A stretch of 63,032 nt of DNA from a virus (IMGVR_UViG_3300035668_000048:1-63032), one strand, 5' to 3'; counted from the stretch's first letter, positions 1 through 63,032 are shown. Made by a program: numbers and translations. The notes: generated by a model not told the origin, from the sequence alone.

Positions 1-186
<186 letters not shown>

Positions 187-187
187 G

Positions 188-276
188 AGACGACGGACGA
201 CGGAGAACGGACAGCAGACGACAGAGACGGACGAACTGCTATCCCGTCCTCCGTCGTCCGTAGTCCGTCGTCCGTT
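188..276. repeat. Imperfect palindrome of GACGGAC-like heptamers after tuf (REP-like or terminator hairpin)
   Basis: acggacgacggagaac on the left arm is nearly complementary to gtcctccgtcgtccgt on the right arm; followed by a short T run. Confidence 0.6.
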
Positions 277-278
277 TT

Positions 279-632
279 ATGCTCGCAATGCTGCAACGAG
301 ACGCCGCCGCACGCGCGGCAATTAAAGATAGACAATTGTCGGCGCACTCCTTAATGAGCCGCCCCGGGGACCGACGACTACAGACGCTAGGGGATTCTGG
401 TGGGAACAATCTGGGGGATGGCATGTCCGCGGACGCCACTCTGGTCGACGCGCGAACCGGAACGGTGATCATTGCCCATCCCGAACTGAAGGGTATCCTG
501 CTCGCCGGACAGGGCGTTTTGGGAACCGCGGTTCAGGCCGCCGTCGACAGCTCCCATGCCCAAGGCGTCCCTGAAAGGATTGTCGAAAGCTACGCCGAGA
601 ATTATCGCAATTGGTTGCTGGCCAAGGCCTGA
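279..632 (+). CDS. Hypothetical protein (host; possibly a fragment)
   Basis: 117-aa ORF, plausible C-terminal half, no recognised motif. Confidence 0.35.
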   Translation: MLAMLQRDAAARAAIKDRQLSAHSLMSRPGDRRLQTLGDSGGNNLGDGMSADATLVDARTGTVIIAHPELKGILLAGQGVLGTAVQAAVDSSHAQGVPERIVESYAENYRNWLLAKA

Positions 633-743
633 CCGGTCGAGGTGCACACTTGGCCGGCCTGCACTAGCCACCGCTTCGCCCTTGCTTTTCAGGCCCGCCC
701 TATGCTTGAAACGGCCCGGATCGGCGGCGACGCAGGTTCCTGA

Positions 744-819
744 AGGAGTGTAGCTCAATTGGTAGAGCACCGGTCTCCAAAACCGGGGGTTGCAGGTTCG
801 AGCCCTGCCACTCCTGCCA
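744..819 (+). tRNA. tRNA-Trp (CCA); probable prophage integration site
   Basis: 76-nt cloverleaf AGGAGTG...CACTCCT-G-CCA; anticodon arm CCGGT-CT-CCA-AA-ACCGG; T-loop GGTTCGA; follows tuf; integrase ends 80 nt downstream. Confidence 0.97.
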
Positions 820-880
820 TATCGTTTTTTGATGCTCCCAACATGTTGTTTCCTCTATAGAATCATTCAGAAAGCGAATG

Positions 881-900
881 GGTGAGACAGCGGTGAGACA
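881..900 (+). promoter_or_regulatory. Putative integrase arm-type binding sites
   Basis: GGTGAGACA direct repeat at 881-889 and 892-900 between the tRNA and the integrase stop. Confidence 0.55.
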
Positions 901-1995
901 TTAGCCGTTCGCCTTCTGCCCCAGATTGATCTTGTCCATTCCTTCAGCCGCCATACGTTTTCGATCTGCCGAACGCGTGTAGACTTCGGCTTGGCTGACC
1001 GTTGACCAGTCGAAAATAGCCATGAGTTGCATCGTCGTCGCGCCGTTCTCTGCGGCGATGGTCGCGCCAGCTTTCTTCAGCCCGTGCGCGGTGCAGTGGT
1101 GTAGCCCAGCTTCGTCGCACTTCTCCCGGAACCAATTGCCGAACCCGGCGGGCGTGTACGGTTGGCCCTGATGCGTCACCAAGAACGTCATGGATCCGCA
1201 CGGGCTCGCCTCAACGATCTCGGCAAGTACCGGGAGCCAAGGCTTCTGGGATAGATCCCGGCGCTTGTAGAGCGTTTTCTTTGGCACATAGCGCAGGATC
1301 CCATCCCGGACGTGCTGCTTGCCGAATTTCACCATGTCCTGCCGTCTGGATCCGGTGAACAGCAGGAGCGCCATCGCAAGTCGGGCCTTGGATCCAACCG
1401 GATGGCGGGCTTCGAAGATCTGGACTTCCTCGACGGTCCACGTATGGAACCCGCCGCCCTTGACGCTGCGGCCGGCCTTCACATCCCTGGCCGGATTACC
1501 CGGCAAATGGTCGTGATCGACGCCCCAGCCGCAAAGCGCGGAAAGATGCTTTTTCCGGTTTGCCGCTGCTCCCGGTTGGCCACTTCGGATCTCTATCAAA
1601 CGCCTGATTTTCTGGGCGCTTAAGTACCGGAGAGGGCAATTACCCATCGGATCCGGATCCTCGTCGCTCATAGGATCCCGAAAGCACTGTTCTAGGCATG
1701 AACGGCGGGCGCGCTGCGATTCCTTTGCAAGCCCGGCGAAGTCCTTGCTGGCAAAATAGCGCGCACCCAGCCAGCCCAGCGTCCCCTTGGCGTGTGGCGC
1801 GAGCCCTGGGCCAGCGGCCGTGAAGCCCGGCAGTATCCGCCCCAGCGCGGCGCTGTAGGCCGCCGCGAATTCTGGCGTGCCTTCCCGGATCCGGATCCGG
1901 ATCCGCTTTCCGTTCTTCCTGACGTAGATCCTCTCATTGCCGTGCCGATCATGGTCGCGACTTAAATGCGGAAGATCTGTTTTCATGACCGTCAT
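901..1995 (-). CDS. Tyrosine recombinase / phage integrase
   Basis: LLLFTGSRRQD (catalytic R), AHGLKKAG box, FDWS, AEVYTR (catalytic Y); start at 1995 or 1986. Confidence 0.93.
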   Translation of the reverse strand: MTVMKTDLPHLSRDHDRHGNERIYVRKNGKRIRIRIREGTPEFAAAYSAALGRILPGFTAAGPGLAPHAKGTLGWLGARYFASKDFAGLAKESQRARRSCLEQCFRDPMSDEDPDPMGNCPLRYLSAQKIRRLIEIRSGQPGAAANRKKHLSALCGWGVDHDHLPGNPARDVKAGRSVKGGGFHTWTVEEVQIFEARHPVGSKARLAMALLLFTGSRRQDMVKFGKQHVRDGILRYVPKKTLYKRRDLSQKPWLPVLAEIVEASPCGSMTFLVTHQGQPYTPAGFGNWFREKCDEAGLHHCTAHGLKKAGATIAAENGATTMQLMAIFDWSTVSQAEVYTRSADRKRMAAEGMDKINLGQKANG

Positions 1996-2189
1996 GCCCG
2001 CTGATCCTCCCATTTGGAGGCGGGGTCATTTTGAGCATCGGCGGGGATCATGGAAGCGGAATCTATCGGCTTATCCCCTACGATCAGACAGCCATCCGGC
2101 CGAACGCCGATCACAAAACGGCCCGCCTTCTCAACGCCCTTGATGGCGCGAGCAAGCGAGTGTTCGGTGAATGGCAACGCTTTCGTCAT
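1992..2189 (-). CDS. Small protein upstream of int; possible excisionase/RDF
   Basis: 65 aa; stop overlaps integrase start; position typical of xis. Confidence 0.55.
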   Translation of the reverse strand: MTKALPFTEHSLARAIKGVEKAGRFVIGVRPDGCLIVGDKPIDSASMIPADAQNDPASKWEDQRA

Positions 2190-2198
2190 CGCTTTAAT

Positions 2199-2411
2199 CT
2201 ACTCCGATACGTGCATTCGCCAAGGCCCGGAAGCCAAGAGTTCGCCGCGCCAAGTCCGGCCGCAGTCCAGGCAAACGGCCGTCGTGAACGTGCCGGCTGG
2301 CCCAGTGCAAGTGGACGAGAAAACTTCCTCGTGCTTGCATTTGGCCTGCCGTTGGCGCCGGTTCTTTTCCGTCAGTGTTTCCGCCGTAAGCATGGCGACT
2401 GTCATAGTCAC
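2199..2411 (-). CDS. Hypothetical Cys-containing protein
   Basis: CKH...CLDCG motif; fits the operon chain. Confidence 0.5.
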   Translation of the reverse strand: MTMTVAMLTAETLTEKNRRQRQAKCKHEEVFSSTCTGPAGTFTTAVCLDCGRTWRGELLASGPWRMHVSE

Positions 2412-2515
2412 TGGCTTGATCCTCCCACAGCAGCGCCTGACCCCATGCGCCGCGTCACATCCTTGGTTCCGTCCAAAAACTGCGGCGCCGTCAGAGCGAA
2501 CGAGATGTTGCGCAT
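2408..2515 (-). pseudogene. Truncated ASCH-domain-like gene remnant
   Basis: MRNISFALTAPQFLDGTKDVTRRMG resembles the ASCH N-terminus (GxKxxTxR); stops after 35 aa. Confidence 0.5.
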
Positions 2516-2582
2516 CTACCCACCCTCCACAGCAGGGCCATCCATTGCGCGCTCGTTCGCCGCGATCTGCTCCGGCGTATAT

Positions 2583-2771
2583 TCAGTCACGGGCGGTCTC
2601 CTGTGGAGAGGGCCGCAGCATGCTCCGAGCAAACTCGTTCAATTGCTTTAGCATCATGGCATCGAAATAGACGACGTGATCACCATTCTCGCGCGGTGCC
2701 CGAAGGCAGAACAGCCCGCCATCGAAGGACGCGTACAGGCCGTCTCCGAGATACTCTTCTTGCTCGCTCAT
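2583..2771 (-). CDS. Hypothetical phage protein
   Basis: 62 aa, YLGDGLYASFDG motif; operon chain. Confidence 0.65.
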   Translation of the reverse strand: MSEQEEYLGDGLYASFDGGLFCLRAPRENGDHVVYFDAMMLKQLNEFARSMLRPSPQETARD

Positions 2772-2954
2772 TGCTGTGCCTTTCCTTCAGGGCGGGGTGC
2801 ATAGTCCAGTGTGGAAGCGCCACCGTAGCGGCAGCCTGGTCTCTTAGATCAGCCAAATACTGGCGTGTCTTTTCGGGAAGGCCGCAACCATTCTTCAAAA
2901 TCGAGTCGTAGTAAGCGGCCATGTCTTTCATGGTTATCGTTATGGCGCGCTTGC

Positions 2955-3206
2955 TCATTTTGCACCAGGAGAAGCGGGCGAGGCGGTCATCAACGCTTCC
3001 CGCAGCTTGAAAATCTCTTTGTGACACTCGGCTAGCTGAGACCGAACCAACGTCAGTTCCTTCTCGCTAGCCACGACCTGACCGGATAGCACTGCAGTGA
3101 GGCAGGCGCGCATTACCTTGCGCTCATCGTCGGACCATTGCCTGTCAACCGGTTTGCCCCAATAAGCATCAAGCATTCGTTCGACCATCGTCTCACTTAC
3201 CGTCAT
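2955..3206 (-). CDS. Hypothetical protein
   Basis: Start overlaps the stop of the upstream gene; coiled C-terminus. Confidence 0.55.
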   Translation of the reverse strand: MTVSETMVERMLDAYWGKPVDRQWSDDERKVMRACLTAVLSGQVVASEKELTLVRSQLAECHKEIFKLREALMTASPASPGAK

Positions 3207-3412
3207 CAGCGCTTCTCCTGGGCGCGGGCGTGTTTGTCCAGTTGGTGCCATGCGCGATTGGCGGCGTACATCAGGTCATCGTCACCAGCAGTTTTCGCCG
3301 ATACCGACAGGTCATTGACAACTCGAATTGCATTCGCGAGTTTGTCCATCAGGGCTTTGTCGGGCATTTGCTTCGTCTCCCCGCTCATCTGGCGCGCTTT
3401 GGGTTGGGTCAT
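3206..3412 (-). CDS. Hypothetical protein
   Basis: Overlapping start/stop chain. Confidence 0.55.
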   Translation of the reverse strand: MTQPKARQMSGETKQMPDKALMDKLANAIRVVNDLSVSAKTAGDDDLMYAANRAWHQLDKHARAQEKR

Positions 3413-3657
3413 GGGCGCTGCGAATCCTTGATAACTTGGTGTGCGGTTTCGAGAACCGTTTCTGTAATAGGGCTCTTTCCAGTCAGCGCGCGAAGCAATG
3501 TTTCCATCACCGGGTTGTCGTTCGGGCTGTAGCGAACGCGATCAAATGCACGCCGGATCAAGCCTCGCTTCGCCGTTAATTCTTTGTATTGCGCCTCCCG
3601 CAAACCAGTCCTGCGGACATTGATCAGCACGCCATAGTCATCCAAGCGCTCAGCCAT
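3409..3657 (-). CDS. Hypothetical protein
   Basis: MAERLDDY start with upstream RBS; ATGA overlap with the next gene. Confidence 0.55.
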   Translation of the reverse strand: MAERLDDYGVLINVRRTGLREAQYKELTAKRGLIRRAFDRVRYSPNDNPVMETLLRALTGKSPITETVLETAHQVIKDSQRP

Positions 3658-5053
3658 GGTTTTCCGTCTCGCTGCTGGAGGGCGGGGCTTGGCGGGAGAC
3701 GTAATCCCTCGCGCGCCTGATCGCCGTTTCATAAGCCATCGGGTTGCTGCATTCGCGCGCGGCGCACGCCTCGATCGCTAATCCGTGCTTGCAGACAAGC
3801 CCGCTAAGATTGACCTCTGGATTTGGATGCAAGAAAATATCAAGATACTTGAGCAGCGCTTCCCGCTCACCAGCACCGGGTTGAACGTGGAGGGAGAGGA
3901 TGCGATCTGCGCGCTTGCGATAAATTTCCTTATCGTGCTCTTGAATGACGATGCCAAGTTTTCCTTCAAACTGGTTGCCGTCAAAGCTGGCGAGCAGCCG
4001 CGCTATCGCTTCCCGATCTCCCATGACGGGAGGGGCTACCCCGACATGCACGTCCGCATTTTCTGTCTGTCCGCAGAACAGGCAGTCTCCCCGATGCATC
4101 CGCCATGGGACGTATTGATGCGGGGTGGTCGGATCGGCTCCAATGACCGGAGGGGCGGCGACATAGCAATCATTTGGACGAGCGCAGCCATCAGAGCAGC
4201 ATTTGGTTTTATCGCCATCGGCGAGCGCCGCAATCCGCTGGCGTCGCAAGGCATCCGGCTCTGCCGCTACGGCGGGGGAGGGGGAGAGGGCAGCCATGTA
4301 TTCAGCGTTGGTCTCAGGCTCGATCACGGGCGGCGTTACGCCAGCTTCTCCGTATGCCGATTGGAAGCCGAGCAGGATGCGTCGCGCGAACTCGCGCCCG
4401 TCGCTCGGCATGTGGCCCGCGTTCGCGTGATTGCAGTACGACATCAACCGGCGCTCCAAACGCGTGAAAGCTTTGATCAGCTCGCTCGCCCCATCGGGCG
4501 CGGGCAGCGGGTTCTCGGCTTGCTTTGGAGCGCAGACGGACAGCCCGCAAAAATTCAAACACGCGCCGGTTGCCTTGTTACGGCAATTGAATGCGGCTTG
4601 CTTTGGGACAGCGGCGGAATCATAATTCTCGCGCGTCAACCCATCTGCCCCATCGGGTGGCGGGGAGAGGAATTGAACTGCGACCTGTGCGATGGACCGG
4701 CCGTCAAAGCCGGGGTTCCTGTCAATGTGATCCTCGATAAGATCAGCAAGCTTGTCCTCGCCCGCCCCATCGGGTGGCGGTATGGGTGCGGCGAGGGCGG
4801 TGCGAACCTTTTCAACAGCATCAAAGGCTTTACGACTTACGATCAGACCGCAATCGTGCAAGGTTGAAATGAATGTCTCGACAGCCTCTCGCATCCCATC
4901 GGGCGCGGGCTTGGGTGGGGCGGCGCGGCGCTGCAGCCGAGTAAAAAGACACTGACCAACTTTATCGCAAGAAAAATGTGTGCGGCATATATCGCAGGGA
5001 CGGAACCGCAGCCCATCCACGTTCTGTCGATCTGGTTGGGGTTGGTCGGTCAT
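3650..5053 (-). CDS. Modular mosaic protein with repeated Pro-rich linkers
   Basis: Long ORF; P(A/P)PDG x4, APPV(I/M)G x2, PKQA x2 separate short Cys-rich or helical modules. Confidence 0.7.
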   Translation of the reverse strand: MTDQPQPDRQNVDGLRFRPCDICRTHFSCDKVGQCLFTRLQRRAAPPKPAPDGMREAVETFISTLHDCGLIVSRKAFDAVEKVRTALAAPIPPPDGAGEDKLADLIEDHIDRNPGFDGRSIAQVAVQFLSPPPDGADGLTRENYDSAAVPKQAAFNCRNKATGACLNFCGLSVCAPKQAENPLPAPDGASELIKAFTRLERRLMSYCNHANAGHMPSDGREFARRILLGFQSAYGEAGVTPPVIEPETNAEYMAALSPSPAVAAEPDALRRQRIAALADGDKTKCCSDGCARPNDCYVAAPPVIGADPTTPHQYVPWRMHRGDCLFCGQTENADVHVGVAPPVMGDREAIARLLASFDGNQFEGKLGIVIQEHDKEIYRKRADRILSLHVQPGAGEREALLKYLDIFLHPNPEVNLSGLVCKHGLAIEACAARECSNPMAYETAIRRARDYVSRQAPPSSSETENHG

Positions 5054-5141
5054 GTCAGCACCTTTATCGCGACAAGCAAAAGCGGAATGGCTATGACCGC
5101 GCAGGACCACGCATCCAGTTTTCTGTTCGACCAAGGCTCGC

Positions 5142-5519
5142 TCATGGCTTCTTCTCCCCCGTGGAAAGGGCGCGGATTCCTGTGACGTAGGCTAAGCCCG
5201 TCAAATTGCCGACCCTACGTGGCGACAAATGACGTTCTGAGCCACTCGATGTCTCGCTAATAGACTCTTGGTGCTGTTCAACGAATTTTGCGCATTCCCC
5301 AATCGTCGCATCCCGTGTACGTCGTTCGTTGGCTGCGTCGGGGTCGGATGGCTTGGCGGAGAGACGGAGGGCAAATATCTTAACGGCCTCAATTGCAAAT
5401 TCTGTTGGAGCTCCGGGCCATGCATACATGTTGGCTGGGAAACGTGAGCGCCACGCGGCAAGAATTTCTTCTGGTAAGCGTTCCAGTTCCTCTCTCCCCG
5501 GTGTAACGGCGGCGTTCAT
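5142..5519 (-). CDS. Hypothetical protein
   Basis: MNAAVTPG start overlaps the upstream stop. Confidence 0.55.
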   Translation of the reverse strand: MNAAVTPGREELERLPEEILAAWRSRFPANMYAWPGAPTEFAIEAVKIFALRLSAKPSDPDAANERRTRDATIGECAKFVEQHQESISETSSGSERHLSPRRVGNLTGLAYVTGIRALSTGEKKP

Positions 5520-5929
5520 AGGCGGGGCTCCGGCACATACTCCAGCAACATATCGCCTTCCTTGAACTCGCCAGTGAAGCGCCATGAATTATCGTTGACG
5601 ATGATGCGTTCGATCCCGTTGCATGCCATATTGGAGAGCAGAATGCTCTCTTTCGGGTCAGCACGTTTCTGTACATCGGCAAGCGTTTCGATTCTGCCCC
5701 CAAGATAGTAAGTGCCGCTAGTAGCCGACACCTTGCTGTCAAGGTCGTCAGGGCCGCGCGCACGCGTCGAAAACTGAAAACCGTAGGGCGTCGCCCCGTA
5801 TCGCTCCTTTATTGCGCGCGACATCTCTACCGCCTTCGAGACATCCCAAGCTGAAATTGGCAATTCTCTCGTCTCGGCAACGAACGTGCCCGGACTAAAG
5901 AATGTGACAAAGTGCTTTTCCATCCTCAC
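5516..5929 (-). CDS. Hypothetical phage protein
   Basis: HFVTFFSPGTFVAE...ERYGATPYGFQF; globular composition; operon chain. Confidence 0.7.
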   Translation of the reverse strand: MRMEKHFVTFFSPGTFVAETRELPISAWDVSKAVEMSRAIKERYGATPYGFQFSTRARGPDDLDSKVSATSGTYYLGGRIETLADVQKRADPKESILLSNMACNGIERIIVNDNSWRFTGEFKEGDMLLEYVPEPRL

Positions 5930-6129
5930 TCCCCCTTTGCACTGGATGCGAGGAGAGCGCGGCCGGCAGCTTTTCGAGATTCGAAAAACCCCAAAACCTC
6001 TAGTGGTGTTACTGGACTTCGCTTTGATGCCGTCACACAGAAATGCTTCCCCTCGAAATACAGATCAGCAAAATCATGACTGTAATGCGGATCAACAGGG
6101 TGTATCGTCAGCTTCACCTTATCGGCCAT
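5926..6129 (-). CDS. Hypothetical protein (MADKVKLT start, copy 1)
   Basis: Starts inside the 39-bp repeat. Confidence 0.55.
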   Translation of the reverse strand: MADKVKLTIHPVDPHYSHDFADLYFEGKHFCVTASKRSPVTPLEVLGFFESRKAAGRALLASSAKGE

Positions 6130-6379
6130 GGGTGGAGTCCTTGAGAGCGGCGCGGCCGGTGTCGGACATGCGGAACGTATCGTTTCCACTGTGATGGTTC
6201 GCAAGGCCACGCGAAACAAAAGCTAAAAGCAGATCGCGGACTGGCTTAACCGGCCTAGGGTGAAGATCACCAAGCAAGGCAATGACTTCGAACGGCGCTT
6301 TCCAGTCCTCAATGCATTGCAAGTAAACCCGATCAAGGTCCGTCAGCTTCACCTTATCGGCCATGGGTGGAGTCCTTGA
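6106..6379. repeat. Perfect 39-bp direct repeat flanking a single gene
   Basis: cgtcagcttcaccttatcggccatgggtggagtccttga at 6106-6144 and 6341-6379. Confidence 0.95.
6119..6364 (-). CDS. Hypothetical winged-helix-like protein (MADKVKLT start, copy 2)
   Basis: 81 aa; LLLAFVSRGLA...FRMSDTGRAAL resembles a wHTH end. Confidence 0.6.
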   Translation of the reverse strand: MADKVKLTDLDRVYLQCIEDWKAPFEVIALLGDLHPRPVKPVRDLLLAFVSRGLANHHSGNDTFRMSDTGRAALKDSTHGR

Positions 6380-6427
6380 AGATTTGGATAGTACGGCTTT
6401 GATGTTTGGCGGCTTGCAAAAGTAGGA

Positions 6428-6871
6428 CTAAATTGACGACGCAAGATCGGCTTCTAGTCGGCTGATGAATGTTCGCGCATCTTGCCTAACAGCGCCAATG
6501 GCATCCTCCGCCGTCTTTGCGTCTGCGAAGAATTGCGTCGTTGCATTGGTGCCGGTGAGGGCGGATCGAAACTCGGCAGAGAAGTTTCCGCTATGTCGGT
6601 CCCGGCGAACTATAACGCCGCCGCCGTTGAACCTGTCATCCGCGTAAGGCCCTTTGGCGACTTCCCAATGCCACCCGCCGTTTTCCCATACCCTCGGTAT
6701 CCAGCCATCACCCAACTTGTCAGCAAGCGCGCGGGCGTCCTTGTTGGCGGTGTCAAAGGCTACCTTAGTGCATCCGCAGCCGCATCTTGGCGAACAATAA
6801 ATGCCGCCCGGCAAGTTCCGCGGTGTCCATCCGCCGTCAACTTCGGCAGGACGATTTTTAAGCTTCTGCAT
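6428..6871 (-). CDS. Hypothetical phage protein
   Basis: YCSPRCGCGCT and PRVWENGGWHW motifs. Confidence 0.7.
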   Translation of the reverse strand: MQKLKNRPAEVDGGWTPRNLPGGIYCSPRCGCGCTKVAFDTANKDARALADKLGDGWIPRVWENGGWHWEVAKGPYADDRFNGGGVIVRRDRHSGNFSAEFRSALTGTNATTQFFADAKTAEDAIGAVRQDARTFISRLEADLASSI

Positions 6872-6928
6872 CTCTTTTTCCTCTGTACTTATCCGCTTTG
6901 AAGCTGGAAACGCGAAGCTTAAGTTGTA

Positions 6929-7195
6929 CTATCCACGATCAGCCTTTAGATCATCGTCCGTCATCGGGATTGCGTTCGTGAGCGCCGCGCGGATACGGAT
7001 TAAGCGTTCTCGCCGTGTTACGGGACCATCCGCCGCAAGCATCATGTCGCTGAGTTGTGCCGATAGCTTCCGCAGCGTGACGTACAGACCAAGCGGACGC
7101 GGGTCGTGACGGTCCATAATCGTCAGTAATTCGTCGATGCAGATTTCCGCTGCCGTCACCCGGTCGCGTTCGACGCTGCAAAGTTTGTCAATCAA
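6929..7195 (-). CDS. Hypothetical protein
   Basis: Operon chain. Confidence 0.5.
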   Translation of the reverse strand: MIDKLCSVERDRVTAAEICIDELLTIMDRHDPRPLGLYVTLRKLSAQLSDMMLAADGPVTRRERLIRIRAALTNAIPMTDDDLKADRG

Positions 7196-7670
7196 GATCA
7201 GCCTCCATGGAGGAGCGGGCGCGGAGCCATCCGGCCGTTAGCGCGATTGGTAGCGTTGGGCCAGTCGCAAGGATTCTTTGCTGATAGCAGGGCGCGTCGC
7301 CTTCAAGATCACCAACGAAACGCTTCAGCCATACGCGCCATGTTTTTGCGTTAAGTGGGTAGCGGGTTGGATCGTCCAACATCAGAAATCGGTCGAGCGT
7401 AAGCCACCATCTTTCGACTTCCAGCGTCATCGCGGCGTCGAGTGAGTACGTCCATCGTGGAACGAACTGCGCCGGATCAAGGAACGACTTCTTGCCATCC
7501 TTGTGGCCTTCGATATCATCGGCCATGACGGACCACTTCCACTCGCGGTCTCTGTCAAAGACGCCTTTGAAATTGATGGCGACGGAAATCGCAAGGTCCG
7601 TCTCCCTACATTGCCCCGTAAGAGTCTCTACTCTATCCGCTAGATCGGTGAGGGTGGGGGGAGAGGTCAT
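7188..7670 (-). CDS. Hypothetical phage protein
   Basis: LADRVE..TG..RETDLAI, PRWTYSLDAAMTL, TLPIALTA.LRAR pattern. Confidence 0.7.
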   Translation of the reverse strand: MTSPPTLTDLADRVETLTGQCRETDLAISVAINFKGVFDRDREWKWSVMADDIEGHKDGKKSFLDPAQFVPRWTYSLDAAMTLEVERWWLTLDRFLMLDDPTRYPLNAKTWRVWLKRFVGDLEGDAPCYQQRILATGPTLPIALTAGWLRARSSMEADLD

Positions 7671-7843
7671 ATTTCATCCACTTCAACAATTTGATATGGA
7701 AAGGCTCTGCAGACAGTCGTGTTGCGGGCTGCTTCCTCTGCCGCTTCGCGATTGGGCATGACAGCTATTTCGTCTCGGTCGCCGATAACGCAGCCGATCC
7801 GGTTGTTTTGAATATTCCGAAAAAGAATGACACACTCGCTCAT
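7667..7843 (-). CDS. Hypothetical protein
   Basis: ATGA overlaps at both ends; RBS. Confidence 0.6.
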   Translation of the reverse strand: MSECVILFRNIQNNRIGCVIGDRDEIAVMPNREAAEEAARNTTVCRAFPYQIVEVDEI

Positions 7844-8328
7844 GTTCGCCTCTCCAATGGTCGGGATAGAAACTTCCGTCCCACCGACCAAGTCGACCGC
7901 GACTGCATCTCACGCGCGGGGATCTGACGCTTGGGCTTTGTGCGGTCGCGTGGCTTGATCTTGCGCGGCTTGACGGGCTTTGGATTTTCAGCGCGTTCTG
8001 CATCTCGCGCCGCGCCACCGGATTCGATCCAAAGGCGTTCTGCGATTTCGAACGGGTTCAAGCCGGTGCGCGCCCACCATTCCTCTTCATTGTTTTGATG
8101 CTGCGAGTCGATGCCCATGCGATGATGGTACGGACACAACGGGGTACAAAAACAATCTGAAGGTCGCTCGCCCTTTCCGGTCTCGCGTTTCCCGATCGCT
8201 AGACACGCGAAACGAATGTGCGCCGCTTCAGCCTGGCGCTTGCAGTATGGTATGCAGCATGACTGTTCGCGAACGAACGCCAGATGGACGCGATCAACAA
8301 GGCGTGGCTCGCGCTGGCGCAACGTCAT
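7840..8328 (-). CDS. DUF968-like Zn-finger / HNH-like nuclease
   Basis: HLAFVREQSCC..C...AAHIR...PSD...PLCPYHH. Confidence 0.75.
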   Translation of the reverse strand: MTLRQREPRLVDRVHLAFVREQSCCIPYCKRQAEAAHIRFACLAIGKRETGKGERPSDCFCTPLCPYHHRMGIDSQHQNNEEEWWARTGLNPFEIAERLWIESGGAARDAERAENPKPVKPRKIKPRDRTKPKRQIPAREMQSRSTWSVGRKFLSRPLERRT

Positions 8329-8528
8329 GCGGTTGCCTCATGTGAAGATTGCAGCTCTCTCCATTGCCGCAGTGCGCTTATATCTTCAGGCGTGAAAGGC
8401 CCGTCGCAATGTAGAACGCCGTCGTCAATCCATGCCCGCCGAGGCCGGTCCGACATCCAAGCAGCGACGATCAAGCCACCGGCAGCGGCGCCTAGAGCAA
8501 AGATTGCGATGGCGAGCGCAAATTCCAT
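8325..8528 (-). CDS. Small membrane protein
   Basis: N-terminal hydrophobic helix. Confidence 0.55.
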   Translation of the reverse strand: MEFALAIAIFALGAAAGGLIVAAWMSDRPRRAWIDDGVLHCDGPFTPEDISALRQWRELQSSHEATA

Positions 8529-8768
8529 TCACCCGCACTCCTTCTCTGCCATCGCCTCGGCGATGCTCTCTGTGAGCCTGTCGTAATCATCGCCGAACGC
8601 CGTCATACGATCATATGCGGTGCAGGGATCGACATGCTCATGGCGAAGCGCCGTATAGAAATTGTTGAGCGCCTTCTGCTTGTGCTGTGCGCGGGACTCG
8701 CAGTACAGCGTCCGTCCTCCAGAAGCTTGGGGCGTCACGCCGCGGAATGGGATGATTTCTGCGGTCAT
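8529..8768 (-). CDS. Hypothetical protein
   Basis: MTAEIIPFRG start motif typical of alphaproteobacterial phage ORFs. Confidence 0.55.
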   Translation of the reverse strand: MTAEIIPFRGVTPQASGGRTLYCESRAQHKQKALNNFYTALRHEHVDPCTAYDRMTAFGDDYDRLTESIAEAMAEKECG

Positions 8769-9478
8769 GCGAACATCACCCCGCTCTGACGGTCCGATGA
8801 TCGACGCGGCCCGCCGTTTCGAATGCGTGTGTTGATGATGCTGGCCTTGCGGCGCAGGCGATTCCAGTCGTCGCGCTGCTCTGCGGTCCACTCAATTGAG
8901 CCGCAAAGGTCCGGAATGACGTTCGCAAGTTCAGGGATGCGTTTCGGGTCAAACAGTTGGGCTAACCATTTCTCCACGACCGCCAAGACAAACGGGTCTT
9001 TGCTCTCTGGCTGAATGATGATTGGATTTTTTTTCAAGGGCAGTGTGAACCAACGCAACGGGTCGCCGTTCATTGAGCATCGCAGGCTGCGATCGTCTGG
9101 TGATGGCTCCGCTAGTTTGACAACTAGCGTGCAGAACATCCGCGCCGATCGGTAGCTTTCGTAGGTAATGCGGGAGCGGGGGTCGTCAGACCGGCGTCGC
9201 GATGCACTCTCACCAGCCTTGACCCGCAGTCCCCGGCGCATCATTTCCAGTTCAGACGGAGCCCCGACCGCTTTCCGGCCGGCATCGCGTATCATCGGCG
9301 TTGCGCCGTCGTACCAGATCAATCCTCGCGCCCGCATCACGGCCAATACTTGCTCCCGACCGCGCACCTGGTACGGGTAGCAAATCCGTCCGTATGTCGT
9401 CTGCGCCGCAGCGGTCAGCAGCTCGACCATTTCGGGCGAGAGTTCGGTATCGCGCGCATGGGCAAGGGCTGCGGTCAT
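8765..9478 (-). CDS. Hypothetical protein
   Basis: 237-aa ORF with ATGA overlaps. Confidence 0.7.
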   Translation of the reverse strand: MTAALAHARDTELSPEMVELLTAAAQTTYGRICYPYQVRGREQVLAVMRARGLIWYDGATPMIRDAGRKAVGAPSELEMMRRGLRVKAGESASRRRSDDPRSRITYESYRSARMFCTLVVKLAEPSPDDRSLRCSMNGDPLRWFTLPLKKNPIIIQPESKDPFVLAVVEKWLAQLFDPKRIPELANVIPDLCGSIEWTAEQRDDWNRLRRKASIINTRIRNGGPRRSSDRQSGVMFA

Positions 9479-9885
9479 GTTGCACCGGCCTTGGCTTCCC
9501 GCGCTTTGCGTTCTAGCTCGCGGTAATGCTCAGCTTCCGCCTCAGCCTCTTCGGCGCGCAAGCGGTTCACATATTCTTCGTCAGTCCATACGGCTCGATC
9601 TATTCCGCCTTCTATGATGCGTGCGCCTCGCGGGTCATCGTTTTTCTGTAAGTCGGGAACGGTCCACCAAAACGGCCCGCGCAATTCCATTGTGGCGACC
9701 GTGATTTGCCAAACCTTCGAGCATTCCACATTGTTGTGCGGATTGCGACCCGGCTTCCAATGAAGGCGCTTTGTCGCCTCAATAAAGGTGTTGACGTCGG
9801 ACTCGGCGACAAGAAACGAGGTCGGCATCCTTTCGATCCAGTGCAGCGTAACCTTGCGAACGGAGGAGAGCGGGAAATCCATCAC
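9475..9885 (-). CDS. Hypothetical protein
   Basis: Operon chain. Confidence 0.6.
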   Translation of the reverse strand: MMDFPLSSVRKVTLHWIERMPTSFLVAESDVNTFIEATKRLHWKPGRNPHNNVECSKVWQITVATMELRGPFWWTVPDLQKNDDPRGARIIEGGIDRAVWTDEEYVNRLRAEEAEAEAEHYRELERKAREAKAGAT

Positions 9886-10184
9886 GCCACCCTCTCGCTC
9901 GGGCCGAACGTAAATTCCCGATCAACAACTTCCCCGTTGCATGTGCGAATCTTGATCGACGCGAGTCGGCGCTGCGCCGCGACGTACTCAGCGGCGTCCT
10001 CTATCGTGTCGCGCGTGACGGTTTGCGATCCCGTGGCTTTTGCGCCAAGACGATCAGGGTATTCGAAGGTGAGATGGAAGCGCGCCGGCCCCGCAACGAC
10101 TAGCGGCGGGAGACGGTCCCACGCGGACCCGTCACACTCAGAAGGCTCGCCTTCGACCCAGGGTTTGCTTTGACTAATCGTCAT
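9882..10184 (-). CDS. Hypothetical protein
   Basis: Operon chain. Confidence 0.55.
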   Translation of the reverse strand: MTISQSKPWVEGEPSECDGSAWDRLPPLVVAGPARFHLTFEYPDRLGAKATGSQTVTRDTIEDAAEYVAAQRRLASIKIRTCNGEVVDREFTFGPSERVA

Positions 10185-10563
10185 AGCTGCGCCCCTCATC
10201 GTAGTAATCGCATTCCTCTTTTAGTTCGTCGCTCTGCCGCTTGATGCACGCGCCGCAGACGCGATACACGCGACCTGACATTCCTTCTTCAAAGTCTCGC
10301 GCGTCCCGAAGATCAGTTGCCTCGCTCTTGCACCAATCACACTTTCCCTTGCGCCACTCGGCGGCCTCGGGTGAGTTTTTCCAAGCGCGGTATTCGTCAA
10401 GGCACTCTTGGCAGTAGTCGTTCATTTCGCAGCCGAACGAATCCGTCTCGCCCTGGATGCGCGCAACGGCATCGCGGCTCGGGTGCTTGTCGCACTTCAT
10501 GCCGTCCGGCACTGCGTGGTGCGCGCCCGATAGAGTTGAGATGGGACCAGTTACGTCAGCCAT
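10174..10563 (-). CDS. Cys-rich (Zn-binding) phage protein
   Basis: CDKH, CQEC, CDWC and CGAC motifs. Confidence 0.75.
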   Translation of the reverse strand: MADVTGPISTLSGAHHAVPDGMKCDKHPSRDAVARIQGETDSFGCEMNDYCQECLDEYRAWKNSPEAAEWRKGKCDWCKSEATDLRDARDFEEGMSGRVYRVCGACIKRQSDELKEECDYYDEGRSYDD

Positions 10564-10846
10564 GACCCGCCCTCTCGTGTTCAGGGGCGGCGTGTGCGCC
10601 TTCTGGCCATGTCGGCCGAACGCCGGTCGTTTCCTCGATCAAATCCGAAACGGCGTCGCGCATGAAATCCATGAACGCGATTTTCCGCTCCGGGTTGTTG
10701 ACGATGAATCGCATCGCGATTGAGCCGAGAGGAATTGCATCGGCCATAGAGTCGGTCATCGCGTAGTAGGCATTCCAGCTTGCGCCCTCGTGGCGCATCG
10801 CGAGGCGACCGACTTTGACGGATTGGTCTTTGACGGGGCGCGCCAT
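10556..10846 (-). CDS. Hypothetical phage protein
   Basis: GRLAMRHEG..WNAYYA...APEHERAG; operon chain. Confidence 0.7.
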   Translation of the reverse strand: MARPVKDQSVKVGRLAMRHEGASWNAYYAMTDSMADAIPLGSIAMRFIVNNPERKIAFMDFMRDAVSDLIEETTGVRPTWPEGAHAAPEHERAGHG

Positions 10847-11022
10847 CAGATGAAGCCCTTTTCATGCGCGAGCCATTCCGGCATTGTGAACGTCCCATTG
10901 TCGTTCTGCTCAACTTGAGACTTCGGCACCCATTCGGTTTTTGCGCCGTCGAAGATGCGGAAAGCTTTGTCGCTTTCGCCCTTCAACTCGGCCGCAATGT
11001 CCACTAGTTCGCACTTGCTCAT
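10846..11022 (-). CDS. Small phage protein (58 aa, below the ORF-track cutoff)
   Basis: MSKCELVDIAAELKGESDKAFRIFDGAKTEWVPKSQVE...TMPEWLAHEKGFI. Confidence 0.7.
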   Translation of the reverse strand: MSKCELVDIAAELKGESDKAFRIFDGAKTEWVPKSQVEQNDNGTFTMPEWLAHEKGFI

Positions 11023-11492
11023 TACGGCACCGCCTTTTCGGTGGCACCGTCAGCGCGCGAACGCTTAAATGCTTCCCATGCGTCTTTCGCGCGTCCGGTG
11101 TTGCCTGCATCCTCGGCCCATTTCGCGCGCCCTTGGTCCGTGAGGCCGTTCCACCACGCCATGCCCGCCTCATCGTCGGCGCGCCTGGCAGCCTCGATCT
11201 TGTGAGTACAGCCAAGCCCGCATCCGCCGCTGCAATTCGGATAGGAAGGGCATTCGGCGCCGTAAAATGCCTTGGTGCTGCTCGGGAGAATCCAATCGAT
11301 GCGCCGGACCATGGAAGCGAAAACATCGTCGTCGGATTGCGATAGGTTAGCCAGATTCTCGCGGGTCTTCCGGAGCGTTTCCTCAAGACCGGTGATGCGC
11401 AGATTGCGCGATGCTAACTCAACCTTTTGGTCGTTGATGGCTCGGCGCAGTGCTTCCACGCTCGTGCTCAGGGCGGGATCGTTTTTCTTCAT
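11022..11492 (-). CDS. Hypothetical protein with Cys-rich motif
   Basis: MKKND start; ECPSYPNCSGGCGLGCT motif. Confidence 0.6.
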   Translation of the reverse strand: MKKNDPALSTSVEALRRAINDQKVELASRNLRITGLEETLRKTRENLANLSQSDDDVFASMVRRIDWILPSSTKAFYGAECPSYPNCSGGCGLGCTHKIEAARRADDEAGMAWWNGLTDQGRAKWAEDAGNTGRAKDAWEAFKRSRADGATEKAVP

Positions 11493-11740
11493 GCGTCGGT
11501 ACTCCTCTTCTCGCGAAGGGGGTCGGCTATAGAATCGCGCGGAACGAGGTGTTCGAAGTCGAGAAAGATGAAATCGCCGTTGTCGAAATCCAGGCGCGGG
11601 ACGCCGTCGGCATTCAGCGTGACATCGACGACACGAACGCCGCCGTTGATGTATTCCGGCTTCGCCACAGCAAGGCGAACGGCGCTCACAAGAAACGAGT
11701 TGATATCGGCGCGGGAGATTTCGCGATATCCGCCCATCAC
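11489..11740 (-). CDS. Hypothetical protein
   Basis: Operon chain. Confidence 0.55.
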   Translation of the reverse strand: MMGGYREISRADINSFLVSAVRLAVAKPEYINGGVRVVDVTLNADGVPRLDFDNGDFIFLDFEHLVPRDSIADPLREKRSTDA

Positions 11741-11961
11741 AAAAACTCCCCAGCCCGCGCCACCACTTCAAGCGCATAGTCAGAAGCCGTAACTCCATTG
11801 CGATGTGCGATGTATGCGGAGTCAAAATCTTCGGCGCTGTCGAGTTCGCAGCCTGACAATGTCTCGACGCGCTCGCAGAACGTTTCCCAATCGAGATCGG
11901 CGGGCGTTTCACCAAACGGCGCCGGCCTCACCGCCGCAGATATGGGGTTGGGGCAGGTCAT
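11737..11961 (-). CDS. Hypothetical protein
   Basis: Operon chain. Confidence 0.55.
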   Translation of the reverse strand: MTCPNPISAAVRPAPFGETPADLDWETFCERVETLSGCELDSAEDFDSAYIAHRNGVTASDYALEVVARAGEFL

Positions 11962-12197
11962 GGGGATTTAGCCTCGATGATGGCTTCAAGGTCGCCGGGT
12001 TTCGGCCACTCAAAAGCAAAAGCGCGTCCGCGCAGAACTTCCCAGGCCGCGAACAAGCTTCCGCCTGTGTACGGCTCACAAACCGCGCGCACATATCGCG
12101 AGTAAATCGTACCCTGCCGTTCAACGCGGATTTCAGCGCCACAGCCCGGCGAATACAAATCGCGGAGCCGATGAATGTACCATTTGGGTTTCGCCAT
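11958..12197 (-). CDS. Hypothetical protein
   Basis: Operon chain. Confidence 0.6.
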   Translation of the reverse strand: MAKPKWYIHRLRDLYSPGCGAEIRVERQGTIYSRYVRAVCEPYTGGSLFAAWEVLRGRAFAFEWPKPGDLEAIIEAKSP

Positions 12198-12587
12198 CTA
12201 CCCCTCCAACCGTTCTGCGGTGTTACGGGGTGGGAGCTTGGCGAGGGCGGCGCGGGCGACATCGCCGCAATCTTCCGTGAGAGTTTCCGACGCGCGAGCG
12301 AGGTCAACATCACCGATCGCGATTGCCTCGATGGTCGCCGTTCCACCGCCAGTCGCATAGAACTCCAACGCCTTCACAAGATCGGCGTGGGAGTTACAAG
12401 CCGTGACGATGAAGGCGGCGTTGGCTTCTGCATCAAGCTTGATTGTCGTCGCGCATCGGCCAAACGTTTCCGCGATGCAAAAGGGCGTACCGCCGATGTC
12501 GGCATGGATGCCGCAATCGAATTCCCCATCGCTCGGAAACTTCGCGCGCCTGTAGCCCCACGGTGTGTGTGTATGCCCTCCCATCAC
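12198..12587 (-). CDS. Hypothetical phage protein (HTP-W ... ANAAFIV.A.N family)
   Basis: HTPW and EANAAFIVTACNSHADLVKAL motifs. Confidence 0.7.
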   Translation of the reverse strand: MMGGHTHTPWGYRRAKFPSDGEFDCGIHADIGGTPFCIAETFGRCATTIKLDAEANAAFIVTACNSHADLVKALEFYATGGGTATIEAIAIGDVDLARASETLTEDCGDVARAALAKLPPRNTAERLEG

Positions 12588-12759
12588 GCACCTGCCTGAA
12601 CGGGGTGGGGTCCGAACGCTTCGTCGCGAACCACTTCAAGAGCAGCCAAAAATCCTTTCAGGAATTGGTTGTCAGGTGGATCGGCGTCAAAAGATGCGAT
12701 TGCTCGCTCTACATAAGCTAAGGCGGCATCTTCACGGGAGGTCCCCATGTCCGGTGCCA

Positions 12760-13212
12760 TCACGCGGCCTCCTCAGCGTCGATTGCTTCGACCGCGACGC
12801 GTTCGATAATTTCGCGCTGTGCAATCGCGTCGTGGTCGCGCGCAATGAATTTCAGGCCGCCGGCCGCCAGCCGATCAAGTTCGGCGTGAACCGCAGCGCG
12901 GGCTGTGCCCAGTGCGCTCTCGGCTTCGCTCGCGGCATTTGACAGTTCGCGAACAGCGTCGGCAGCCTGCCGCTTGATCGCGCAGAGTTCTTCAATCGTA
13001 CCCACTGCGCGGATGTGAAGAATGCTCTCGACCTGTCGGTAAAATTCCGTTCCGTTCTGATTGGTGCGGTGAAGCAACACGTCGGTCGCATCGGCCCATA
13101 GAACTTCGGCGAAATACCAGTGGCAGGGGAACGAGGCGTAAGACCCGCCCATCAGGACGTAGTCGCCGGCCTTCACCTCGATTTTCGGCTTTGCAGGTTT
13201 CCGAGCCATCAC
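12760..13212 (-). CDS. Hypothetical protein
   Basis: 150-aa ORF in the operon. Confidence 0.65.
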   Translation of the reverse strand: MMARKPAKPKIEVKAGDYVLMGGSYASFPCHWYFAEVLWADATDVLLHRTNQNGTEFYRQVESILHIRAVGTIEELCAIKRQAADAVRELSNAASEAESALGTARAAVHAELDRLAAGGLKFIARDHDAIAQREIIERVAVEAIDAEEAA

Positions 13213-13421
13213 GCGGCCCTCGCCTTGGCTCGATCTTCTTCGATCGACTGCTGGATCGACGCGAGACCGTAGATATTTTCGTCACTGCGCAGATCGGAGT
13301 TGTGATTGGCGATCTCGGCTTGGCAATCCGCCAGCGTGTCGTGGTAGCCGCCGTGCTGCCAGAAATAGCCGCTTTCGTTCTGCTCGATCTTGAAGCCTTG
13401 GAACTTTGCTACCTGTGCCAT
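13209..13421 (-). CDS. First gene of the leftward operon, hypothetical
   Basis: Lies downstream of the predicted PL. Confidence 0.6.
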   Translation of the reverse strand: MAQVAKFQGFKIEQNESGYFWQHGGYHDTLADCQAEIANHNSDLRSDENIYGLASIQQSIEEDRAKARAA

Positions 13422-13523
13422 CTGTCGGTGCCCATCTGTTTGGTCGATGGGGGGACTTCACCCCACCGAACTCCCAAATCGCGCCCGAGGTCTCAGTCGG
13501 GGTATTGGGATGGTGTGGGGAAA

Positions 13524-13566
13524 GTTATACCCGAAGGCGGGTACCCGTGTCAATTGAATTCGGGTA
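13524..13566 (-). promoter_or_regulatory. Leftward promoter PL with repressor operator
   Basis: Minus strand TTGACA-N18-TATAAC (13553-13524); palindrome TACCCGaaggCGGGTA at 13528-13543; extra CGGGTA half-site at 13561-13566. Confidence 0.8.
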
Positions 13567-13696
13567 AATAAAGTCGAGCCCCCGTGCTAAACAACGCCTG
13601 GCCGCATGGTGCGGCGGGTAGGGGGGTATACCGCCAGTTTAGTCCTACAACCGCCGATTGCTGGCGCTCGGCCTACGGCCTGCATAGCCTTCGGCC

Positions 13697-13885
13697 ATGT
13701 CCAAGCAAGATGCCATTGAAGACCTGATACAGCGCCTCGCGGCGGCGCGTGGTGCGGCTGATGAGCTCGGGCTTGATCATGCCGTGTATCTGCTCAACGT
13801 CGCCATGCTGGCCGTAGTGGAACGCGAGACGTTCAAGTCGACCTTAGTGGAAAATCAGTCACCCGCGATCGGCACGCCGAATTGA
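13697..13885 (+). CDS. Small hypothetical protein
   Basis: ADELGLDHAVYLLNVAML motif. Confidence 0.55.
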   Translation: MSKQDAIEDLIQRLAAARGAADELGLDHAVYLLNVAMLAVVERETFKSTLVENQSPAIGTPN

Positions 13886-14205
13886 TCCGCGGTTCCGGCC
13901 GGGAGCAGCGGACCTCGTCGGCACTTAAAGACGACGCCTTCCGGGTCGTTTTGCTTCAACCATGCTTCGGCTTCCTCTTCCGAGTGGAAGGTTTCCAGTC
14001 GGTCGCCGCCCTCATAGAGCCACATATGTTTGGCATTCGGGTCGCGGGCTTCGCGGACGGCTTGGTTGACCTTGTCGCGGTCGAGCCGGTCCTCTGGCGC
14101 GAGAGATGTAACGGCGGCGTGTAGATCTCCGGGGATCGACAAATCGCTGTCTGGCGGCTTCCGCGCCCATTCCTGCCATTGATCGAAGGCGTCTTTAGTG
14201 GTCAT
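13855..14205 (-). CDS. Hypothetical protein downstream of the ligase
   Basis: ATGA overlap with the ligase stop. Confidence 0.6.
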   Translation of the reverse strand: MTTKDAFDQWQEWARKPPDSDLSIPGDLHAAVTSLAPEDRLDRDKVNQAVREARDPNAKHMWLYEGGDRLETFHSEEEAEAWLKQNDPEGVVFKCRRGPLLPAGTADQFGVPIAGD

Positions 14206-15125
14206 CCTAGATCCTCCCGTAGTCCTTTGAAAAACGGGTGCCGCACCTTGCCCTCTGCCGACTTCGCTCTGTACTCGATTTCTGCAAGTAGCGACGGTTC
14301 AACCCAAATGCCGCGATGCGCGATTTTCTTTGCGTAGGGCTGCGTCTTGCGGACGAGAGGTTTCAGCCTGGCTCGCAAATCCTTTTCAGACTGTGGCGTA
14401 AAGCCGTGATCGACCTTGCCGGCATAGATGAGCTGGCCGGACTTTTCGCGGCCGATGAAGATGCCATCCCATTTGTTGCCGTCTAGCGCGTACCCGGCGA
14501 TAGGCAGCGTCTCGCGTTGTGCGCACGTGACCTTAGCCCAATCGTTGGTCCGGTCGGTCGGGTAGCGGCTGTCCCGCACCTTGGACACAACGCCTTCAAG
14601 CCCGGCCTTGCACGCGTGCTTGAACATTTCCCGGCCGTCGATCTCAAAGCTTTCGCTAAACTGAATCGCGGTCTTTGCGATCAGCTTTTGCAGAATCGCC
14701 TTGCGCTCCAGGAGCGGCAATTTTCTCAAATCCTGCCCATTGAGATAAAGCAGGTCAAATGCCACCAAGACGATCTTGGTCGACTTGCCTTTGAGTTCGT
14801 TCTGCAAGACGGAAAAATCCGTTGTGCCATCTTCAGCGGGCACGACCACCTCGCCGTCAATGATCGCCGATCCGGCATTGATCAGGTATGCGTCGGCTGC
14901 AATCTTGCGGAAACGCTTGGTCCAGTCGTTTCCACGCCGCGTGTAGACTTTCGTGTCGTCATTGACGATATGCAACTGGACGCGGTAGCCGTCGAATTTG
15001 ATCTCGTGAATCCAACGCTCGCCACTCGGCACTCTTTCAACCTTCGTCGCAAGCGCGAAGGGGACGAAGCCGGGGTACGGCGCTTTCACGCCGATGGCAG
15101 GCTGTTTTCTACGCTGGAATGCCAC
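14202..15125 (-). CDS. ATP-dependent DNA ligase (LigD/LigC ligase-domain type)
   Basis: HEIKFDGYR (KxDG), IDGEVV, AFDLL, EGVVSK, C-terminal OB fold VRHPFFKGLRED; GTG start with RBS. Confidence 0.9.
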   Translation of the reverse strand: MAFQRRKQPAIGVKAPYPGFVPFALATKVERVPSGERWIHEIKFDGYRVQLHIVNDDTKVYTRRGNDWTKRFRKIAADAYLINAGSAIIDGEVVVPAEDGTTDFSVLQNELKGKSTKIVLVAFDLLYLNGQDLRKLPLLERKAILQKLIAKTAIQFSESFEIDGREMFKHACKAGLEGVVSKVRDSRYPTDRTNDWAKVTCAQRETLPIAGYALDGNKWDGIFIGREKSGQLIYAGKVDHGFTPQSEKDLRARLKPLVRKTQPYAKKIAHRGIWVEPSLLAEIEYRAKSAEGKVRHPFFKGLREDLG

Positions 15126-15259
15126 TCTAAACTCCACAACAGAACAGGGAGATTCAAAACGTTCCGCGCCGAATCGTTCCGGCGGCTGGAACCTTGAAGC
15201 AGCTTCCAAGTTCCAGAACTGCCGCCACATACAGAGCGGTCTGGCAACGGGAGAACGTA

Positions 15260-15439
15260 ATGGCTGTAAACAAGCCGGTTGGCGACAATGCGCGCAAAGG
15301 TGCGGTAAAGAAGCGAACGCAACGAAAGACTGCGGTTATGGGTGAGCCGGCCTGGGCCAAGCGCGACAAGACATCCGGCGAGTTCATGGCGGTGAAAAAG
15401 AGCGCGAAGAAGTTCAAGGGCGTGCGCAAAGAGAGGTAG
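15260..15439 (+). CDS. Small basic protein
   Basis: MAVNKPVGDNARKGAVKKRTQ...FKGVRKER with RBS. Confidence 0.65.
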   Translation: MAVNKPVGDNARKGAVKKRTQRKTAVMGEPAWAKRDKTSGEFMAVKKSAKKFKGVRKER

Positions 15440-15446
15440 CTGGGCG

Positions 15447-15890
15447 TTACTCCCCATCAAATCGCCGTCGCGGCGCAAGTTGATGCAGCGTCGCCGCCGG
15501 CCGCTTTCCACCCGCCTTGCACTTCTGGCAGACGAGACGGCCGGCGAGATCATGAACGCAAGTTGTCGGCGGACGCCGCAGCGCGCACAGGTCAACCTCG
15601 CGCTTGGTCTTACAGCGCGAGCACTCAATTTCGAGCCAGGGAAATCCTCCGTTGATCGCCTGCTCAATCGTCGGTGACGGATCAATCGGCCCGCCGTCAC
15701 TCCACATTTTTTCGTTCCAGCTCTGGCAGGCTAGGTTGTCCGCTTCTCGGATCAAGGCTTCGCCGACCCGCCGCTTTTGCTCAGACTGTTCGGACAGGAT
15801 GCCGGCCATTGCGCGCGACTTCACCAGTTCCTTTTGCAGCGCCTTACGTTCGCCGCCTGACAGAGGGGTCGGGTGATATTTCGGGGCCAT
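15447..15890 (-). CDS. Hypothetical Zn-ribbon protein
   Basis: MAPKYHPTPLSGGER; CSRC...CQKC. Confidence 0.7.
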   Translation of the reverse strand: MAPKYHPTPLSGGERKALQKELVKSRAMAGILSEQSEQKRRVGEALIREADNLACQSWNEKMWSDGGPIDPSPTIEQAINGGFPWLEIECSRCKTKREVDLCALRRPPTTCVHDLAGRLVCQKCKAGGKRPAATLHQLAPRRRFDGE

Positions 15891-16101
15891 CGCGCATTGA
15901 AGCGAATCCGCTGCGGCTAGGCAAACCTCATGACGGCAAGGGCGTACAGCGGGCTTGGACGCGTCAAATTGACGTACGTCCAAAGGCGGCGGACGGGACG
16001 ATGCCGGGTAACCACGTCCCCGGCTTTGGTTCCCGGAAAGGTTGCAAGAATCGTGGGATTGCGGCTAGGATGCAAAAAACAAGGTCTAACAGGGGGGTAG
16101 A

Positions 16102-16422
16102 GTGCTGGTTTTGGCCGCCGAAGGCCCGCCTGCGGGCGGCGTGCATGTCGATATCAAGGGAAGAACGGTCAGCGCCTCTGACCATGTCGTCACCACCATC
16201 GGCGGCACTTTGGAACGAATGTGGTCTAGGACGCTTGACTGGGCGGAAAGCAACCCTATTCAATTTGCACTCGTTCTCGTTCTGCTGGCGTTCATTTTCG
16301 TTCAGATAAGAAGGGGGCGAACCGAAAGGGCTGTACTGAAGACACAGTATGACGCGCATCGCGAGCAGATAAGGAATCAGGAGCCACCCTTGCCACTCCC
16401 GCCACCCACCCCAAAGGAGTAG
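16102..16422 (+). CDS. Membrane protein (moron)
   Basis: One TM segment FALVLVLLAFIFV; start uncertain. Confidence 0.55.
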   Translation: MLVLAAEGPPAGGVHVDIKGRTVSASDHVVTTIGGTLERMWSRTLDWAESNPIQFALVLVLLAFIFVQIRRGRTERAVLKTQYDAHREQIRNQEPPLPLPPPTPKE

Positions 16423-16427
16423 CGCAA

Positions 16428-16982
16428 ATGACTTTTTTACCCGTCGTCATTTCCAGTGGAGTATTAATTTTATTTTTTGCTGATCGACGCCTTAAGGCCG
16501 CGGCCCAGCCATTGCGACTGCGACTGGCCGAAAAGGGGGAGGACTTTCTCAACAGACCTGACTTGCCGGAAACGGTTCGTCGTCATGTCAAATTTCTGCT
16601 AGACCACGCCTTTGGCATGCGCCTGTCTCTCTTGATGGCGCTATTTATGATCCCTGCGATTGCAGTTCTGTTCGTTGCCAATCAGCGGGTATTGCTGCGT
16701 TCTGTTGAAAAAATGAAGCTACTGAGTCCTGCAGACAGGGCCACGTTCTTTGAAATTTGCCGGTTACATGACCGTATCACACTAACCAATCACTACTTCT
16801 TGCTTCCAATTATCGAGCTTGAGATGGTTTTGTTTATGCCTCTAGCCATTGTGCTTCGGGGCATTATTCGCGGAAATGTTCCGGAGACTGGCGGACGAGA
16901 GTCGGTCATCAGTTATATCGAAGATAAACGCATTCATGGCTTGAGACTTAAACACTCACATGCCGCTGCCAGCACCCGGTAA
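16428..16982 (+). CDS. Multi-pass membrane protein (moron)
   Basis: About three hydrophobic segments; AAGGAG RBS; visibly AT-richer than the flanks. Confidence 0.7.
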   Translation: MTFLPVVISSGVLILFFADRRLKAAAQPLRLRLAEKGEDFLNRPDLPETVRRHVKFLLDHAFGMRLSLLMALFMIPAIAVLFVANQRVLLRSVEKMKLLSPADRATFFEICRLHDRITLTNHYFLLPIIELEMVLFMPLAIVLRGIIRGNVPETGGRESVISYIEDKRIHGLRLKHSHAAASTR

Positions 16983-17030
16983 AATCTACGCCCTTGCCGC
17001 GCTTCACTGCCAGAGCCGCTAGGTGCCGAT

Positions 17031-17978
17031 CTAAAACCGCACGCCAAACAGGGCGGTGCCGCGGGTGGTCCAAAGCAATTGATCGGCAGACGATTTAGCG
17101 ACGTTTCCGGCAAGGGTGGCTTGACTTCCTGCGTGGTTAGCCACCTCTACGTCGGCACTCAAACGAGCAAAGAATTGGCCCCAATTACTCTCTAAGCCCA
17201 CCCCGAATATAGCGGAAGGCAACCACGATGCCGTCGTTGCTGAAACCAAGGGAAGTCCGGCATTTGCGGTTCCGGTAAATTGGAGCGTAAACGGGTCTCG
17301 GACAGAAACCACCAGTTGACGCTGGTCATAGGTGAAGGACTCTCGAACGTGTGTCGCACCAACGCCGGCCTTGGCAAAAACGAGCGTGTCGCCAAAGACG
17401 AGACCGGCCCTGGTAGCAATGTGAATGCCAAAATCGTTGTGTAATCGATAGGAAAGAGGCACGTTTCCAAAACCCGGGGAGAACACCAATTGGGAGCCCG
17501 TTCCGACGCCAGAAGTGCCTCCGAACCTTGCATCAACTTCGATCCCAACAATGCCCGGGCCGATTGCGATATTCTTGCCAAGCAGCAGATTGCCCATTCC
17601 GCCCGCAGCTGAGTTCATGCTTGTAGGGTAAGGGAAGGTTGCTAAGTTTCCTGGAAAAACTTCGGCCCTACGGCCAGCTCCCACTCCGTACCCCCCTCCG
17701 ATCGCAGCATAGTACCCATCAAACGGGTTACGGGCGGGCAGGGGATCTAGCACAACAGTCTTGACCGGCACCGCGGCTTGGGCGTCCAAGGGCGCTGCGC
17801 GGGCAACGGGCCGTACCGCAGCGGGCTTCGCTGCGCCTCGCGTGACAGCCTCAAAGCAGGCGAGTCGCTCGGGAGCGCTCTTGCGGGCACCGCAGAATTT
17901 CAGGTCGTCGGATACGTCGGCGAAAGCCAAGGTAGAAAAGCAAGATAAGCCAATAATCGCGGTAATAACTCTCATCAC
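17031..17978 (-). CDS. Outer-membrane beta-barrel protein (Omp25/RopB-like)
   Basis: Signal peptide; FDGYYAAIGGGYG start of barrel; RAGLVFGDTLVFAKAG; terminal GVRF. Confidence 0.75.
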   Translation of the reverse strand: MMRVITAIIGLSCFSTLAFADVSDDLKFCGARKSAPERLACFEAVTRGAAKPAAVRPVARAAPLDAQAAVPVKTVVLDPLPARNPFDGYYAAIGGGYGVGAGRRAEVFPGNLATFPYPTSMNSAAGGMGNLLLGKNIAIGPGIVGIEVDARFGGTSGVGTGSQLVFSPGFGNVPLSYRLHNDFGIHIATRAGLVFGDTLVFAKAGVGATHVRESFTYDQRQLVVSVRDPFTLQFTGTANAGLPLVSATTASWLPSAIFGVGLESNWGQFFARLSADVEVANHAGSQATLAGNVAKSSADQLLWTTRGTALFGVRF

Positions 17979-18641
17979 CTATCTCCTCGAATATTTACCC
18001 AAAACTCGATGCGCCCATTGCCATTCTTTGCGGGGCATCGAAAAATCTTTCTTGGCCCCTTCGGGCGGGTTGTGCTGTGAAACCAGCCAGCTATCAGGAG
18101 TCGCGCGTCGCAGCTCTTTGATCGATGCTCGCGCTGCGCCTTCGCGTTCGGCATAAAAAATATGGACTTCGTTAGGCTGAAATGGGAGCAGCGGATTTAC
18201 GATCGCTGTCTCGCCGTGACGGTATTCGGGCCACATAGATGTCCCGGTAATTATGAGGCCGTAAGCCTCGCGAATGTTTGATACGATTGATGGTCGCGGA
18301 ATGATCTCAATAGGGTCTGTTGAAAGAATAATTTCGCCTGCGCCACCCTCGGCTGACGCGTACACCTTGAAATCCTCGGCGCCCAAAACCCGATGAATGA
18401 TCGAGCCTGGGGACGGCAGTGGCGGGGCGATACCAGCTAACTCGGGGTCCAGTTCATCCATCGACAAGTCCAGCAGACGCGCGATGGCCGGCAAGACGGA
18501 CGGCATGCGTTTAAAGTCGCCATTTTCGATCCGGCCAATTGTGGACTGGCCGCCGCCAACGGTTTCGGCGACTTCCTCCTGCGAGAGCCCTTTGAGTTCC
18601 CGCGCATTCCGAATCCGAAGGCCAACCTCTTTTGCGTCCAT
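17979..18641 (-). CDS. CI-like repressor (XRE HTH plus S24 peptidase)
   Basis: IRNARELKGLSQEEVAETVGGGQSTIGRIENG; GTSMWP catalytic Ser; SIKEL Lys; true start MDAKE. Confidence 0.92.
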   Translation of the reverse strand: MDAKEVGLRIRNARELKGLSQEEVAETVGGGQSTIGRIENGDFKRMPSVLPAIARLLDLSMDELDPELAGIAPPLPSPGSIIHRVLGAEDFKVYASAEGGAGEIILSTDPIEIIPRPSIVSNIREAYGLIITGTSMWPEYRHGETAIVNPLLPFQPNEVHIFYAEREGAARASIKELRRATPDSWLVSQHNPPEGAKKDFSMPRKEWQWAHRVLGKYSRR

Positions 18642-18650
18642 CCCTATTCT

Positions 18651-18721
18651 GTACCCGGTTACGGGTACGAAGGGGTAATCCCTTTGCGGGTATTGACGGG
18701 TACCCGAATTTGGGTTATTTG
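18651..18721. promoter_or_regulatory. OR operator cluster and PR
   Basis: TACCCGgttaCGGGTA 18652-18667, aatccctttgCGGGTA 18677-18692, TACCCGaatttGGGTt 18701-18716; TTGACG at 18693. Confidence 0.8.
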
Positions 18722-18729
18722 CTATTTCC

Positions 18730-19008
18730 ATGGACGCTCCCGCCAAACTTAATCCGCACGTCAAAGCAGCTATCGATGCCTGCGGCGGAAAGCAGGCGCT
18801 CCTCGCAGAACGGCTTGGCTGCGCCCAGCAGACGGTCAGTAAGCTCCTCTTGGGTGAAATCGAGATCGATCCGACTTGGGCAGTGCGTCTCTCGCGAGCG
18901 GCACCCGGGGCGGTTTCAGCTTTAGCGGCCTGCCCAACGCTGGCGGGCGCCATTCCAACAGCCGACGAGCAAGCTCCCGAACCAGCACTAGATCGGGTGG
19001 GGCCATGA
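18730..19008 (+). CDS. Cro-like transcriptional regulator
   Basis: AIDACGGKQALLAERLGCAQQTVSKLL HTH; divergent from cI. Confidence 0.85.
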   Translation: MDAPAKLNPHVKAAIDACGGKQALLAERLGCAQQTVSKLLLGEIEIDPTWAVRLSRAAPGAVSALAACPTLAGAIPTADEQAPEPALDRVGP

Positions 19009-19316
19009 CCGATCATTCCGGCGAATTCCTCAAGTGCGACACGCCAACTTGCGACCATTTCGAGATGGCGCGGATTTGCGCGGCGAATGTCGGCAAGGCT
19101 TGCCCGAAGTGCGGCGCAAACCTCTTGACGCGTGAAGACTTTGTGAACTTCCGAACCATCCAGGCATCGATGGCGGCGCTGAACGAACTGGCGTTGCTCT
19201 CTAATCCTGACGCGCCGACGGTTCTCATGGCGACACACCTTCACGGCGACCGCCTTCGACGGAAGATCGTCGATTCGGCAGACACCAATCCGTTTCCAAA
19301 TCGGGTGCCCGCATGA
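19005..19316 (+). CDS. Zn-ribbon hypothetical protein
   Basis: CDTPTCDH...CPKCGANLLT. Confidence 0.65.
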   Translation: MTDHSGEFLKCDTPTCDHFEMARICAANVGKACPKCGANLLTREDFVNFRTIQASMAALNELALLSNPDAPTVLMATHLHGDRLRRKIVDSADTNPFPNRVPA

Positions 19317-19882
19317 ACGGCGCCACCGCACTCCACACCCGCGCGCCGTGCGATGAATGCGGCGAGATGCCAGCGACTCGCGAAGGCGAGGGCGGGATCA
19401 TCATTTGCGATCGCTGCGGAGCCGCCAGTCCGCACGTGAACGATAGCGTCGCACACGCTCCAGACCCGCTCGGGGCGCTGCTCGGGGGGATGCTGGCCTG
19501 CCGTCCAATGTGCCTGCGCTGCAAGACGAAGCCCGCGCTATTACGGCTCGCGTCCGGCGTGTTCTGTTCCGAATGTTCCAGTTTCGCCGCAGTCCCCTTC
19601 GGCGAGAACGTGACGGTCGCGGGATTTCCCTCCAGCCCATCCGCTCCTGCGGCCGTCACGATCAATTCGCGCGATGGCTTCGACTCCGAAATCGAAGCCG
19701 CCATCTCTGCACTTGAAATAGGTTGGGGTCGCCGCGCTGAGGCGGACGCTCCGGTATACCTCGGCGCCGATCGCGCCAGCGGTCCTGACATCAGCGCGAA
19801 GTATGACGCGACGTCGGCAAGCTTCGCGGCGATCGATAGCGCTCCGAACGACATTTCTAAATCATCAACAGCGAGCATCTGA
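19313..19882 (+). CDS. Hypothetical Cys-rich protein
   Basis: CDECG and CDRCG; ATGA overlap; C-terminal part doubtful. Confidence 0.4.
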   Translation: MNGATALHTRAPCDECGEMPATREGEGGIIICDRCGAASPHVNDSVAHAPDPLGALLGGMLACRPMCLRCKTKPALLRLASGVFCSECSSFAAVPFGENVTVAGFPSSPSAPAAVTINSRDGFDSEIEAAISALEIGWGRRAEADAPVYLGADRASGPDISAKYDATSASFAAIDSAPNDISKSSTASI

Positions 19883-19885
19883 ACC

Positions 19886-20431
19886 ATGGACGCATCATCG
19901 ACCATGACGAACAGTTTTGCCAAATCGCCGCACGCCCAAAACGGGGAAACATTTCCCCAAATTGGGGAAACTAATTCTCGCGTCATCAACAAATTCAAGG
20001 ACATGTTCGGAGATTCTGCGGCGGTTGTCCTTGGTCGATGGCTCGGTATTTCCGACAAGACGGCAAAGCGAAAATTGCGCGGCGAGCGTCCGCTTACGCT
20101 TGAAGAATATGGAAAGCTGGTGCGCGATACTCGGGGCTTCAGTTTTGTCGAGGCCGTTGCTTCGGACTGTGGCTTTGAATGGTGGCGAATATGCGCGGCG
20201 TTGATGGACGCTGCCGATATCCGTAAGATGCAGATGGCGGCGAAGCGACGTATCGCCAAAACCCTCGAAAGCGCGCTCGATGCCGACCGATCTCTTGCCG
20301 CCGCCATCGCCAGAGCAGACGCCTTGGCTGTACACGACGAGGACCACGCTCGCCCGTATGGTGATGCACTTCGGTCAATGGCTCGGGTATCTGATCGCCC
20401 CGTGGCTCCGTCCAAAGGACGGCCCCGATGA
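19886..20431 (+). CDS. Phage regulatory protein (CII position)
   Basis: LGRWLGISDKTAKRKLRGER HTH-like segment. Confidence 0.65.
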   Translation: MDASSTMTNSFAKSPHAQNGETFPQIGETNSRVINKFKDMFGDSAAVVLGRWLGISDKTAKRKLRGERPLTLEEYGKLVRDTRGFSFVEAVASDCGFEWWRICAALMDAADIRKMQMAAKRRIAKTLESALDADRSLAAAIARADALAVHDEDHARPYGDALRSMARVSDRPVAPSKGRPR

Positions 20432-20712
20432 CGGAAACCAAAAACGCGACTGACATTCTGTGGTGTTGCCACGTTCGCGGTCCGGATGATGTTCACGCCG
20501 CGCCGGATTATGCGACGGCGCTGAAATGGTCCGATCTTGTCAATTCGTGCAATTGGCGCGGCCTGCGTGGGACCACCAAGCCGCCGCTTTCGTGGGACGA
20601 CTGCCTTTTGAAGGCGGCACCCGCGGTGTGGCCATGGACCGCCGAATCTCACGCCGACTCTTTGCCGAAAAGCATAGCTGATTTTGCCATCAAGGCAGAA
20701 CAGCCCGCGTAA
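20428..20712 (+). CDS. Hypothetical phage protein
   Basis: LWCCHVRGPDDVHAAPD...WPWTAESH. Confidence 0.7.
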   Translation: MTETKNATDILWCCHVRGPDDVHAAPDYATALKWSDLVNSCNWRGLRGTTKPPLSWDDCLLKAAPAVWPWTAESHADSLPKSIADFAIKAEQPA

Positions 20713-20802
20713 CCACGTCTCGTTTCGTAAGCGTACCCCTCAGCACTATCCCGCGAGACTGTATTCGCGGGGGAGGGGGAATCACAAAAAGTAGGGAATC
20801 GT

Positions 20803-21189
20803 GTGATGGGGCCATTCGAAAAAAGTTTCTGGTCACCCGAAGAATGGTCCCGCGCGCAAGTTCACTTCGCAGCCGGGAAGACCATCGCTGAAACAGCGCC
20901 GCTGATCGGAAAGACATACAAGCAACTAGCCGGCAAGGTCCTTTGGGAGAGGATGACGGAAGCACAGAAGGTCGCCAGGCGCGCCAGGATCAACGCACGG
21001 CGTCACGCTTCCGGTGAATACAAATCAACACCACGTCCAGATAAGCCCGTCGTCAGACCAAGGGCGTGCCCAAAACAGATCGCAGATCGCGACAGGCGAC
21101 ACACAATTATGCCGCGTGATCTCACTGCGGCTTTCTTTGGCGATCCATTGCCGGGGTACTCGGCATTAGACCAGGAGCGCGCCGTATGA
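20803..21189 (+). CDS. HTH protein with GcrA-like N-terminus
   Basis: WSPEE...AAGKTIAETAPLIGKTYKQLAGKV; C-terminal FFGDPLPGYSALD. Confidence 0.55.
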   Translation: MMGPFEKSFWSPEEWSRAQVHFAAGKTIAETAPLIGKTYKQLAGKVLWERMTEAQKVARRARINARRHASGEYKSTPRPDKPVVRPRACPKQIADRDRRHTIMPRDLTAAFFGDPLPGYSALDQERAV

Positions 21190-21443
21190 AAATCCCGCGC
21201 CAGAAAATCACAGCCGCACAGCAGCACGAATTGTTGCAGGTCTATTTGCACCTCGGTCTGGAGCCGTCTGCCGAACTCTCGCGCGAATATGGCGTGTCAC
21301 CCAACTACGCAATGAGCCACGCGGGCGCGCTCGGCCTCGCGCCGCGGCGAAAACATAGGGGTGGAGGAAGCATTGCAAAGAGGGTCGACCATAGCGATCC
21401 GCGCTGGGCCCGCGCGCTTGCAATCGGAGTCGTGGTCGTATGA
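21186..21443 (+). CDS. Hypothetical protein
   Basis: Operon chain. Confidence 0.55.
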   Translation: MKIPRQKITAAQQHELLQVYLHLGLEPSAELSREYGVSPNYAMSHAGALGLAPRRKHRGGGSIAKRVDHSDPRWARALAIGVVVV

Positions 21444-21501
21444 TCGAGGCGGGCAAAGAAGGCGAACTGGCACTCTATCTCGGCATGTTCGGAGCGCCCG
21501 C

Positions 21502-22279
21502 ATGAGCACCCCCAACCATCGCAGCGCGTCATCCGGGCGCGTCGAACATCTTGCAGATGGCGTCTCATGCTATCTCGGCGACTGCCGGGAGATATTGCCG
21601 ACTCTCGGCAAGGTGGATGCCGTGGTTACTGATCCGCCATATGGGCAGGATTACAAGGTCAACACATTCTATGCGGGTGGCACGCGGGAGAACGCGGTCG
21701 TCCAACGCAACGGTAAAACGCTTGTCGTTTCTCCGACGACTTACGAACCGATCATTGGTGACGATAGGCCATTTGATCCCTCGCATCTGCTCGAGCTAGC
21801 GCCAGAGCTTTTGATTTTTGGCGCGCACAAGTTTGCAGATCGGTTGCCGCCTGGCGGCTGGCTTGTTTGGGACAAGGTGCCTACCGGCAAGGTCCGCGAC
21901 CAAGGTGACGGCGAAGCCGGCATGGCTAAACCGCGATCAGCCGATGCGTATCTTTCGGCTTCTTTGGGACGGCCTCTGCGTCGGCGAGGGCGCTCGCCAT
22001 GAGGTGACTGCAGGACAGAAGCGATTCCATCCTTCGCAAAAACCTGAAGCGTTGATGCTTTGGTGTATGGGCTTCATCAAAGGACAATCAGTCCTCGACC
22101 CCTACATGGGTACAGGGTCGACCGGCGTTGCTGCCGTCAGGCGTGGCAAGGGGTTTGTTGGAATTGAGAAGGTTGAAAAATACTTCGACATCTCATGTCG
22201 GCGCATATCGGACACATTGAAGCGCCCCGATATGTTCATTGAGCAGCCCAAGCCCGTAAAGCAGGAAGCGATGCTGTGA
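21502..22279 (+). pseudogene. N6A/N4C DNA methyltransferase with a frameshift
   Basis: GDCRE and VTDPPYG in one frame, HPSQKP and LDPYMGTGSTG in another; one extra G at ~21919-21920. Confidence 0.85.
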
Positions 22280-22290
22280 GAGCTGAAACC

Positions 22291-22578
22291 TCAATCTGGT
22301 TTTTCGTAAAGGTCGATATCGTCGATCGCGCCTTGTATGAGGTCGCGCAACGCGATCAGCGTATCCTTGGCGCGCAACGCAGATCGACCGGCCATGTACG
22401 GTCCCGCGGGCGGCAAGTCTTCTTGCGCCGCAGCCGTAACGCTGGGGCCTGTCTGGCCTGTACTGATCTCGGCAATGCGCCCGCCGTTGATTCCGAAATA
22501 GGCGGCAATGTCGTGCTGTTTGTCGCCGCGGATCAACATTCCCTTAACGATCGCAATCTCGCCGTCGTTCAACGCCAT
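22291..22578 (-). CDS. Small HTH-like protein inserted antisense in the operon
   Basis: IVKGMLIRGDKQHDIAAYFGINGGRIAEI; GGAGG RBS. Confidence 0.7.
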   Translation of the reverse strand: MALNDGEIAIVKGMLIRGDKQHDIAAYFGINGGRIAEISTGQTGPSVTAAAQEDLPPAGPYMAGRSALRAKDTLIALRDLIQGAIDDIDLYEKPD

Positions 22579-22652
22579 TTCATAGCCTCCCTGCCAAAGT
22601 TGAGTTCCGGGCAGTATGCCACCAACGAGTCCGCCTCGCAAAGGGTGGCGAC

Positions 22653-23675
22653 ATGATCGGCTTGACCCGATATGAGGCGGCCCGCTCTGCGCTCGCGGAC
22701 GCGCGTAGCGTCGACGAGGTTAAGGACATCCACGACAAGGCCGCAGCGATGACGGCCTACGCGCGGATGGCGAAGGACACCCAACTCGAAGCGGACGCTT
22801 CAGAGCTGCGGCTACGCGCCGAGCGCCGGCTGGGAATGATGCTCGCCGAGCAGCGCCGGACGCGCGGGTTGGGCAAGCCTGGGCCGAAGTCGGAATTAAA
22901 TGCCGAAAACGAACTTAATTCTCGGCTCTCGTTAAGTGACATCGGAATCGACAATAAGCTTTCATCTCGCTCTCAAAAGGTAGCCGGCATCGGCGAGCAA
23001 GCCTTTGAGGCTGTGGTCGCTAATGTGCGCCAACGTATCGCCGACCAAAGCGGACGCGTTTCTCTCGATGTGACCGCAGTAGATAAGAAGGCCCGGCGCT
23101 CGGAACGAGAAACCGCACTCGCCGCAGAACAGCGCGCGTTGCCAGATAAAAAGTACGGTGTCATTTACGCGGACCCGGAATGGCAGTTCGAAGTGTACAG
23201 CCGGGACACCGGTATGGACCGCGCGGCCGACAACCACTATCCGACGTCGTCCACGGACTCGATCTGTGCTCGACCGGTGGTCGATATCGCCGCCGATGAT
23301 TGTGCGCTGTTCCTCTGGGCTACAGTCCCGATGCTTCCCGATGCGCTCAAGGTGATGGAGGCTTGGGGCTTCGAGTACAAATCGCATTGCGTATGGGCAA
23401 AGGACCGTATTGGGACCGGCTATTGGTTTCGGAATCAACACGAGCTTTTGCTTGTCGGGACTAGGGGAAAAATTCCAGCTCCTGCGATGGGGACACAAGC
23501 TGAATCATTGGTGGATGCTCCGGTCGGTCGCCATTCGGAAAAGCCGGTCAAGTTCTATGAGTTGATCGAATCCTATTTTCCGAATCTCCCGAAGATCGAA
23601 CTCAATGCACGAGCCGCGCGTCCCGGCTGGGATGCATGGGGATACGAAGCGCCATCGTCGGGGGTTGCGGCATGA
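22653..23675 (+). CDS. MT-A70 family adenine methyltransferase with phage N-terminal extension
   Basis: YGVIYADPEW, LFLWAT, WGFEYKS, HSEKP, IELNAR...GWDAWG. Confidence 0.9.
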   Translation: MIGLTRYEAARSALADARSVDEVKDIHDKAAAMTAYARMAKDTQLEADASELRLRAERRLGMMLAEQRRTRGLGKPGPKSELNAENELNSRLSLSDIGIDNKLSSRSQKVAGIGEQAFEAVVANVRQRIADQSGRVSLDVTAVDKKARRSERETALAAEQRALPDKKYGVIYADPEWQFEVYSRDTGMDRAADNHYPTSSTDSICARPVVDIAADDCALFLWATVPMLPDALKVMEAWGFEYKSHCVWAKDRIGTGYWFRNQHELLLVGTRGKIPAPAMGTQAESLVDAPVGRHSEKPVKFYELIESYFPNLPKIELNARAARPGWDAWGYEAPSSGVAA

Positions 23676-24820
23676 CGATGGGATCGCATCAAACGTCGAT
23701 CGGCATGAGAACCGATATTCTCATAGGCGACAACCGCGCCATTCTACCGACCCTGTCGGCGGCGTCCGTGCACCTGTGTGCGACATCGCCATCATATTAC
23801 AATCACCGTGACTACGGCATGGCGGCGCAGATTGGGCGCGAGCCGTCACCAGATGATTACGTTGCTGAAATGGTTGCGGTGTTCCGCGACGTTCGTCGTG
23901 TACTGCGGGATGACGGTAATCTGTTTCTGAATTTGGGCGATGGCTACGCGACTGCCGGCACTCGACAAGGCAACGCGACGGGAGGACTCGGCGATCGCGA
24001 CGATGCGCACCGATCAGGCTATCGCGCGCTTCCCGAAGGTTACAAGCCTAAAGACCTGATGGGCATCCCATGGCGTGTTGCCTTCGCACTTCAGGCTGAT
24101 GGTTGGTGGCTTCGCGATGCAATCGTTTGGGCAAAGCCCAATGGAATGCCAGGCTCGCAAGAGGACCGCTGTACGTCGTCTTATGAAATGATTTTCCACA
24201 TGTCGAAGTCCGCAAACTATTGGAGCGACTTCGATGCGATCAAGACGCCACCTCGCGAGTCATCGCTAATCAGAACCGCGCAAGACACTCAGGCGCAGGC
24301 GGGCAGCCATCGCGCTAATGGCGGCAGAAAAACCAACGGCCCCATGAAGGCGGTTGGCGTCAATGCGCGCAAGTCAGACAAGCGGCGCGGTCACTCGCGC
24401 CAACACGCGGGCTTCAATGATCGTTGGGATGCGATGGAACGCGCAGAGCAAATGTCGCGTCCTGCGATGATGCGGAACGTCTGGTTCGTCTCCCCGTCAG
24501 GGTATGACGAAGCGCACTTCGCCGTGATGCCGGATGAAATAGCACGACGCTGCATTCTTGCCGGCTGTCCCGAGGGGGGGCATGTCTTAGATCCCTTCGG
24601 CGGCGCCGGCACAACCGGGCTTGTCGCACGGCAATTGAAGCGCAACGCCACCCTGATCGAACTCAATCCCGAATACGCCACTCTCGCCCGCGCACGTATC
24701 GAAGCAGCCTTCATGGGCAAGGAAGAGGGCGCGCGCCACATGGTCAAGCAACTTGGCAAAGACAAGGTGCCGTTCGCTTCGGACTCTCTATTCGGAAAAT
24801 TACAGGAAGCCGCAGAATGA
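23672..24820 (+). CDS. N4C/N6A DNA methyltransferase (beta class)
   Basis: TSPSYY motif IV variant, KPKDLMGIPWRVAFALQADGW, HFAVMP, VLDPFGGAGTT. Confidence 0.88.
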   Translation: MTMGSHQTSIGMRTDILIGDNRAILPTLSAASVHLCATSPSYYNHRDYGMAAQIGREPSPDDYVAEMVAVFRDVRRVLRDDGNLFLNLGDGYATAGTRQGNATGGLGDRDDAHRSGYRALPEGYKPKDLMGIPWRVAFALQADGWWLRDAIVWAKPNGMPGSQEDRCTSSYEMIFHMSKSANYWSDFDAIKTPPRESSLIRTAQDTQAQAGSHRANGGRKTNGPMKAVGVNARKSDKRRGHSRQHAGFNDRWDAMERAEQMSRPAMMRNVWFVSPSGYDEAHFAVMPDEIARRCILAGCPEGGHVLDPFGGAGTTGLVARQLKRNATLIELNPEYATLARARIEAAFMGKEEGARHMVKQLGKDKVPFASDSLFGKLQEAAE

Positions 24821-24851
24821 CAATTTCAAAAGCAAATTCCGGGAGTCGACC

Positions 24852-25682
24852 ATGACGCAGCTACGCGACCTAGCGGAAGGCAAGCGCGATCTTTTGATGT
24901 TCGACCCCCGCAAGATCAAGGTCGATCCCGGCTACAATATCCGCGACCTTTCCACACCGGAGGCGCAAGAGAAATTGCGCGACTTGGCACGATCAATCGG
25001 CTCAATCGGTGTACAGCAGCCGCTCACGGTTCGACTGAAAGGTGACGATGCATACGTGGTCGCCGGCCATCGTCGTCTGGCTGCGGCGTTGATTGCGATC
25101 GAGGGCGGCGCGGAGATCAAGACTGTCCCGTGTATTGCCGAGGCGAAGGGCACAAGCGAGGACGACCGAACCGCAGACCTGATCGTTTCGAATTCGCAGG
25201 ACCCGCTCAAAGCACTGGAAGTAGCGGCCGGTATCAAGCGCCTGATCGGCTTTGGATGGGACAGCGCCAAGATCGCGGAGCGTTGCGGCTGGGGATCGGT
25301 GCAGACCGTCGACAATTATCTGGCGCTACTGTCGGCGCCAGAAGACGTCAAGAGCATGGTCCGGAGCGGCGAAGTCTCGGCGTCGACCGCGCGAGAAGTG
25401 GTCCGAAAGCACGGTGACAAGGCAGGCGAAACACTTGCCAACGCGAAACGCCAAGCCAATAGCGAAGGCAAAACCCGCGTCACCACGGCTCACGTAAAAG
25501 CATCGACGGGAGAATTCCAAGCTACCGCTGGCAACATCAAAGTTATGATCGGCGCACTGGAGTTGATCGCGAAAGATGGCGATGGCGATGCTGCGGAAAT
25601 CGCGCGAGATGCGCTTGAGAAAATCGGCGTTCTGAAAAAGACAAACGGCGCGTCGGCCGGTCATGGGGCAGTGGCGGGATAG
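24852..25682 (+). CDS. ParB/Srx N-terminal domain protein
   Basis: SIGSIGVQQPLTVR...VVAGHRRLAA followed by an HTH. Confidence 0.85.
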   Translation: MTQLRDLAEGKRDLLMFDPRKIKVDPGYNIRDLSTPEAQEKLRDLARSIGSIGVQQPLTVRLKGDDAYVVAGHRRLAAALIAIEGGAEIKTVPCIAEAKGTSEDDRTADLIVSNSQDPLKALEVAAGIKRLIGFGWDSAKIAERCGWGSVQTVDNYLALLSAPEDVKSMVRSGEVSASTAREVVRKHGDKAGETLANAKRQANSEGKTRVTTAHVKASTGEFQATAGNIKVMIGALELIAKDGDGDAAEIARDALEKIGVLKKTNGASAGHGAVAG

Positions 25683-25988
25683 ATGCGAACACCTTTACCA
25701 AATCGTCGGCCGCATGAAACGGTGCGATTCACGCATTGGGATATGCTGTATGTCGCTGGCTTCGGTCGATCACGCGCTAACGCGCCCATAAGTGAGGTTT
25801 TCCTTAACTGTGCGAAGAGTGGAACCCAAGCAGAGACCTTGGCCCGAGATTCCGCGGTGCTGCTGAGCCTCGCCCTTCAGCACGGCACGCCGCTTTCAAC
25901 AATCGCGCATGCGCTGACGCGGAATGCTGACGGCTCGCCGTCCGGTCCGATCGGCACGCTCGTCGACCTTATCGGAGCGTCGGCATGA
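25683..25988 (+). CDS. TSCPD-like domain protein (NrdJ C-terminal-like)
   Basis: LPNRR...EVFL...SLALQHGTPL. Confidence 0.7.
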   Translation: MRTPLPNRRPHETVRFTHWDMLYVAGFGRSRANAPISEVFLNCAKSGTQAETLARDSAVLLSLALQHGTPLSTIAHALTRNADGSPSGPIGTLVDLIGASA

Positions 25989-26278
25989 AGGCCCAGGCAA
26001 TCGCAAAGGCTGCCGCGGCGGCAGTAGCGGGAGCGCGCCATAAAGCCTACGGCGACCCTGCGGCTAGCCTACAGCGCGTCGCTGCGATCTGGAATGGCAT
26101 CCTGACTGCGGCCGGGAAACCGCCCTACCACGCATTAGACGCGCACGACGTAGCCAATCTGATGGAAGGGCTGAAGATCGCCCGCAGGTACACGGGGCCG
26201 TATTGCGTCGATCATTATCTCGACGGATGCGGATGGGCTGCGGTTGCCGGCGAAGTCGGCGCAAAGGTGGAGCGCTGA
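25985..26278 (+). CDS. DUF6378-like protein
   Basis: RHKAYGDP...VA.LM..LKIAR...DHYLDGCGW. Confidence 0.75.
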   Translation: MKAQAIAKAAAAAVAGARHKAYGDPAASLQRVAAIWNGILTAAGKPPYHALDAHDVANLMEGLKIARRYTGPYCVDHYLDGCGWAAVAGEVGAKVER

Positions 26279-26281
26279 GCT

Positions 26282-26464
26282 GTGAAAATCTGGACAGCAA
26301 AAGGTTATCGGAACCTGAGAATTCCAATCACGGACGATTACGATGCGCCCTCACGGGTTGAAAGCGTCCGCCTCGGTCCCGAATCCTTCACCTCCGCAGT
26401 TCCCGACACTGAAGTAATAGAGGTGGCGCGGGCTGCGGATGACCTGGGGCGGGAGGGGTCATGA
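26282..26464 (+). CDS. Hypothetical protein
   Basis: Operon chain. Confidence 0.4.
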   Translation: MKIWTAKGYRNLRIPITDDYDAPSRVESVRLGPESFTSAVPDTEVIEVARAADDLGREGS

Positions 26465-26718
26465 TCAAGCGAGCCCTGACATGGTGGCGTCGCCAGCATC
26501 CGGAAATTCCGGACGAGGTCGATCTGTGCTCAGGCTGCGGTAACCCGCATGACAGGGCCGGACAACGCTATTGCGCAGCCTGTCATCGCGCGCATCAGAA
26601 GAAATATCGCGACAAGCGCGTCTTGGTTCCCGTCAATGACCTGACGGAAGAGCAGCGACAAAAACTCCGCTCGCCGCGCGTTGTTTCACGTGGCGCAAAA
26701 GTTTCAGGTGAAACATGA
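26461..26718 (+). CDS. Small Zn-finger protein
   Basis: CSGCG...YCAACH. Confidence 0.6.
   Translation: MIKRALTWWRRQHPEIPDEVDLCSGCGNPHDRAGQRYCAACHRAHQKKYRDKRVLVPVNDLTEEQRQKLRSPRVVSRGAKVSGET
26682..26715. promoter_or_regulatory. Two tandem parS-like sites
   Basis: TGTTTCACGTGGCGCA (26682-26697) and AGTTTCAGGTGAAACA (26700-26715) versus consensus TGTTTCACGTGAAACA. Confidence 0.55.
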
Positions 26719-26912
26719 GCCTTAAACCCGCCACCGAATCCAACATGCGCGACATCAAGGCTGCTCTGGCTGCGAAATTCGCGGACGCGGCCGGGCGAGA
26801 TGCCGAGCTTAGCTGCGTATGTGAAATGCTTGAAGTTGATGAGGATGCAGCACGCAACCTGATCGCGCAGGGACGGCGGCTGTTGCGGTTGAAGCGGGAG
26901 GTGGTGGCGTGA
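26715..26912 (+). CDS. Hypothetical protein
   Basis: ATGA overlap. Confidence 0.55.
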   Translation: MSLKPATESNMRDIKAALAAKFADAAGRDAELSCVCEMLEVDEDAARNLIAQGRRLLRLKREVVA

Positions 26913-26939
26913 CACGGCCTTTGGATTTTGAATCCACGT

Positions 26940-27027
26940 CTAGCAGCGTGGTTAAGAGCACGAAAATCGAGACCTTCATGGGCGCTCGGTTTCGTGAAAA
27001 CGAACCCTTGTGCTCGGGGCCTGCTAG
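26940..27027 (+). ncRNA. Predicted multibranch structured RNA leader upstream of the RAMP-like gene
   Basis: CTAGCAG/CTGCTAG and GAGCACGA/TTGTGCTC nested stems; GGTTTCGT-GAAA-ACGAACC GNRA hairpin. Confidence 0.5.
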
Positions 27028-27056
27028 CGCCGGGCGCTCATGGAGACTGAAACCAA

Positions 27057-27752
27057 ATGGCTAAGGCACCTGCAAAGAAAGAGAACGTCGCGATTGAGCT
27101 TCCCAAGCTCGATCTGCAAACGATGGAAGTGACGCTGATCGGCGATAGCCCGCTGATCGTCCACGCGTGGTCGATGAAGGCGAAAAAGGAAATGCTCGGC
27201 AAGCAGATGAAAGAGGCAACCGGCGCCAAAGAGGCGAAAGAGCCGGAAGCTGATTTTCAAGCGTCAATGTACAGGCTGGCGGACGGCGGGCACGGCTTCC
27301 CGAGTGTGGCGTTCAAGAATGCTGCTGTCACGGCCGGAACGTCCGTTGCGGGGCTGACAAAGATTGCCGCGCGCCAAGCATTCCACATCGTCGGGGAGGA
27401 TGTTGATATCCGCGGCGCGTTTGTCGGCGCTATGTCACGAACGAATCTTGTTCGGATCGAGGGTGACAACCCACAAATCCGCGAGGACATGGTTCGCGTC
27501 GGCATGGGGACGGCGGACCTCCGCTACCGCGCCGAATACCCGTCGTGGCACACCAAGATCGTTGTGCGGTTCAACGCCAACGTACTCTCTCCCGCGCAAA
27601 TTCTGAATCTGCTTAACACCGCCGGCTTCGCCGTTGGTGTCGGTGAGTGGCGCCCGGAGCGCGACGGTCAATATGGGCTTTTCCACGTCGCTACCGAAGT
27701 GGAGATGAAAGCCCTCAACAAACCCAAATCGAAACTCAGGAGAGTCGCATAA
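27057..27752 (+). CDS. Stand-alone RAMP/Cas7-like protein
   Basis: EVTLIGDSPLIVH (beta1), GFPSVAFKNA (cf. IPGSSLKG), C-terminal Gly-rich loop GVGEWRPERDGQYGLF. Confidence 0.75.
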   Translation: MAKAPAKKENVAIELPKLDLQTMEVTLIGDSPLIVHAWSMKAKKEMLGKQMKEATGAKEAKEPEADFQASMYRLADGGHGFPSVAFKNAAVTAGTSVAGLTKIAARQAFHIVGEDVDIRGAFVGAMSRTNLVRIEGDNPQIREDMVRVGMGTADLRYRAEYPSWHTKIVVRFNANVLSPAQILNLLNTAGFAVGVGEWRPERDGQYGLFHVATEVEMKALNKPKSKLRRVA

Positions 27753-28264
27753 TGAAAATCGCTGGTTACGAATTTGCGGAGAACAGCCGGTTTCAGCCGG
27801 GCGCTGTTCTCCAGGCAAAAGATGTAGGGAGCCGACTTGAAGAACTTCGAAAGAAGTTTAAGGGCGAGCTAACTCCGAAGGATGTTGTGGACGACGCGCG
27901 AAGCAAGAGGTCGCCTCTTCATTCATTTTTCGAATGGAACGATAGCGGGGCGGCGGAAGCCTTTCGCCTTACTCAGGCGCGCGGACTTATCCGGTCGGTA
28001 GTGGCGATCTACACTCACACTGATAAGCCGGCAACGCGCTTGCGTGCCTTTGTGCATATTCCGGAACCAGGGGCACCGCACTATCGTGAGCTATCCGACG
28101 CGATGAGTAAGACGGCTACGCGCACTTTAATACTTCAGCGCGCGTGGCGAGAACTTACCGCGTGGCGGCAACGATACCAAGACCTCAAAGACTTTTCCGA
28201 TTTGTTCAAGAAGATTGAGGAGATCGAGAGAAACCCACCCAAGGCGTTAAAGGCCGTCAGTTAG
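27752..28264 (+). CDS. Accessory protein coupled to the RAMP-like gene
   Basis: TAATG overlap; LTPKDVVDDAR...PLHSFFEWNDSGAAEAFRLTQARGLI motif; 170 aa. Confidence 0.8.
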   Translation: MKIAGYEFAENSRFQPGAVLQAKDVGSRLEELRKKFKGELTPKDVVDDARSKRSPLHSFFEWNDSGAAEAFRLTQARGLIRSVVAIYTHTDKPATRLRAFVHIPEPGAPHYRELSDAMSKTATRTLILQRAWRELTAWRQRYQDLKDFSDLFKKIEEIERNPPKALKAVS

Positions 28265-28273
28265 TTCGTACAA

Positions 28274-28627
28274 GGCAGGCAAGGCCGGGCTTGGTTGGGA
28301 AATGCCGTAGCCTCAACAGAGTGAGGCGCGGTCGGCATGGCGAGTTGTGTTGTGGTGTGTATTGGCAAGTTTAGGCTGGGCAGGCATGGCAAGTCGCGTT
28401 GCTGCTGGTAACGGCAAGGAATGGTTGCGCGAGTTACGGATGCTTTTTGGGCGAGGCAGGCAAGGTGAGGTGCGGTCGGGCGAGGTGAGGCATGTTGAGT
28501 TCGGGTTTGGAATGGCTGGCAAGGCAAGCTGCGTTCAGGCGGGATCTGGCAAGTCGTGTTTCGGCAGGCGAGGCGACGTGAGGCTGGTTCTGGTTTGTAT
28601 TGGCGTGGCGCGGATGGCAGGCGAGTT
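28274..28627 (+). repeat. Non-coding pentamer-periodic (NN-GGY) array; candidate guide-RNA array
   Basis: Strict 5-nt period over most of its length; GGC(A/T)GGC-type markers at 28274, 28330, 28379, 28455, 28514, 28563 and 28616. Confidence 0.85.
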
Positions 28628-28642
28628 CACAAAGGCAGATGA

Positions 28643-28945
28643 ATGGCTGACGTAACCGGACCCATCTCAACACTATCGGGCGCGCACCATGCGGTGCCGG
28701 ACGAAAAGCACAGCCGCATGACCACCTCTCCCCGCCATAGCTGGGGCGCGCGAGTACCGTTTCCGCTTGCGCATAAGACGGAACGCGTCTGCAAAAAATG
28801 CGGACTCGTGAAGGTGACGAAACACGAGTCGGAAGGTCCGCGCGATTTTCACTGGCCTGAATTCTGGCGCGGACTCGACAAGATAGAATCAAGAAACACG
28901 CCTGCATGTATTTCTGTCTCCCTTGAAGTGGGGAGGGCGGCTTGA
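28643..28945 (+). CDS. Hypothetical Zn-ribbon protein
   Basis: HSWG...ERVCKKCGLVKVTKHE; first 20 aa identical to ORF 10174-10563. Confidence 0.6.
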   Translation: MADVTGPISTLSGAHHAVPDEKHSRMTTSPRHSWGARVPFPLAHKTERVCKKCGLVKVTKHESEGPRDFHWPEFWRGLDKIESRNTPACISVSLEVGRAA

Positions 28946-30417
28946 GGTATCTCAGCGTTTGCTCGGGAATCGAAGCGGCGACGGTTGCATGGCATCCGAT
29001 CGGCTGGTCGCCGGTTGCGTTCGCCGAGATCGAGAAATTCCCCAGCGCCGTTTTGGCTCATCACTACGGCAGCAACATGCCAGGCCAGCCGCTATCAACC
29101 AACGGTGTTCCGAATTTCGGCGACATCACGAAATTCAAGGATTGGCCGGATGCAACACTCGATGTTCTCGTTGGAGGCACCCCCTGCCAGTCGTTCTCGG
29201 TCGCAGGATTACGTCAAGGCCTGGCTGACCCTCGCGGAAACCTCTGCCTCACCTACCTTGCGATCGCTGACCGCTATCGCCCCGAGTGGATTCTCTGGGA
29301 GAATGTCCCCGGCGTCCTGTCGAGTGACGGAGGACGGGATTTTGGAGCCTTCCTCGGGGGACTGGGGCAACTCGGGTATGGGTGGAGTTACCGGGTTCTC
29401 GATGCGCAATATGTGCGAGTGGACGGGTTTGGACGGGCTGTCCCTCAAAGACGAAGGCGTGTGTTCGTTGTCGGAAATCTTAGAGACTGGCGACGTGCCG
29501 CGGCAGTATTATTTGAGCGCGAAAGCCTGCAAGGGAATACTCCGCCGCGCCGCGAAGCGGGGCAAGGATTTGCCGGCGCAACTGGCAACGGCGCTACAGG
29601 CTATCGCGAAACAGGACAGGGATGGTGGACTGAAGGAATCGCCGGCTTAAGGGCTGATCCTGGCGGGATGCCTGAAAACGTGGTCGCGCACTCACTCCGC
29701 GCCGAAGGCTTCGACACATCGGAAGATGGAACGGGGCGTGGTACGCCGCTCATTCCTATTGATATGCGACAAGCCTCACGCGGTGACCGCATGACAAATA
29801 ATCGCGCCGACGGTTCGAGCGGCGGCGCTCCCGGCACCGGCATTGGGAAGGACGGCGACCCTTCGCCGACAATCGCGAGTTCGCATATTCCAGCCATCGC
29901 GTTCGCACAAAATCAGCGCGACGAATTAAGAGAGATGGACGTAGCCGGGGCTCTCGCCGCAGAGCCGGGAATGAAGCAGCAGACCTATCTCGCCTTCCAG
30001 AGTAAGGCATCGGCAACGCAAAGCATGGCGCCTGGCGTCGTCACCCCGTCAATTGACGTTGGAAAATGTGATGGTCTAGCCGTAGCATTCGATATGCGCG
30101 GCCGTGAAGGCGGTTCGCAATTCGAGGGGCCGCACGACACTGCCAACATCCGCGCCGCGTCAGGCGGCTCTAGCCGGAGCTACGTAGCCCAGACATGGGC
30201 TGTGCGCCGGTTGATTCCTGATGAGTGCGAAAAATTGCAGGGCTTCAAGCCTGGCTACACCAACATCCCATGGCGCGGAAAGAACGGCGCGCCTGACGGC
30301 CCGCGCTACAAGGCGCTCGGGAATAGTATGGCCGTAAATGTGATGCGATGGCTCGGCACACGGATTCAGATGGTGTCAGAAATTGCGGACGCTCAAGCAT
30401 ATGAGGCCGCAGAATGA
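28942..30417 (+). CDS. DNA cytosine-5 methyltransferase
   Basis: YLSVCSGIEA, GGTPCQSFS, WENVPG, QRRRRVF, RYKALGNS. Confidence 0.93.
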   Translation: MRYLSVCSGIEAATVAWHPIGWSPVAFAEIEKFPSAVLAHHYGSNMPGQPLSTNGVPNFGDITKFKDWPDATLDVLVGGTPCQSFSVAGLRQGLADPRGNLCLTYLAIADRYRPEWILWENVPGVLSSDGGRDFGAFLGGLGQLGYGWSYRVLDAQYVRVDGFGRAVPQRRRRVFVVGNLRDWRRAAAVLFERESLQGNTPPRREAGQGFAGATGNGATGYRETGQGWWTEGIAGLRADPGGMPENVVAHSLRAEGFDTSEDGTGRGTPLIPIDMRQASRGDRMTNNRADGSSGGAPGTGIGKDGDPSPTIASSHIPAIAFAQNQRDELREMDVAGALAAEPGMKQQTYLAFQSKASATQSMAPGVVTPSIDVGKCDGLAVAFDMRGREGGSQFEGPHDTANIRAASGGSSRSYVAQTWAVRRLIPDECEKLQGFKPGYTNIPWRGKNGAPDGPRYKALGNSMAVNVMRWLGTRIQMVSEIADAQAYEAAE

Positions 30418-30629
30418 CCGCAGCAAAACGACTGGCGCTAAAAATCGACATGGCAAAAAGATTGGCGGACGACCTTGACGCCAGAAACCTTGGAACGATC
30501 GTTATCTGCGCGCGCGACAATAAGATTATCGGAGGCAACGCTTTAATAATAGAAGCGCTCCGATATTTCATCGCCGCAAAATCCGCAGCAACCCAAGCCA
30601 TAGCGACTGAGAGGGTGGAATGTCCGTAG
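30414..30629 (+). CDS. Hypothetical protein
   Basis: Operon chain. Confidence 0.5.
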   Translation: MTAAKRLALKIDMAKRLADDLDARNLGTIVICARDNKIIGGNALIIEALRYFIAAKSAATQAIATERVECP

Positions 30630-30844
30630 AAATGACGAAACTCGGCGTATTCGACTGCCAAGTCTGTGCGCCAGAAGATTTCACAGACGCGCAAGCCGTA
30701 GCTTTCGCGGAAGAAAAATTTCCGTGTGGCACACAAGCCGGCTGGACGATCAGACGCGCGGGAGACAAATCGCTAAACGGTTGCGCAGAACGCGTCCCGT
30801 GCGCGTCTAGGCCGCGCCACGTCCATATTATGCTGGACGCCTAG
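30620..30844 (+). CDS. Hypothetical phage protein
   Basis: QVCAPEDFTD...PCGT..GW...ERVPC. Confidence 0.7.
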   Translation: MSVEMTKLGVFDCQVCAPEDFTDAQAVAFAEEKFPCGTQAGWTIRRAGDKSLNGCAERVPCASRPRHVHIMLDA

Positions 30845-30903
30845 CGATGAAACCCATCTCAATCCAACCCCTCCGTGACGCGCTAAAGGCTGGGAAGATC
30901 TGA

Positions 30904-31806
30904 ATGAGCCGTTGGCTCCGAATAAACGAGGACTGCATAGACCATCCGAAGCTCTTGAAGCTCCCGGAGGCGTTGCGCTGGCAATGGTTGGCGCTGCTAT
31001 GCGTCGCATCCAAGAATGACGGAGTGTTGCCGGCGATCGATGACGTCGCGCTCTGTCTCCGTGTGACCGAGGCCAAGGCCGCCGAGTACATCACCAAACT
31101 CGTAAAAGCGAAGTTGATCGACCACGATGGTGATGTTTTCGTTCCCCACAACTGGACAAAGCGTCAGTTCAAGTCCGACTCATCAACAGACCGGGTGAAA
31201 CGTCATCGTGAGAAGCAACGAAACGCTCCGTGTAACGTTTCAGGAAACGTTTCATCTAGTGTTTCAGAAACAGTTACTGAAACGGCCCCACAGCAGAGCA
31301 GATCAGATTCAGAGCAGAGCACAGCAGACGCCCGCGCGCTTGATGAAATTGGTTTGAAGAACGAAAAAGCATTAAGTGCCCTGTTTACAGCGCTTTGTAT
31401 CAATCTCAACCGCTCGCCACCGGACCTGAGACCTATCAAAATCTGGCTTCTCGACGGTATAGCGATGGGCACTATTTCAACCATCGTGACACCAATTCTG
31501 AAGCGCAAAGCCGATATGGCGTCGTTGGGATACTGCGATGCCGCCGTGCGTGAAGCACATTCTAAGCTTGCTCCGGTCAGCTTTCAAATCGTGCCGCCTG
31601 GAGAATTCATCGTCGAGGGCACGCTGGAATGGGCTTGCTGGGATCGACATCTTCGCGAGACCACGGGGCGCGGCTCGCCGGTCACGGACAGCCGGCATGA
31701 GGAAGGTATCCGCCGCGGCTGGTGGCGCCCGACTCGCGTCCCGCCAGGCTACGACGAAGCAACCGGAGAACGTATTCCCGTCCGATCAGAGGAGGATGCA
31801 GCATGA
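30904..31806 (+). CDS. Phage replication initiation protein
   Basis: WLRINEDCIDHPKL N-terminus; HNWTKRQ...STDRVKRHREK; internal iteron-like linker. Confidence 0.8.
   Translation: MSRWLRINEDCIDHPKLLKLPEALRWQWLALLCVASKNDGVLPAIDDVALCLRVTEAKAAEYITKLVKAKLIDHDGDVFVPHNWTKRQFKSDSSTDRVKRHREKQRNAPCNVSGNVSSSVSETVTETAPQQSRSDSEQSTADARALDEIGLKNEKALSALFTALCINLNRSPPDLRPIKIWLLDGIAMGTISTIVTPILKRKADMASLGYCDAAVREAHSKLAPVSFQIVPPGEFIVEGTLEWACWDRHLRETTGRGSPVTDSRHEEGIRRGWWRPTRVPPGYDEATGERIPVRSEEDAA
31231..31284. repeat. 12-bp-period iterons; probable replication origin
   Basis: GTTTCA at 31237, 31249 and 31261 and GTTACT at 31273, interleaved with GAAAC. Confidence 0.6.
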
Positions 31807-32063
31807 CGAAAGTACCCGGATACGATATCGGCATGGAAGAAGCGGCGGAAATCGCTGCGCCGCTCGTTCCAATAAACGCCGTCACCAAACAAGAGCAGGC
31901 GCTGCAATTGTATATTCGCGGTGTCGAACGGCAGGCTGAGCGGCGCGCAATCGAAGTTTGTGCAAGGCTGGCCGAGGGTCACCAGCAACCAAATCTTGCG
32001 GAAGCGATGCGTCGTCTTCCGATACCGGTCAACTATCTTCCAACATCAGATGAGGCTGCGTGA
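31803..32063 (+). CDS. Hypothetical protein
   Basis: ATGA overlap; RBS. Confidence 0.55.
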   Translation: MTKVPGYDIGMEEAAEIAAPLVPINAVTKQEQALQLYIRGVERQAERRAIEVCARLAEGHQQPNLAEAMRRLPIPVNYLPTSDEAA

Positions 32064-32263
32064 TGCCAGACGCTCCGGCTGATTATGGAATTCGCGGCTG
32101 GCGCTCAACAGGCCGAAAGCGTGTTGTTTGCGGTTGGTTTCGGACCCGCGTCGAGGAATTTTGGGAACACGAATCCGGACGTGCTGAGTGGCGGCGATAT
32201 TCAGGTGTGTTCTACATCGAATCGTCGGATAGCGCTCGTCCTATTCGGCCTAGCTCGCAATAG
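32060..32263 (+). CDS. Hypothetical protein
   Basis: Operon chain. Confidence 0.45.
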   Translation: MMPDAPADYGIRGWRSTGRKRVVCGWFRTRVEEFWEHESGRAEWRRYSGVFYIESSDSARPIRPSSQ

Positions 32264-32276
32264 AGGGAGAGAGAAA

Positions 32277-33167
32277 ATGGAATCGTGGAAACCTGATCTT
32301 TGCATCTACCACGGCAGTTGCGACGACGGATTCGGAGCGGCGTGGGTTGTTCACAAGGCGTTCGGCGACGACGTTGAGTTCTTTGCCGGCGTGTACGGCA
32401 AAGAGCCGCCGAACGTCGCTGGCAAGAATGTGCTGATGGTCGATTTCAGTTACAAGCGCCCCGTCATTGACGATATGATTCGGTCGGGCGACGTCAATCA
32501 AGCGATGACGCTTCTGATTTTGGATCACCACAAGACGGCCGCATCCGATCTCACTGGGATTGAAAAACCGGAAGGTGGTTACGACCCGTATGTGTGGCGC
32601 AGCAAGTGGGAAGGTGCGATGCAATGGCCTGTCCGCGCCGTGTTCGATATGGAGCGGTCAGGCGCGCAAATCGCGTGGGATTATTTCTTCGATAGAAAAC
32701 CACGGCCCTTAATGATCGACCTTATCGGCGATCGTGATCTTTGGCGTTTCCAATACGGCGACACCACCAAGCAGTTTTCGGCTGCACTCCGAACGTACCC
32801 TATGACGTTTGAAGTGTGGGACCAGATTGCGAGCAACCCGGACGGCTTGATAGAGGAAGGCAAAGGCATCCTGCGAGCGCACAACGCCAACATAGAGAAA
32901 TTCGTGGCGGACAGATATCTCGACGTGATCGACAACATGACGGTTCCGGTTGTCAACGTCCCATATCACTATGCAAGCGATACAGCGCATGCCCTGCTAC
33001 AAAAATGTCCGGAAGCTCCATTCGCGGCTTGCTGGTTTCGGCGCGGCGATGGGATGATCCAGTACTCACTGCGTTCGGAGGATTCGCGCGTTGACGTTTC
33101 CGAGGTCGCCAAGAAGTTCGGCGGCGGCGGACATCGTAACGCGGCGGGATATCAGGTCGCGCCGTAA
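32277..33167 (+). CDS. DHH/DHHA1 phosphoesterase
   Basis: CIYHGSCDDGFGAAW, MVDFS, LDHHKT, DRDLW, GGGGHRNAAG. Confidence 0.9.
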   Translation: MESWKPDLCIYHGSCDDGFGAAWVVHKAFGDDVEFFAGVYGKEPPNVAGKNVLMVDFSYKRPVIDDMIRSGDVNQAMTLLILDHHKTAASDLTGIEKPEGGYDPYVWRSKWEGAMQWPVRAVFDMERSGAQIAWDYFFDRKPRPLMIDLIGDRDLWRFQYGDTTKQFSAALRTYPMTFEVWDQIASNPDGLIEEGKGILRAHNANIEKFVADRYLDVIDNMTVPVVNVPYHYASDTAHALLQKCPEAPFAACWFRRGDGMIQYSLRSEDSRVDVSEVAKKFGGGGHRNAAGYQVAP

Positions 33168-33219
33168 AATCGGATACCCACACACCCGCCCGTATTACAT
33201 CACAGGGGAGAGATGGAAA

Positions 33220-33504
33220 ATGAAGATCGAAGATATCAGGAAATACGAGTGGATGCTTCGCGAGCACCACACGTTAAAGCGCTTCATTCAAATCGAGTGT
33301 AAGGCAAGCTACATCGGAATCTATATTCCGACCGAATGGGAGATTGAAAAGGGGAGTCGCGACATGCTTCTCCCTCAAAGCATCCACCTTGATGACAAAA
33401 CCGCAATCGATGCGATCATGTCGCTGGCGCTGCCAGCCGCACGCAAGCGTGTTGCTGATATCGAAGCGGAGCTAACTAAAGCTGGGGTTGAATATGAGCG
33501 ATGA
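33220..33504 (+). CDS. Hypothetical protein
   Basis: RBS; operon chain. Confidence 0.55.
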   Translation: MKIEDIRKYEWMLREHHTLKRFIQIECKASYIGIYIPTEWEIEKGSRDMLLPQSIHLDDKTAIDAIMSLALPAARKRVADIEAELTKAGVEYER

Positions 33505-33688
33505 ATTCAAGGTTGGTGATTTGGTGACGCGCGATGGGACCGATATCCAGCGCGTTATTGAGGTCGGAGAATGCAACGATATCACGGTGGAGTGCATCAA
33601 GGCTCCGGATAGCGGATGGTGCAAGGTTGGTGAAGTGGAGTTGAACCTTGCGGGACGATATCAGCGAGTCGCGGGAGAGAAGAAATGA
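33494..33688 (+). CDS. Hypothetical protein (SH3/KOW-like)
   Basis: FKVGDLVTRDG motif. Confidence 0.6.
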   Translation: MSDEFKVGDLVTRDGTDIQRVIEVGECNDITVECIKAPDSGWCKVGEVELNLAGRYQRVAGEKK

Positions 33689-33930
33689 CGAGAGACGAAG
33701 CGATTTCAAGAGTCAGCCAAGCGTGTTTTGTTATGAACACCCGCCCGCCGGAAGGTTTTGCGGAATCATTTGTGACGGCGCTCGCCGAGCTGCATGGCAT
33801 CGCATTCGTGAAGCCAAAAACGTATTCCGAAAAGATTGAAGATGCACTGGCGAAGTTTACAGATCACTCGTCACCCGAGCATGTCTCTGCAGCATTCGAA
33901 GCTGTTGGCCTTCGAATCATTGAAAAGTAA
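33685..33930 (+). CDS. Hypothetical protein
   Basis: ATGA overlap. Confidence 0.55.
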   Translation: MTRDEAISRVSQACFVMNTRPPEGFAESFVTALAELHGIAFVKPKTYSEKIEDALAKFTDHSSPEHVSAAFEAVGLRIIEK

Positions 33931-34159
33931 AAATCCACGGCCCGCGTATCCGGCCAAAGTAAAATCGCATCACAGGGACAATGTAAGGGATACCGGAAGT
34001 GGATCAGGAAACAGAAATTCGTTGGTATGATGAGGTGGGCGTTGAAAGTGAAGCGTTGCGGAAATTCCGCAGGACTCTACCGCCGACCTATCGTGAGAAA
34101 CATAAGGCGGGGTATCCTGGCGAGCATTGGTTTCGAATGGAAACCCCGGGGTATACCGA

Positions 34160-34384
34160 ATGACTGCGGTCGCAGAAAAACCAGGTCTGACGCTGAAGCA
34201 GAAGATCGTCTGCGACCTCGTGGTGACCGGGCTATCCAGCAAAGAGATATCGAGGCGATTGGGCATAAGCAAGCGCACAGTCGATTCGCACCGTGTCGAG
34301 GTCTATCGCAAGAAAGGCGTGAAGAACGCCGTCGAACTCGTTCGACTCCTAATGACCGAAGAAGGGATCAAGGCTCATGGCTGA
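34160..34384 (+). CDS. LuxR-type HTH regulator (stand-alone)
   Basis: LTLKQ...GLSSKEISRRLGISKRTVDSHR...KNAVELVR. Confidence 0.88.
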   Translation: MTAVAEKPGLTLKQKIVCDLVVTGLSSKEISRRLGISKRTVDSHRVEVYRKKGVKNAVELVRLLMTEEGIKAHG

Positions 34385-34811
34385 TCAGTATTGGGCGGCG
34401 TGTCGGGCGACTCCAGGTCGCGAGCATCTGGTTCGGTCTGAGATTGAGAAGCTAAACCATGGCGCGATACTGCCGACCTACGCGAGGACATGGATATCCG
34501 ACGGCAAGGTAAGTTGCCGCGAAACCGTGCTGATGCCTGGCTATGTGTTCTTCAGAACAGAGCCAAAAGGGTGGGGTGCCGTCAGCAACATTGCTGGCGT
34601 TGAAGGTGTGCTGTCTTACGTAACAAAGGCAGACGATGTCATGGCGAAACGCGTCTCAGACGTGGAAATGGCACGTTTGATCGTTGGCGATTTCACCGGC
34701 GACCATGATTGCATCCAGACTGATCCGACTAGTGAGAGGCGCGAAAGAGTGAGGAGACGCCGCCCGCGACCGGGCAAGCGGATCAAGAAGCGCCACCGCG
34801 CGTCACCGTAG
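34377..34811 (+). CDS. NusG-like (NGN) late antiterminator
   Basis: WAACRATPGRE...LMPGYVFF...IAGVEGVL; Q-like position before the late genes. Confidence 0.8.
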   Translation: MADQYWAACRATPGREHLVRSEIEKLNHGAILPTYARTWISDGKVSCRETVLMPGYVFFRTEPKGWGAVSNIAGVEGVLSYVTKADDVMAKRVSDVEMARLIVGDFTGDHDCIQTDPTSERRERVRRRRPRPGKRIKKRHRASP

Positions 34812-34968
34812 AAATACGGTACCGTATTCATACGAATATGAAAGCACGGTCAACAATGTATCTTGCGGGCGCTTATGGCGCGATGTGGTACGGAATGTTA
34901 ACCGCCTTCCCGCGTTTGGTGGCAGATGGCTCAGAAAAAATGGTCTGAGCACGACGGGGAAATGCGCG

Positions 34969-35433
34969 TTGAGCACTAAATACCAGCGTTGGTATTCGGC
35001 GCTCATTGAGCGCGCAAGGTTCCGAAAAATTCCATCATGCTACACGGAAATTCACCACATCGTTCCACGGTCAATTGGCGGGGACGATTCACCGGATAAC
35101 CTTGCTCAGCTCACATACCGCGAACACTTCATTGCGCATTGGATTCTGACGAAGATCACCACAGGCGGTGCGCTGCGCAAGATGCAACGCGCCCTGTTCG
35201 CGATGACGCTAAAATGCAGCGGGGAACGAGTGACTACGGGTTGGCAGTTTGAGGCTGCCAAGCGTGCGGTTAGAGACCTTGAACTAGACCCGGAAGCAGA
35301 GCGGCTTTGGTATGAAAAATGGAGCGTTTCCCGCTCGCACATCGGTGGATTTGCTAAGCGCCAAAGCCGGAAGAACAAGCGACCAAGCAGGCGCACCAGA
35401 AACATAAACCAAGCAGAGCGTCAATTTCGTTAA
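34969..35433 (+). CDS. HNH endonuclease (homing-type)
   Basis: EIHHIVPRSIGGDDSPDNLAQLTYREHFIAH; start uncertain. Confidence 0.85.
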   Translation: MSTKYQRWYSALIERARFRKIPSCYTEIHHIVPRSIGGDDSPDNLAQLTYREHFIAHWILTKITTGGALRKMQRALFAMTLKCSGERVTTGWQFEAAKRAVRDLELDPEAERLWYEKWSVSRSHIGGFAKRQSRKNKRPSRRTRNINQAERQFR

Positions 35434-35510
35434 CGTAGGGTAGAGCAGTCCGGTAGCTCGCCACGCTCATAACGTGGAGGTCACGGGTTCAAATCCCGTC
35501 CCTGCAACCA
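35434..35510 (+). tRNA. tRNA-Met (CAT), initiator-like
   Basis: 77-nt cloverleaf with CCA end; anticodon arm CCACG-CT-CAT-AA-CGTGG; C1xA72 mismatch; A11-U24. Confidence 0.92.
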
Positions 35511-35592
35511 ATCGCGCGAAGTAGCTTTGCAGGAGTGGCCCGTTTCAAGCTTCGCTCGTATTTTGAAAACAGGTCAGAACCACGGTGGTTGC

Positions 35593-35754
35593 ATGTCCGC
35601 GCAAATCATCCCCTTCCGCAAGCCCAGCACACCACAGGTCAACCCGATCATGGAAGCGACCGCCGCGTATTTCATCGGTCTCGCCATCGTCGGGCTGCTG
35701 GTGATTGCGGTATGGGATCAAGCCATGGGCGGCGATACGAGGCGGCGTCGGTGA
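35593..35754 (+). CDS. Small membrane protein
   Basis: MSAQIIPFRK plus a TM helix. Confidence 0.5.
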   Translation: MSAQIIPFRKPSTPQVNPIMEATAAYFIGLAIVGLLVIAVWDQAMGGDTRRRR

Positions 35755-35990
35755 CCGCAACCGTTCTCGCATTCCCCACACCATCACCACGAGACGGTGG
35801 GAGGGCGCGGATATTGCGGCGTCGTGATGGGTTGTTCGGCATATCGCCAGTTGAGCAGTGTCGACGAGACCTGCAGGCGTGGCGCAAGTTAGTGGAACCA
35901 ATCACAGGTGATGACCTGACGATGCGATGTGCGGACCCGGAAGATACGGCGCCAGCGGAATATGTGGCTCCAGCATACGGTGGGGCATGA
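35751..35990 (+). CDS. Hypothetical protein
   Basis: GTG start overlapping the upstream stop; DTAPAEYVAP end. Confidence 0.45.
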   Translation: MTATVLAFPTPSPRDGGRARILRRRDGLFGISPVEQCRRDLQAWRKLVEPITGDDLTMRCADPEDTAPAEYVAPAYGGA

Positions 35991-36391
35991 ACGTGGCGAA
36001 GGACACCTTTGACGTTCTGCGCAGGCTGGTCGATGAGGTCGAATATAAGCCGGGTTGGGCATTCGATATAGTCAACGAGGATGGCGCACTCCGTCTCAGG
36101 ATCACGGACATGAAGTGCGTGGATGCCTACAATCCTGGCCGTCCGATGCCACTCTCGCATATGCATCCGGTCCCCACCGCGACCTACAACGAGAAGACTT
36201 GGAAGCGGTGGATATTCGAGCAATGTCGTCGCGTCGAGAACCACGAAATCGGAGAATGGCTGCGATGGGGTGACGAGCGTCCGTTCGCACCGCTGCATGG
36301 CCCAGGCGAAGACCCTTACACCGTGCACGAGTATCGTCCTGAGGTGGACGCCCTCACCACGCAAAACGGTAGCTTGCGCGCACGTTCGTAA
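35987..36391 (+). CDS. Hypothetical phage protein
   Basis: VEYKPGW...VENHEIGEW...PFAPLHGPG. Confidence 0.75.
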   Translation: MNVAKDTFDVLRRLVDEVEYKPGWAFDIVNEDGALRLRITDMKCVDAYNPGRPMPLSHMHPVPTATYNEKTWKRWIFEQCRRVENHEIGEWLRWGDERPFAPLHGPGEDPYTVHEYRPEVDALTTQNGSLRARS

Positions 36392-36457
36392 TTCCAACAT
36401 CCGCCCGCCGTGATTTCATTGCGCGGTTCTCGACGGGGATGCAAAAGGGCGGACCCG

Positions 36458-36790
36458 ATGAGTCTCAAGACAAGGTCGCCCCGACTCGCAGTTCACGACA
36501 CACGAACATCGCGGCCCAGGCCAAAGCAAGCCGACGCCGAACTACTAACGCCAGGGCATAGGGCTTGGCGTACTGCGGTGTGCAAGCGGGCGGGTTGGCG
36601 GTGTGAGTGGACGGATGGTGGTAGGGAGCCTCGGTGTCACGCATCGTTTGCGCGCGGCGACAGGATGATAGCGGATCACATCGTCGAGCGGGCTGACGGT
36701 GGCGCGCTCCTCGATATCGAAAACGGAATGTGTTTGTGCACATCGCACAATACCCTGAAGGGGAACCGATCGCGGGCCGCTCGTGCTTAG
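36458..36790 (+). CDS. Packaging-associated HNH endonuclease
   Basis: RAGWRCE...ADHIVERADGG...NGMCLCTSHNTLK, just upstream of terS. Confidence 0.85.
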   Translation: MSLKTRSPRLAVHDTRTSRPRPKQADAELLTPGHRAWRTAVCKRAGWRCEWTDGGREPRCHASFARGDRMIADHIVERADGGALLDIENGMCLCTSHNTLKGNRSRAARA

Positions 36791-36870
36791 AGGGGGTAGG
36801 GGGGGCCGAATCTCTACAGCCTTTAGGGAGCAGGAACCGCATGGGTAGTCACGCAGAGAATTTTTCCTCC
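36790..36870 (+). other. Probable cos / packaging site
   Basis: GGGGGTAGGGGGGG...ACCGCATGGG...AGAGAATTTTT between HNH and terS, as is typical of HK97-like cos regions. Confidence 0.55.
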
Positions 36871-36880
36871 TAGGGGGATT

Positions 36881-37489
36881 TTGGTTAGGTGCGAACTAGT
36901 GCGAACAAGAGAAGGAAATTCTACGGACTGGGTTCGTATAGGTGAGGTCTACTGCAAAGAACTCGTTTCAATTCGGGCCTTAGCGAAGAATTTCGGCGTT
37001 TCCGATACGGCTGTTCGAAAAGAGGCAAAGAAGCGCGGCTGGACCCGTCCCGATGCGAACCAGTCGCCCCGCGAACCTGAGTGCAAACCAAGTCGCGAAC
37101 CGGAACAAAACGGGTCGCCCGAGGCCACCGCTAAGGCAATAGCCTCTACGCCGGTCAAGGTGCTGACGGCCCGCGGTCGCAACATCATCCTGGACCTGAT
37201 GGACGAACTGGAGTTCTTGAACCGGAACCATCAGACCATCGCCGATATGGTTCTGGACTACGTGAATGGTGAAAAGGATTCGTCCGCTCGGGCAAAGCTG
37301 CTCAAGGTCTTGGATCATGAGACGCGGTCAAAGACTGCGAACTATCTTGCGACCGCGCTCGCGAAACTGAACGACGCGGCGCCGGGCAAGAAGGATGAGC
37401 AGAACGACGCCGCATCCGGCGTGGCTGCTGGCGGCGACAACGAATGGGGGGACGATCTCGCGGTGCCGGCGGGCCGGCAGTTTAACTGA
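36881..37489 (+). CDS. Putative terminase small subunit
   Basis: N-terminal HTH SIRALAKNFGVSDTAVRK; GKKDEQ...WGDDL tail; abuts terL. Confidence 0.75.
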   Translation: MVRCELVRTREGNSTDWVRIGEVYCKELVSIRALAKNFGVSDTAVRKEAKKRGWTRPDANQSPREPECKPSREPEQNGSPEATAKAIASTPVKVLTARGRNIILDLMDELEFLNRNHQTIADMVLDYVNGEKDSSARAKLLKVLDHETRSKTANYLATALAKLNDAAPGKKDEQNDAASGVAAGGDNEWGDDLAVPAGRQFN

Positions 37490-39204
37490 TGGGCATGGTC
37501 GTTAGGGACTGGTCAACAAAATGCGTTGATTGGGAAGATCGGATCGTTAACGGCGTCTCGCTCATTCCGGATAACATCCGGGCGGCGCTATTCGAGGACG
37601 AGGCCGAACGGGCGCTCCGCATCTTCAAGCGGCTCAAGTGTCCGGACATTGAAGGGTTCCCCACTTACGGGGAGATTTGCGACGACTGGGTCTTTGACCT
37701 GGTTCGGGTGATATTCGGTTCTTACGACGCATCGATCAAGCGTCGGATGATCCGAGAGTTTTTCCTACTCATCCCGAAGAAGAACGGCAAGAGCACGCTA
37801 GCCGCTGCGATTATGGTTGTCGCGGCCATCATGAACCACCGGCCGGCCGCCGAGCTATTGTTGATCGCGCCAACCATCAAGATTGCCGAACGGGCCTTCG
37901 GTCATGCGCACAAGATCATCCAGCTTGATCCTGCTCTAACGAAACTCTTTCACGCGCAGCCGCACAACCGGACAATCACTCACCGCAAAACGTTGGCGGT
38001 GATCCTTATAAAATCCGCCGATAAGGATGTCATCACCGGGTCGCTTGCGACCTTCATCCTAATCGATGAAACCCACGTGTTCGCCGCGAAGGTTCGCGCC
38101 GCACAGGTCTTTCTTGAAATCCGCGGCTCGCTTGCGTCTAGACCTGACGGCTTCTTAATCCAGATCACGACGCAATCGAAGGAGACTCCGTCCGGAGTGT
38201 TTAAGGAAGAGCTTGGAATTGCGCGCGATGTCCGCGACGGCAAGCTTATCCTCCCGCTGTTGATGTTTGGCTACGAGCTGCCGGTTCGGCTCGCAAAAGA
38301 TAACGGTTGGGAAAATCAAGAGCTTTGGCCGCTCGTAAATCCGAACTACGACCGTTCGGTCGATCCATCATTCCTTACCGACGAACTCATTAAGGCGAAA
38401 GCAAAGGGGCCAGTAGCGCTAGCGCTGTATGCATCTCAGCATTTCAATGTTGAAATCGGCATTGGCCTTCGAACGGATGGTTGGGCGGGCGCAGCATTAT
38501 GGCCGCGTGGTGCGGAAAGAGGACTAACATTTAACGAGGTTCTAAGGCGCTCAGAGGTGCTGACGAACGGCATCGACGGTGGCGGCCTCGATGATCTGCT
38601 TGGCGTTTTTGTCGTAGGTCGTGAAAAGGGAACGGGTGTCTGGCTTAGTTGGGCGCACGCATTTATTTCGCCCGAAGGCTGGGAAAGACGACAAGCTAAC
38701 CAGGCGGTCTATCAGGATTTCATCAACGACGGGGATCTGACGCTCGTTGAGCGCTTACCGGACGACGTGACTGCGGTCGTCGACATCGTGAAGCAATGCC
38801 TCGACTCCGGTAAACTTGCGAAAGTCGGCTGCGACCCCGCAGGCCTTGGCTCGATCGTTGACGAACTAGCCAAGATCGGCGTGACGCAGGAAAACGAATT
38901 GCTGGTCGGCGTGCGCCAAGGTGTCGCGCTGATGGGCGCGATCAAAACGGTAGAGCGAAAACTCGCGGACAACAGTTTCAAGCACGGCGGCCGTCGCATG
39001 ATGGCGTGGTGCGCCGGCAACGCGATCGTGCAAGCGACAGGAACGGGAATGCGGATTGCGCGCGATGCATCCGGCTACGGAAAGGTCGATCCGCTGATGG
39101 CATGTTTTGATGCGGTTGCTGAAATGTCGCTCAATCCGGCCGCGAAGGGTAATTCTTTCTGGGATGCGCCCGACGCTGTCGAGAGACTGCGGCACGTTGG
39201 ATGA
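37489..39204 (+). CDS. Terminase large subunit
   Basis: IPKKNGKST (Walker A), LIDETH (Walker B), [17 protein letters not shown]. Confidence 0.96.
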
Positions 39205-39374
39205 GGCTGGAGCGTGTCCGCCGCGCGATGCCGGTTTTGTTTCGCGACGGTGTCGGTCTACTTGGTGTGGGTCTGATCGCGTATGGCGCGTGGCTTATCT
39301 ATGAACCGTCCGGATTTATCGTTGCCGGCGCCATGCTTGTCGGCGCTGCGTGGCTCATGGCAAGGCGATCCTGA
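39201..39374 (+). CDS. Small membrane protein between terL and portal
   Basis: [25 protein letters not shown]. Confidence 0.7.
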
Positions 39375-40642
39375 TGCGAGGAATTTTTGGATCGCTTGCG
39401 GACGGGCTGGAGCGTAAGTCTGGCGCGGACGCCACAACGTATGGACCGCCCGATATCTGGCTTGATCTGTTCGGATCGCGAACGACCAAGTCTGGAATCC
39501 CGATCACATACAAGCGCGCTCTTGAGGTAACGACAGCGCTACGGTGCGGGCAGATTACGGCGGAGGGCATCTGTTCCATTCCTTGGAAGCTATATCAGAG
39601 AACGACCGTTAAGGGTCGCGTGGAGCGCGTGGAGCGCCGCGATCATGACCTGTGGGACCTGATGTCGACGGGTCCTAACGAATGGCAGACTAGTTTCGAG
39701 TTTCGCGAGACGATAGGGTTGCACTTAGCGTTCTGTCGGAACGCTTACGTCTTCCTCAATCGAGTCCGCGGACGAATTGTCGAGATGATTCCATTTGAGC
39801 CCGGCAACGTCACTGTCAGCCGGGATCGTAACTGGAAATTGACTTATAAAGTGTGCGGGCCTGACGGTTCATCCGAAACGTTTCCATCCTCGGTGATCTG
39901 GCATATCCGGGGCATGTCTTGGAATTCCTGGATGGGGCTGGAGGTCATCGATCTCGCTCGTGAAGCACTCGGGCTCGCATTAGCCACAGAGGAAAGTCAC
40001 GCGAGACTTCACGATAAAGCGGTGCGTCCAAGTGGTGTGCTGGCCGTCGAAGGAAACCTTGACGACACACAATATCTTCGCTGGCGTAAATGGGTGGATG
40101 CTTACTACAGCGGCCGCGAAAATGCCGGCAAAGCGCTGATCCTTGATCGCTCCGCAAAGTGGCAGTCGCAACAGATGACCGGTGTGGATGCTCAACACAT
40201 CCAGACCCGAGGTTTCCAGATCGAAGAGATCTGCCGCGGCTTCGGCATTCTGCCGATCATGGTCGGGTATACGGGCGATAAGGGCGCAACTTACGCATCT
40301 GCCGAGCAGATGTTTATTGCTCACAACACCTGGCACACGCGTCCGTGGCATCGGCGCCTGGAGAGCAGTGCCGACAAGTGGCTGCTGACGAAAGAAGAGC
40401 GTGGTGATGGATTGTATACAGGGTTCGTTGATAGCGAACTCGTTCGCGGTGACATGAAGACGAGGTTCGAATCCTACAAATCTGGTGTTGATGCCGGGTG
40501 GATGCTTCCGGAAGAGCCTCGGGCTTTTGAAGACATGCCGTATGTCGAAGGCCTTGATCGTCCGCGTATGCCGGCGAACTACGTTGTCGTCGGTAAGGAC
40601 GGATTGCCCTCAGCGCCGCCTCCCGCAAATACTGGAGCGTGA
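39374..40642 (+). CDS. HK97-family portal protein
   Basis: GPNEWQTSFEFRE, IWHIRG, DAQHIQTR..QIEEICRGFGI, RGDMKTRFESY. Confidence 0.95.
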   Translation: MRGIFGSLADGLERKSGADATTYGPPDIWLDLFGSRTTKSGIPITYKRALEVTTALRCGQITAEGICSIPWKLYQRTTVKGRVERVERRDHDLWDLMSTGPNEWQTSFEFRETIGLHLAFCRNAYVFLNRVRGRIVEMIPFEPGNVTVSRDRNWKLTYKVCGPDGSSETFPSSVIWHIRGMSWNSWMGLEVIDLAREALGLALATEESHARLHDKAVRPSGVLAVEGNLDDTQYLRWRKWVDAYYSGRENAGKALILDRSAKWQSQQMTGVDAQHIQTRGFQIEEICRGFGILPIMVGYTGDKGATYASAEQMFIAHNTWHTRPWHRRLESSADKWLLTKEERGDGLYTGFVDSELVRGDMKTRFESYKSGVDAGWMLPEEPRAFEDMPYVEGLDRPRMPANYVVVGKDGLPSAPPPANTGA

Positions 40643-40643
40643 A

Positions 40644-40913
40644 ATGGAAATCGGACGCATTGAAGGCGCCACACGCACGATCGGCAAGAGCCAAGGCTAT
40701 CTCGGCCTGCCTCGACGGGACGAAGTGATCAATTGCGCCGTCAATGGTCCGTCTACGCCCGTAATGGTGACGGCGTGGTTCCCATCACCGGAAGAGTTGG
40801 TGGCGCTTGCCGCTGGAGCGGCAATTCATGTCCGCATCCTCGGGACGGCACACCCGCCCATCATGGTTGGCGTCGGACTTGTTCCAAGCGATGCAATCGA
40901 AAAGGTGGCATAA
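40644..40913 (+). CDS. Hypothetical protein
   Basis: IEGATRTIGKSQGYLGLP...TAWFPSPEEL...HPPIMV. Confidence 0.7.
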   Translation: MEIGRIEGATRTIGKSQGYLGLPRRDEVINCAVNGPSTPVMVTAWFPSPEELVALAAGAAIHVRILGTAHPPIMVGVGLVPSDAIEKVA

Positions 40914-40916
40914 GCT

Positions 40917-41627
40917 ATGCCCGAGATCAGGCTTCCTTTCGAGATCAAGTTCTCTGCCGGCGCGCCCGAAGGGACGTTCGCTGGATATGGTGCCGTGTTC
41001 GGCAACATCGATTCATACGGCGACGTGATCGAGAAGGGCGCCTTCAAGGACACGCTGCGCGATTGGGAAGGCAAGGGCAAGTGGCCGCCCATGCTGCTGC
41101 AGCATGGCGGCGGTATGTTCGGCGGCGGCGCTGACGACATGTTGCCTGTCGGCAAGTGGATCAAGATGGAGGAGAACAGCAAGGGTCTCAAGGTCGAGGG
41201 CCAACTGTTCGCCATGCAAACCGAGCGCGGCCAGTACATCTATGAAGGCCTGAAGGCCGGATCGCTGGATGGGCTGTCTATCGGCTTCGAGGTCAAGGAA
41301 TCTGTTTCCGGCACGAAGCCGGGCGAGCCGCGGCGCACGCTGACGGCAATCGATCTTTGGGAATTAAGCATCGTTACATTCCCGGCAAACGACAAGGCTC
41401 GTGTCGGCAACGTAAAAGCGGCCGAGATTGATGAATTGATGAACCTTTCTGACTGTGTTGATCTCCTGCGTAAGGCAGGAGGTTCGGCATGGTCGAAGAA
41501 AACGGCTAATGATTTCGTTGGCCGTCTGGCGAAGATCGCACGGCGTGAGGCTGGCGACGATCAAAACGTGAGTGGGCTGCTGGAGTCGCTACGCGCGGCA
41601 CGGCGCCTGATCGTCCCAACCTCATAG
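40917..41627 (+). CDS. HK97-family prohead protease
   Basis: FAGYGAVFGNIDSYGDVI, MLLQH, GLSIGF, LWELSIVTFPAN. Confidence 0.95.
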   Translation: MPEIRLPFEIKFSAGAPEGTFAGYGAVFGNIDSYGDVIEKGAFKDTLRDWEGKGKWPPMLLQHGGGMFGGGADDMLPVGKWIKMEENSKGLKVEGQLFAMQTERGQYIYEGLKAGSLDGLSIGFEVKESVSGTKPGEPRRTLTAIDLWELSIVTFPANDKARVGNVKAAEIDELMNLSDCVDLLRKAGGSAWSKKTANDFVGRLAKIARREAGDDQNVSGLLESLRAARRLIVPTS

Positions 41628-41640
41628 CGGAGCTATCCCA

Positions 41641-43026
41641 ATGCCCGAACTAAAAGACGTGCTGGACGATGTCCAGCGTGAAGTGAAGTCGTTTGGCGAG
41701 AACGTCAAAGGACTGAAGGATTCCATGGAGAAGGACCTGAAGTCGGTCCGCGAACTCGCCGAGAAGGCGGGCAAGGATGCTGCGGAGAATACGCAGATCA
41801 AGTCCGACCTGAAGGTGTTGTCCGAAGGTGTGCTTGCCAAGCACGACGCGATCGAGAAGCAAGTCAAGGACATCCAGGAGAAGGCGCTCAAGGCGGCGCA
41901 GGATCGCATCGACGAACTGGAGAAAAAGTTCAATCGGCCCGGCGCTCCTAGCGGCAACGATGGCGCCGCAGTCCTGATGAACGAAGCGTTGTCGTTCAAA
42001 CGGGTGTCAATGTCGCGCCGCGGCGAGTTGAAGGCGACGACCATGCTCACACCCGAGAGCGTCAATCTCGACGAGTACAAGGCGTACAAGCAGGCGTTCC
42101 CGATGTCATTGCGCCGGGACATGCGCGAGATGGGGGATACCGAGTACAAGGCAATGAGCGTCGGCTCCGATCCGGACGGTGGTCTTCTCGTGCCGACTGC
42201 GATATCCAATCGCATCATCACCAAGGTCTACGAAACCTCGCCGATCGACGAACTCGCCACGCATGAGACGGTGTCTAGCGATGCGCTGGAAATCCCGGTC
42301 GATACCGACGAGGCCGGCGCCGGCTGGGTCGGTGAGACGGAGGCCCGTCCGGAAACCTCTACGCCGCAGGTTGGCGTGCAGCGCATTCCGGTCTTCGAAA
42401 TCTATGCGAAGCCGAAGGCGACGCAGCAGCTCATCGAAGATGCCGGCATCGACATCGAAGCGTGGCTTGGCCGCAAGGTCGCGGAGAAGTTCGCGCGGAT
42501 GCGGGCGCTTGCCTTCATTTCCGGCTCCGGCATCAAGCAACCGCGCGGCATCCTCACCTATGCGCCGGGGTCGGCTGGGGTTCGCGGCACGATTGCGCAG
42601 GTTGCGTCGGGCGATGCCAACCTGCTGACGCCGGACGGTCTGATCCGGCTGTCGTTCGCCATCAAGGACAAGTACCTGGCGAACGCCAACTGGCTGATGA
42701 AGCGCGGCTCGGTGGCGTCCGTGATGCTGTTCAAGGATACCCAGAATCAATACATCTGGCGCCCCGGCCTCACTGCCGGTCAGCCGCAGATGTTGCTCGG
42801 GTATTCCATCCGTCGCGCGGACGATCTGCCCGCCGTTGCCGCTGGCGCGCTGCCGGTTGCCTTCGGCGACTTCGGGGCAGGTTACACGGTCGTGGATCGC
42901 CTCGGCATCCGCGTGCTGCGCGATCCCTATTCGTCGAAGCCGTTCGTGGAGTTCTACACGCGCGCTCGGGTCGGTGGCGATGTCGTCGACTTCGAAGCCT
43001 TCGCCCTGCAGGTGGTTTCGGCCTGA
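41641..43026 (+). CDS. Major capsid protein (HK97 fold)
   Basis: Coiled-coil delta domain; DGGLLVP, WVGETEARP, FGDF, RVGGDV. Confidence 0.96.
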   Translation: MPELKDVLDDVQREVKSFGENVKGLKDSMEKDLKSVRELAEKAGKDAAENTQIKSDLKVLSEGVLAKHDAIEKQVKDIQEKALKAAQDRIDELEKKFNRPGAPSGNDGAAVLMNEALSFKRVSMSRRGELKATTMLTPESVNLDEYKAYKQAFPMSLRRDMREMGDTEYKAMSVGSDPDGGLLVPTAISNRIITKVYETSPIDELATHETVSSDALEIPVDTDEAGAGWVGETEARPETSTPQVGVQRIPVFEIYAKPKATQQLIEDAGIDIEAWLGRKVAEKFARMRALAFISGSGIKQPRGILTYAPGSAGVRGTIAQVASGDANLLTPDGLIRLSFAIKDKYLANANWLMKRGSVASVMLFKDTQNQYIWRPGLTAGQPQMLLGYSIRRADDLPAVAAGALPVAFGDFGAGYTVVDRLGIRVLRDPYSSKPFVEFYTRARVGGDVVDFEAFALQVVSA

Positions 43027-43108
43027 TCCGCAATGGGACGCGCGCCGGTATCAACTGCCGCGCTTCAATTCCTTTCCCCTTAAACCCAAATAGAACAGGA
43101 GCAGTCCC

Positions 43109-43540
43109 ATGCGGGACATCATCAACAACTTGGAATTCAAGCCGGCGATTGTGCCGGTTGCGGCGGCGCAGACTGACAATACTGCGATGGTCTCGACGAT
43201 TTTGGACCGCCGTGGCTATGAAAGTGTCGGCCTCGCTATTGTCACGGGAACACTGGCGGATGCTGATGCCACCTTCGCCGTTACGATCGACCACGGCGAT
43301 GCCGCGAACCTATCCGACGCGGTCGCGGTTCCGGCCGATCAACTCAACGGCACTTTGGCACTCGCCGGGTTTACGTTCGCGCACGACAGTGCCGCCCGCA
43401 AACTCGGCTATGCCGGAGGGAAGCGTTACGTGCGGGCAACGGTCACGCCAACGGGCAACACCGGAGCGGCGCCCGTCGTTGCGTTATGGGTGTTGGGCGG
43501 CGCCAACCTGCGTCCCACGCCAGCAACGCCGGCCGCATAA
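43109..43540 (+). CDS. Capsid decoration/accessory protein
   Basis: Follows the capsid gene; beta-rich; GYAGGKRYVR. Confidence 0.7.
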   Translation: MRDIINNLEFKPAIVPVAAAQTDNTAMVSTILDRRGYESVGLAIVTGTLADADATFAVTIDHGDAANLSDAVAVPADQLNGTLALAGFTFAHDSAARKLGYAGGKRYVRATVTPTGNTGAAPVVALWVLGGANLRPTPATPAA

Positions 43541-43619
43541 TCGCCCATGGCGGGAGAGCTGTGATCTGCAGTTCTCCTTCCCATTCTAATCCCAACACCC
43601 AAAGAATCGGAGTGCCGCA

Positions 43620-44291
43620 ATGGCCAAGACTGGAATCGTTAAGCGCAGCTTCCCTTATGCGGAAGACGGCGTAAATGTTCGCACCCTCAAAGAGGGCGAA
43701 GTCCTCTCATTCCCTGATCGCATCTTCGATGGGCTCGCTTCCAAGAAAGATGCTCACGGCGAGGCTCAGGACCCCTACATTGTCGAGAGCGACGAGAAAC
43801 CGCAGAACTCGGTGGCCCAGACGCGAGAGCGCGATGGCGCAACGGACGACATGGATCGACGCCTCTCCGCCGCGTCGGATCAGGAACTCAAAGACATCAT
43901 CGCGCGATCCGGCCGAGCATATTCGGGCAACCTCGTTCATGCCGTCATGGTTTCGATGGCGAGGACGCAGTTGCAACGCGAGGCGGGCGGTCATGCGCCG
44001 GTTCGCGGTGTCGATCCCAACTCGGGTGTGACCGAACAGCCGCTGGCGCGGCCAGGCGAAGCTCCGGCCAATGCCACGGTTGCGGCCGTGAAGCATGCGC
44101 CGGAAAACCGGGCAAAGTCCGGCGCTCCGGAGACCGCGCGAACGAACCAGTTCGGCGAACCTCAATACGATGCGATGAAGCCCGAGGATCTGGAGCGTTT
44201 GGCCGAAGAGCGCGGCGTCTCGCTCAAGGCGGGGGCAACCAAGCCCGACATCATCAAGGCGCTCAAGCGCGCCGACGCGGAAAAGAAGTAG
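43620..44291 (+). CDS. Hypothetical protein with C-terminal HeH/SAP-like motif
   Basis: YDAMKPEDLERLAEERGVSLKAGATKPDIIKAL. Confidence 0.7.
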   Translation: MAKTGIVKRSFPYAEDGVNVRTLKEGEVLSFPDRIFDGLASKKDAHGEAQDPYIVESDEKPQNSVAQTRERDGATDDMDRRLSAASDQELKDIIARSGRAYSGNLVHAVMVSMARTQLQREAGGHAPVRGVDPNSGVTEQPLARPGEAPANATVAAVKHAPENRAKSGAPETARTNQFGEPQYDAMKPEDLERLAEERGVSLKAGATKPDIIKALKRADAEKK

Positions 44292-44316
44292 TCGAAGCGT
44301 TTGGGGCGATCAAAGC

Positions 44317-44949
44317 ATGCTGACCGTCGTAACGCCAGCCACTCAAACTAGGCTTACGACGGTTTCGGCTGTCCGTGATGCGCTTGATCTGGATGAGGAA
44401 GACTTCTCCGACGAGAAAATTGAATCATTTATTGATCAGGCATCACAGGCAATCGTCGACTATTGCGGGCGTCCGTTCGGGCGCGAGACCTATCTGGAAA
44501 CATTTAGGAAGGTCGATTGTAGGTCTGATGGCTTGCTTTTGTCGCGTGCTCCAGTTGTTTCGATTACATCGATCGACAGCGATGGAACTAGCGTCGTTCT
44601 ACCCGAATACGAAATTGAAAACGGCGCTCTGTACAGGTTGTCCAACAACAGCCGGTACGCATGGCGCGCGGCAGTTCTCGCGGTAACCTATGTGGCAGGA
44701 TACATCCTGCCTAGCGATGAAGTTGGCGCGCCCGCAGCAACACTTCCGCTCACAGTTCAGCGGGCCGCGATAGACGAAATCGCGGCCTACGTTTCGTACG
44801 AAGATCGGGATGCGCTGATCAAGTCGGAAACGGTCGAAGGTGTCGGTTCGACCTCGTATTACGTGCCGGGAGAGTCCAGCATCTTAGAATCTCCAGGCTC
44901 CCAGGCAGTGCTATCAAAATATCGTTCTGCAGCTTGGAGCGTTGGATGA
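44317..44949 (+). CDS. Head-tail connector (adaptor)
   Basis: MLTVVTPA...IVDYCGRPF...VTYVAGY. Confidence 0.8.
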   Translation: MLTVVTPATQTRLTTVSAVRDALDLDEEDFSDEKIESFIDQASQAIVDYCGRPFGRETYLETFRKVDCRSDGLLLSRAPVVSITSIDSDGTSVVLPEYEIENGALYRLSNNSRYAWRAAVLAVTYVAGYILPSDEVGAPAATLPLTVQRAAIDEIAAYVSYEDRDALIKSETVEGVGSTSYYVPGESSILESPGSQAVLSKYRSAAWSVG

Positions 44950-45341
44950 CGCCGCGCCAGGCAAAGGCGATGTATCGAAGGCAGATCGACGCCAACGGCC
45001 AATGGATCGCCATACGCCGCTACTCCGGCTCCGGTCCGTCTCGTCCATGGGTTGATACTTTAACTAGAGCTTATGTGAGGTATTACGGATCGAAAGAGTT
45101 GATCGGATTAATTGTACAGGGCGATGTCGCTGCAATAGCACTGGTTGATTCCCTTTCAGGAATATTGCCGGTCACCACGGCAGACAAATTGGTGACTGGC
45201 TTTGTGGGATTCGATGTCGCGGGAACGACGCCAACACTTATAGGCGGACACGTCTCAGGGAAAGAAACCGCGATCAAGAACCCGATGAAGCGAGTGGTTG
45301 GCGGGACGCTGGTTGCTCTTGAAATACATGCGGTGGGGTGA
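44946..45341 (+). CDS. Head closure / joining protein
   Basis: Synteny; ATGA overlap. Confidence 0.65.
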   Translation: MTPRQAKAMYRRQIDANGQWIAIRRYSGSGPSRPWVDTLTRAYVRYYGSKELIGLIVQGDVAAIALVDSLSGILPVTTADKLVTGFVGFDVAGTTPTLIGGHVSGKETAIKNPMKRVVGGTLVALEIHAVG

Positions 45342-45347
45342 TTTTCT

Positions 45348-45710
45348 ATGTCGTCCAGCACGCCGACTACGAAATATATTCCCGATCCAGAGCAGCCGGA
45401 CGACGTCGGCACGACACACAGCTGGAATCACAAGTTGTATCGCGATCAGGTTGGATCGGGCGCGCCTTGGGATACGACATTTGCTTTTCGCTATGCCGTG
45501 GCACACGCCAAAGATCGCGCACGAAATGAACTGATAAAGACTGTGCGAAGGGAAGCGCGCCGACTTCAGGAAGAGAGTAGAAGCAACCTTACCACATTTC
45601 TTAAAGACGATAGTCTGTCGTCGTTTAATGATCAGGCCAAGGACAGCGTTCTTACGCAGCGAAAGATTGATGGCGTTGATGGTCTGCCGGATGACGCGAT
45701 CAAGCTGTGA
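45348..45710 (+). CDS. Hypothetical protein in the neck module
   Basis: 120-aa ORF overlapping the next start. Confidence 0.45.
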   Translation: MSSSTPTTKYIPDPEQPDDVGTTHSWNHKLYRDQVGSGAPWDTTFAFRYAVAHAKDRARNELIKTVRREARRLQEESRSNLTTFLKDDSLSSFNDQAKDSVLTQRKIDGVDGLPDDAIKL

Positions 45711-46183
45711 AGATTGTCTACACGTTCATCGACATGCAAGCCGTCGTGTCTTTTGCGCTTGAGACCCTGAAATCGAAGTCCCCTGTCGGCTCTAAGGACG
45801 ACGAGCATCCGGGCCTCTACCGCGATAGCCATCTGGTGTTTCTTGACGGTCATGTTGTCAAAGACGTGCTCGGTTGGAGGCTGGGCCAGCAGATCAACAT
45901 TTCGAATCCCGTTCCTTATGCCCGTAAGATCGAGGGTGGTCCGGGTAAACCTTCGTTTTCTGATCCTGGTCATGTCTATGAGTTGTCAGAGCCGATTGTC
46001 AGCGGTCGTTTCGGCAACACTGTGAGCGTCAAGTTTGTGTTCATGCCGGTGCGCTTCGGTTCGGTGCAGGACTACGCGCACTCACTCACGGGGCAGGCCG
46101 CAGGCTCTCGCCGAGGCGGCAGCAAAAAAGCGCTTCGTGATTGGCTTGTGAGACAGCCCGCTCTGCAGATAACCGCAAGGTAG
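45707..46183 (+). CDS. Neck protein (HK97 gp10-like)
   Basis: SPVG...GLYRDSH...ISNPVPYARKIEG. Confidence 0.7.
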   Translation: MKIVYTFIDMQAVVSFALETLKSKSPVGSKDDEHPGLYRDSHLVFLDGHVVKDVLGWRLGQQINISNPVPYARKIEGGPGKPSFSDPGHVYELSEPIVSGRFGNTVSVKFVFMPVRFGSVQDYAHSLTGQAAGSRRGGSKKALRDWLVRQPALQITAR

Positions 46184-46187
46184 ATCA

Positions 46188-46673
46188 ATGTCGGCTGACT
46201 ACGCGGGCGCCTGCGCGGCTATTCGTCAGAGGTTTGCGGACTATTGGAAAGTAGACGGGGAGCCGATTACTCCGGTCAGGTACGTCAACGATCAAACGTC
46301 GGAGACGCCGAGTGATCCGGTAACAAATAGACCAGTCCCGTGGGTAATGTTCGAGATCGTGCACGGCGAATCCTACATCGCCGGCAGCGGGACGCCAGGT
46401 CAACAGACGATCGTCTATCACGGCTTCATCAAGGGTTACGTCTTCACGCCGATCAACAGCGACACAGACGACGGCCTATCAAAGGCCGTTGCCGTTGGAG
46501 AAATCTTCCGCAACAAGCTTTTCTACAGCGACGTGAATCCGGGTTGCTACGTCCGCTCCGGTTACACCAGAGAAGGTCAGCCGCGAATCAGTGCTGGTGA
46601 CGTGACATCGGACGACGGTCAGTGGTTCACAACCACATCAACAACGCAGTTCGAATACTGGCATCGCGGCTAA
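46188..46673 (+). CDS. Tail terminator protein
   Basis: PWVMFEI; position before the tail tube gene. Confidence 0.7.
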   Translation: MSADYAGACAAIRQRFADYWKVDGEPITPVRYVNDQTSETPSDPVTNRPVPWVMFEIVHGESYIAGSGTPGQQTIVYHGFIKGYVFTPINSDTDDGLSKAVAVGEIFRNKLFYSDVNPGCYVRSGYTREGQPRISAGDVTSDDGQWFTTTSTTQFEYWHRG

Positions 46674-46785
46674 AGGCTGCTTCCTGATCATTCACAATTC
46701 ATCGGCGTGACGCCCCGCGCCGCGACTACCCGCGCGCCGTTGGGCATGGCGCTTTCCACCTTGCGCACGATAAGGATTCAACGCG

Positions 46786-48045
46786 ATGGTCTATCAGAGC
46801 AACAGCAACGGTTATTGCGCGTTCAAGGTACAGAGCGCGCTCGGCACACAGGCATCCGGCAGTGGCGCAGAAATCTTCCGTACTACTGGAGGCGGCGGTG
46901 GTGGAAAGTTCAGCAAGGCTGCGACCGAGAGTAACGAAGTGCGCCGCGACGGAATGCGTTCTCGCGGTCGACACGGCACATACAAATCGCAGGGTTCGCA
47001 AGGCGGGCAGTTGGCGCTTGGCGCTTATGACACCGTATTTCAGGCGCTTATGCGAGGCACTTACGGCACCGCCGATCTTGCAATAACGCAAGCAACTACG
47101 TTCGGCGGCTCGGCGGCGGCCACCTCGGTTACCACCGGCGCTAATTCGATCATCGCGGCCGCAGGATCGTGGATTCTGCAGGGCCTTCGGGTAGGCGATG
47201 TTGTTCGTCCGACCGGACTGCCCGACGCCGCAAACAATGGCCGCGATATTCGTATTACCGGCCTGACTGCGTTGGTCATCACGACCGCAGAAACCCTTGT
47301 GGTGAACGCTGCTCCGGATACATCATTCACCATCACGCGTCCGGGTCGCGTCCTGATCAATCCCGCCGCAGGCTCGATCATCAAGCGGTATTACACGTGG
47401 GAAGAATACGAAGCGGACATCGATGCTTCGTCCGTCTTCACAGATTGTGTGTTCGGTAACGGCAAGGTGTCGATGGCGACTGATGGCATCATTATGTTCG
47501 ATGCCGGCTGGTGGGGTACGGGTCAATTCACGACCTTGAGCGGCGCCAGTGCCCCGCTGTTCACGTCGCCGACTGAAAACACCGCGACTGCTATGTCTGT
47601 CGTGGATGCAACGATCAGGCTGGGCACAACCGATCTCGTTGAATTGTCATCATTCGATGTGACGATCGACACGTCCGCGAACGCCCCGTCCGTCTTTGGC
47701 TCTGGCGCTATTAAATATTCGCCCGATGTTTTTACCGGTCAGATGGGCATCAATCTCAACTTGACGATGCTCCGGAAGGATCTGTCATATGTCGCGAATC
47801 ACATCAATGAAGACGTGCTGTCGCTGCATATCCTCGCGGTCGAAAATGAGGCGGAGCCGAAAGACTTTATCTCCTTCTACGTTCCAAACTTTACGCTTGG
47901 CGACGTGGCGCGTTCCGGACTCAAGAAAGAGGGCGGTGGGATGACGCAGACCATCCAAATCCCGGTCGCGCTTGTCGGCAAAGACGAAACGGGTGGCGCG
48001 TTCGACGCGACGATGCTGAAAATCCAGGTCAGCAACGCAAGCTAA
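46786..48045 (+). CDS. Major tail tube protein
   Basis: ESNEVRRDGMRSRGRHG motif; beta-rich; synteny. Confidence 0.85.
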   Translation: MVYQSNSNGYCAFKVQSALGTQASGSGAEIFRTTGGGGGGKFSKAATESNEVRRDGMRSRGRHGTYKSQGSQGGQLALGAYDTVFQALMRGTYGTADLAITQATTFGGSAAATSVTTGANSIIAAAGSWILQGLRVGDVVRPTGLPDAANNGRDIRITGLTALVITTAETLVVNAAPDTSFTITRPGRVLINPAAGSIIKRYYTWEEYEADIDASSVFTDCVFGNGKVSMATDGIIMFDAGWWGTGQFTTLSGASAPLFTSPTENTATAMSVVDATIRLGTTDLVELSSFDVTIDTSANAPSVFGSGAIKYSPDVFTGQMGINLNLTMLRKDLSYVANHINEDVLSLHILAVENEAEPKDFISFYVPNFTLGDVARSGLKKEGGGMTQTIQIPVALVGKDETGGAFDATMLKIQVSNAS

Positions 48046-48076
48046 TTCAAATTCAACCACAAAGGAGATATCGACA

Positions 48077-48382
48077 ATGACAAATCACGAACAGGCGGTG
48101 CGAGACGCGGCGATCGAACTCAAAACTGCGATCACGGAAGCGGTCGGTGCCGGTTATCGCATCGCATGGCCGAGCAATCCGGCCGGCCTTGATGCAATAG
48201 CCGTGAGCGAAACGCGTCGCGTCGGCGAACCGGCCCGAGTTGCACCCGGTGAGGAATACGATGGGATGCACAAGACCGCCCTTGTCGAGCTGGCGAACGC
48301 TCGGGGCATCAGCATTCCGTCCAACGCGACCAAGGCTGAAGTGATTGCCGCTCTGAAGGCTCCCCCGGAATCCGCGATCTAA
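48077..48382 (+). CDS. Small protein with HeH/SAP-like motif
   Basis: Strong RBS; YDGMHKTALVELANARGI...ATKAEVIAAL. Confidence 0.7.
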   Translation: MTNHEQAVRDAAIELKTAITEAVGAGYRIAWPSNPAGLDAIAVSETRRVGEPARVAPGEEYDGMHKTALVELANARGISIPSNATKAEVIAALKAPPESAI

Positions 48383-48486
48383 ATCGTTTCTGAATCCGGC
48401 GCCGGATACGCCGGACGAAGTAGCGCGCTGCACGGCGGGCGGCGTATCGGCGCCGCCCGCCAACCCTTCCGATAAAGGAAAAATCA

Positions 48487-48951
48487 ATGGACTCCGATAC
48501 CGATACCGTCCAGATGGTGAAAGATTTCGATCTCAGCGAACTTGACGCAGGAGATGAGTCGACGCTCGCAATCAAAAACGCGGCGGGCAAACCAACGACA
48601 TGGATTTGGACATTCTATGGCCCCGGCCATCCGAAAACTGTAGCCCTATCCAATCGAATTTCCAAAAAATGGCTGCAGGAAGCGCGTGAAAAAGAGCAGG
48701 CGCAGGTAAACGGCAAAAAATGGAAGGCTGAAGAACGCTCTCTGGACGATGTGCGGAATGAGAATGTCGGCTCCATCCTGGAGCGTACCAAGGGCTTTAC
48801 GCCGGTAAAACTCAACGGCGAATTGATTGAGTACAGCCCAGAGGCCGCGCGACGGCTTCTCCTCGATCCGCGCAAGGGCGCGCTGTTCACGCAGATCAGT
48901 GAATTTCTCAAGGAGGAGTCAAATTTTATGCGGCCCTCCGCGACGAGCTGA
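48487..48951 (+). CDS. Tail assembly chaperone (G)
   Basis: Position after the tail tube; slippery A-AAT-TTT at its end. Confidence 0.8.
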   Translation: MDSDTDTVQMVKDFDLSELDAGDESTLAIKNAAGKPTTWIWTFYGPGHPKTVALSNRISKKWLQEAREKEQAQVNGKKWKAEERSLDDVRNENVGSILERTKGFTPVKLNGELIEYSPEAARRLLLDPRKGALFTQISEFLKEESNFMRPSATS

Positions 48952-49304
48952 GGGAATTCGCCGAAAAACACTTCTCGCTAAGCGCAACCAATAAAGATGG
49001 CGTGAGCTATCGCGATACCCTTGAAGGGATGATCAAGCGTACCCGCGATCCGGCGCGCCGTGCAGAGCGCGAAGCCGAACTCGAATGTCCGCCGTTCCCC
49101 ATGGCGGCGCGCCACCTCTTCAACATCTTCAACAAGATCAGACGCCGGAAGGGGTCTAACGGATTTAGTCTAAGCCCGATCGAAGGGCCAGACATAGAAT
49201 CTTTTCAACGTCGCCACTTCGTCTCGCTGGCGCCGTGGGAGCAAGAGATCATCGAAATGTTGGATGATCTTTTTCTGGCCGAGCAGGGGAAGGCGAAGGA
49301 GTGA
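48921..49304 (+). CDS. Tail assembly chaperone GT extension via -1 frameshift
   Basis: In-frame heptamer AAATTTT at 48921-48927; the -1 frame is open through ORF 49002-49304. Confidence 0.8.
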   Translation, partial: KFYAALRDELREFAEKHFSLSATNKDGVSYRDTLEGMIKRTRDPARRAEREAELECPPFPMAARHLFNIFNKIRRRKGSNGFSLSPIEGPDIESFQRRHFVSLAPWEQEIIEMLDDLFLAEQGKAKE

Positions 49305-49317
49305 AGAGGTCTAAAGG

Positions 49318-49596
49318 TTACCATGGCTCAATGATGCTTAGGTGTTTCGGAGGCGAAATAATCCGGAACGCCCAACCCTTCGTTCCATCGGATGATAGAC
49401 ACTCGACCTTGTAGAGCTTACCTCGACCATCCTCTCCGACAGAGCTGTAGGTTAATGGTATCGGACAGTTCTTGCCGTTCATCTCAAAACGTTGCCGTAC
49501 CTCCCGCTGAAATTGGGCATCCTTCGTAAGGTCAGCAGTTTCAGCTACGGCCGGCGCGGTTGTCGCAAGCATCGCTAGTGCGGCTAGAATCTTCAA
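49318..49596 (-). CDS. Small secreted protein (moron)
   Basis: Signal peptide KILAALAMLATTAPAVA; two Cys; antisense to the tail operon. Confidence 0.65.
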   Translation of the reverse strand: MKILAALAMLATTAPAVAETADLTKDAQFQREVRQRFEMNGKNCPIPLTYSSVGEDGRGKLYKVECLSSDGTKGWAFRIISPPKHLSIIEPW

Positions 49597-49651
49597 TTTA
49601 GGTCTCCCCCATCCTTGGCCGGTTCCAGGCCTCCTCGGGACACTATAATCT

Positions 49652-52600
49652 ATGGCACAGCAAGTTTTTACCGAATTGATCATAGATTCCGATACGTCGG
49701 GTGCCGACCGCTTTTCTGCAGGAATGGATAAGGCGAGCGCGTCCGCGCAGCAGGGCATCGACTCTGCTGCCGGGATGACGCTGGCGATTGCTGGCGTCGG
49801 CGCAGCGTTCGTTGGCGCGTTAGTCGGTTTGCGCTCTTTCTTTGACTATGTTGGTCAACAGAACAAGCTGTTGGTCGATATCGAAGAAAATGCCCGTAGC
49901 GCCGGGATGACGATGCGCGATTTTCAAGAGACATTGTTCGCTGCTCGCTCAAAGGGATTGACCGAAAAAGATTTCGTTTCCGGCTTAGACAAGATCACCA
50001 CCGACCTCACCGCCGCTAGCAGCGGCGTAACCGAATTCGGGAGGCTGTTCGAAGCGAACGGTCTCAAAATCAAAAATGCAAATGGCGAATTGAAAACGGC
50101 GAAGCAGGCCCTTGGCGACATTATGGGGCTTGTGCAGGATGCCTCGCCAGAGGTTGCTCGTGGAGTGACCAAGATCGTTGGAATTTCGAAGGACTGGATA
50201 CCATTTCTCCGCCAGGCAACAGAAGAACTCGACAGGCAAAAGAAGGCGGCATCGGACCTGGGCCTTGTCATTAACGACGACGTAATAGCAAAGGCAAAAG
50301 AATTCGATTCGCAGTGGAAAACTGCAATAGCGACTTGGGATTTGCAGTTCAAGGCGTCGCTCGCTGGCATCATGCCGCTGCTCGTAAAGATGGCAACGCT
50401 TGCGAGCACGATCATTGATGGTGTTGGTAGCGTTAATTCATCTGTTTCTAGGTGGCTGACTCCGGACGAAGACAAGTCGAAGGCTCAACTTAACGATCAA
50501 ATTAATCAAGTAGCGAAGTTGCGCGATATGATGGAGTCGCTCGCAACGACTGGCGGCGAGTTCAAAAAATTTCAGGTTGCTAACCTCGCCGAACTCGTTG
50601 GTCTCAGCGGTGATGCTACCATCAAAGATGTAGACGCGCTGCTGACAAAGCTTACCGCGTTGTACGACAAGACGCCGACTAAATTAACGGTCAACGCGCC
50701 AGGTTCAACGGTACTGCCGGCGAATGATAATAAGGACTCGGTTGATCGGGCCATCAACTCTCTATTCAAACATACAGAAGCGCAAAAGGCTGATGCAGCC
50801 TCGGTTGGGCTGGGCGCGCGCGCTCACGCAGAGCTACGCGCTGAAGCCGCGATGACGGCCGCAGTCCAGGCGAACGGAGGTAAGATCACTCAAGAGCAAG
50901 CGAACGCATTCATATGGCTGAAGTTAGCAGCAGGTGGGGCCGCGGAGGCGCTGGCACAGGCGAAGATCAATTCGCAGATAGATTTCTCCAACAAGACAAA
51001 ATTCTTGTCGTCAGAGGATGTTGCGATCGCGCAGCAGTTGAGCGCGAAATACGGCAACGACGTGCCGCGCGCGCTTGCCTCAACCGAGGCTGCGCAGATC
51101 CGCGTTATCAGCGCACAGAAACTCGTCGGCGATGGCTTCCGCGATATCGGCGAGTCGGTTGTCTCTGCCGCGCTGAAGGGCGGCAACGCGATGGCCGCGT
51201 TGATGTCCGGCCTCGACGGCCTAGCGGCGAAAATGGCGAAGGGCGGTTTCAACAACGCGGTCGATGGGCTGCTTACTGGGAATCTGGCGCAGGCCGGTCT
51301 CGGCGCCGCGCAGATGGCCGGCTCGGCGATCATCAGCGCGTTCACCGGAGATCAGAAAAAGCAGGAGGAGCTTCGCAAGGCCCGCGCCGAATGGGAGAAG
51401 GCCGGCCCGGCGTTCTCGACGTTCCTCAAGCAGATGAGTGGTGGCGTTCAAGGCAACCTGTCTCAACAAATCCAAGAGGCGTCCGCGCGTGAGGCGGATT
51501 TTGAAGACAAGGCTTGGAAAGCGCGCGACACCGCTGCGATCAATGCGGCTCGCGCGGGCCTGCAGAAGTTCTCCGACACTCAGAAGCTGCTCTTCCAGGC
51601 AACGTTCCAGGCGACGATCGACGCGCTGAATGATGGACTGGGTCTCGACAGCCCCTTCATGAAGGCCGTGAACAACGTCAAGACGGCGCTCAATGCGCAG
51701 CTTGCATTTATCGACGATACCGACGTTGCGATCGGGGAGAACATCCCGGGCACGATGGCGAAGACGCGGGCGGCGTCGCAGTCCTATCTGCTCTCGCTAC
51801 TGCAGCAACCGCAGGCGTTGTCTGCGGTGCAGACCGGCATGATGCAAATCCGCGGAGCCGCGAACGCTCTGCAGGGGGCGCTCGTCCAACTCGGGTTGTC
51901 GTCCGGAGATGCGGCGGCAAAGATCAACGAGGGCGTCACCAAGGCTATCGCGGGCCTCAAGACACAGTTTGAAGCTGGACTGACAGAGCGGCTCAACTCA
52001 GCGACCGGGCAAGGATTCTTGAACGACGCCACAAAGCTGATTGCGCAGCATCAGCAAGATTTGCTCGATGCGGCGTCGATGGGCAGTGACCCCGCGCTGG
52101 TCGCATCCCTGTTCCGCGCAGAGGCGCAGAAGATCATCGATGACGCCGAACTTACCGGAGATGCGTTCAAAGGTTTCATCGCCAAGTTTTCGCCGCTCAA
52201 GGATATTGTGCACGAATTTACGCAGTCCGCGGTGGATGATTCAAAGGCATTGCGCGATGCGCAAAATACCGCGGCAAAGAGCATTGTCGAGTTCGTCAAC
52301 GGCCTCTACGCCGGCCCGAATTCCACAGACTCCCCCACTCAGCGCCGCGCCGCTGCAGGCACGGTCTACAACGCGCAACTTGCGCTGGCACAGGCCAACG
52401 ACCCCGGAGCCCAGGCCCGCATCACGCAAGACGCACAGAACCTGCTCGATGCCGAGCGGGCAATCAGCGCGTCTTCGGAGGCGTTTCAGCTATTGAAGGA
52501 CAACGTCGCGGCGCAGCTTCTCAGCTTGCCGGCAGTTCAGAACACCACGGATCCCGCGACCCAAGTCATGCGGGACGTGTTGACCGCGGTAAATATCAGC

Positions 52601-53740
52601 AACCAGACGCTCAGGCTGATTAACATTGCAGCGGGTGGAACGATCGATGCCGTCAACGCCACCAAGGATGCCGTTGGTAGCACTACTGTCGCCGTCGCCA
52701 GCAGCAATTCGGTCGGAACGCTGACCAATGTGATTCTCCCCGCCGTGAATGCCGGCAGCGCGTCCGCGATCGCTGCGAACCTTCAGGCCTACTTCGCCTA
52801 TCTGGGAGGCACGCAGGGAGCTACTACAGACGCAGTGAATTCCGGAAACTTTATTGCAGACGCCAAAATCGTTCCGGCCGTGAACGCGGGCAACGCTTCT
52901 GCGATCGGCGCCGTCTTGCAAGGCTACTTCAATCAGATCGATCCGACCGGCAAGCTGGCGTCGGTGGTGTTCAATACCCTAAACGCCGCAAACCTTGCCG
53001 ATACCATAACGAAGCAGAACGACTATCAGACCAACCTTTTTGGCGGCCAAAACAGCGCCACGAAGGCCGCGGTCGATAGCGCAAAGTCCGCGATGGACAC
53101 CAACAACGCGCTGGTGACTGCCGGAAATAATCTGGTCATCTCTTCGAACAACTTCCTGACAGGGATCAACACCTTCACGGATCGCATCATCCAGGCGATC
53201 AATTCGCAGGGATTTATGCAGGCCGGCAACTTCCAGCAGATGATTCTGAACAGCGCGGTCCTGTTGAACTGGATGCCCAAGCTCGTTACACCCCAATATG
53301 AAAACGCCGGAGGCGGCGGGGGTGGCAGTAGCGGTTCGATCCCTTATACCGCTCACGCGTCGGGCGGCGTCATCCCGCCCTATGGCCTCGGCCTCGTCTC
53401 CGAGCACCTCAACCCGACGTTCCTTCGTGCTGGCGCTGAGCCGATCACGGTTTCGCCGTTTGCTCCGCAGATGCCATTCAACGACAACCGGCCCATCAAT
53501 GTCGCTGCGCCTGTGTTCCGGGGCGGCGGCGGGAACAGCAACGCCGAGCTGATCGCCGAAGTGAAGGCGCTACGTAAAGAACTTGAGCAATTGAGAAACG
53601 AAAACAACGGCGGCAACGCTCAATTAAGCAGAGCGGTTCTGTCTGGCGCAGTGCACGTCGGCGAAAAGGTCGACCGCGTTGCAGAAGTGGAAGAAAATCT
53701 CTTGCGCGAAGAGAAGTTCAAGAAGGCATCGGGCCAATGA
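49652..53740 (+). CDS. Tail tape measure protein
   Basis: 1362 aa, Ala/Gln-rich helical; follows the chaperones; C-terminal HASGG motif. Confidence 0.92.
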   Translation: MAQQVFTELIIDSDTSGADRFSAGMDKASASAQQGIDSAAGMTLAIAGVGAAFVGALVGLRSFFDYVGQQNKLLVDIEENARSAGMTMRDFQETLFAARSKGLTEKDFVSGLDKITTDLTAASSGVTEFGRLFEANGLKIKNANGELKTAKQALGDIMGLVQDASPEVARGVTKIVGISKDWIPFLRQATEELDRQKKAASDLGLVINDDVIAKAKEFDSQWKTAIATWDLQFKASLAGIMPLLVKMATLASTIIDGVGSVNSSVSRWLTPDEDKSKAQLNDQINQVAKLRDMMESLATTGGEFKKFQVANLAELVGLSGDATIKDVDALLTKLTALYDKTPTKLTVNAPGSTVLPANDNKDSVDRAINSLFKHTEAQKADAASVGLGARAHAELRAEAAMTAAVQANGGKITQEQANAFIWLKLAAGGAAEALAQAKINSQIDFSNKTKFLSSEDVAIAQQLSAKYGNDVPRALASTEAAQIRVISAQKLVGDGFRDIGESVVSAALKGGNAMAALMSGLDGLAAKMAKGGFNNAVDGLLTGNLAQAGLGAAQMAGSAIISAFTGDQKKQEELRKARAEWEKAGPAFSTFLKQMSGGVQGNLSQQIQEASAREADFEDKAWKARDTAAINAARAGLQKFSDTQKLLFQATFQATIDALNDGLGLDSPFMKAVNNVKTALNAQLAFIDDTDVAIGENIPGTMAKTRAASQSYLLSLLQQPQALSAVQTGMMQIRGAANALQGALVQLGLSSGDAAAKINEGVTKAIAGLKTQFEAGLTERLNSATGQGFLNDATKLIAQHQQDLLDAASMGSDPALVASLFRAEAQKIIDDAELTGDAFKGFIAKFSPLKDIVHEFTQSAVDDSKALRDAQNTAAKSIVEFVNGLYAGPNSTDSPTQRRAAAGTVYNAQLALAQANDPGAQARITQDAQNLLDAERAISASSEAFQLLKDNVAAQLLSLPAVQNTTDPATQVMRDVLTAVNISNQTLRLINIAAGGTIDAVNATKDAVGSTTVAVASSNSVGTLTNVILPAVNAGSASAIAANLQAYFAYLGGTQGATTDAVNSGNFIADAKIVPAVNAGNASAIGAVLQGYFNQIDPTGKLASVVFNTLNAANLADTITKQNDYQTNLFGGQNSATKAAVDSAKSAMDTNNALVTAGNNLVISSNNFLTGINTFTDRIIQAINSQGFMQAGNFQQMILNSAVLLNWMPKLVTPQYENAGGGGGGSSGSIPYTAHASGGVIPPYGLGLVSEHLNPTFLRAGAEPITVSPFAPQMPFNDNRPINVAAPVFRGGGGNSNAELIAEVKALRKELEQLRNENNGGNAQLSRAVLSGAVHVGEKVDRVAEVEENLLREEKFKKASGQ

Positions 53741-53821
53741 AGAAGACGCATGTTCGCAAGCGGACCAAGCGAAAGCCACCTAAGAAAGACTGGCCGCACG
53801 TCAAAAACTTTGTGCTCGTGC

Positions 53822-54061
53822 TTAAGGACGTGGTTCGTCTGGCGGAGACAGAGGGCTCTGGTAGAGTCCCGGCTGATAAGTCTGCTCCATGATGTTGAGC
53901 GCGTCGGCGATGTTCTGACTGTACATCTCTTTCGGGATGATCTCCCGGACCTCCGCAATCGCTTCCTGAATATCGGCGTACGCGATCACGCCCTTTTTGA
54001 GCAGGACGTGAAAAACGATCCAGCTTGAAATGTGGATGCGCGTTGCCGTGTCGGCGTCCAT
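53822..54061 (-). CDS. Small hypothetical protein (moron)
   Basis: MDADTATRIH with GGGGAG RBS. Confidence 0.5.
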   Translation of the reverse strand: MDADTATRIHISSWIVFHVLLKKGVIAYADIQEAIAEVREIIPKEMYSQNIADALNIMEQTYQPGLYQSPLSPPDEPRP

Positions 54062-54117
54062 CCTGAATTTGCTCCCCAAGCTTACCCGGTTTCACCATCA
54101 CACAGAACGAGGCCAGC

Positions 54118-54861
54118 ATGGCAGAGGTTTTTCTTGAAAGCACGACACCCGGCGCATGGCTTGTGCCGGCCGACTGGAATGCGAATGACAATTCGGTCGA
54201 GGGCATCGGCGGTGGTGCTGGCGGCGGTCCCACAATAGACGCCAGCACGTCGGGGCTGGGCGGTGGCGGTGGCGGCGACAGCAAAAAGGTCAATTTGAAC
54301 CTCACCCCCGGTTCTTGGGTGCCGTATTCGGTTGGGGCCGGCGGCGAGCCGAACATGCCGGGCGGCGACACTTGGTTCCAATCTCCAGCCGTCCTTTTGG
54401 CCAAGGGTGGAAATATCAGTCTTAATCCACCTAATGCGGTAGCGTTCGGAGGGCAGGCGTCGGAAGGCGTTGGCGACGTAAAATATAGCGGCGGGAATGC
54501 TCGTTCGGGTGCGTCGGGAGGGTCGGCTGGCGGTGCTGCCGGTCCCAATGGCAACGGCGGTCTTGGTCTCGTTAATGGCGGGGCCGGCGATGCCGGTTTC
54601 GGCGGTGCTGGCGGGAGCGCTGCAAGCGGCGGCATTCCCGCGGACGGAGCGGAGTGGGGTAGCTACGGCAGCGGCGGCGGCGGGCAGCGCGTCAGCAATC
54701 TTGCCAACGGAAAGAATGGCGGGAAATACGGCGGCGGCGGCAGTGGCGGGGCCGCATCGGATAATACGATCTTTCTCGGCGGCTTCGGCGCCCAAGGTTT
54801 GATACGGATCACCTATAAGCCGGTCGATACCGTCGTCGATTCCATCATCAAGGCGACTTGA
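54118..54861 (+). CDS. Glycine-rich tail-associated protein
   Basis: W.VPADWN...IGGGAGG...GAQGLIRITY. Confidence 0.75.
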   Translation: MAEVFLESTTPGAWLVPADWNANDNSVEGIGGGAGGGPTIDASTSGLGGGGGGDSKKVNLNLTPGSWVPYSVGAGGEPNMPGGDTWFQSPAVLLAKGGNISLNPPNAVAFGGQASEGVGDVKYSGGNARSGASGGSAGGAAGPNGNGGLGLVNGGAGDAGFGGAGGSAASGGIPADGAEWGSYGSGGGGQRVSNLANGKNGGKYGGGGSGGAASDNTIFLGGFGAQGLIRITYKPVDTVVDSIIKAT

Positions 54862-56462
54862 TGAGCAAGGGCGTCTTTCTTCTGGAGGTCGATGCCTGGA
54901 CCGGGACCGCTGTCGAACGATTTCGTCTTGCAACCAAATCGTTCTCTTCATCGCCAGCTGACACGCCAGCCAATACGTTCTATGACGGCCGGATCGTTGA
55001 CGTAGGCTCGCTGCAACAATCGCTAGCACAAGACGGCGGGGTCTTCACCAAGGCGACAGTGAGCGCGACGGCGGCCGATCTTGCCAATACAGACGGCGTG
55101 CTGGACCGATGGTTGGGCTACGGCTTCGACGGCCGCCGCTACACGCTGGTCTGGCTTACCGGAGCTGCTCAGAACCTCGTTTCGCGCGGGATCGTGCAGG
55201 GTTTCGAGAGTTCTGACGCGAGCAAGATATTCCGCCTGAAGATGCGCGATCGTCTGGCGGAATTGAACAAGCCGCTGCTCACGCGGCGTTATCTCGGGAC
55301 CACGACAACCGCGGGTCCGACTGCCGAAGGCTCGCCGGATATGAAGGGGACGATCGTTCCCACCTATTTCGGCGCGCCAGCGGTCATGTCGGGACAGGTC
55401 GGCACTTATCTCAGTTCAAGCGTACCAGGTCTGCTCGTCAACGAATTCAATCTGCTCTACCAGTTCTGCGGCAACGCAGTTTCGGCGATCGTGGTTTACG
55501 ATGGCGGCGTGCCCTTGACGTCGATGGGCGACTACGGCGATCTGTCGTCGCTGATCGGAGCAACTCTGGTTGCGGGTCAATATGCAACTTGTCTTGCTTT
55601 GGGCATCGCCCGCTTAGGCGGGCATCCTATCAAAGTCGTAAGTGCGGACGTGACGGAAGGCGCGACATCGTCGCTACGATCGGCCGCGCGCGTTGCACAG
55701 CGCATGTTGGCGCTGATGACGGGGATACCAAGTGCCGACATCGATACGTCGACATTCGACGCGTTGCATGCGTTCAACCCGGCGGAAGTCGGCATCTACA
55801 TCAACGACGAGCGGACCGCGCTGGATGCGCTGAGCGGGGTACTGAAGTCCCCCGGGGCCGCCATCCTGCCGAACGACGTCGGAATGTTTCAGGCGGTGTG
55901 GATCGACGATCCCGCGCTCGGCACGTCGGTCAAGACGTACACATTGCGGGACTGTCTCAATACCGGCGCGTCGTTTCAGTTGTTCCAGGGGCCGACAAGC
56001 GAAGGCGACGGCGTGCCGGCCTACAGCGTTGCGCTGACGTGGGGCAAGGTCTGGCGGCCGATGACCGTGGGAGATCTTGCCGGAGATCCCTCGATCCCGA
56101 CCGATCTGGTAGGAGGGGCAGCGCGCCGGGATTTCCTGAGCCTTGCATCGCATCCATCGCAGGTCGAAGACACGGCAGTAAAGACCGCACATCTTTTCGC
56201 TTCGCAACTGACCGGCGATACGCTGTTCGTCAATAAAGCCGATGCCGATGCAGAAGCCTTGCGGCGGCTGAACCTCAACAAGGTTCGGCGCGACCGGATC
56301 GGATGGCCGGTGCCGCTCGACGATGCCGCGGGAATACAGATCGGCAACGTCGTCACGATCGACATTCCGAGGTTCGGTTACGACGGCGGCCGGAAAATGC
56401 GCGTCACGGGTCGAGCGCCAGACTTTACCAGGCGCATCATGTTGCTCAGTCTTTGGGGGTAG
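54858..56462 (+). CDS. Tail tip / hub protein
   Basis: 534 aa; VYDGGVPL motif; synteny. Confidence 0.75.
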   Translation: MMSKGVFLLEVDAWTGTAVERFRLATKSFSSSPADTPANTFYDGRIVDVGSLQQSLAQDGGVFTKATVSATAADLANTDGVLDRWLGYGFDGRRYTLVWLTGAAQNLVSRGIVQGFESSDASKIFRLKMRDRLAELNKPLLTRRYLGTTTTAGPTAEGSPDMKGTIVPTYFGAPAVMSGQVGTYLSSSVPGLLVNEFNLLYQFCGNAVSAIVVYDGGVPLTSMGDYGDLSSLIGATLVAGQYATCLALGIARLGGHPIKVVSADVTEGATSSLRSAARVAQRMLALMTGIPSADIDTSTFDALHAFNPAEVGIYINDERTALDALSGVLKSPGAAILPNDVGMFQAVWIDDPALGTSVKTYTLRDCLNTGASFQLFQGPTSEGDGVPAYSVALTWGKVWRPMTVGDLAGDPSIPTDLVGGAARRDFLSLASHPSQVEDTAVKTAHLFASQLTGDTLFVNKADADAEALRRLNLNKVRRDRIGWPVPLDDAAGIQIGNVVTIDIPRFGYDGGRKMRVTGRAPDFTRRIMLLSLWG

Positions 56463-56466
56463 GGGT

Positions 56467-57354
56467 ATGAGCGAGAATCTTGTTCTGCTCTATCAGGACT
56501 ATGCCAAAAGCGCGGTGCTCGGGGGAGGCAGCTTCCTCGCCGCGCTTCCACTCGTCAACGTCAAGGATGAGGACATCGGGAAGGTCGCGCGGACCACCGA
56601 TGCGCTCAATCTGTCGACGTGGCTAACCGCCGATCTTGGTGCAGCAAGAGTGGTTGGCGGGGTCGCGATCGGGCCGATCAATGTGTCGCCGGGCGCTAGC
56701 TTTCGAATTAGCGCGTTCAGCGACGCCGCTTTCACGGTAAGTGTCGGCGGCAGCGGCATCCAGACGGTCGCCGGCACGCTAATGGATTGGTCGGACACGG
56801 CGTTGTGGCTTTCGTGGGAAGACCCCGGTTTCTGGTTCGGAATCCCGAACATCTTCGATGGACCGAAGGTGCCGACTTATCTGTTCTTCGTGTTTCCGAG
56901 CGATGTGACCGCCAGATATTGGGCGGTCGAAGTGTTCGATTCCGCCAACAGAGACGGGCATCTTGATTTTGGCCGCCTGATGATAGCGCGCGCGGCGCGA
57001 TTGAAGCTGAGCGGCAACCCGATCAACTATGCGCCTGGGGATAATTCGGCGGGTGTCATAAAACTGTTCGACGTGACCGAGTCCCTCGGCGGCAAGCGCA
57101 CACGGTGGAATAGAGGCAAGCGGCGCACGCTGCGCGTTGTCTACCCGACAATAGACGAAAGCTCCGCATGGAACGACGTGTTCAATCTGAGCATGCTTGA
57201 CGAGGGGGAACAGGTGTTTGTGGTCCCCGATCCGACCGACACGGTGAATGCGCAGAAGCGTTCGTTTCTCGCGGAAATAAAGACCCCGCCGCCCATCGCG
57301 CTTGCGAATGTCAGTATCGCCGCAACTGCGCTTGACCTTGAAGAGGTGATCTGA
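56467..57354 (+). CDS. Minor tail protein
   Basis: ARYWAVEVFDSANRDGHLDFGRL motif. Confidence 0.75.
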   Translation: MSENLVLLYQDYAKSAVLGGGSFLAALPLVNVKDEDIGKVARTTDALNLSTWLTADLGAARVVGGVAIGPINVSPGASFRISAFSDAAFTVSVGGSGIQTVAGTLMDWSDTALWLSWEDPGFWFGIPNIFDGPKVPTYLFFVFPSDVTARYWAVEVFDSANRDGHLDFGRLMIARAARLKLSGNPINYAPGDNSAGVIKLFDVTESLGGKRTRWNRGKRRTLRVVYPTIDESSAWNDVFNLSMLDEGEQVFVVPDPTDTVNAQKRSFLAEIKTPPPIALANVSIAATALDLEEVI

Positions 57355-59648
57355 TGGCCGGCGTTTATCCGTATGACGCGACCGAGCTTGCCGCCATCTC
57401 GCGGATTGCGGTCAGCTATAATAGCGCCGTCTACAATGCCGGCACGAATCCGTATGGATTCGGCCAAGGCGGCCATGTTGGTAATTTTCTTCCCTCGCTG
57501 CAGGACACCGCTATCGCGGTGCAAGCCGCCGCCGCCGCCGCGGTTTCCTCCGGAACATCGGCCGCCGCGGCCGCTGGAAGCGCAACGACGGCTGCGGCAT
57601 CCGCTGCGAAGTTGCAAGGGACTTCCACAAGCACTGTTGAAGTGGGTATTGGATCTAAGTCGTTCACGACGCAGAGCGATAAGTCGTTCGCGGCGGGGAC
57701 GTTCTTGAACATTTACGCTCCTGAAAATCCTCTCGTCAACTTGATGGGTGGGCAAGTCACGTCCTACTCCGGGACGGCCTTGGTCGTGAACGTGACGACG
57801 ATCGGCTCCGGGAACGGAAATTCATGGAGCAATTGGGTGATCGCCGTTTCCGGCGCCCCGGGACCCGCCGGACTTACGGGATCGCAGGGAATACAGGGCG
57901 CTACGCCAGCACTGCGGTTAACCTTCTCCACAGCGACCTCGGCGTCCGATCCCGGCAATGGAATATTCAAGTTCGACAATGCGACGATCGCGAGCATCAC
58001 AAGGCTCTATATCGACAACGTCGATGCCAACGGAGCCACGATATCCTCGATCCTAGATACCTGGGACGATAGCACCAACACGACGTTGCGCGGCACGCTC
58101 TATTTCCGCCAACTGAGCGATGCCGCCAAATGGCTTCAGCTCGACATCACGGGCGCTGTCACCGACTCGACGAACTACCGAACCATTGTCGTCGCGAACG
58201 GTGTCGGAGGCACGCTGCCGGACAACAACGCGCCGGTCGGAATTGTCTTTTCTCGAGCGGGCAATAAGGGCGCGGATGGCGCCGGCGCCGGCGATATGCT
58301 ATCCGACGTTGCGATTGCGGTCGATGGTGAAATATTTGTCGCGAACGGAACGACGGGCAAGCACTTCACCTCGAGCGGCGTTACGTTCGGTGTTTCGGGC
58401 GCCAACAAGATCGGCAAGCTCGATGCCAACGTCACCTATTCGGGCACGCGCACTTTCGGCGCAACCGTTGACTTCCAGCAGCAATTCAAGCTCTCCGGCG
58501 TCATCAGCCCGACGCAGATCGCGGCGAACACCGACGACTATGCGCCGACCGGCCTTGCAACGGCAAACGCGCTGCGTCTTACGACGGACGCCAGCCGCAA
58601 CCTGACCGGCATTACCGGCGGCGCGTCGGGCCGCATCCTGCTGCTGATCAACGTCGGTTCGAACAATCTCGTGCTGAAAGACGAGACGACTTCGACTGCT
58701 GCAAATCGCTTCTCGTTCGGTGCCGATGTTACGCTCGGCGCAAAGCAATCCGTCCTGATCTGGTACGATGCGACCATCTCGCGCTGGCGGCTGTGCCATC
58801 CGTTCATTGCCGGGGTCAGCGGGCATACGGTTGCCTATCTCGATGGCGCAAATATCTGGTCCGGTGCGCAGAGCGTTGCTGCGAAGCTGGAAGCACAGCA
58901 GGACGTTTATCACTCGGGCGACATCTCGCCGGCGCAGATCACAAGCAACCAGAACGACTACAATCCGACCAACCTTGCGACCGCATCGGTGCTGCGCCTC
59001 AACTCGGACGCATCGCGCAATATAACCGGCCTGCAGGGCGGCGCGGATGGCCGTATCATCACGTGGTTCAATGTCGGTTCGAACAATATCGTCCTGCAGA
59101 ACGAAAATGCGTCTTCGTCAGCGGCGAACCGGTTTGCATTTGGCGGCGACGTGACGCTGGGGGCAAATCACTCCCATTCCATGATGTACGATGCGACCTC
59201 GTCGCGCTGGCGATCTCTCTCGTTGCTGAAGCTTCTTACGGCCGCATTGCAGGCGACGCCGGCCAATCCCACCAACACCACCAGCACGGCCGGCGTGATG
59301 ATGGGGATCGGGGGGGTGTGCACTCTGACCCCGGTGTACAGCAGCAGAGTTCGCGTCACGATTTACGGCAACTACTTCAACCTTTCGAACACCAACAGCA
59401 TCCAGCTGCAGATTCGATACGGCACGGGGGCAGCCCCTGCCAATGGCGCGGCGCTTACCGGAACGCAGGCGGGAAATTCTCTCCTAGGAAACGTCCCGAC
59501 CGCTGGCGTCGGCATCCCCTTCTCTTCCGGAGGCATAGTGACCGGACTGACGCCGGGTACGGCCTACTGGTTCGATCTGAACGTGATGGTGTTCACGGCG
59601 GGAACAGTCGGCGTGCAGAGTTTGAGCGTTATTCTGGAAGAGTTCTGA
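57354..59648 (+). CDS. Tail fibre / receptor-binding protein
   Basis: 764 aa; short collagen-like run; two ~105-aa internal repeats. Confidence 0.8.
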   Translation: MAGVYPYDATELAAISRIAVSYNSAVYNAGTNPYGFGQGGHVGNFLPSLQDTAIAVQAAAAAAVSSGTSAAAAAGSATTAAASAAKLQGTSTSTVEVGIGSKSFTTQSDKSFAAGTFLNIYAPENPLVNLMGGQVTSYSGTALVVNVTTIGSGNGNSWSNWVIAVSGAPGPAGLTGSQGIQGATPALRLTFSTATSASDPGNGIFKFDNATIASITRLYIDNVDANGATISSILDTWDDSTNTTLRGTLYFRQLSDAAKWLQLDITGAVTDSTNYRTIVVANGVGGTLPDNNAPVGIVFSRAGNKGADGAGAGDMLSDVAIAVDGEIFVANGTTGKHFTSSGVTFGVSGANKIGKLDANVTYSGTRTFGATVDFQQQFKLSGVISPTQIAANTDDYAPTGLATANALRLTTDASRNLTGITGGASGRILLLINVGSNNLVLKDETTSTAANRFSFGADVTLGAKQSVLIWYDATISRWRLCHPFIAGVSGHTVAYLDGANIWSGAQSVAAKLEAQQDVYHSGDISPAQITSNQNDYNPTNLATASVLRLNSDASRNITGLQGGADGRIITWFNVGSNNIVLQNENASSSAANRFAFGGDVTLGANHSHSMMYDATSSRWRSLSLLKLLTAALQATPANPTNTTSTAGVMMGIGGVCTLTPVYSSRVRVTIYGNYFNLSNTNSIQLQIRYGTGAAPANGAALTGTQAGNSLLGNVPTAGVGIPFSSGGIVTGLTPGTAYWFDLNVMVFTAGTVGVQSLSVILEEF

Positions 59649-59729
59649 TTCAGCGCTGATCGCGTGGCGCCGCGCGTCCCATTCGAAAAATCTTTACAAC
59701 CCCCAATCGTCTTACGGCGAGGAACTGCA

Positions 59730-60914
59730 ATGATAAAACTGACGACCGAAAGTCTTCGGGCGATCTTCCCGCGCGCGCCGCAGGCGGTCATCGACGCCTT
59801 TGTGGCAAAGCAGGACTTGCTCACGAAGGCCGGTATCAACGCGACTCGCGCCAGGCTCGCGTATTTCTTCGCCAACATCGAGCACGAGTGCGGCGGGTTC
59901 ACGATTCCGAACCTGACGGAAAACATCAACTATACCGCGGCACGGATGGCGGCTGTGTGGCCGAACCGTTTTTCCAATGCTGCGGCGGTGCAGGCCAAAT
60001 ACGGAACTGGCGCAGGCTGGCAGAAGAAAGCCTTTGACGACATCTACGGGAACCGGATGGGGAACCGGCGAGGGACGTCGGACGGGTCTACCTACATCGG
60101 CCGCGGCGGTCCGCAGTGGACGGGCAGGGACGGCTACGCGGCATTGGAGCGCCTGACGGGATTGCCGGCCGTCGCCAATCCGGCGGTTGCAGGGCAGCTC
60201 GATAAGCAGCCCGAAGTCTGTACCGCCTTCTGGACGTGGAAAAACCTGAACCGCTACGCCGACGCCGGAGACTTTATCGGCTGCGTCAAGGCATGGAACG
60301 GCGGGACGAACGGGCTTGCCGATCGTCAACACCTTATGGCCGGCAATGACCCGATCATCAAGCGGATGGAAACGGTCACCGCGATCGCGCCGTCGATTCC
60401 CGCGCCAACGGTGCCAACGCTCGCCAAGCCTACGGACAGGCCGGCAGAAAAGCCTGCCGTTAGCACCGGGGCCAAGGCCGCCGGATATGGCGGCGGCGCA
60501 GTTGTCGTGGTCGCTGGCGCGGCGGCGCAGCAGGCCGGCCTCTCTGCCCCGGAAATCTTGGGCATCATCACAGGCGTCTCTCTGGCCTTCGGTGGCGCCA
60601 TTCTCATCGGATACCGTCTCATCAAAGGAACATGGCCGTGGAACTCGACTGGAAAAGCATCGCCGGAACTGTCGCACCTCTCGCTCCAAAGCTTGGCGCC
60701 GTCCTCGGAACAACTCTCGGAGGCCCTTTCGGCGGTTTCATCGGCGGGATCGCCGGCAACGCGCTCGCCGCGGCGTTCGGCACGGAAGCAACCCCGGAAG
60801 CGGTCGGCAAAGCCATCGCGGAAGACCCCAATGCCAAGGCAAAAATCGAACAGCTCGAAGCGGACCGGGGCGAAGAAATCCGCGCCCAGGCGCAAGTCGA
60901 AATCGAGAAGCTGA
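59730..60914 (+). CDS. GH19-family endolysin with C-terminal membrane segments
   Basis: RLAYFFANIEHECGGF..ENINY, YGNRMGN, GRGGPQWTGRDGY, NGGTNGLADR. Confidence 0.88.
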   Translation: MIKLTTESLRAIFPRAPQAVIDAFVAKQDLLTKAGINATRARLAYFFANIEHECGGFTIPNLTENINYTAARMAAVWPNRFSNAAAVQAKYGTGAGWQKKAFDDIYGNRMGNRRGTSDGSTYIGRGGPQWTGRDGYAALERLTGLPAVANPAVAGQLDKQPEVCTAFWTWKNLNRYADAGDFIGCVKAWNGGTNGLADRQHLMAGNDPIIKRMETVTAIAPSIPAPTVPTLAKPTDRPAEKPAVSTGAKAAGYGGGAVVVVAGAAAQQAGLSAPEILGIITGVSLAFGGAILIGYRLIKGTWPWNSTGKASPELSHLSLQSLAPSSEQLSEALSAVSSAGSPATRSPRRSARKQPRKRSAKPSRKTPMPRQKSNSSKRTGAKKSAPRRKSKSRS

Positions 60915-61291
60915 GACAGCAGACCGAGCAGCTCCGGATTGCTGCCGAGGGCGCGCAGGACGCGCGCGAGACGCAGCTCGAATATCAGGGGCGCGGATCA
61001 ATACTTGCCTACGGTCCGTCGTTGCTGTCGGCCATGATCGTGGTCGGGTTTTTTGGTGCGATTTGGCTGTTCATGTCAAGGCCTCCGACTATGACGGAGG
61101 CGACGCTTTCCATCGTAAGCTTGTTGATCGGCAAGCTGTCGTCGTCGTTCGATACCGTCGTGCAATATTACTTGGGTTCTTCGGCCGGGTCGCGGGGTAA
61201 AGACGAAGTGATCCGCCTGCAGGCGACTAAGCCAAATCCGTCTCCCGCGGTTGTCGAGATGGTGAAGGCTGCGACCGGCAAGAAGAAATAA
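60632..61291 (+). CDS. Putative holin / membrane lysis protein
   Basis: APKLGAVLGTTLGGP...two TMs...YYLGSSAGSRGKD. Confidence 0.75.
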   Translation: MAVELDWKSIAGTVAPLAPKLGAVLGTTLGGPFGGFIGGIAGNALAAAFGTEATPEAVGKAIAEDPNAKAKIEQLEADRGEEIRAQAQVEIEKLRQQTEQLRIAAEGAQDARETQLEYQGRGSILAYGPSLLSAMIVVGFFGAIWLFMSRPPTMTEATLSIVSLLIGKLSSSFDTVVQYYLGSSAGSRGKDEVIRLQATKPNPSPAVVEMVKAATGKKK

Positions 61292-61293
61292 AG

Positions 61294-61647
61294 GTGCCCG
61301 ACATCAAGCCGGACCTCGGCCAATCCCTTCAGCTGCAGGCGCTTGAGCAGTTGGCCGGGCTATCCCGCGAAGTCAGCATCGTCCAAGGCCAGAACAACAT
61401 CATCATTCAGGAGCAAGCCCGAGCCGCAACCGGCCGCGCGGCAATGTATGAGAAACTGAACAAGCTCGACACTCTGGCGCAGACGGTTGAGCGCATTGCG
61501 CCGCTGGTAGACGCTCATGAGAAGCAACATAACCAGGCCCTCGGTGCGATGTGGGCAGGCCGGGCGATATGGGGCATCAGCGCCGGCGCGATCGGGGCCG
61601 CGGTAACGCTGCTCATCAACAAGCTGGGCTTTGGCCCGCCGCATTAA
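61294..61647 (+). CDS. Membrane protein in the lysis cassette
   Basis: Coiled coil plus C-terminal TM. Confidence 0.7.
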   Translation: MPDIKPDLGQSLQLQALEQLAGLSREVSIVQGQNNIIIQEQARAATGRAAMYEKLNKLDTLAQTVERIAPLVDAHEKQHNQALGAMWAGRAIWGISAGAIGAAVTLLINKLGFGPPH

Positions 61648-61722
61648 CCCCGAAAGCCCTCCCATGCTCAAACCAGCCGCGCTTACAAGCCGATCATAGA
61701 CAGGCAGAGGGTGGGGTAGAGT

Positions 61723-61841
61723 GCTTGCTGGCCGGGCTTGATACCGACTCGGTGAATGCCTCTTGGCCCCCGCGAGATTTTAGCCTGTTGGGTTGTTGGC
61801 GATGTTTTGCAAAGCGCGTGTCCTTCCACGCCGCAGCAAGC
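61723..61841 (-). ncRNA. tRNA-like structured RNA with expanded central arm
   Basis: Acceptor-like GCTTGCTG/CAGCAAGC; D-like GCGT-GGAAGGAC-ACGC; T-like GTCGG-TATCAAGC-CCGGC. Confidence 0.6.
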
Positions 61842-61896
61842 CAAATCACCCTACCCCATCCCCACCAAAATTGGAATCCTAAATCGGAGGCGACTC

Positions 61897-62157
61897 ATGT
61901 CCGCATTTTCAAAGAACTATTACGATCCCAACCACCCCGGATTTCCGTCTCGATTTGGTCCAGTCCAAAAGCTTCGCGCTATTGCGAAGATGAAGCCCGG
62001 CGCTGTTCCGCCGCAAGAATATCTCACGATGAAAATTGGCGGGGACATCTACACCGTCGAAGCTTGCGAAGCTGACTTGAAAGAGTTTTCCAAAGGCCCC
62101 GACGTGATCGGCTTGGAATACAGCCGGCCGATGCATCAACTGGTGAAAACTGGTTGA
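61897..62157 (+). CDS. Hypothetical protein
   Basis: MSAFSKNYY with GGAGG RBS. Confidence 0.55.
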   Translation: MSAFSKNYYDPNHPGFPSRFGPVQKLRAIAKMKPGAVPPQEYLTMKIGGDIYTVEACEADLKEFSKGPDVIGLEYSRPMHQLVKTG

Positions 62158-62204
62158 AAATCCGCGGGGCTTAACTTTCTCCTTGAGAAAATTGGGAATC
62201 CTAA

Positions 62205-62411
62205 ATGCTCAAACCAACCGCCCTTGCGGTCGCATTGCTGTGGCCGCTGTCAGGCCATGCGGGGGATCGGCCCGACAAGCCCTCCGCATGGTTCTGCGCT
62301 GCGGCTAGGGCGGCTGTCCTGACGGCTGGCAGTGAGAAGGCGGCGGAAGATGCAGCTCGGGCCCAAGGCGTCTCAGAGGCCACCATAGCGAAGGCGAGGC
62401 GGTGCAAATGA
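62205..62411 (+). CDS. Small secreted protein
   Basis: Signal peptide; two Cys. Confidence 0.55.
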   Translation: MLKPTALAVALLWPLSGHAGDRPDKPSAWFCAAARAAVLTAGSEKAAEDAARAQGVSEATIAKARRCK

Positions 62412-62629
62412 AGTGGTTCTTCAAACGCCTCTGGTGTTCCCTTCGCGGTCATCCCTACAAGGTCATCATCCCGCCACGGGACTACAGCGAGCCCATGATC
62501 ACTTGGGAGGAGCCGTATTGTTCCAACTGCGGTGCGACGTTTTCAGCCCCGAGAGGGATGCGGAGCTAATCCGGCCCTGTGCCCGTCCGTAACCGCCTGT
62601 CCTCCTTGGGGCGGCAACTTGAGCCGCGC

Positions 62630-62833
62630 TCATTCCTTCGGGAGTGGCGCGGCTATTTTTGTTTGATATCTGGCCCTCTCGCTGGCCTGCCATCTTTCGG
62701 ACCCGAAGGGCATTTCAGTATCGGGCACGGGCTTGTCGGCCGCGTGATCCCAAACGTAGTTGATGGTTTTACCATCGTTGCCGGTGACCTTCATTCCACC
62801 ATACGCTTTGCAAATTCGTCTAAGGCCGCCCAT
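62630..62833 (-). CDS. Hypothetical protein
   Basis: MGGLRRICKAYGGM...YVWD; RBS. Confidence 0.55.
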   Translation of the reverse strand: MGGLRRICKAYGGMKVTGNDGKTINYVWDHAADKPVPDTEMPFGSERWQASERARYQTKIAAPLPKE

Positions 62834-63032
62834 CTTCCCCTCCTAAGCAGCGCCATTGATTTGACGGGTCGTCAGTCCACATAAAGAGCCCACCAACATC
62901 AGCAACGTAGTGCCCGCTGGTGCGATTGAACCAAACCCTGCGGACCTTCCGAAGGCCTATACGCTCACCTTCGACATTGAAGATTGCGCCGGCTCGCAAG
63001 TCGCTTGCGATCTCGTTGCTGAGTTTCACCAT
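62820..63032 (-). CDS. Hypothetical protein (may extend beyond window)
   Basis: Overlaps the next gene; sits at the window edge. Confidence 0.4.
   Translation of the reverse strand: MVKLSNEIASDLRAGAIFNVEGERIGLRKVRRVWFNRTSGHYVADVGGLFMWTDDPSNQWRCLGGEDGRP

What the first reader, a model, noticed from the sequence alone, without database searches (positions are those of the whole stretch)
28274..28627. Array grammar: NN-GGY pentamers delimited by GGC(A/T)GGC markers, with information in the dinucleotides
Seen: markers at 28274, 28330 (GGTCGGC), 28379, 28455, 28514 (GGCTGGC), 28563 and 28616 give segments of 56, 49, 76, 59, 49 and 53 nt. Cleanest segment, 28462-28516: aa-GGT ga-GGT gc-GGT cg-GGC ga-GGT ga-GGC at-GTT ga-GTT cg-GGT tt-GGA at-GGC. 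NN strings are seg2 AT GA GT GT GT TT AA TA TG; seg3 AT AA GC GC TG AC AA AT TG GA AC TG; seg4 AA GA GC CG GA GA AT GA CG TT AT; seg5 AA AA GC CA GG CT AA GT TC; seg6 GA GA GA TG CT TT TT GT GC. The triplet is conserved (GGC, GGT, GTT dominate) while NN varies freely, unlike a slippage microsatellite. Segments 1 and 3 contain register breaks and may be decaying. Inference: each segment is one guide of about 18-24 informative nt and the 4-nt-phase markers are processing or boundary signals. If one target base is skipped between NN pairs, recognition would ignore codon wobble positions.
Basis: partly seen in the sequence, partly recalled or inferred. Interest (0 to 1): 0.93.

Follow-up and report, generated by a model that had tools for sequence, protein, structure and literature searches.

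The report
Phage VIPR guide-RNA array
This G-rich stretch is the guide-RNA array of a VIPR system, a recently described phage weapon in which a small CRISPR-like protein reads five-base repeats to find and silence the DNA of rival mobile elements.

Summary
Window 28274-28627 is a non-coding, G-rich array with a strong 5-nt period (lag-5 autocorrelation z=6.1, no period 3).

It matches the VIPR systems described in three 2026 bioRxiv preprints. The gene two upstream (27057-27752) is a Vipr homologue: its family profile hits the solved SUSP1 Vipr at E=1.1e-12, the RNA-contact residues are kept, and the model has a Cas7-like RAMP fold. The next gene (27752-28264) sits where a vap accessory gene would.

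All 8 related viral loci, and 60 of 62 bacterial loci with a Vipr homologue, carry the same kind of array next to the gene.

Under the published one-base-skip rule:
- Guide D matches 18/18 positions in 7 of 7 viral-contig hits, all at one in-frame site of a terminase gene in ~10-12 kb satellite-like elements. Two shuffled controls gave 1 and 0 hits.
- Guide C matches 22/22 positions in 4 of 4 metagenome hits, all in one prophage-associated gene family.

Verdict: a new member of a known kind. No RNA data were available.

The parts
27057..27752 (+). vipr gene: 231-aa minimal RAMP protein (phrog_4652)
   Evidence: phmmer against PDB chain 36pp_D 'SUSP1 Vipr protein' gives E=3.9e-4. A 65-sequence profile gives E=1.1e-12 over profile positions 22-200 against chain residues 4-188 of 202. 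H36, R158 and E197-W198-R199 align with SUSP1 H17, R138 and D177-W178-R179. The AF2 model has pLDDT 94.5. Foldseek finds 48 PDB hits at E<=1e-3; all those listed are subunits of type III or type VII CRISPR effector complexes.
27752..28264 (+). candidate vap (vipr-accessory) gene: 170 aa, phrog_15946, with its start overlapping the vipr stop (TAATG)
   Evidence: It follows vipr in the window and in 8 of 8 related viral loci. It has no Pfam, NCBIfam or PDB sequence match. The AF2 model has pLDDT 86. Residues 2-114 weakly resemble winged-helix folds (Z 5.0-5.9) and residues 113-170 form one long helix.
28274..28333 (+). array start: marker GGCA, five good units (28278-28302), a decayed stretch, then marker GGTC at 28330
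28334..28383 (+). guide run A: 10 units, NN = AT GA GT GT GT TT AA TA TG, plus terminal GGCAG
   Evidence: The single exact NNx hit in viral contigs looks like chance (GC 0.25, out of frame).
28383..28458 (+). guide run B: 12 units (28383-28442), followed by an irregular 16 nt, CTTTTTGGGCGAGGCA
   Evidence: Units 2-11 have no exact NNx hit in viral contigs.
28459..28518 (+). guide run C: 12 units, NN = AA GA GC CG GA GA AT GA CG TT AT, plus terminal GGCTG
   Evidence: It has 0 exact hits in viral contigs. It has 4 exact 22/22 hits in metagenome contigs, all at one in-frame site of one gene family.
28518..28567 (+). guide run D: 10 units, NN = AA AA GC CA GG CT AA GT TC, plus terminal GGCAG; its first G is shared with run C
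   Evidence: It has 7 exact 18/18 hits in viral contigs, all at one in-frame site of a TerL gene. Shuffled controls gave 1 and 0 hits.
28567..28616 (+). guide run E: 10 units, NN = GA GA GA TG CT TT TT GT GC, plus terminal GGATG
   Evidence: It has one exact in-frame hit in a viral contig of GC 0.62, in a gene with a PD-(D/E)XK domain. This is a singleton and may be chance.
28616..28625 (+). terminal partial repeat GGCAGGCGAG, identical to the start of run E's marker region (28563-28572)
   Evidence: family D9

Best explanation
The region is the vrRNA array of a VIPR (Viral Interference Programmable Repeat) system carried by a provirus whose closest relatives lie in Rhizobiales/Hyphomicrobiales genomes.

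Inferred by homology with the studied SUSP1 and P. fulva systems:
- The operon vipr (27057-27752), vap (27752-28264) and array (28274-28625) is transcribed as one unit.
- Vipr protomers bind one per pentamer, holding each GGY triplet and presenting the two variable bases.
- The resulting filament pairs those dinucleotides with double-stranded DNA, skipping every third target base.
- Binding silences transcription of the target.

Shown here:
- The protein is a Vipr homologue with a RAMP fold and conserved RNA-contact residues.
- The array has the GGY/NN grammar and is conserved in position, but not in NN content, across relatives.
- It is of the 'staggered' form: five runs of 10-12 units whose registers are offset by one shared base.
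- Two guides have perfect skip-rule matches to foreign phage or satellite genes, and none reaches 80% against the provirus itself.

Inferred only: the 4-nt step ends one Vipr filament and starts the next, and so defines guide boundaries. The likely purpose is competition with other mobile elements in the same hosts. One target is the terminase gene of ~10-12 kb capsid-encoding, integrase-bearing elements. The other is a small acidic-protein gene of unknown function; the one copy whose surroundings I examined lies in a prophage.
For: Protein:
- PDB chain 36pp_D (SUSP1 Vipr) is the only hit at E<=0.01 (E=3.9e-4). It rises to E=1.1e-12 with a family profile over nearly the whole chain.
- H36, R158 and R199 are invariant or nearly so in 65 homologues. 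They align with the residues the cryo-EM preprint names as G1/G2/Y3 contacts.
- The model has pLDDT 94.5, and its Foldseek matches are led by type III and type VII CRISPR complex subunits.
- The family is large: 3627 cluster representatives at E<=1e-3.

Array:
- Period 5, no period 3, and a score far above shuffles.
- It meets the published calling rule of at least 4 GG[CT]NN units.

Conservation:
- 8 of 8 viral loci have vipr (70-86% identity), vap and a downstream array with the same 4-nt markers.
- 60 of 62 genome loci with a Vipr homologue have same-strand pentamer runs beside it. One of the two exceptions ends at the gene.
- Across 2726 units, GGY makes up 73% and G[GT]Y 85%, and all 16 dinucleotides are used.
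- The window's guides are no closer to 243 other guides than unit-shuffled versions are.

Targets:
- Guide D has 7 of 7 exact hits at the KKAHGLNVS site of TerL, in frame 0. The skipped bases vary among the hits, and the contigs have GC 0.60-0.67.
- Named relatives of that TerL come from Mesorhizobium, Rhizobium, Pseudolabrys, Blastochloris and others.
- Guide C has 4 of 4 exact hits at LRKEARDEIDRLI, frame 0. One lies in a prophage region. A 2-mismatch copy lies in a genome of the same order as the closest Vipr relatives.

No self match reaches 80% NN identity.
Against: - No transcript, processing or Vipr-binding data exist for this locus. No RNA run holds it, and the consensus scan found no promoter-like or terminator-like site next to the array.
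- The triplet is looser than the published GGY: only 34 of 58 window units are exact GGY, and GTT/GTC are common.
- No conserved 3' tail or pseudoknot of the SUSP1 type is visible.
- Target evidence is limited. The hits of each guide are homologous copies, so each guide counts as one independent event. Chance alone gives about 0-1 hit per 18-base pattern in viral contigs.
- No control scan could be run for guide C in the metagenome collection.
- The guide C pattern is codon-like and was enriched over its reversed control even in housekeeping genes: 56 of 401 genomes at <=3 mismatches against 6 by my count of the table. The best other hits were in valS and an oxidoreductase.
- Guide D found nothing at <=1 mismatch in 301 genomes of the order of G001.
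- Guides A and B have no credible target.
- No other guide of the 248 called hits the target contigs.
- The vap assignment rests on position only.
Confidence: 0.9

Rival explanations
1. The array is an RNA decoy or regulatory leader. On this reading it is bound periodically by the neighbouring protein, as TRAP binds its spaced triplets (recalled), but it guides nothing, and the NN bases drift freely.
For: The period-5 triplet-plus-spacer grammar alone would fit. Three of five guides have no convincing target.
Against: The neighbouring protein is a homologue of a protein shown to use such RNAs as guides. Two guides match foreign phage genes perfectly and in frame. A guide in relative L057 matches the conserved vipr motif in 48 of 71 sequences at <=3 of 20 mismatches, while its own gene avoids it with 6 mismatches. 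That pattern is hard to explain by drift.
Confidence: 0.05
2. The region is protein-coding: ORF 28347-28655, 102 aa, glycine- and arginine-rich.
For: An open frame exists on the + strand.
Against: There is no 3-nt periodicity, while 5-nt periodicity is strong. The ORF has no Pfam or PHROG family. Arrays in relatives differ in length and register by non-multiples of 3.
Confidence: 0.01
3. The region is a DNA-level element: iterons of a replication origin, a packaging site, or G-quadruplex-forming DNA.
For: It has degenerate direct repeats spaced 49-76 bp, runs of GG, and a position among early or replication-type genes such as a DNA methylase.
Against: Strong strand asymmetry always lies on the vipr strand. 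The linkage is to a RAMP gene across many phyla rather than to replication or packaging genes. A hairpin plus T-run directly follows the array in 3 of 9 loci, which suggests a transcript end.
Confidence: 0.03

Closest known systems
VIPR systems (Vipr + vrRNA), type II examples from Escherichia phage SUSP1 and a Pseudomonas fulva prophage (bioRxiv 10.64898/2026.04.26.720920 and 10.64898/2026.04.26.720927)
   Same: A small RAMP protein with the same G-loop and thumb residues. A two-gene operon followed by an array. GGY/NN pentamers with about 9-12 units per guide. Proviral context. Skip-rule matches that fall on codon positions 1-2 of genes in rival mobile elements.
   Different: Only distant sequence similarity (pairwise E=3.9e-4). 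No conserved 3' tail or pseudoknot seen. Guides abut with a 1-nt overlap instead of being separate ~100-nt units. The triplet is looser (G-G/T-Y). The accessory protein has no recognisable relative. Nothing is tested experimentally here.
'Staggered' vrRNA arrays mentioned in the same preprint (legend of fig. S18, seen as a passage)
   Same: Successive vrRNAs share one nucleotide, so the end of one marks the start of the next. This is what the 4-nt markers amount to here.
   Different: The figure and supplementary tables were not available, so I cannot say whether this clade is the one shown, or which of the seven types it is.
Class 1 CRISPR effector backbones (Cas7/Csm3/Cmr4 on crRNA)
   Same: Fold of the protein. 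One protomer per fixed RNA step. The thumb interrupts pairing periodically.
   Different: No CRISPR repeats or spacers and no other cas genes. The step is 5 nt with only 2 paired, rather than 6 nt with 5 paired. The guide information sits inside the repeat units.
TRAP-trp leader RNA of Bacillus (recalled, from no call)
   Same: Conserved triplets separated by 2-3 free bases, read by a repeating protein assembly.
   Different: The protein is unrelated. In TRAP the spacer bases carry no information. TRAP has no DNA targeting.

Membership tests
VIPR system | A Vipr protein gene (minimal RAMP homologue) at the locus | tested here: met
   Profile against solved SUSP1 Vipr: E=1.1e-12, near full length. 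Pairwise E=3.9e-4.
VIPR system | RAMP hallmarks: RRM-like core, glycine-rich loop, thumb, with the residues that hold GGY | tested here: met
   The model has pLDDT 94.5 and matches type III and type VII CRISPR complex subunits. G194-V-G-E-W-R-P200 aligns with SUSP1 G-V-G-D177-W178-R179-P. R158 aligns with thumb R138, and H36 with H17 (residue roles). This rests on a predicted structure and alignment only.
VIPR system | vrRNA: tandem GG[C/T]NN units (at least 4 by the published caller; 9-16 per vrRNA) on the vipr strand in a flanking intergenic region | tested here: met
   Five runs of 10-12 units lie 10-350 nt after vap. The score is far above shuffles. The triplet is looser than GGY: 34 of 58 units are exact.
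VIPR system | NN hypervariable while the triplet is conserved among relatives | tested here: met
   GGY makes up 73% of 2726 units. The window's guides are no more similar to 243 other guides than shuffles are. Vipr itself is 70-86% identical in the same loci.
VIPR system | Accessory vap gene | tested here: inconclusive
   A conserved 170-aa gene sits between vipr and the array in 9 of 9 loci of this clade. Its fold is only weakly winged-helix-like (Z<6). It could not be compared with vap1-6 because supplements are closed.
VIPR system | Conserved 3' tail (a pseudoknot in the SUSP1 clade) after each repeat tract | tested here: not met
   Runs abut directly with a shared base, and only run B is followed by extra bases, 16 nt. 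The preprint describes tail-less 'staggered' arrays as another VIPR architecture. This therefore argues against type II, not against VIPR.
VIPR system | Guides match natural DNA targets by the NNx (1-nt skip) rule, mostly in coding sequence with the skip at wobble, and do not match their own genome at >=80% | tested here: met
   Guide D: 18/18 in 7 of 7 hits. Guide C: 22/22 in 4 of 4 hits. All are in frame 0. Shuffled D gave 1 and 0 hits. The best self match is 14/18. Guides A, B and E have no target or an ambiguous one.
VIPR system | vrRNAs are expressed, processed and bound by Vipr; binding represses transcription | not testable with these tools
   No RNA run holds this DNA.
CRISPR-Cas | Array of identical direct repeats of 23-50 nt separated by unique spacers, with cas genes | tested here: not met
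   No such repeats were found. The only RAMP-like gene is vipr.

The most novel reading that the evidence does not exclude
In this clade the guide boundaries may be set by phase alone. A single 4-nt step (GGCA|G) throws the next unit out of the 5-nt register, so each Vipr filament ends there, and neighbouring guides are separated without a tail, ribozyme or dedicated nuclease.

The system would be aimed at capsid-encoding, integrase-bearing ~10-12 kb satellites of Rhizobiales phages, through a conserved site in their terminase gene, and at a prophage gene of unknown function. That would extend the phage-versus-satellite use of VIPR from enterobacteria to soil alphaproteobacteria.
Probability: 0.35. 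Interest if true: 0.6.

Novelty: new member of a known kind. Interest (0 to 1): 0.5.

Why it matters
VIPR is a newly reported way of recognising DNA with RNA, proposed to predate CRISPR. This locus has three uses:
- It shows that the grammar can be recognised from raw sequence.
- It adds a divergent, tail-less 'staggered' example from a Rhizobiales provirus.
- It supplies concrete, testable guide-target pairs: a terminase site in small satellite-like elements, and a prophage gene.

The relatives gathered here come from Alphaproteobacteria, Firmicutes, Actinobacteria, Planctomycetes and other groups. Among them, a guide aimed at the most conserved vipr motif also gives material for studying how these arrays are bounded and how systems avoid targeting themselves.

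Tried and rejected
- Tandem Repeats Finder and Rfam at E<=1 found nothing.
- blastn of 27700-29000 against the phage collection found no match.
- NCBIfam and Pfam gave nothing for vipr, vap or the 100-aa downstream ORF. The vap sequence had no PDB relative, and its model had no Foldseek match at E<=1e-3.
- The search for related loci in genome contigs failed with the 65-sequence alignment and found nothing with the single protein. The 9-sequence alignment worked.
- RNA evidence: no RNA holder is listed for 27000-29000. Only one DNA run holds it, and it may be the source.
- Guide C: no exact hit in viral contigs.
- Guide B, units 2-11: no hit.
- Guide A: one hit, in a contig of GC 0.25 and out of frame, taken as chance.
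- Guide C at <=3 mismatches in 401 genomes gave mostly housekeeping genes. I take these as chance, caused by its codon-like composition.
- Guide D at <=1 mismatch: not found in the 301 genomes searched.
- No other of the 248 guides from relatives hits the target contigs at <=12% mismatch.
- A second G-rich peak at 54.3-54.8 kb is a glycine-rich coding region, not an array.
- No promoter-like or terminator-like site lies beside the array.
I therefore could not check the type assignment, the vap families, or whether this locus is among the 667 published systems.

Full report
**What is there.** The window is an IMG/VR provirus record of 63 kb. Positions 28265-28642 lie between two + strand genes and are G-rich and C-poor: G 158, C 66 of 378, with GC skew up to +0.44. 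Base-identity autocorrelation peaks at lags 5, 10 and 15 (z = 6.1, 4.8, 3.8 against 500 shuffles) and shows no signal at lag 3. The stretch is therefore periodic in fives and does not look coding.

A dynamic-programming segmentation into GGY-led units gives 58 five-nt units, 8 four-nt units and 4 others. Its score is 193, against 46 +/- 12 in 300 shuffles, and no other part of the record on either strand comes close.

Read in strict 5-nt register, the array is five runs:
- A: 28334-28383
- B: 28383-28442
- C: 28459-28518
- D: 28518-28567
- E: 28567-28616

Each run has 10-12 units and ends in GGC(A/T)G or GGATG. Successive runs mostly share that last G. A decayed start lies at 28274-28333, and a terminal partial repeat, GGCAGGCGAG, at 28616-28625. 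Tandem Repeats Finder and Rfam see nothing.

**What it belongs to.** The gene two upstream (27057-27752, 231 aa, phrog_4652, no Pfam or NCBIfam family) has one hit at E<=0.01 among solved structures. That hit is chain 36pp_D, 'SUSP1 Vipr protein', at E=3.9e-4. The name led to three 2026 bioRxiv preprints.

What I read of them:
- 10.64898/2026.04.26.720920: abstract, Results, Discussion, three Methods sections, and passages including the legends of figs S17-S22.
- 10.64898/2026.04.26.720927: abstract and the first part of Results.
- 10.64898/2026.10.15.759431: abstract and the vrRNA-caller Methods section.

They describe VIPR systems as follows:
- A ~20-kDa RAMP protein, Vipr, is usually accompanied by an accessory vap gene.
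- The system has vrRNAs made of 9-16 pentamers, in which GGY is conserved and NN is hypervariable.
- One Vipr protomer binds each pentamer.
- The NN bases pair with double-stranded DNA, skipping every third target base. In natural targets the skipped base is usually the codon wobble position.
- The known targets are rival phages, prophages and satellites.
- Seven types are reported, with several array forms, including 'staggered' arrays whose vrRNAs overlap by 1 nt.

**Membership tests.**
- A profile of 65 homologues hits SUSP1 Vipr at E=1.1e-12 over profile positions 22-200 against chain residues 4-188 of 202.
- Window residues H36, R158 and E197-W198-R199 align with SUSP1 H17, R138 and D177-W178-R179. 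The cryo-EM preprint names these as holding the two guanines and the pyrimidine. R158 and R199 are invariant and H36 nearly so.
- The AlphaFold model has mean pLDDT 94.5. Its 48 Foldseek matches at E<=1e-3 are led entirely by subunits of type III and type VII CRISPR effector complexes. That structure library ends before the Vipr entries.
- The family has 3627 cluster representatives at E<=1e-3.
- The next gene (27752-28264, 170 aa, phrog_15946) has no family or solved relative. Its model (pLDDT 86) shows a weakly winged-helix-like N-terminal part (Z 5.0-5.9, below the level I would trust) and a long C-terminal helix. I call it a candidate vap from position only.

**Relatives.**
- Using the 170-aa protein, 8 viral contigs were found. 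All 8 have vipr (70-86% identity), vap and, directly downstream, an array with the same GGC(A/T) four-nt steps every 8-11 units. The gene after the array differs from locus to locus, so the module is vipr-vap-array.
- A Vipr alignment found 62 loci in bacterial genomes. The closest are Rhizobium, Phyllobacterium, Mesorhizobium, Chelativorans and Martelella (70-77%). More distant ones come from Firmicutes, Actinobacteria, Planctomycetes and others.
- A strict-register caller finds same-strand pentamer runs beside vipr in 60 of the 62. One exception (L043) ends at the gene; the other is L045.
- Over 248 runs of at least 8 units (2726 units), GGY makes up 73% and G[GT]Y 85%. All 16 dinucleotides occur at NN. 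The last unit is GGCAG in 142 runs. The window's guides are no more similar to the 243 others than unit-shuffled versions are.
- A GC-rich hairpin followed by a T-run comes right after the array in 3 of 9 loci. A hairpin alone comes in 3 more. There is none in the window.

**Targets.** I turned each run, without its boundary unit, into an NNx pattern.

Results against the reading:
- Guide C had no exact hit in viral contigs.
- Guide B, units 2-11, had none.
- Guide A had one hit, in a contig of GC 0.25 and out of frame.
- Guide C at <=3 mismatches matched in 56 of 401 genomes of the order of G001, against 6 for the reversed pattern by my count of the table. The best of these hits lay in valS and an oxidoreductase, which shows that a codon-like pattern is enriched by composition alone.
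- Guide D at <=1 mismatch was not found in the 301 genomes searched.
- No other guide from the relatives hits the target contigs.

Results for the reading, guide D (18 informative bases):
- It has 7 exact hits in viral contigs, and all 7 lie at the same site of a terminase large-subunit gene (Pfam TerL_ATPase and TerL_nuclease).
- The site reads K-K-A-H-G-L-N-V-S in frame 0. The skipped bases vary among the hits, and the contigs have GC 0.60-0.67.
- Two unit-order shuffles of the pattern gave 1 hit (GC 0.39, no frame-0 ORF) and 0 hits.

The elements guide D hits:
- Four of the seven contigs are complete records of 9.9-11.6 kb.
- L090 carries HNH, TerL, capsid, prohead protease, portal, head-tail adaptor and an integrase, with no tail genes seen.
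- Many contigs holding close TerL relatives are also about 10-11 kb, and the named relatives are from Mesorhizobium, Rhizobium, Pseudolabrys, Blastochloris, Nitratireductor and Labrenzia.
- This gene set resembles capsid-forming phage satellites. That comparison is recalled, from no call.
- The exact peptide is present in 31 of the 120 best TerL representatives.

Results for the reading, guide C (22 informative bases):
- It has 4 exact hits in metagenome contigs, all at one in-frame site (LRKEARDEIDRLI) of a small acidic protein with no family.
- One copy lies next to tape-measure, capsid, protease and HNH genes, so in a prophage.
- The 2-mismatch hit found earlier in genome G325 is the same gene family.

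Guide E has one exact, in-frame hit in a viral contig of GC 0.62, in a gene with a PD-(D/E)XK domain. As a singleton it may be chance.

Self-targeting: the provirus has no homologue of the acidic protein. Its own TerL is 24% identical to the targeted one, and no guide matches the window at 80% or more.

How much this shows: the hits of each guide are homologous, so each guide counts as one independent event. Chance gives roughly 0-1 hit per 18-base pattern in viral contigs. I could run no control for guide C in the metagenome collection. The in-frame position, the host clade and the phage context make true targeting more likely than not. I put it at about 0.65.

**Mechanism.** By homology, the operon is transcribed and Vipr coats each run with one protomer per pentamer. 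The NN bases read DNA with a one-base skip, and binding blocks transcription of the rival element. That a four-nt step ends one filament and starts the next is my inference. It rests on the conservation of the step and on the preprint's description of staggered arrays.

**Rivals.**
- Coding ORF: no period 3, no family, no frame conservation.
- Origin or packaging repeats: strand asymmetry always on the vipr strand, and linkage to a RAMP gene across phyla.
- A non-guiding protein-binding RNA: contradicted by the in-frame perfect matches and by the anti-vipr guide described below.

**Novelty.** The kind is known from 2026 preprints. This locus is a divergent member with a tail-less staggered array.

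Noticed in passing
L057:3025-3079 (Lachnospiraceae MAG locus); window 27504-27532: The first guide of this distant VIPR array reads ATxGGxACxGCxGAxTTxCGxTAxCGxAT. This is the most conserved Vipr motif, M-G-T-A-D-L-R-Y-R (the thumb). It matches 48 of 71 sequences examined at <=3 of 20 mismatches, including the window's vipr (17/20). Its own vipr has 6 mismatches, because it uses AGA/AGC codons. It looks like an anti-VIPR guide with built-in self-avoidance.
   Followed up: partly
L090 (whole 11.6-kb viral contig), also L093, L095, L096: Small integrase-bearing elements of about 10-12 kb carry HNH, TerL, capsid, protease, portal and head-tail adaptor genes but no tail genes seen. Many contigs holding close TerL relatives are also about 10-11 kb. 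They are possibly capsid-forming phage satellites of Rhizobiales; that comparison is recalled.
   Followed up: partly
L062:1379-2400: In this Micromonosporaceae locus the pentamer runs lie upstream of vipr and span about 1 kb, with some 19 abutting runs. It is by far the longest array seen.
   Followed up: no
L009:2642-3506: About 360 nt separate vipr from vap, against none in the other loci. The vap homologue is split between two frames, at 3001-3195 and 3198-3506. It may be a frameshifted accessory gene.
   Followed up: no
window 54300-54860: This second G-rich stretch is a glycine-rich coding region full of GGC/GGN codons, probably part of a tail-fibre-like protein. It is not a pentamer array.
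   Followed up: partly
L002, L006, L009 (about 3519-3565) and L003, L004, L005, L008 (between vap and the first marker): Two different conserved 40-60-nt leader sequences sit between the vap stop and the first GGCA marker in the relatives. The window lacks both and starts its array 10 nt after the stop.
   Followed up: no
window 28942-30417: The C-5 cytosine DNA methylase just downstream is 491 aa. Its Pfam domain is matched in two separate stretches, which suggests a large insertion between the catalytic and target-recognition parts.
   Followed up: no
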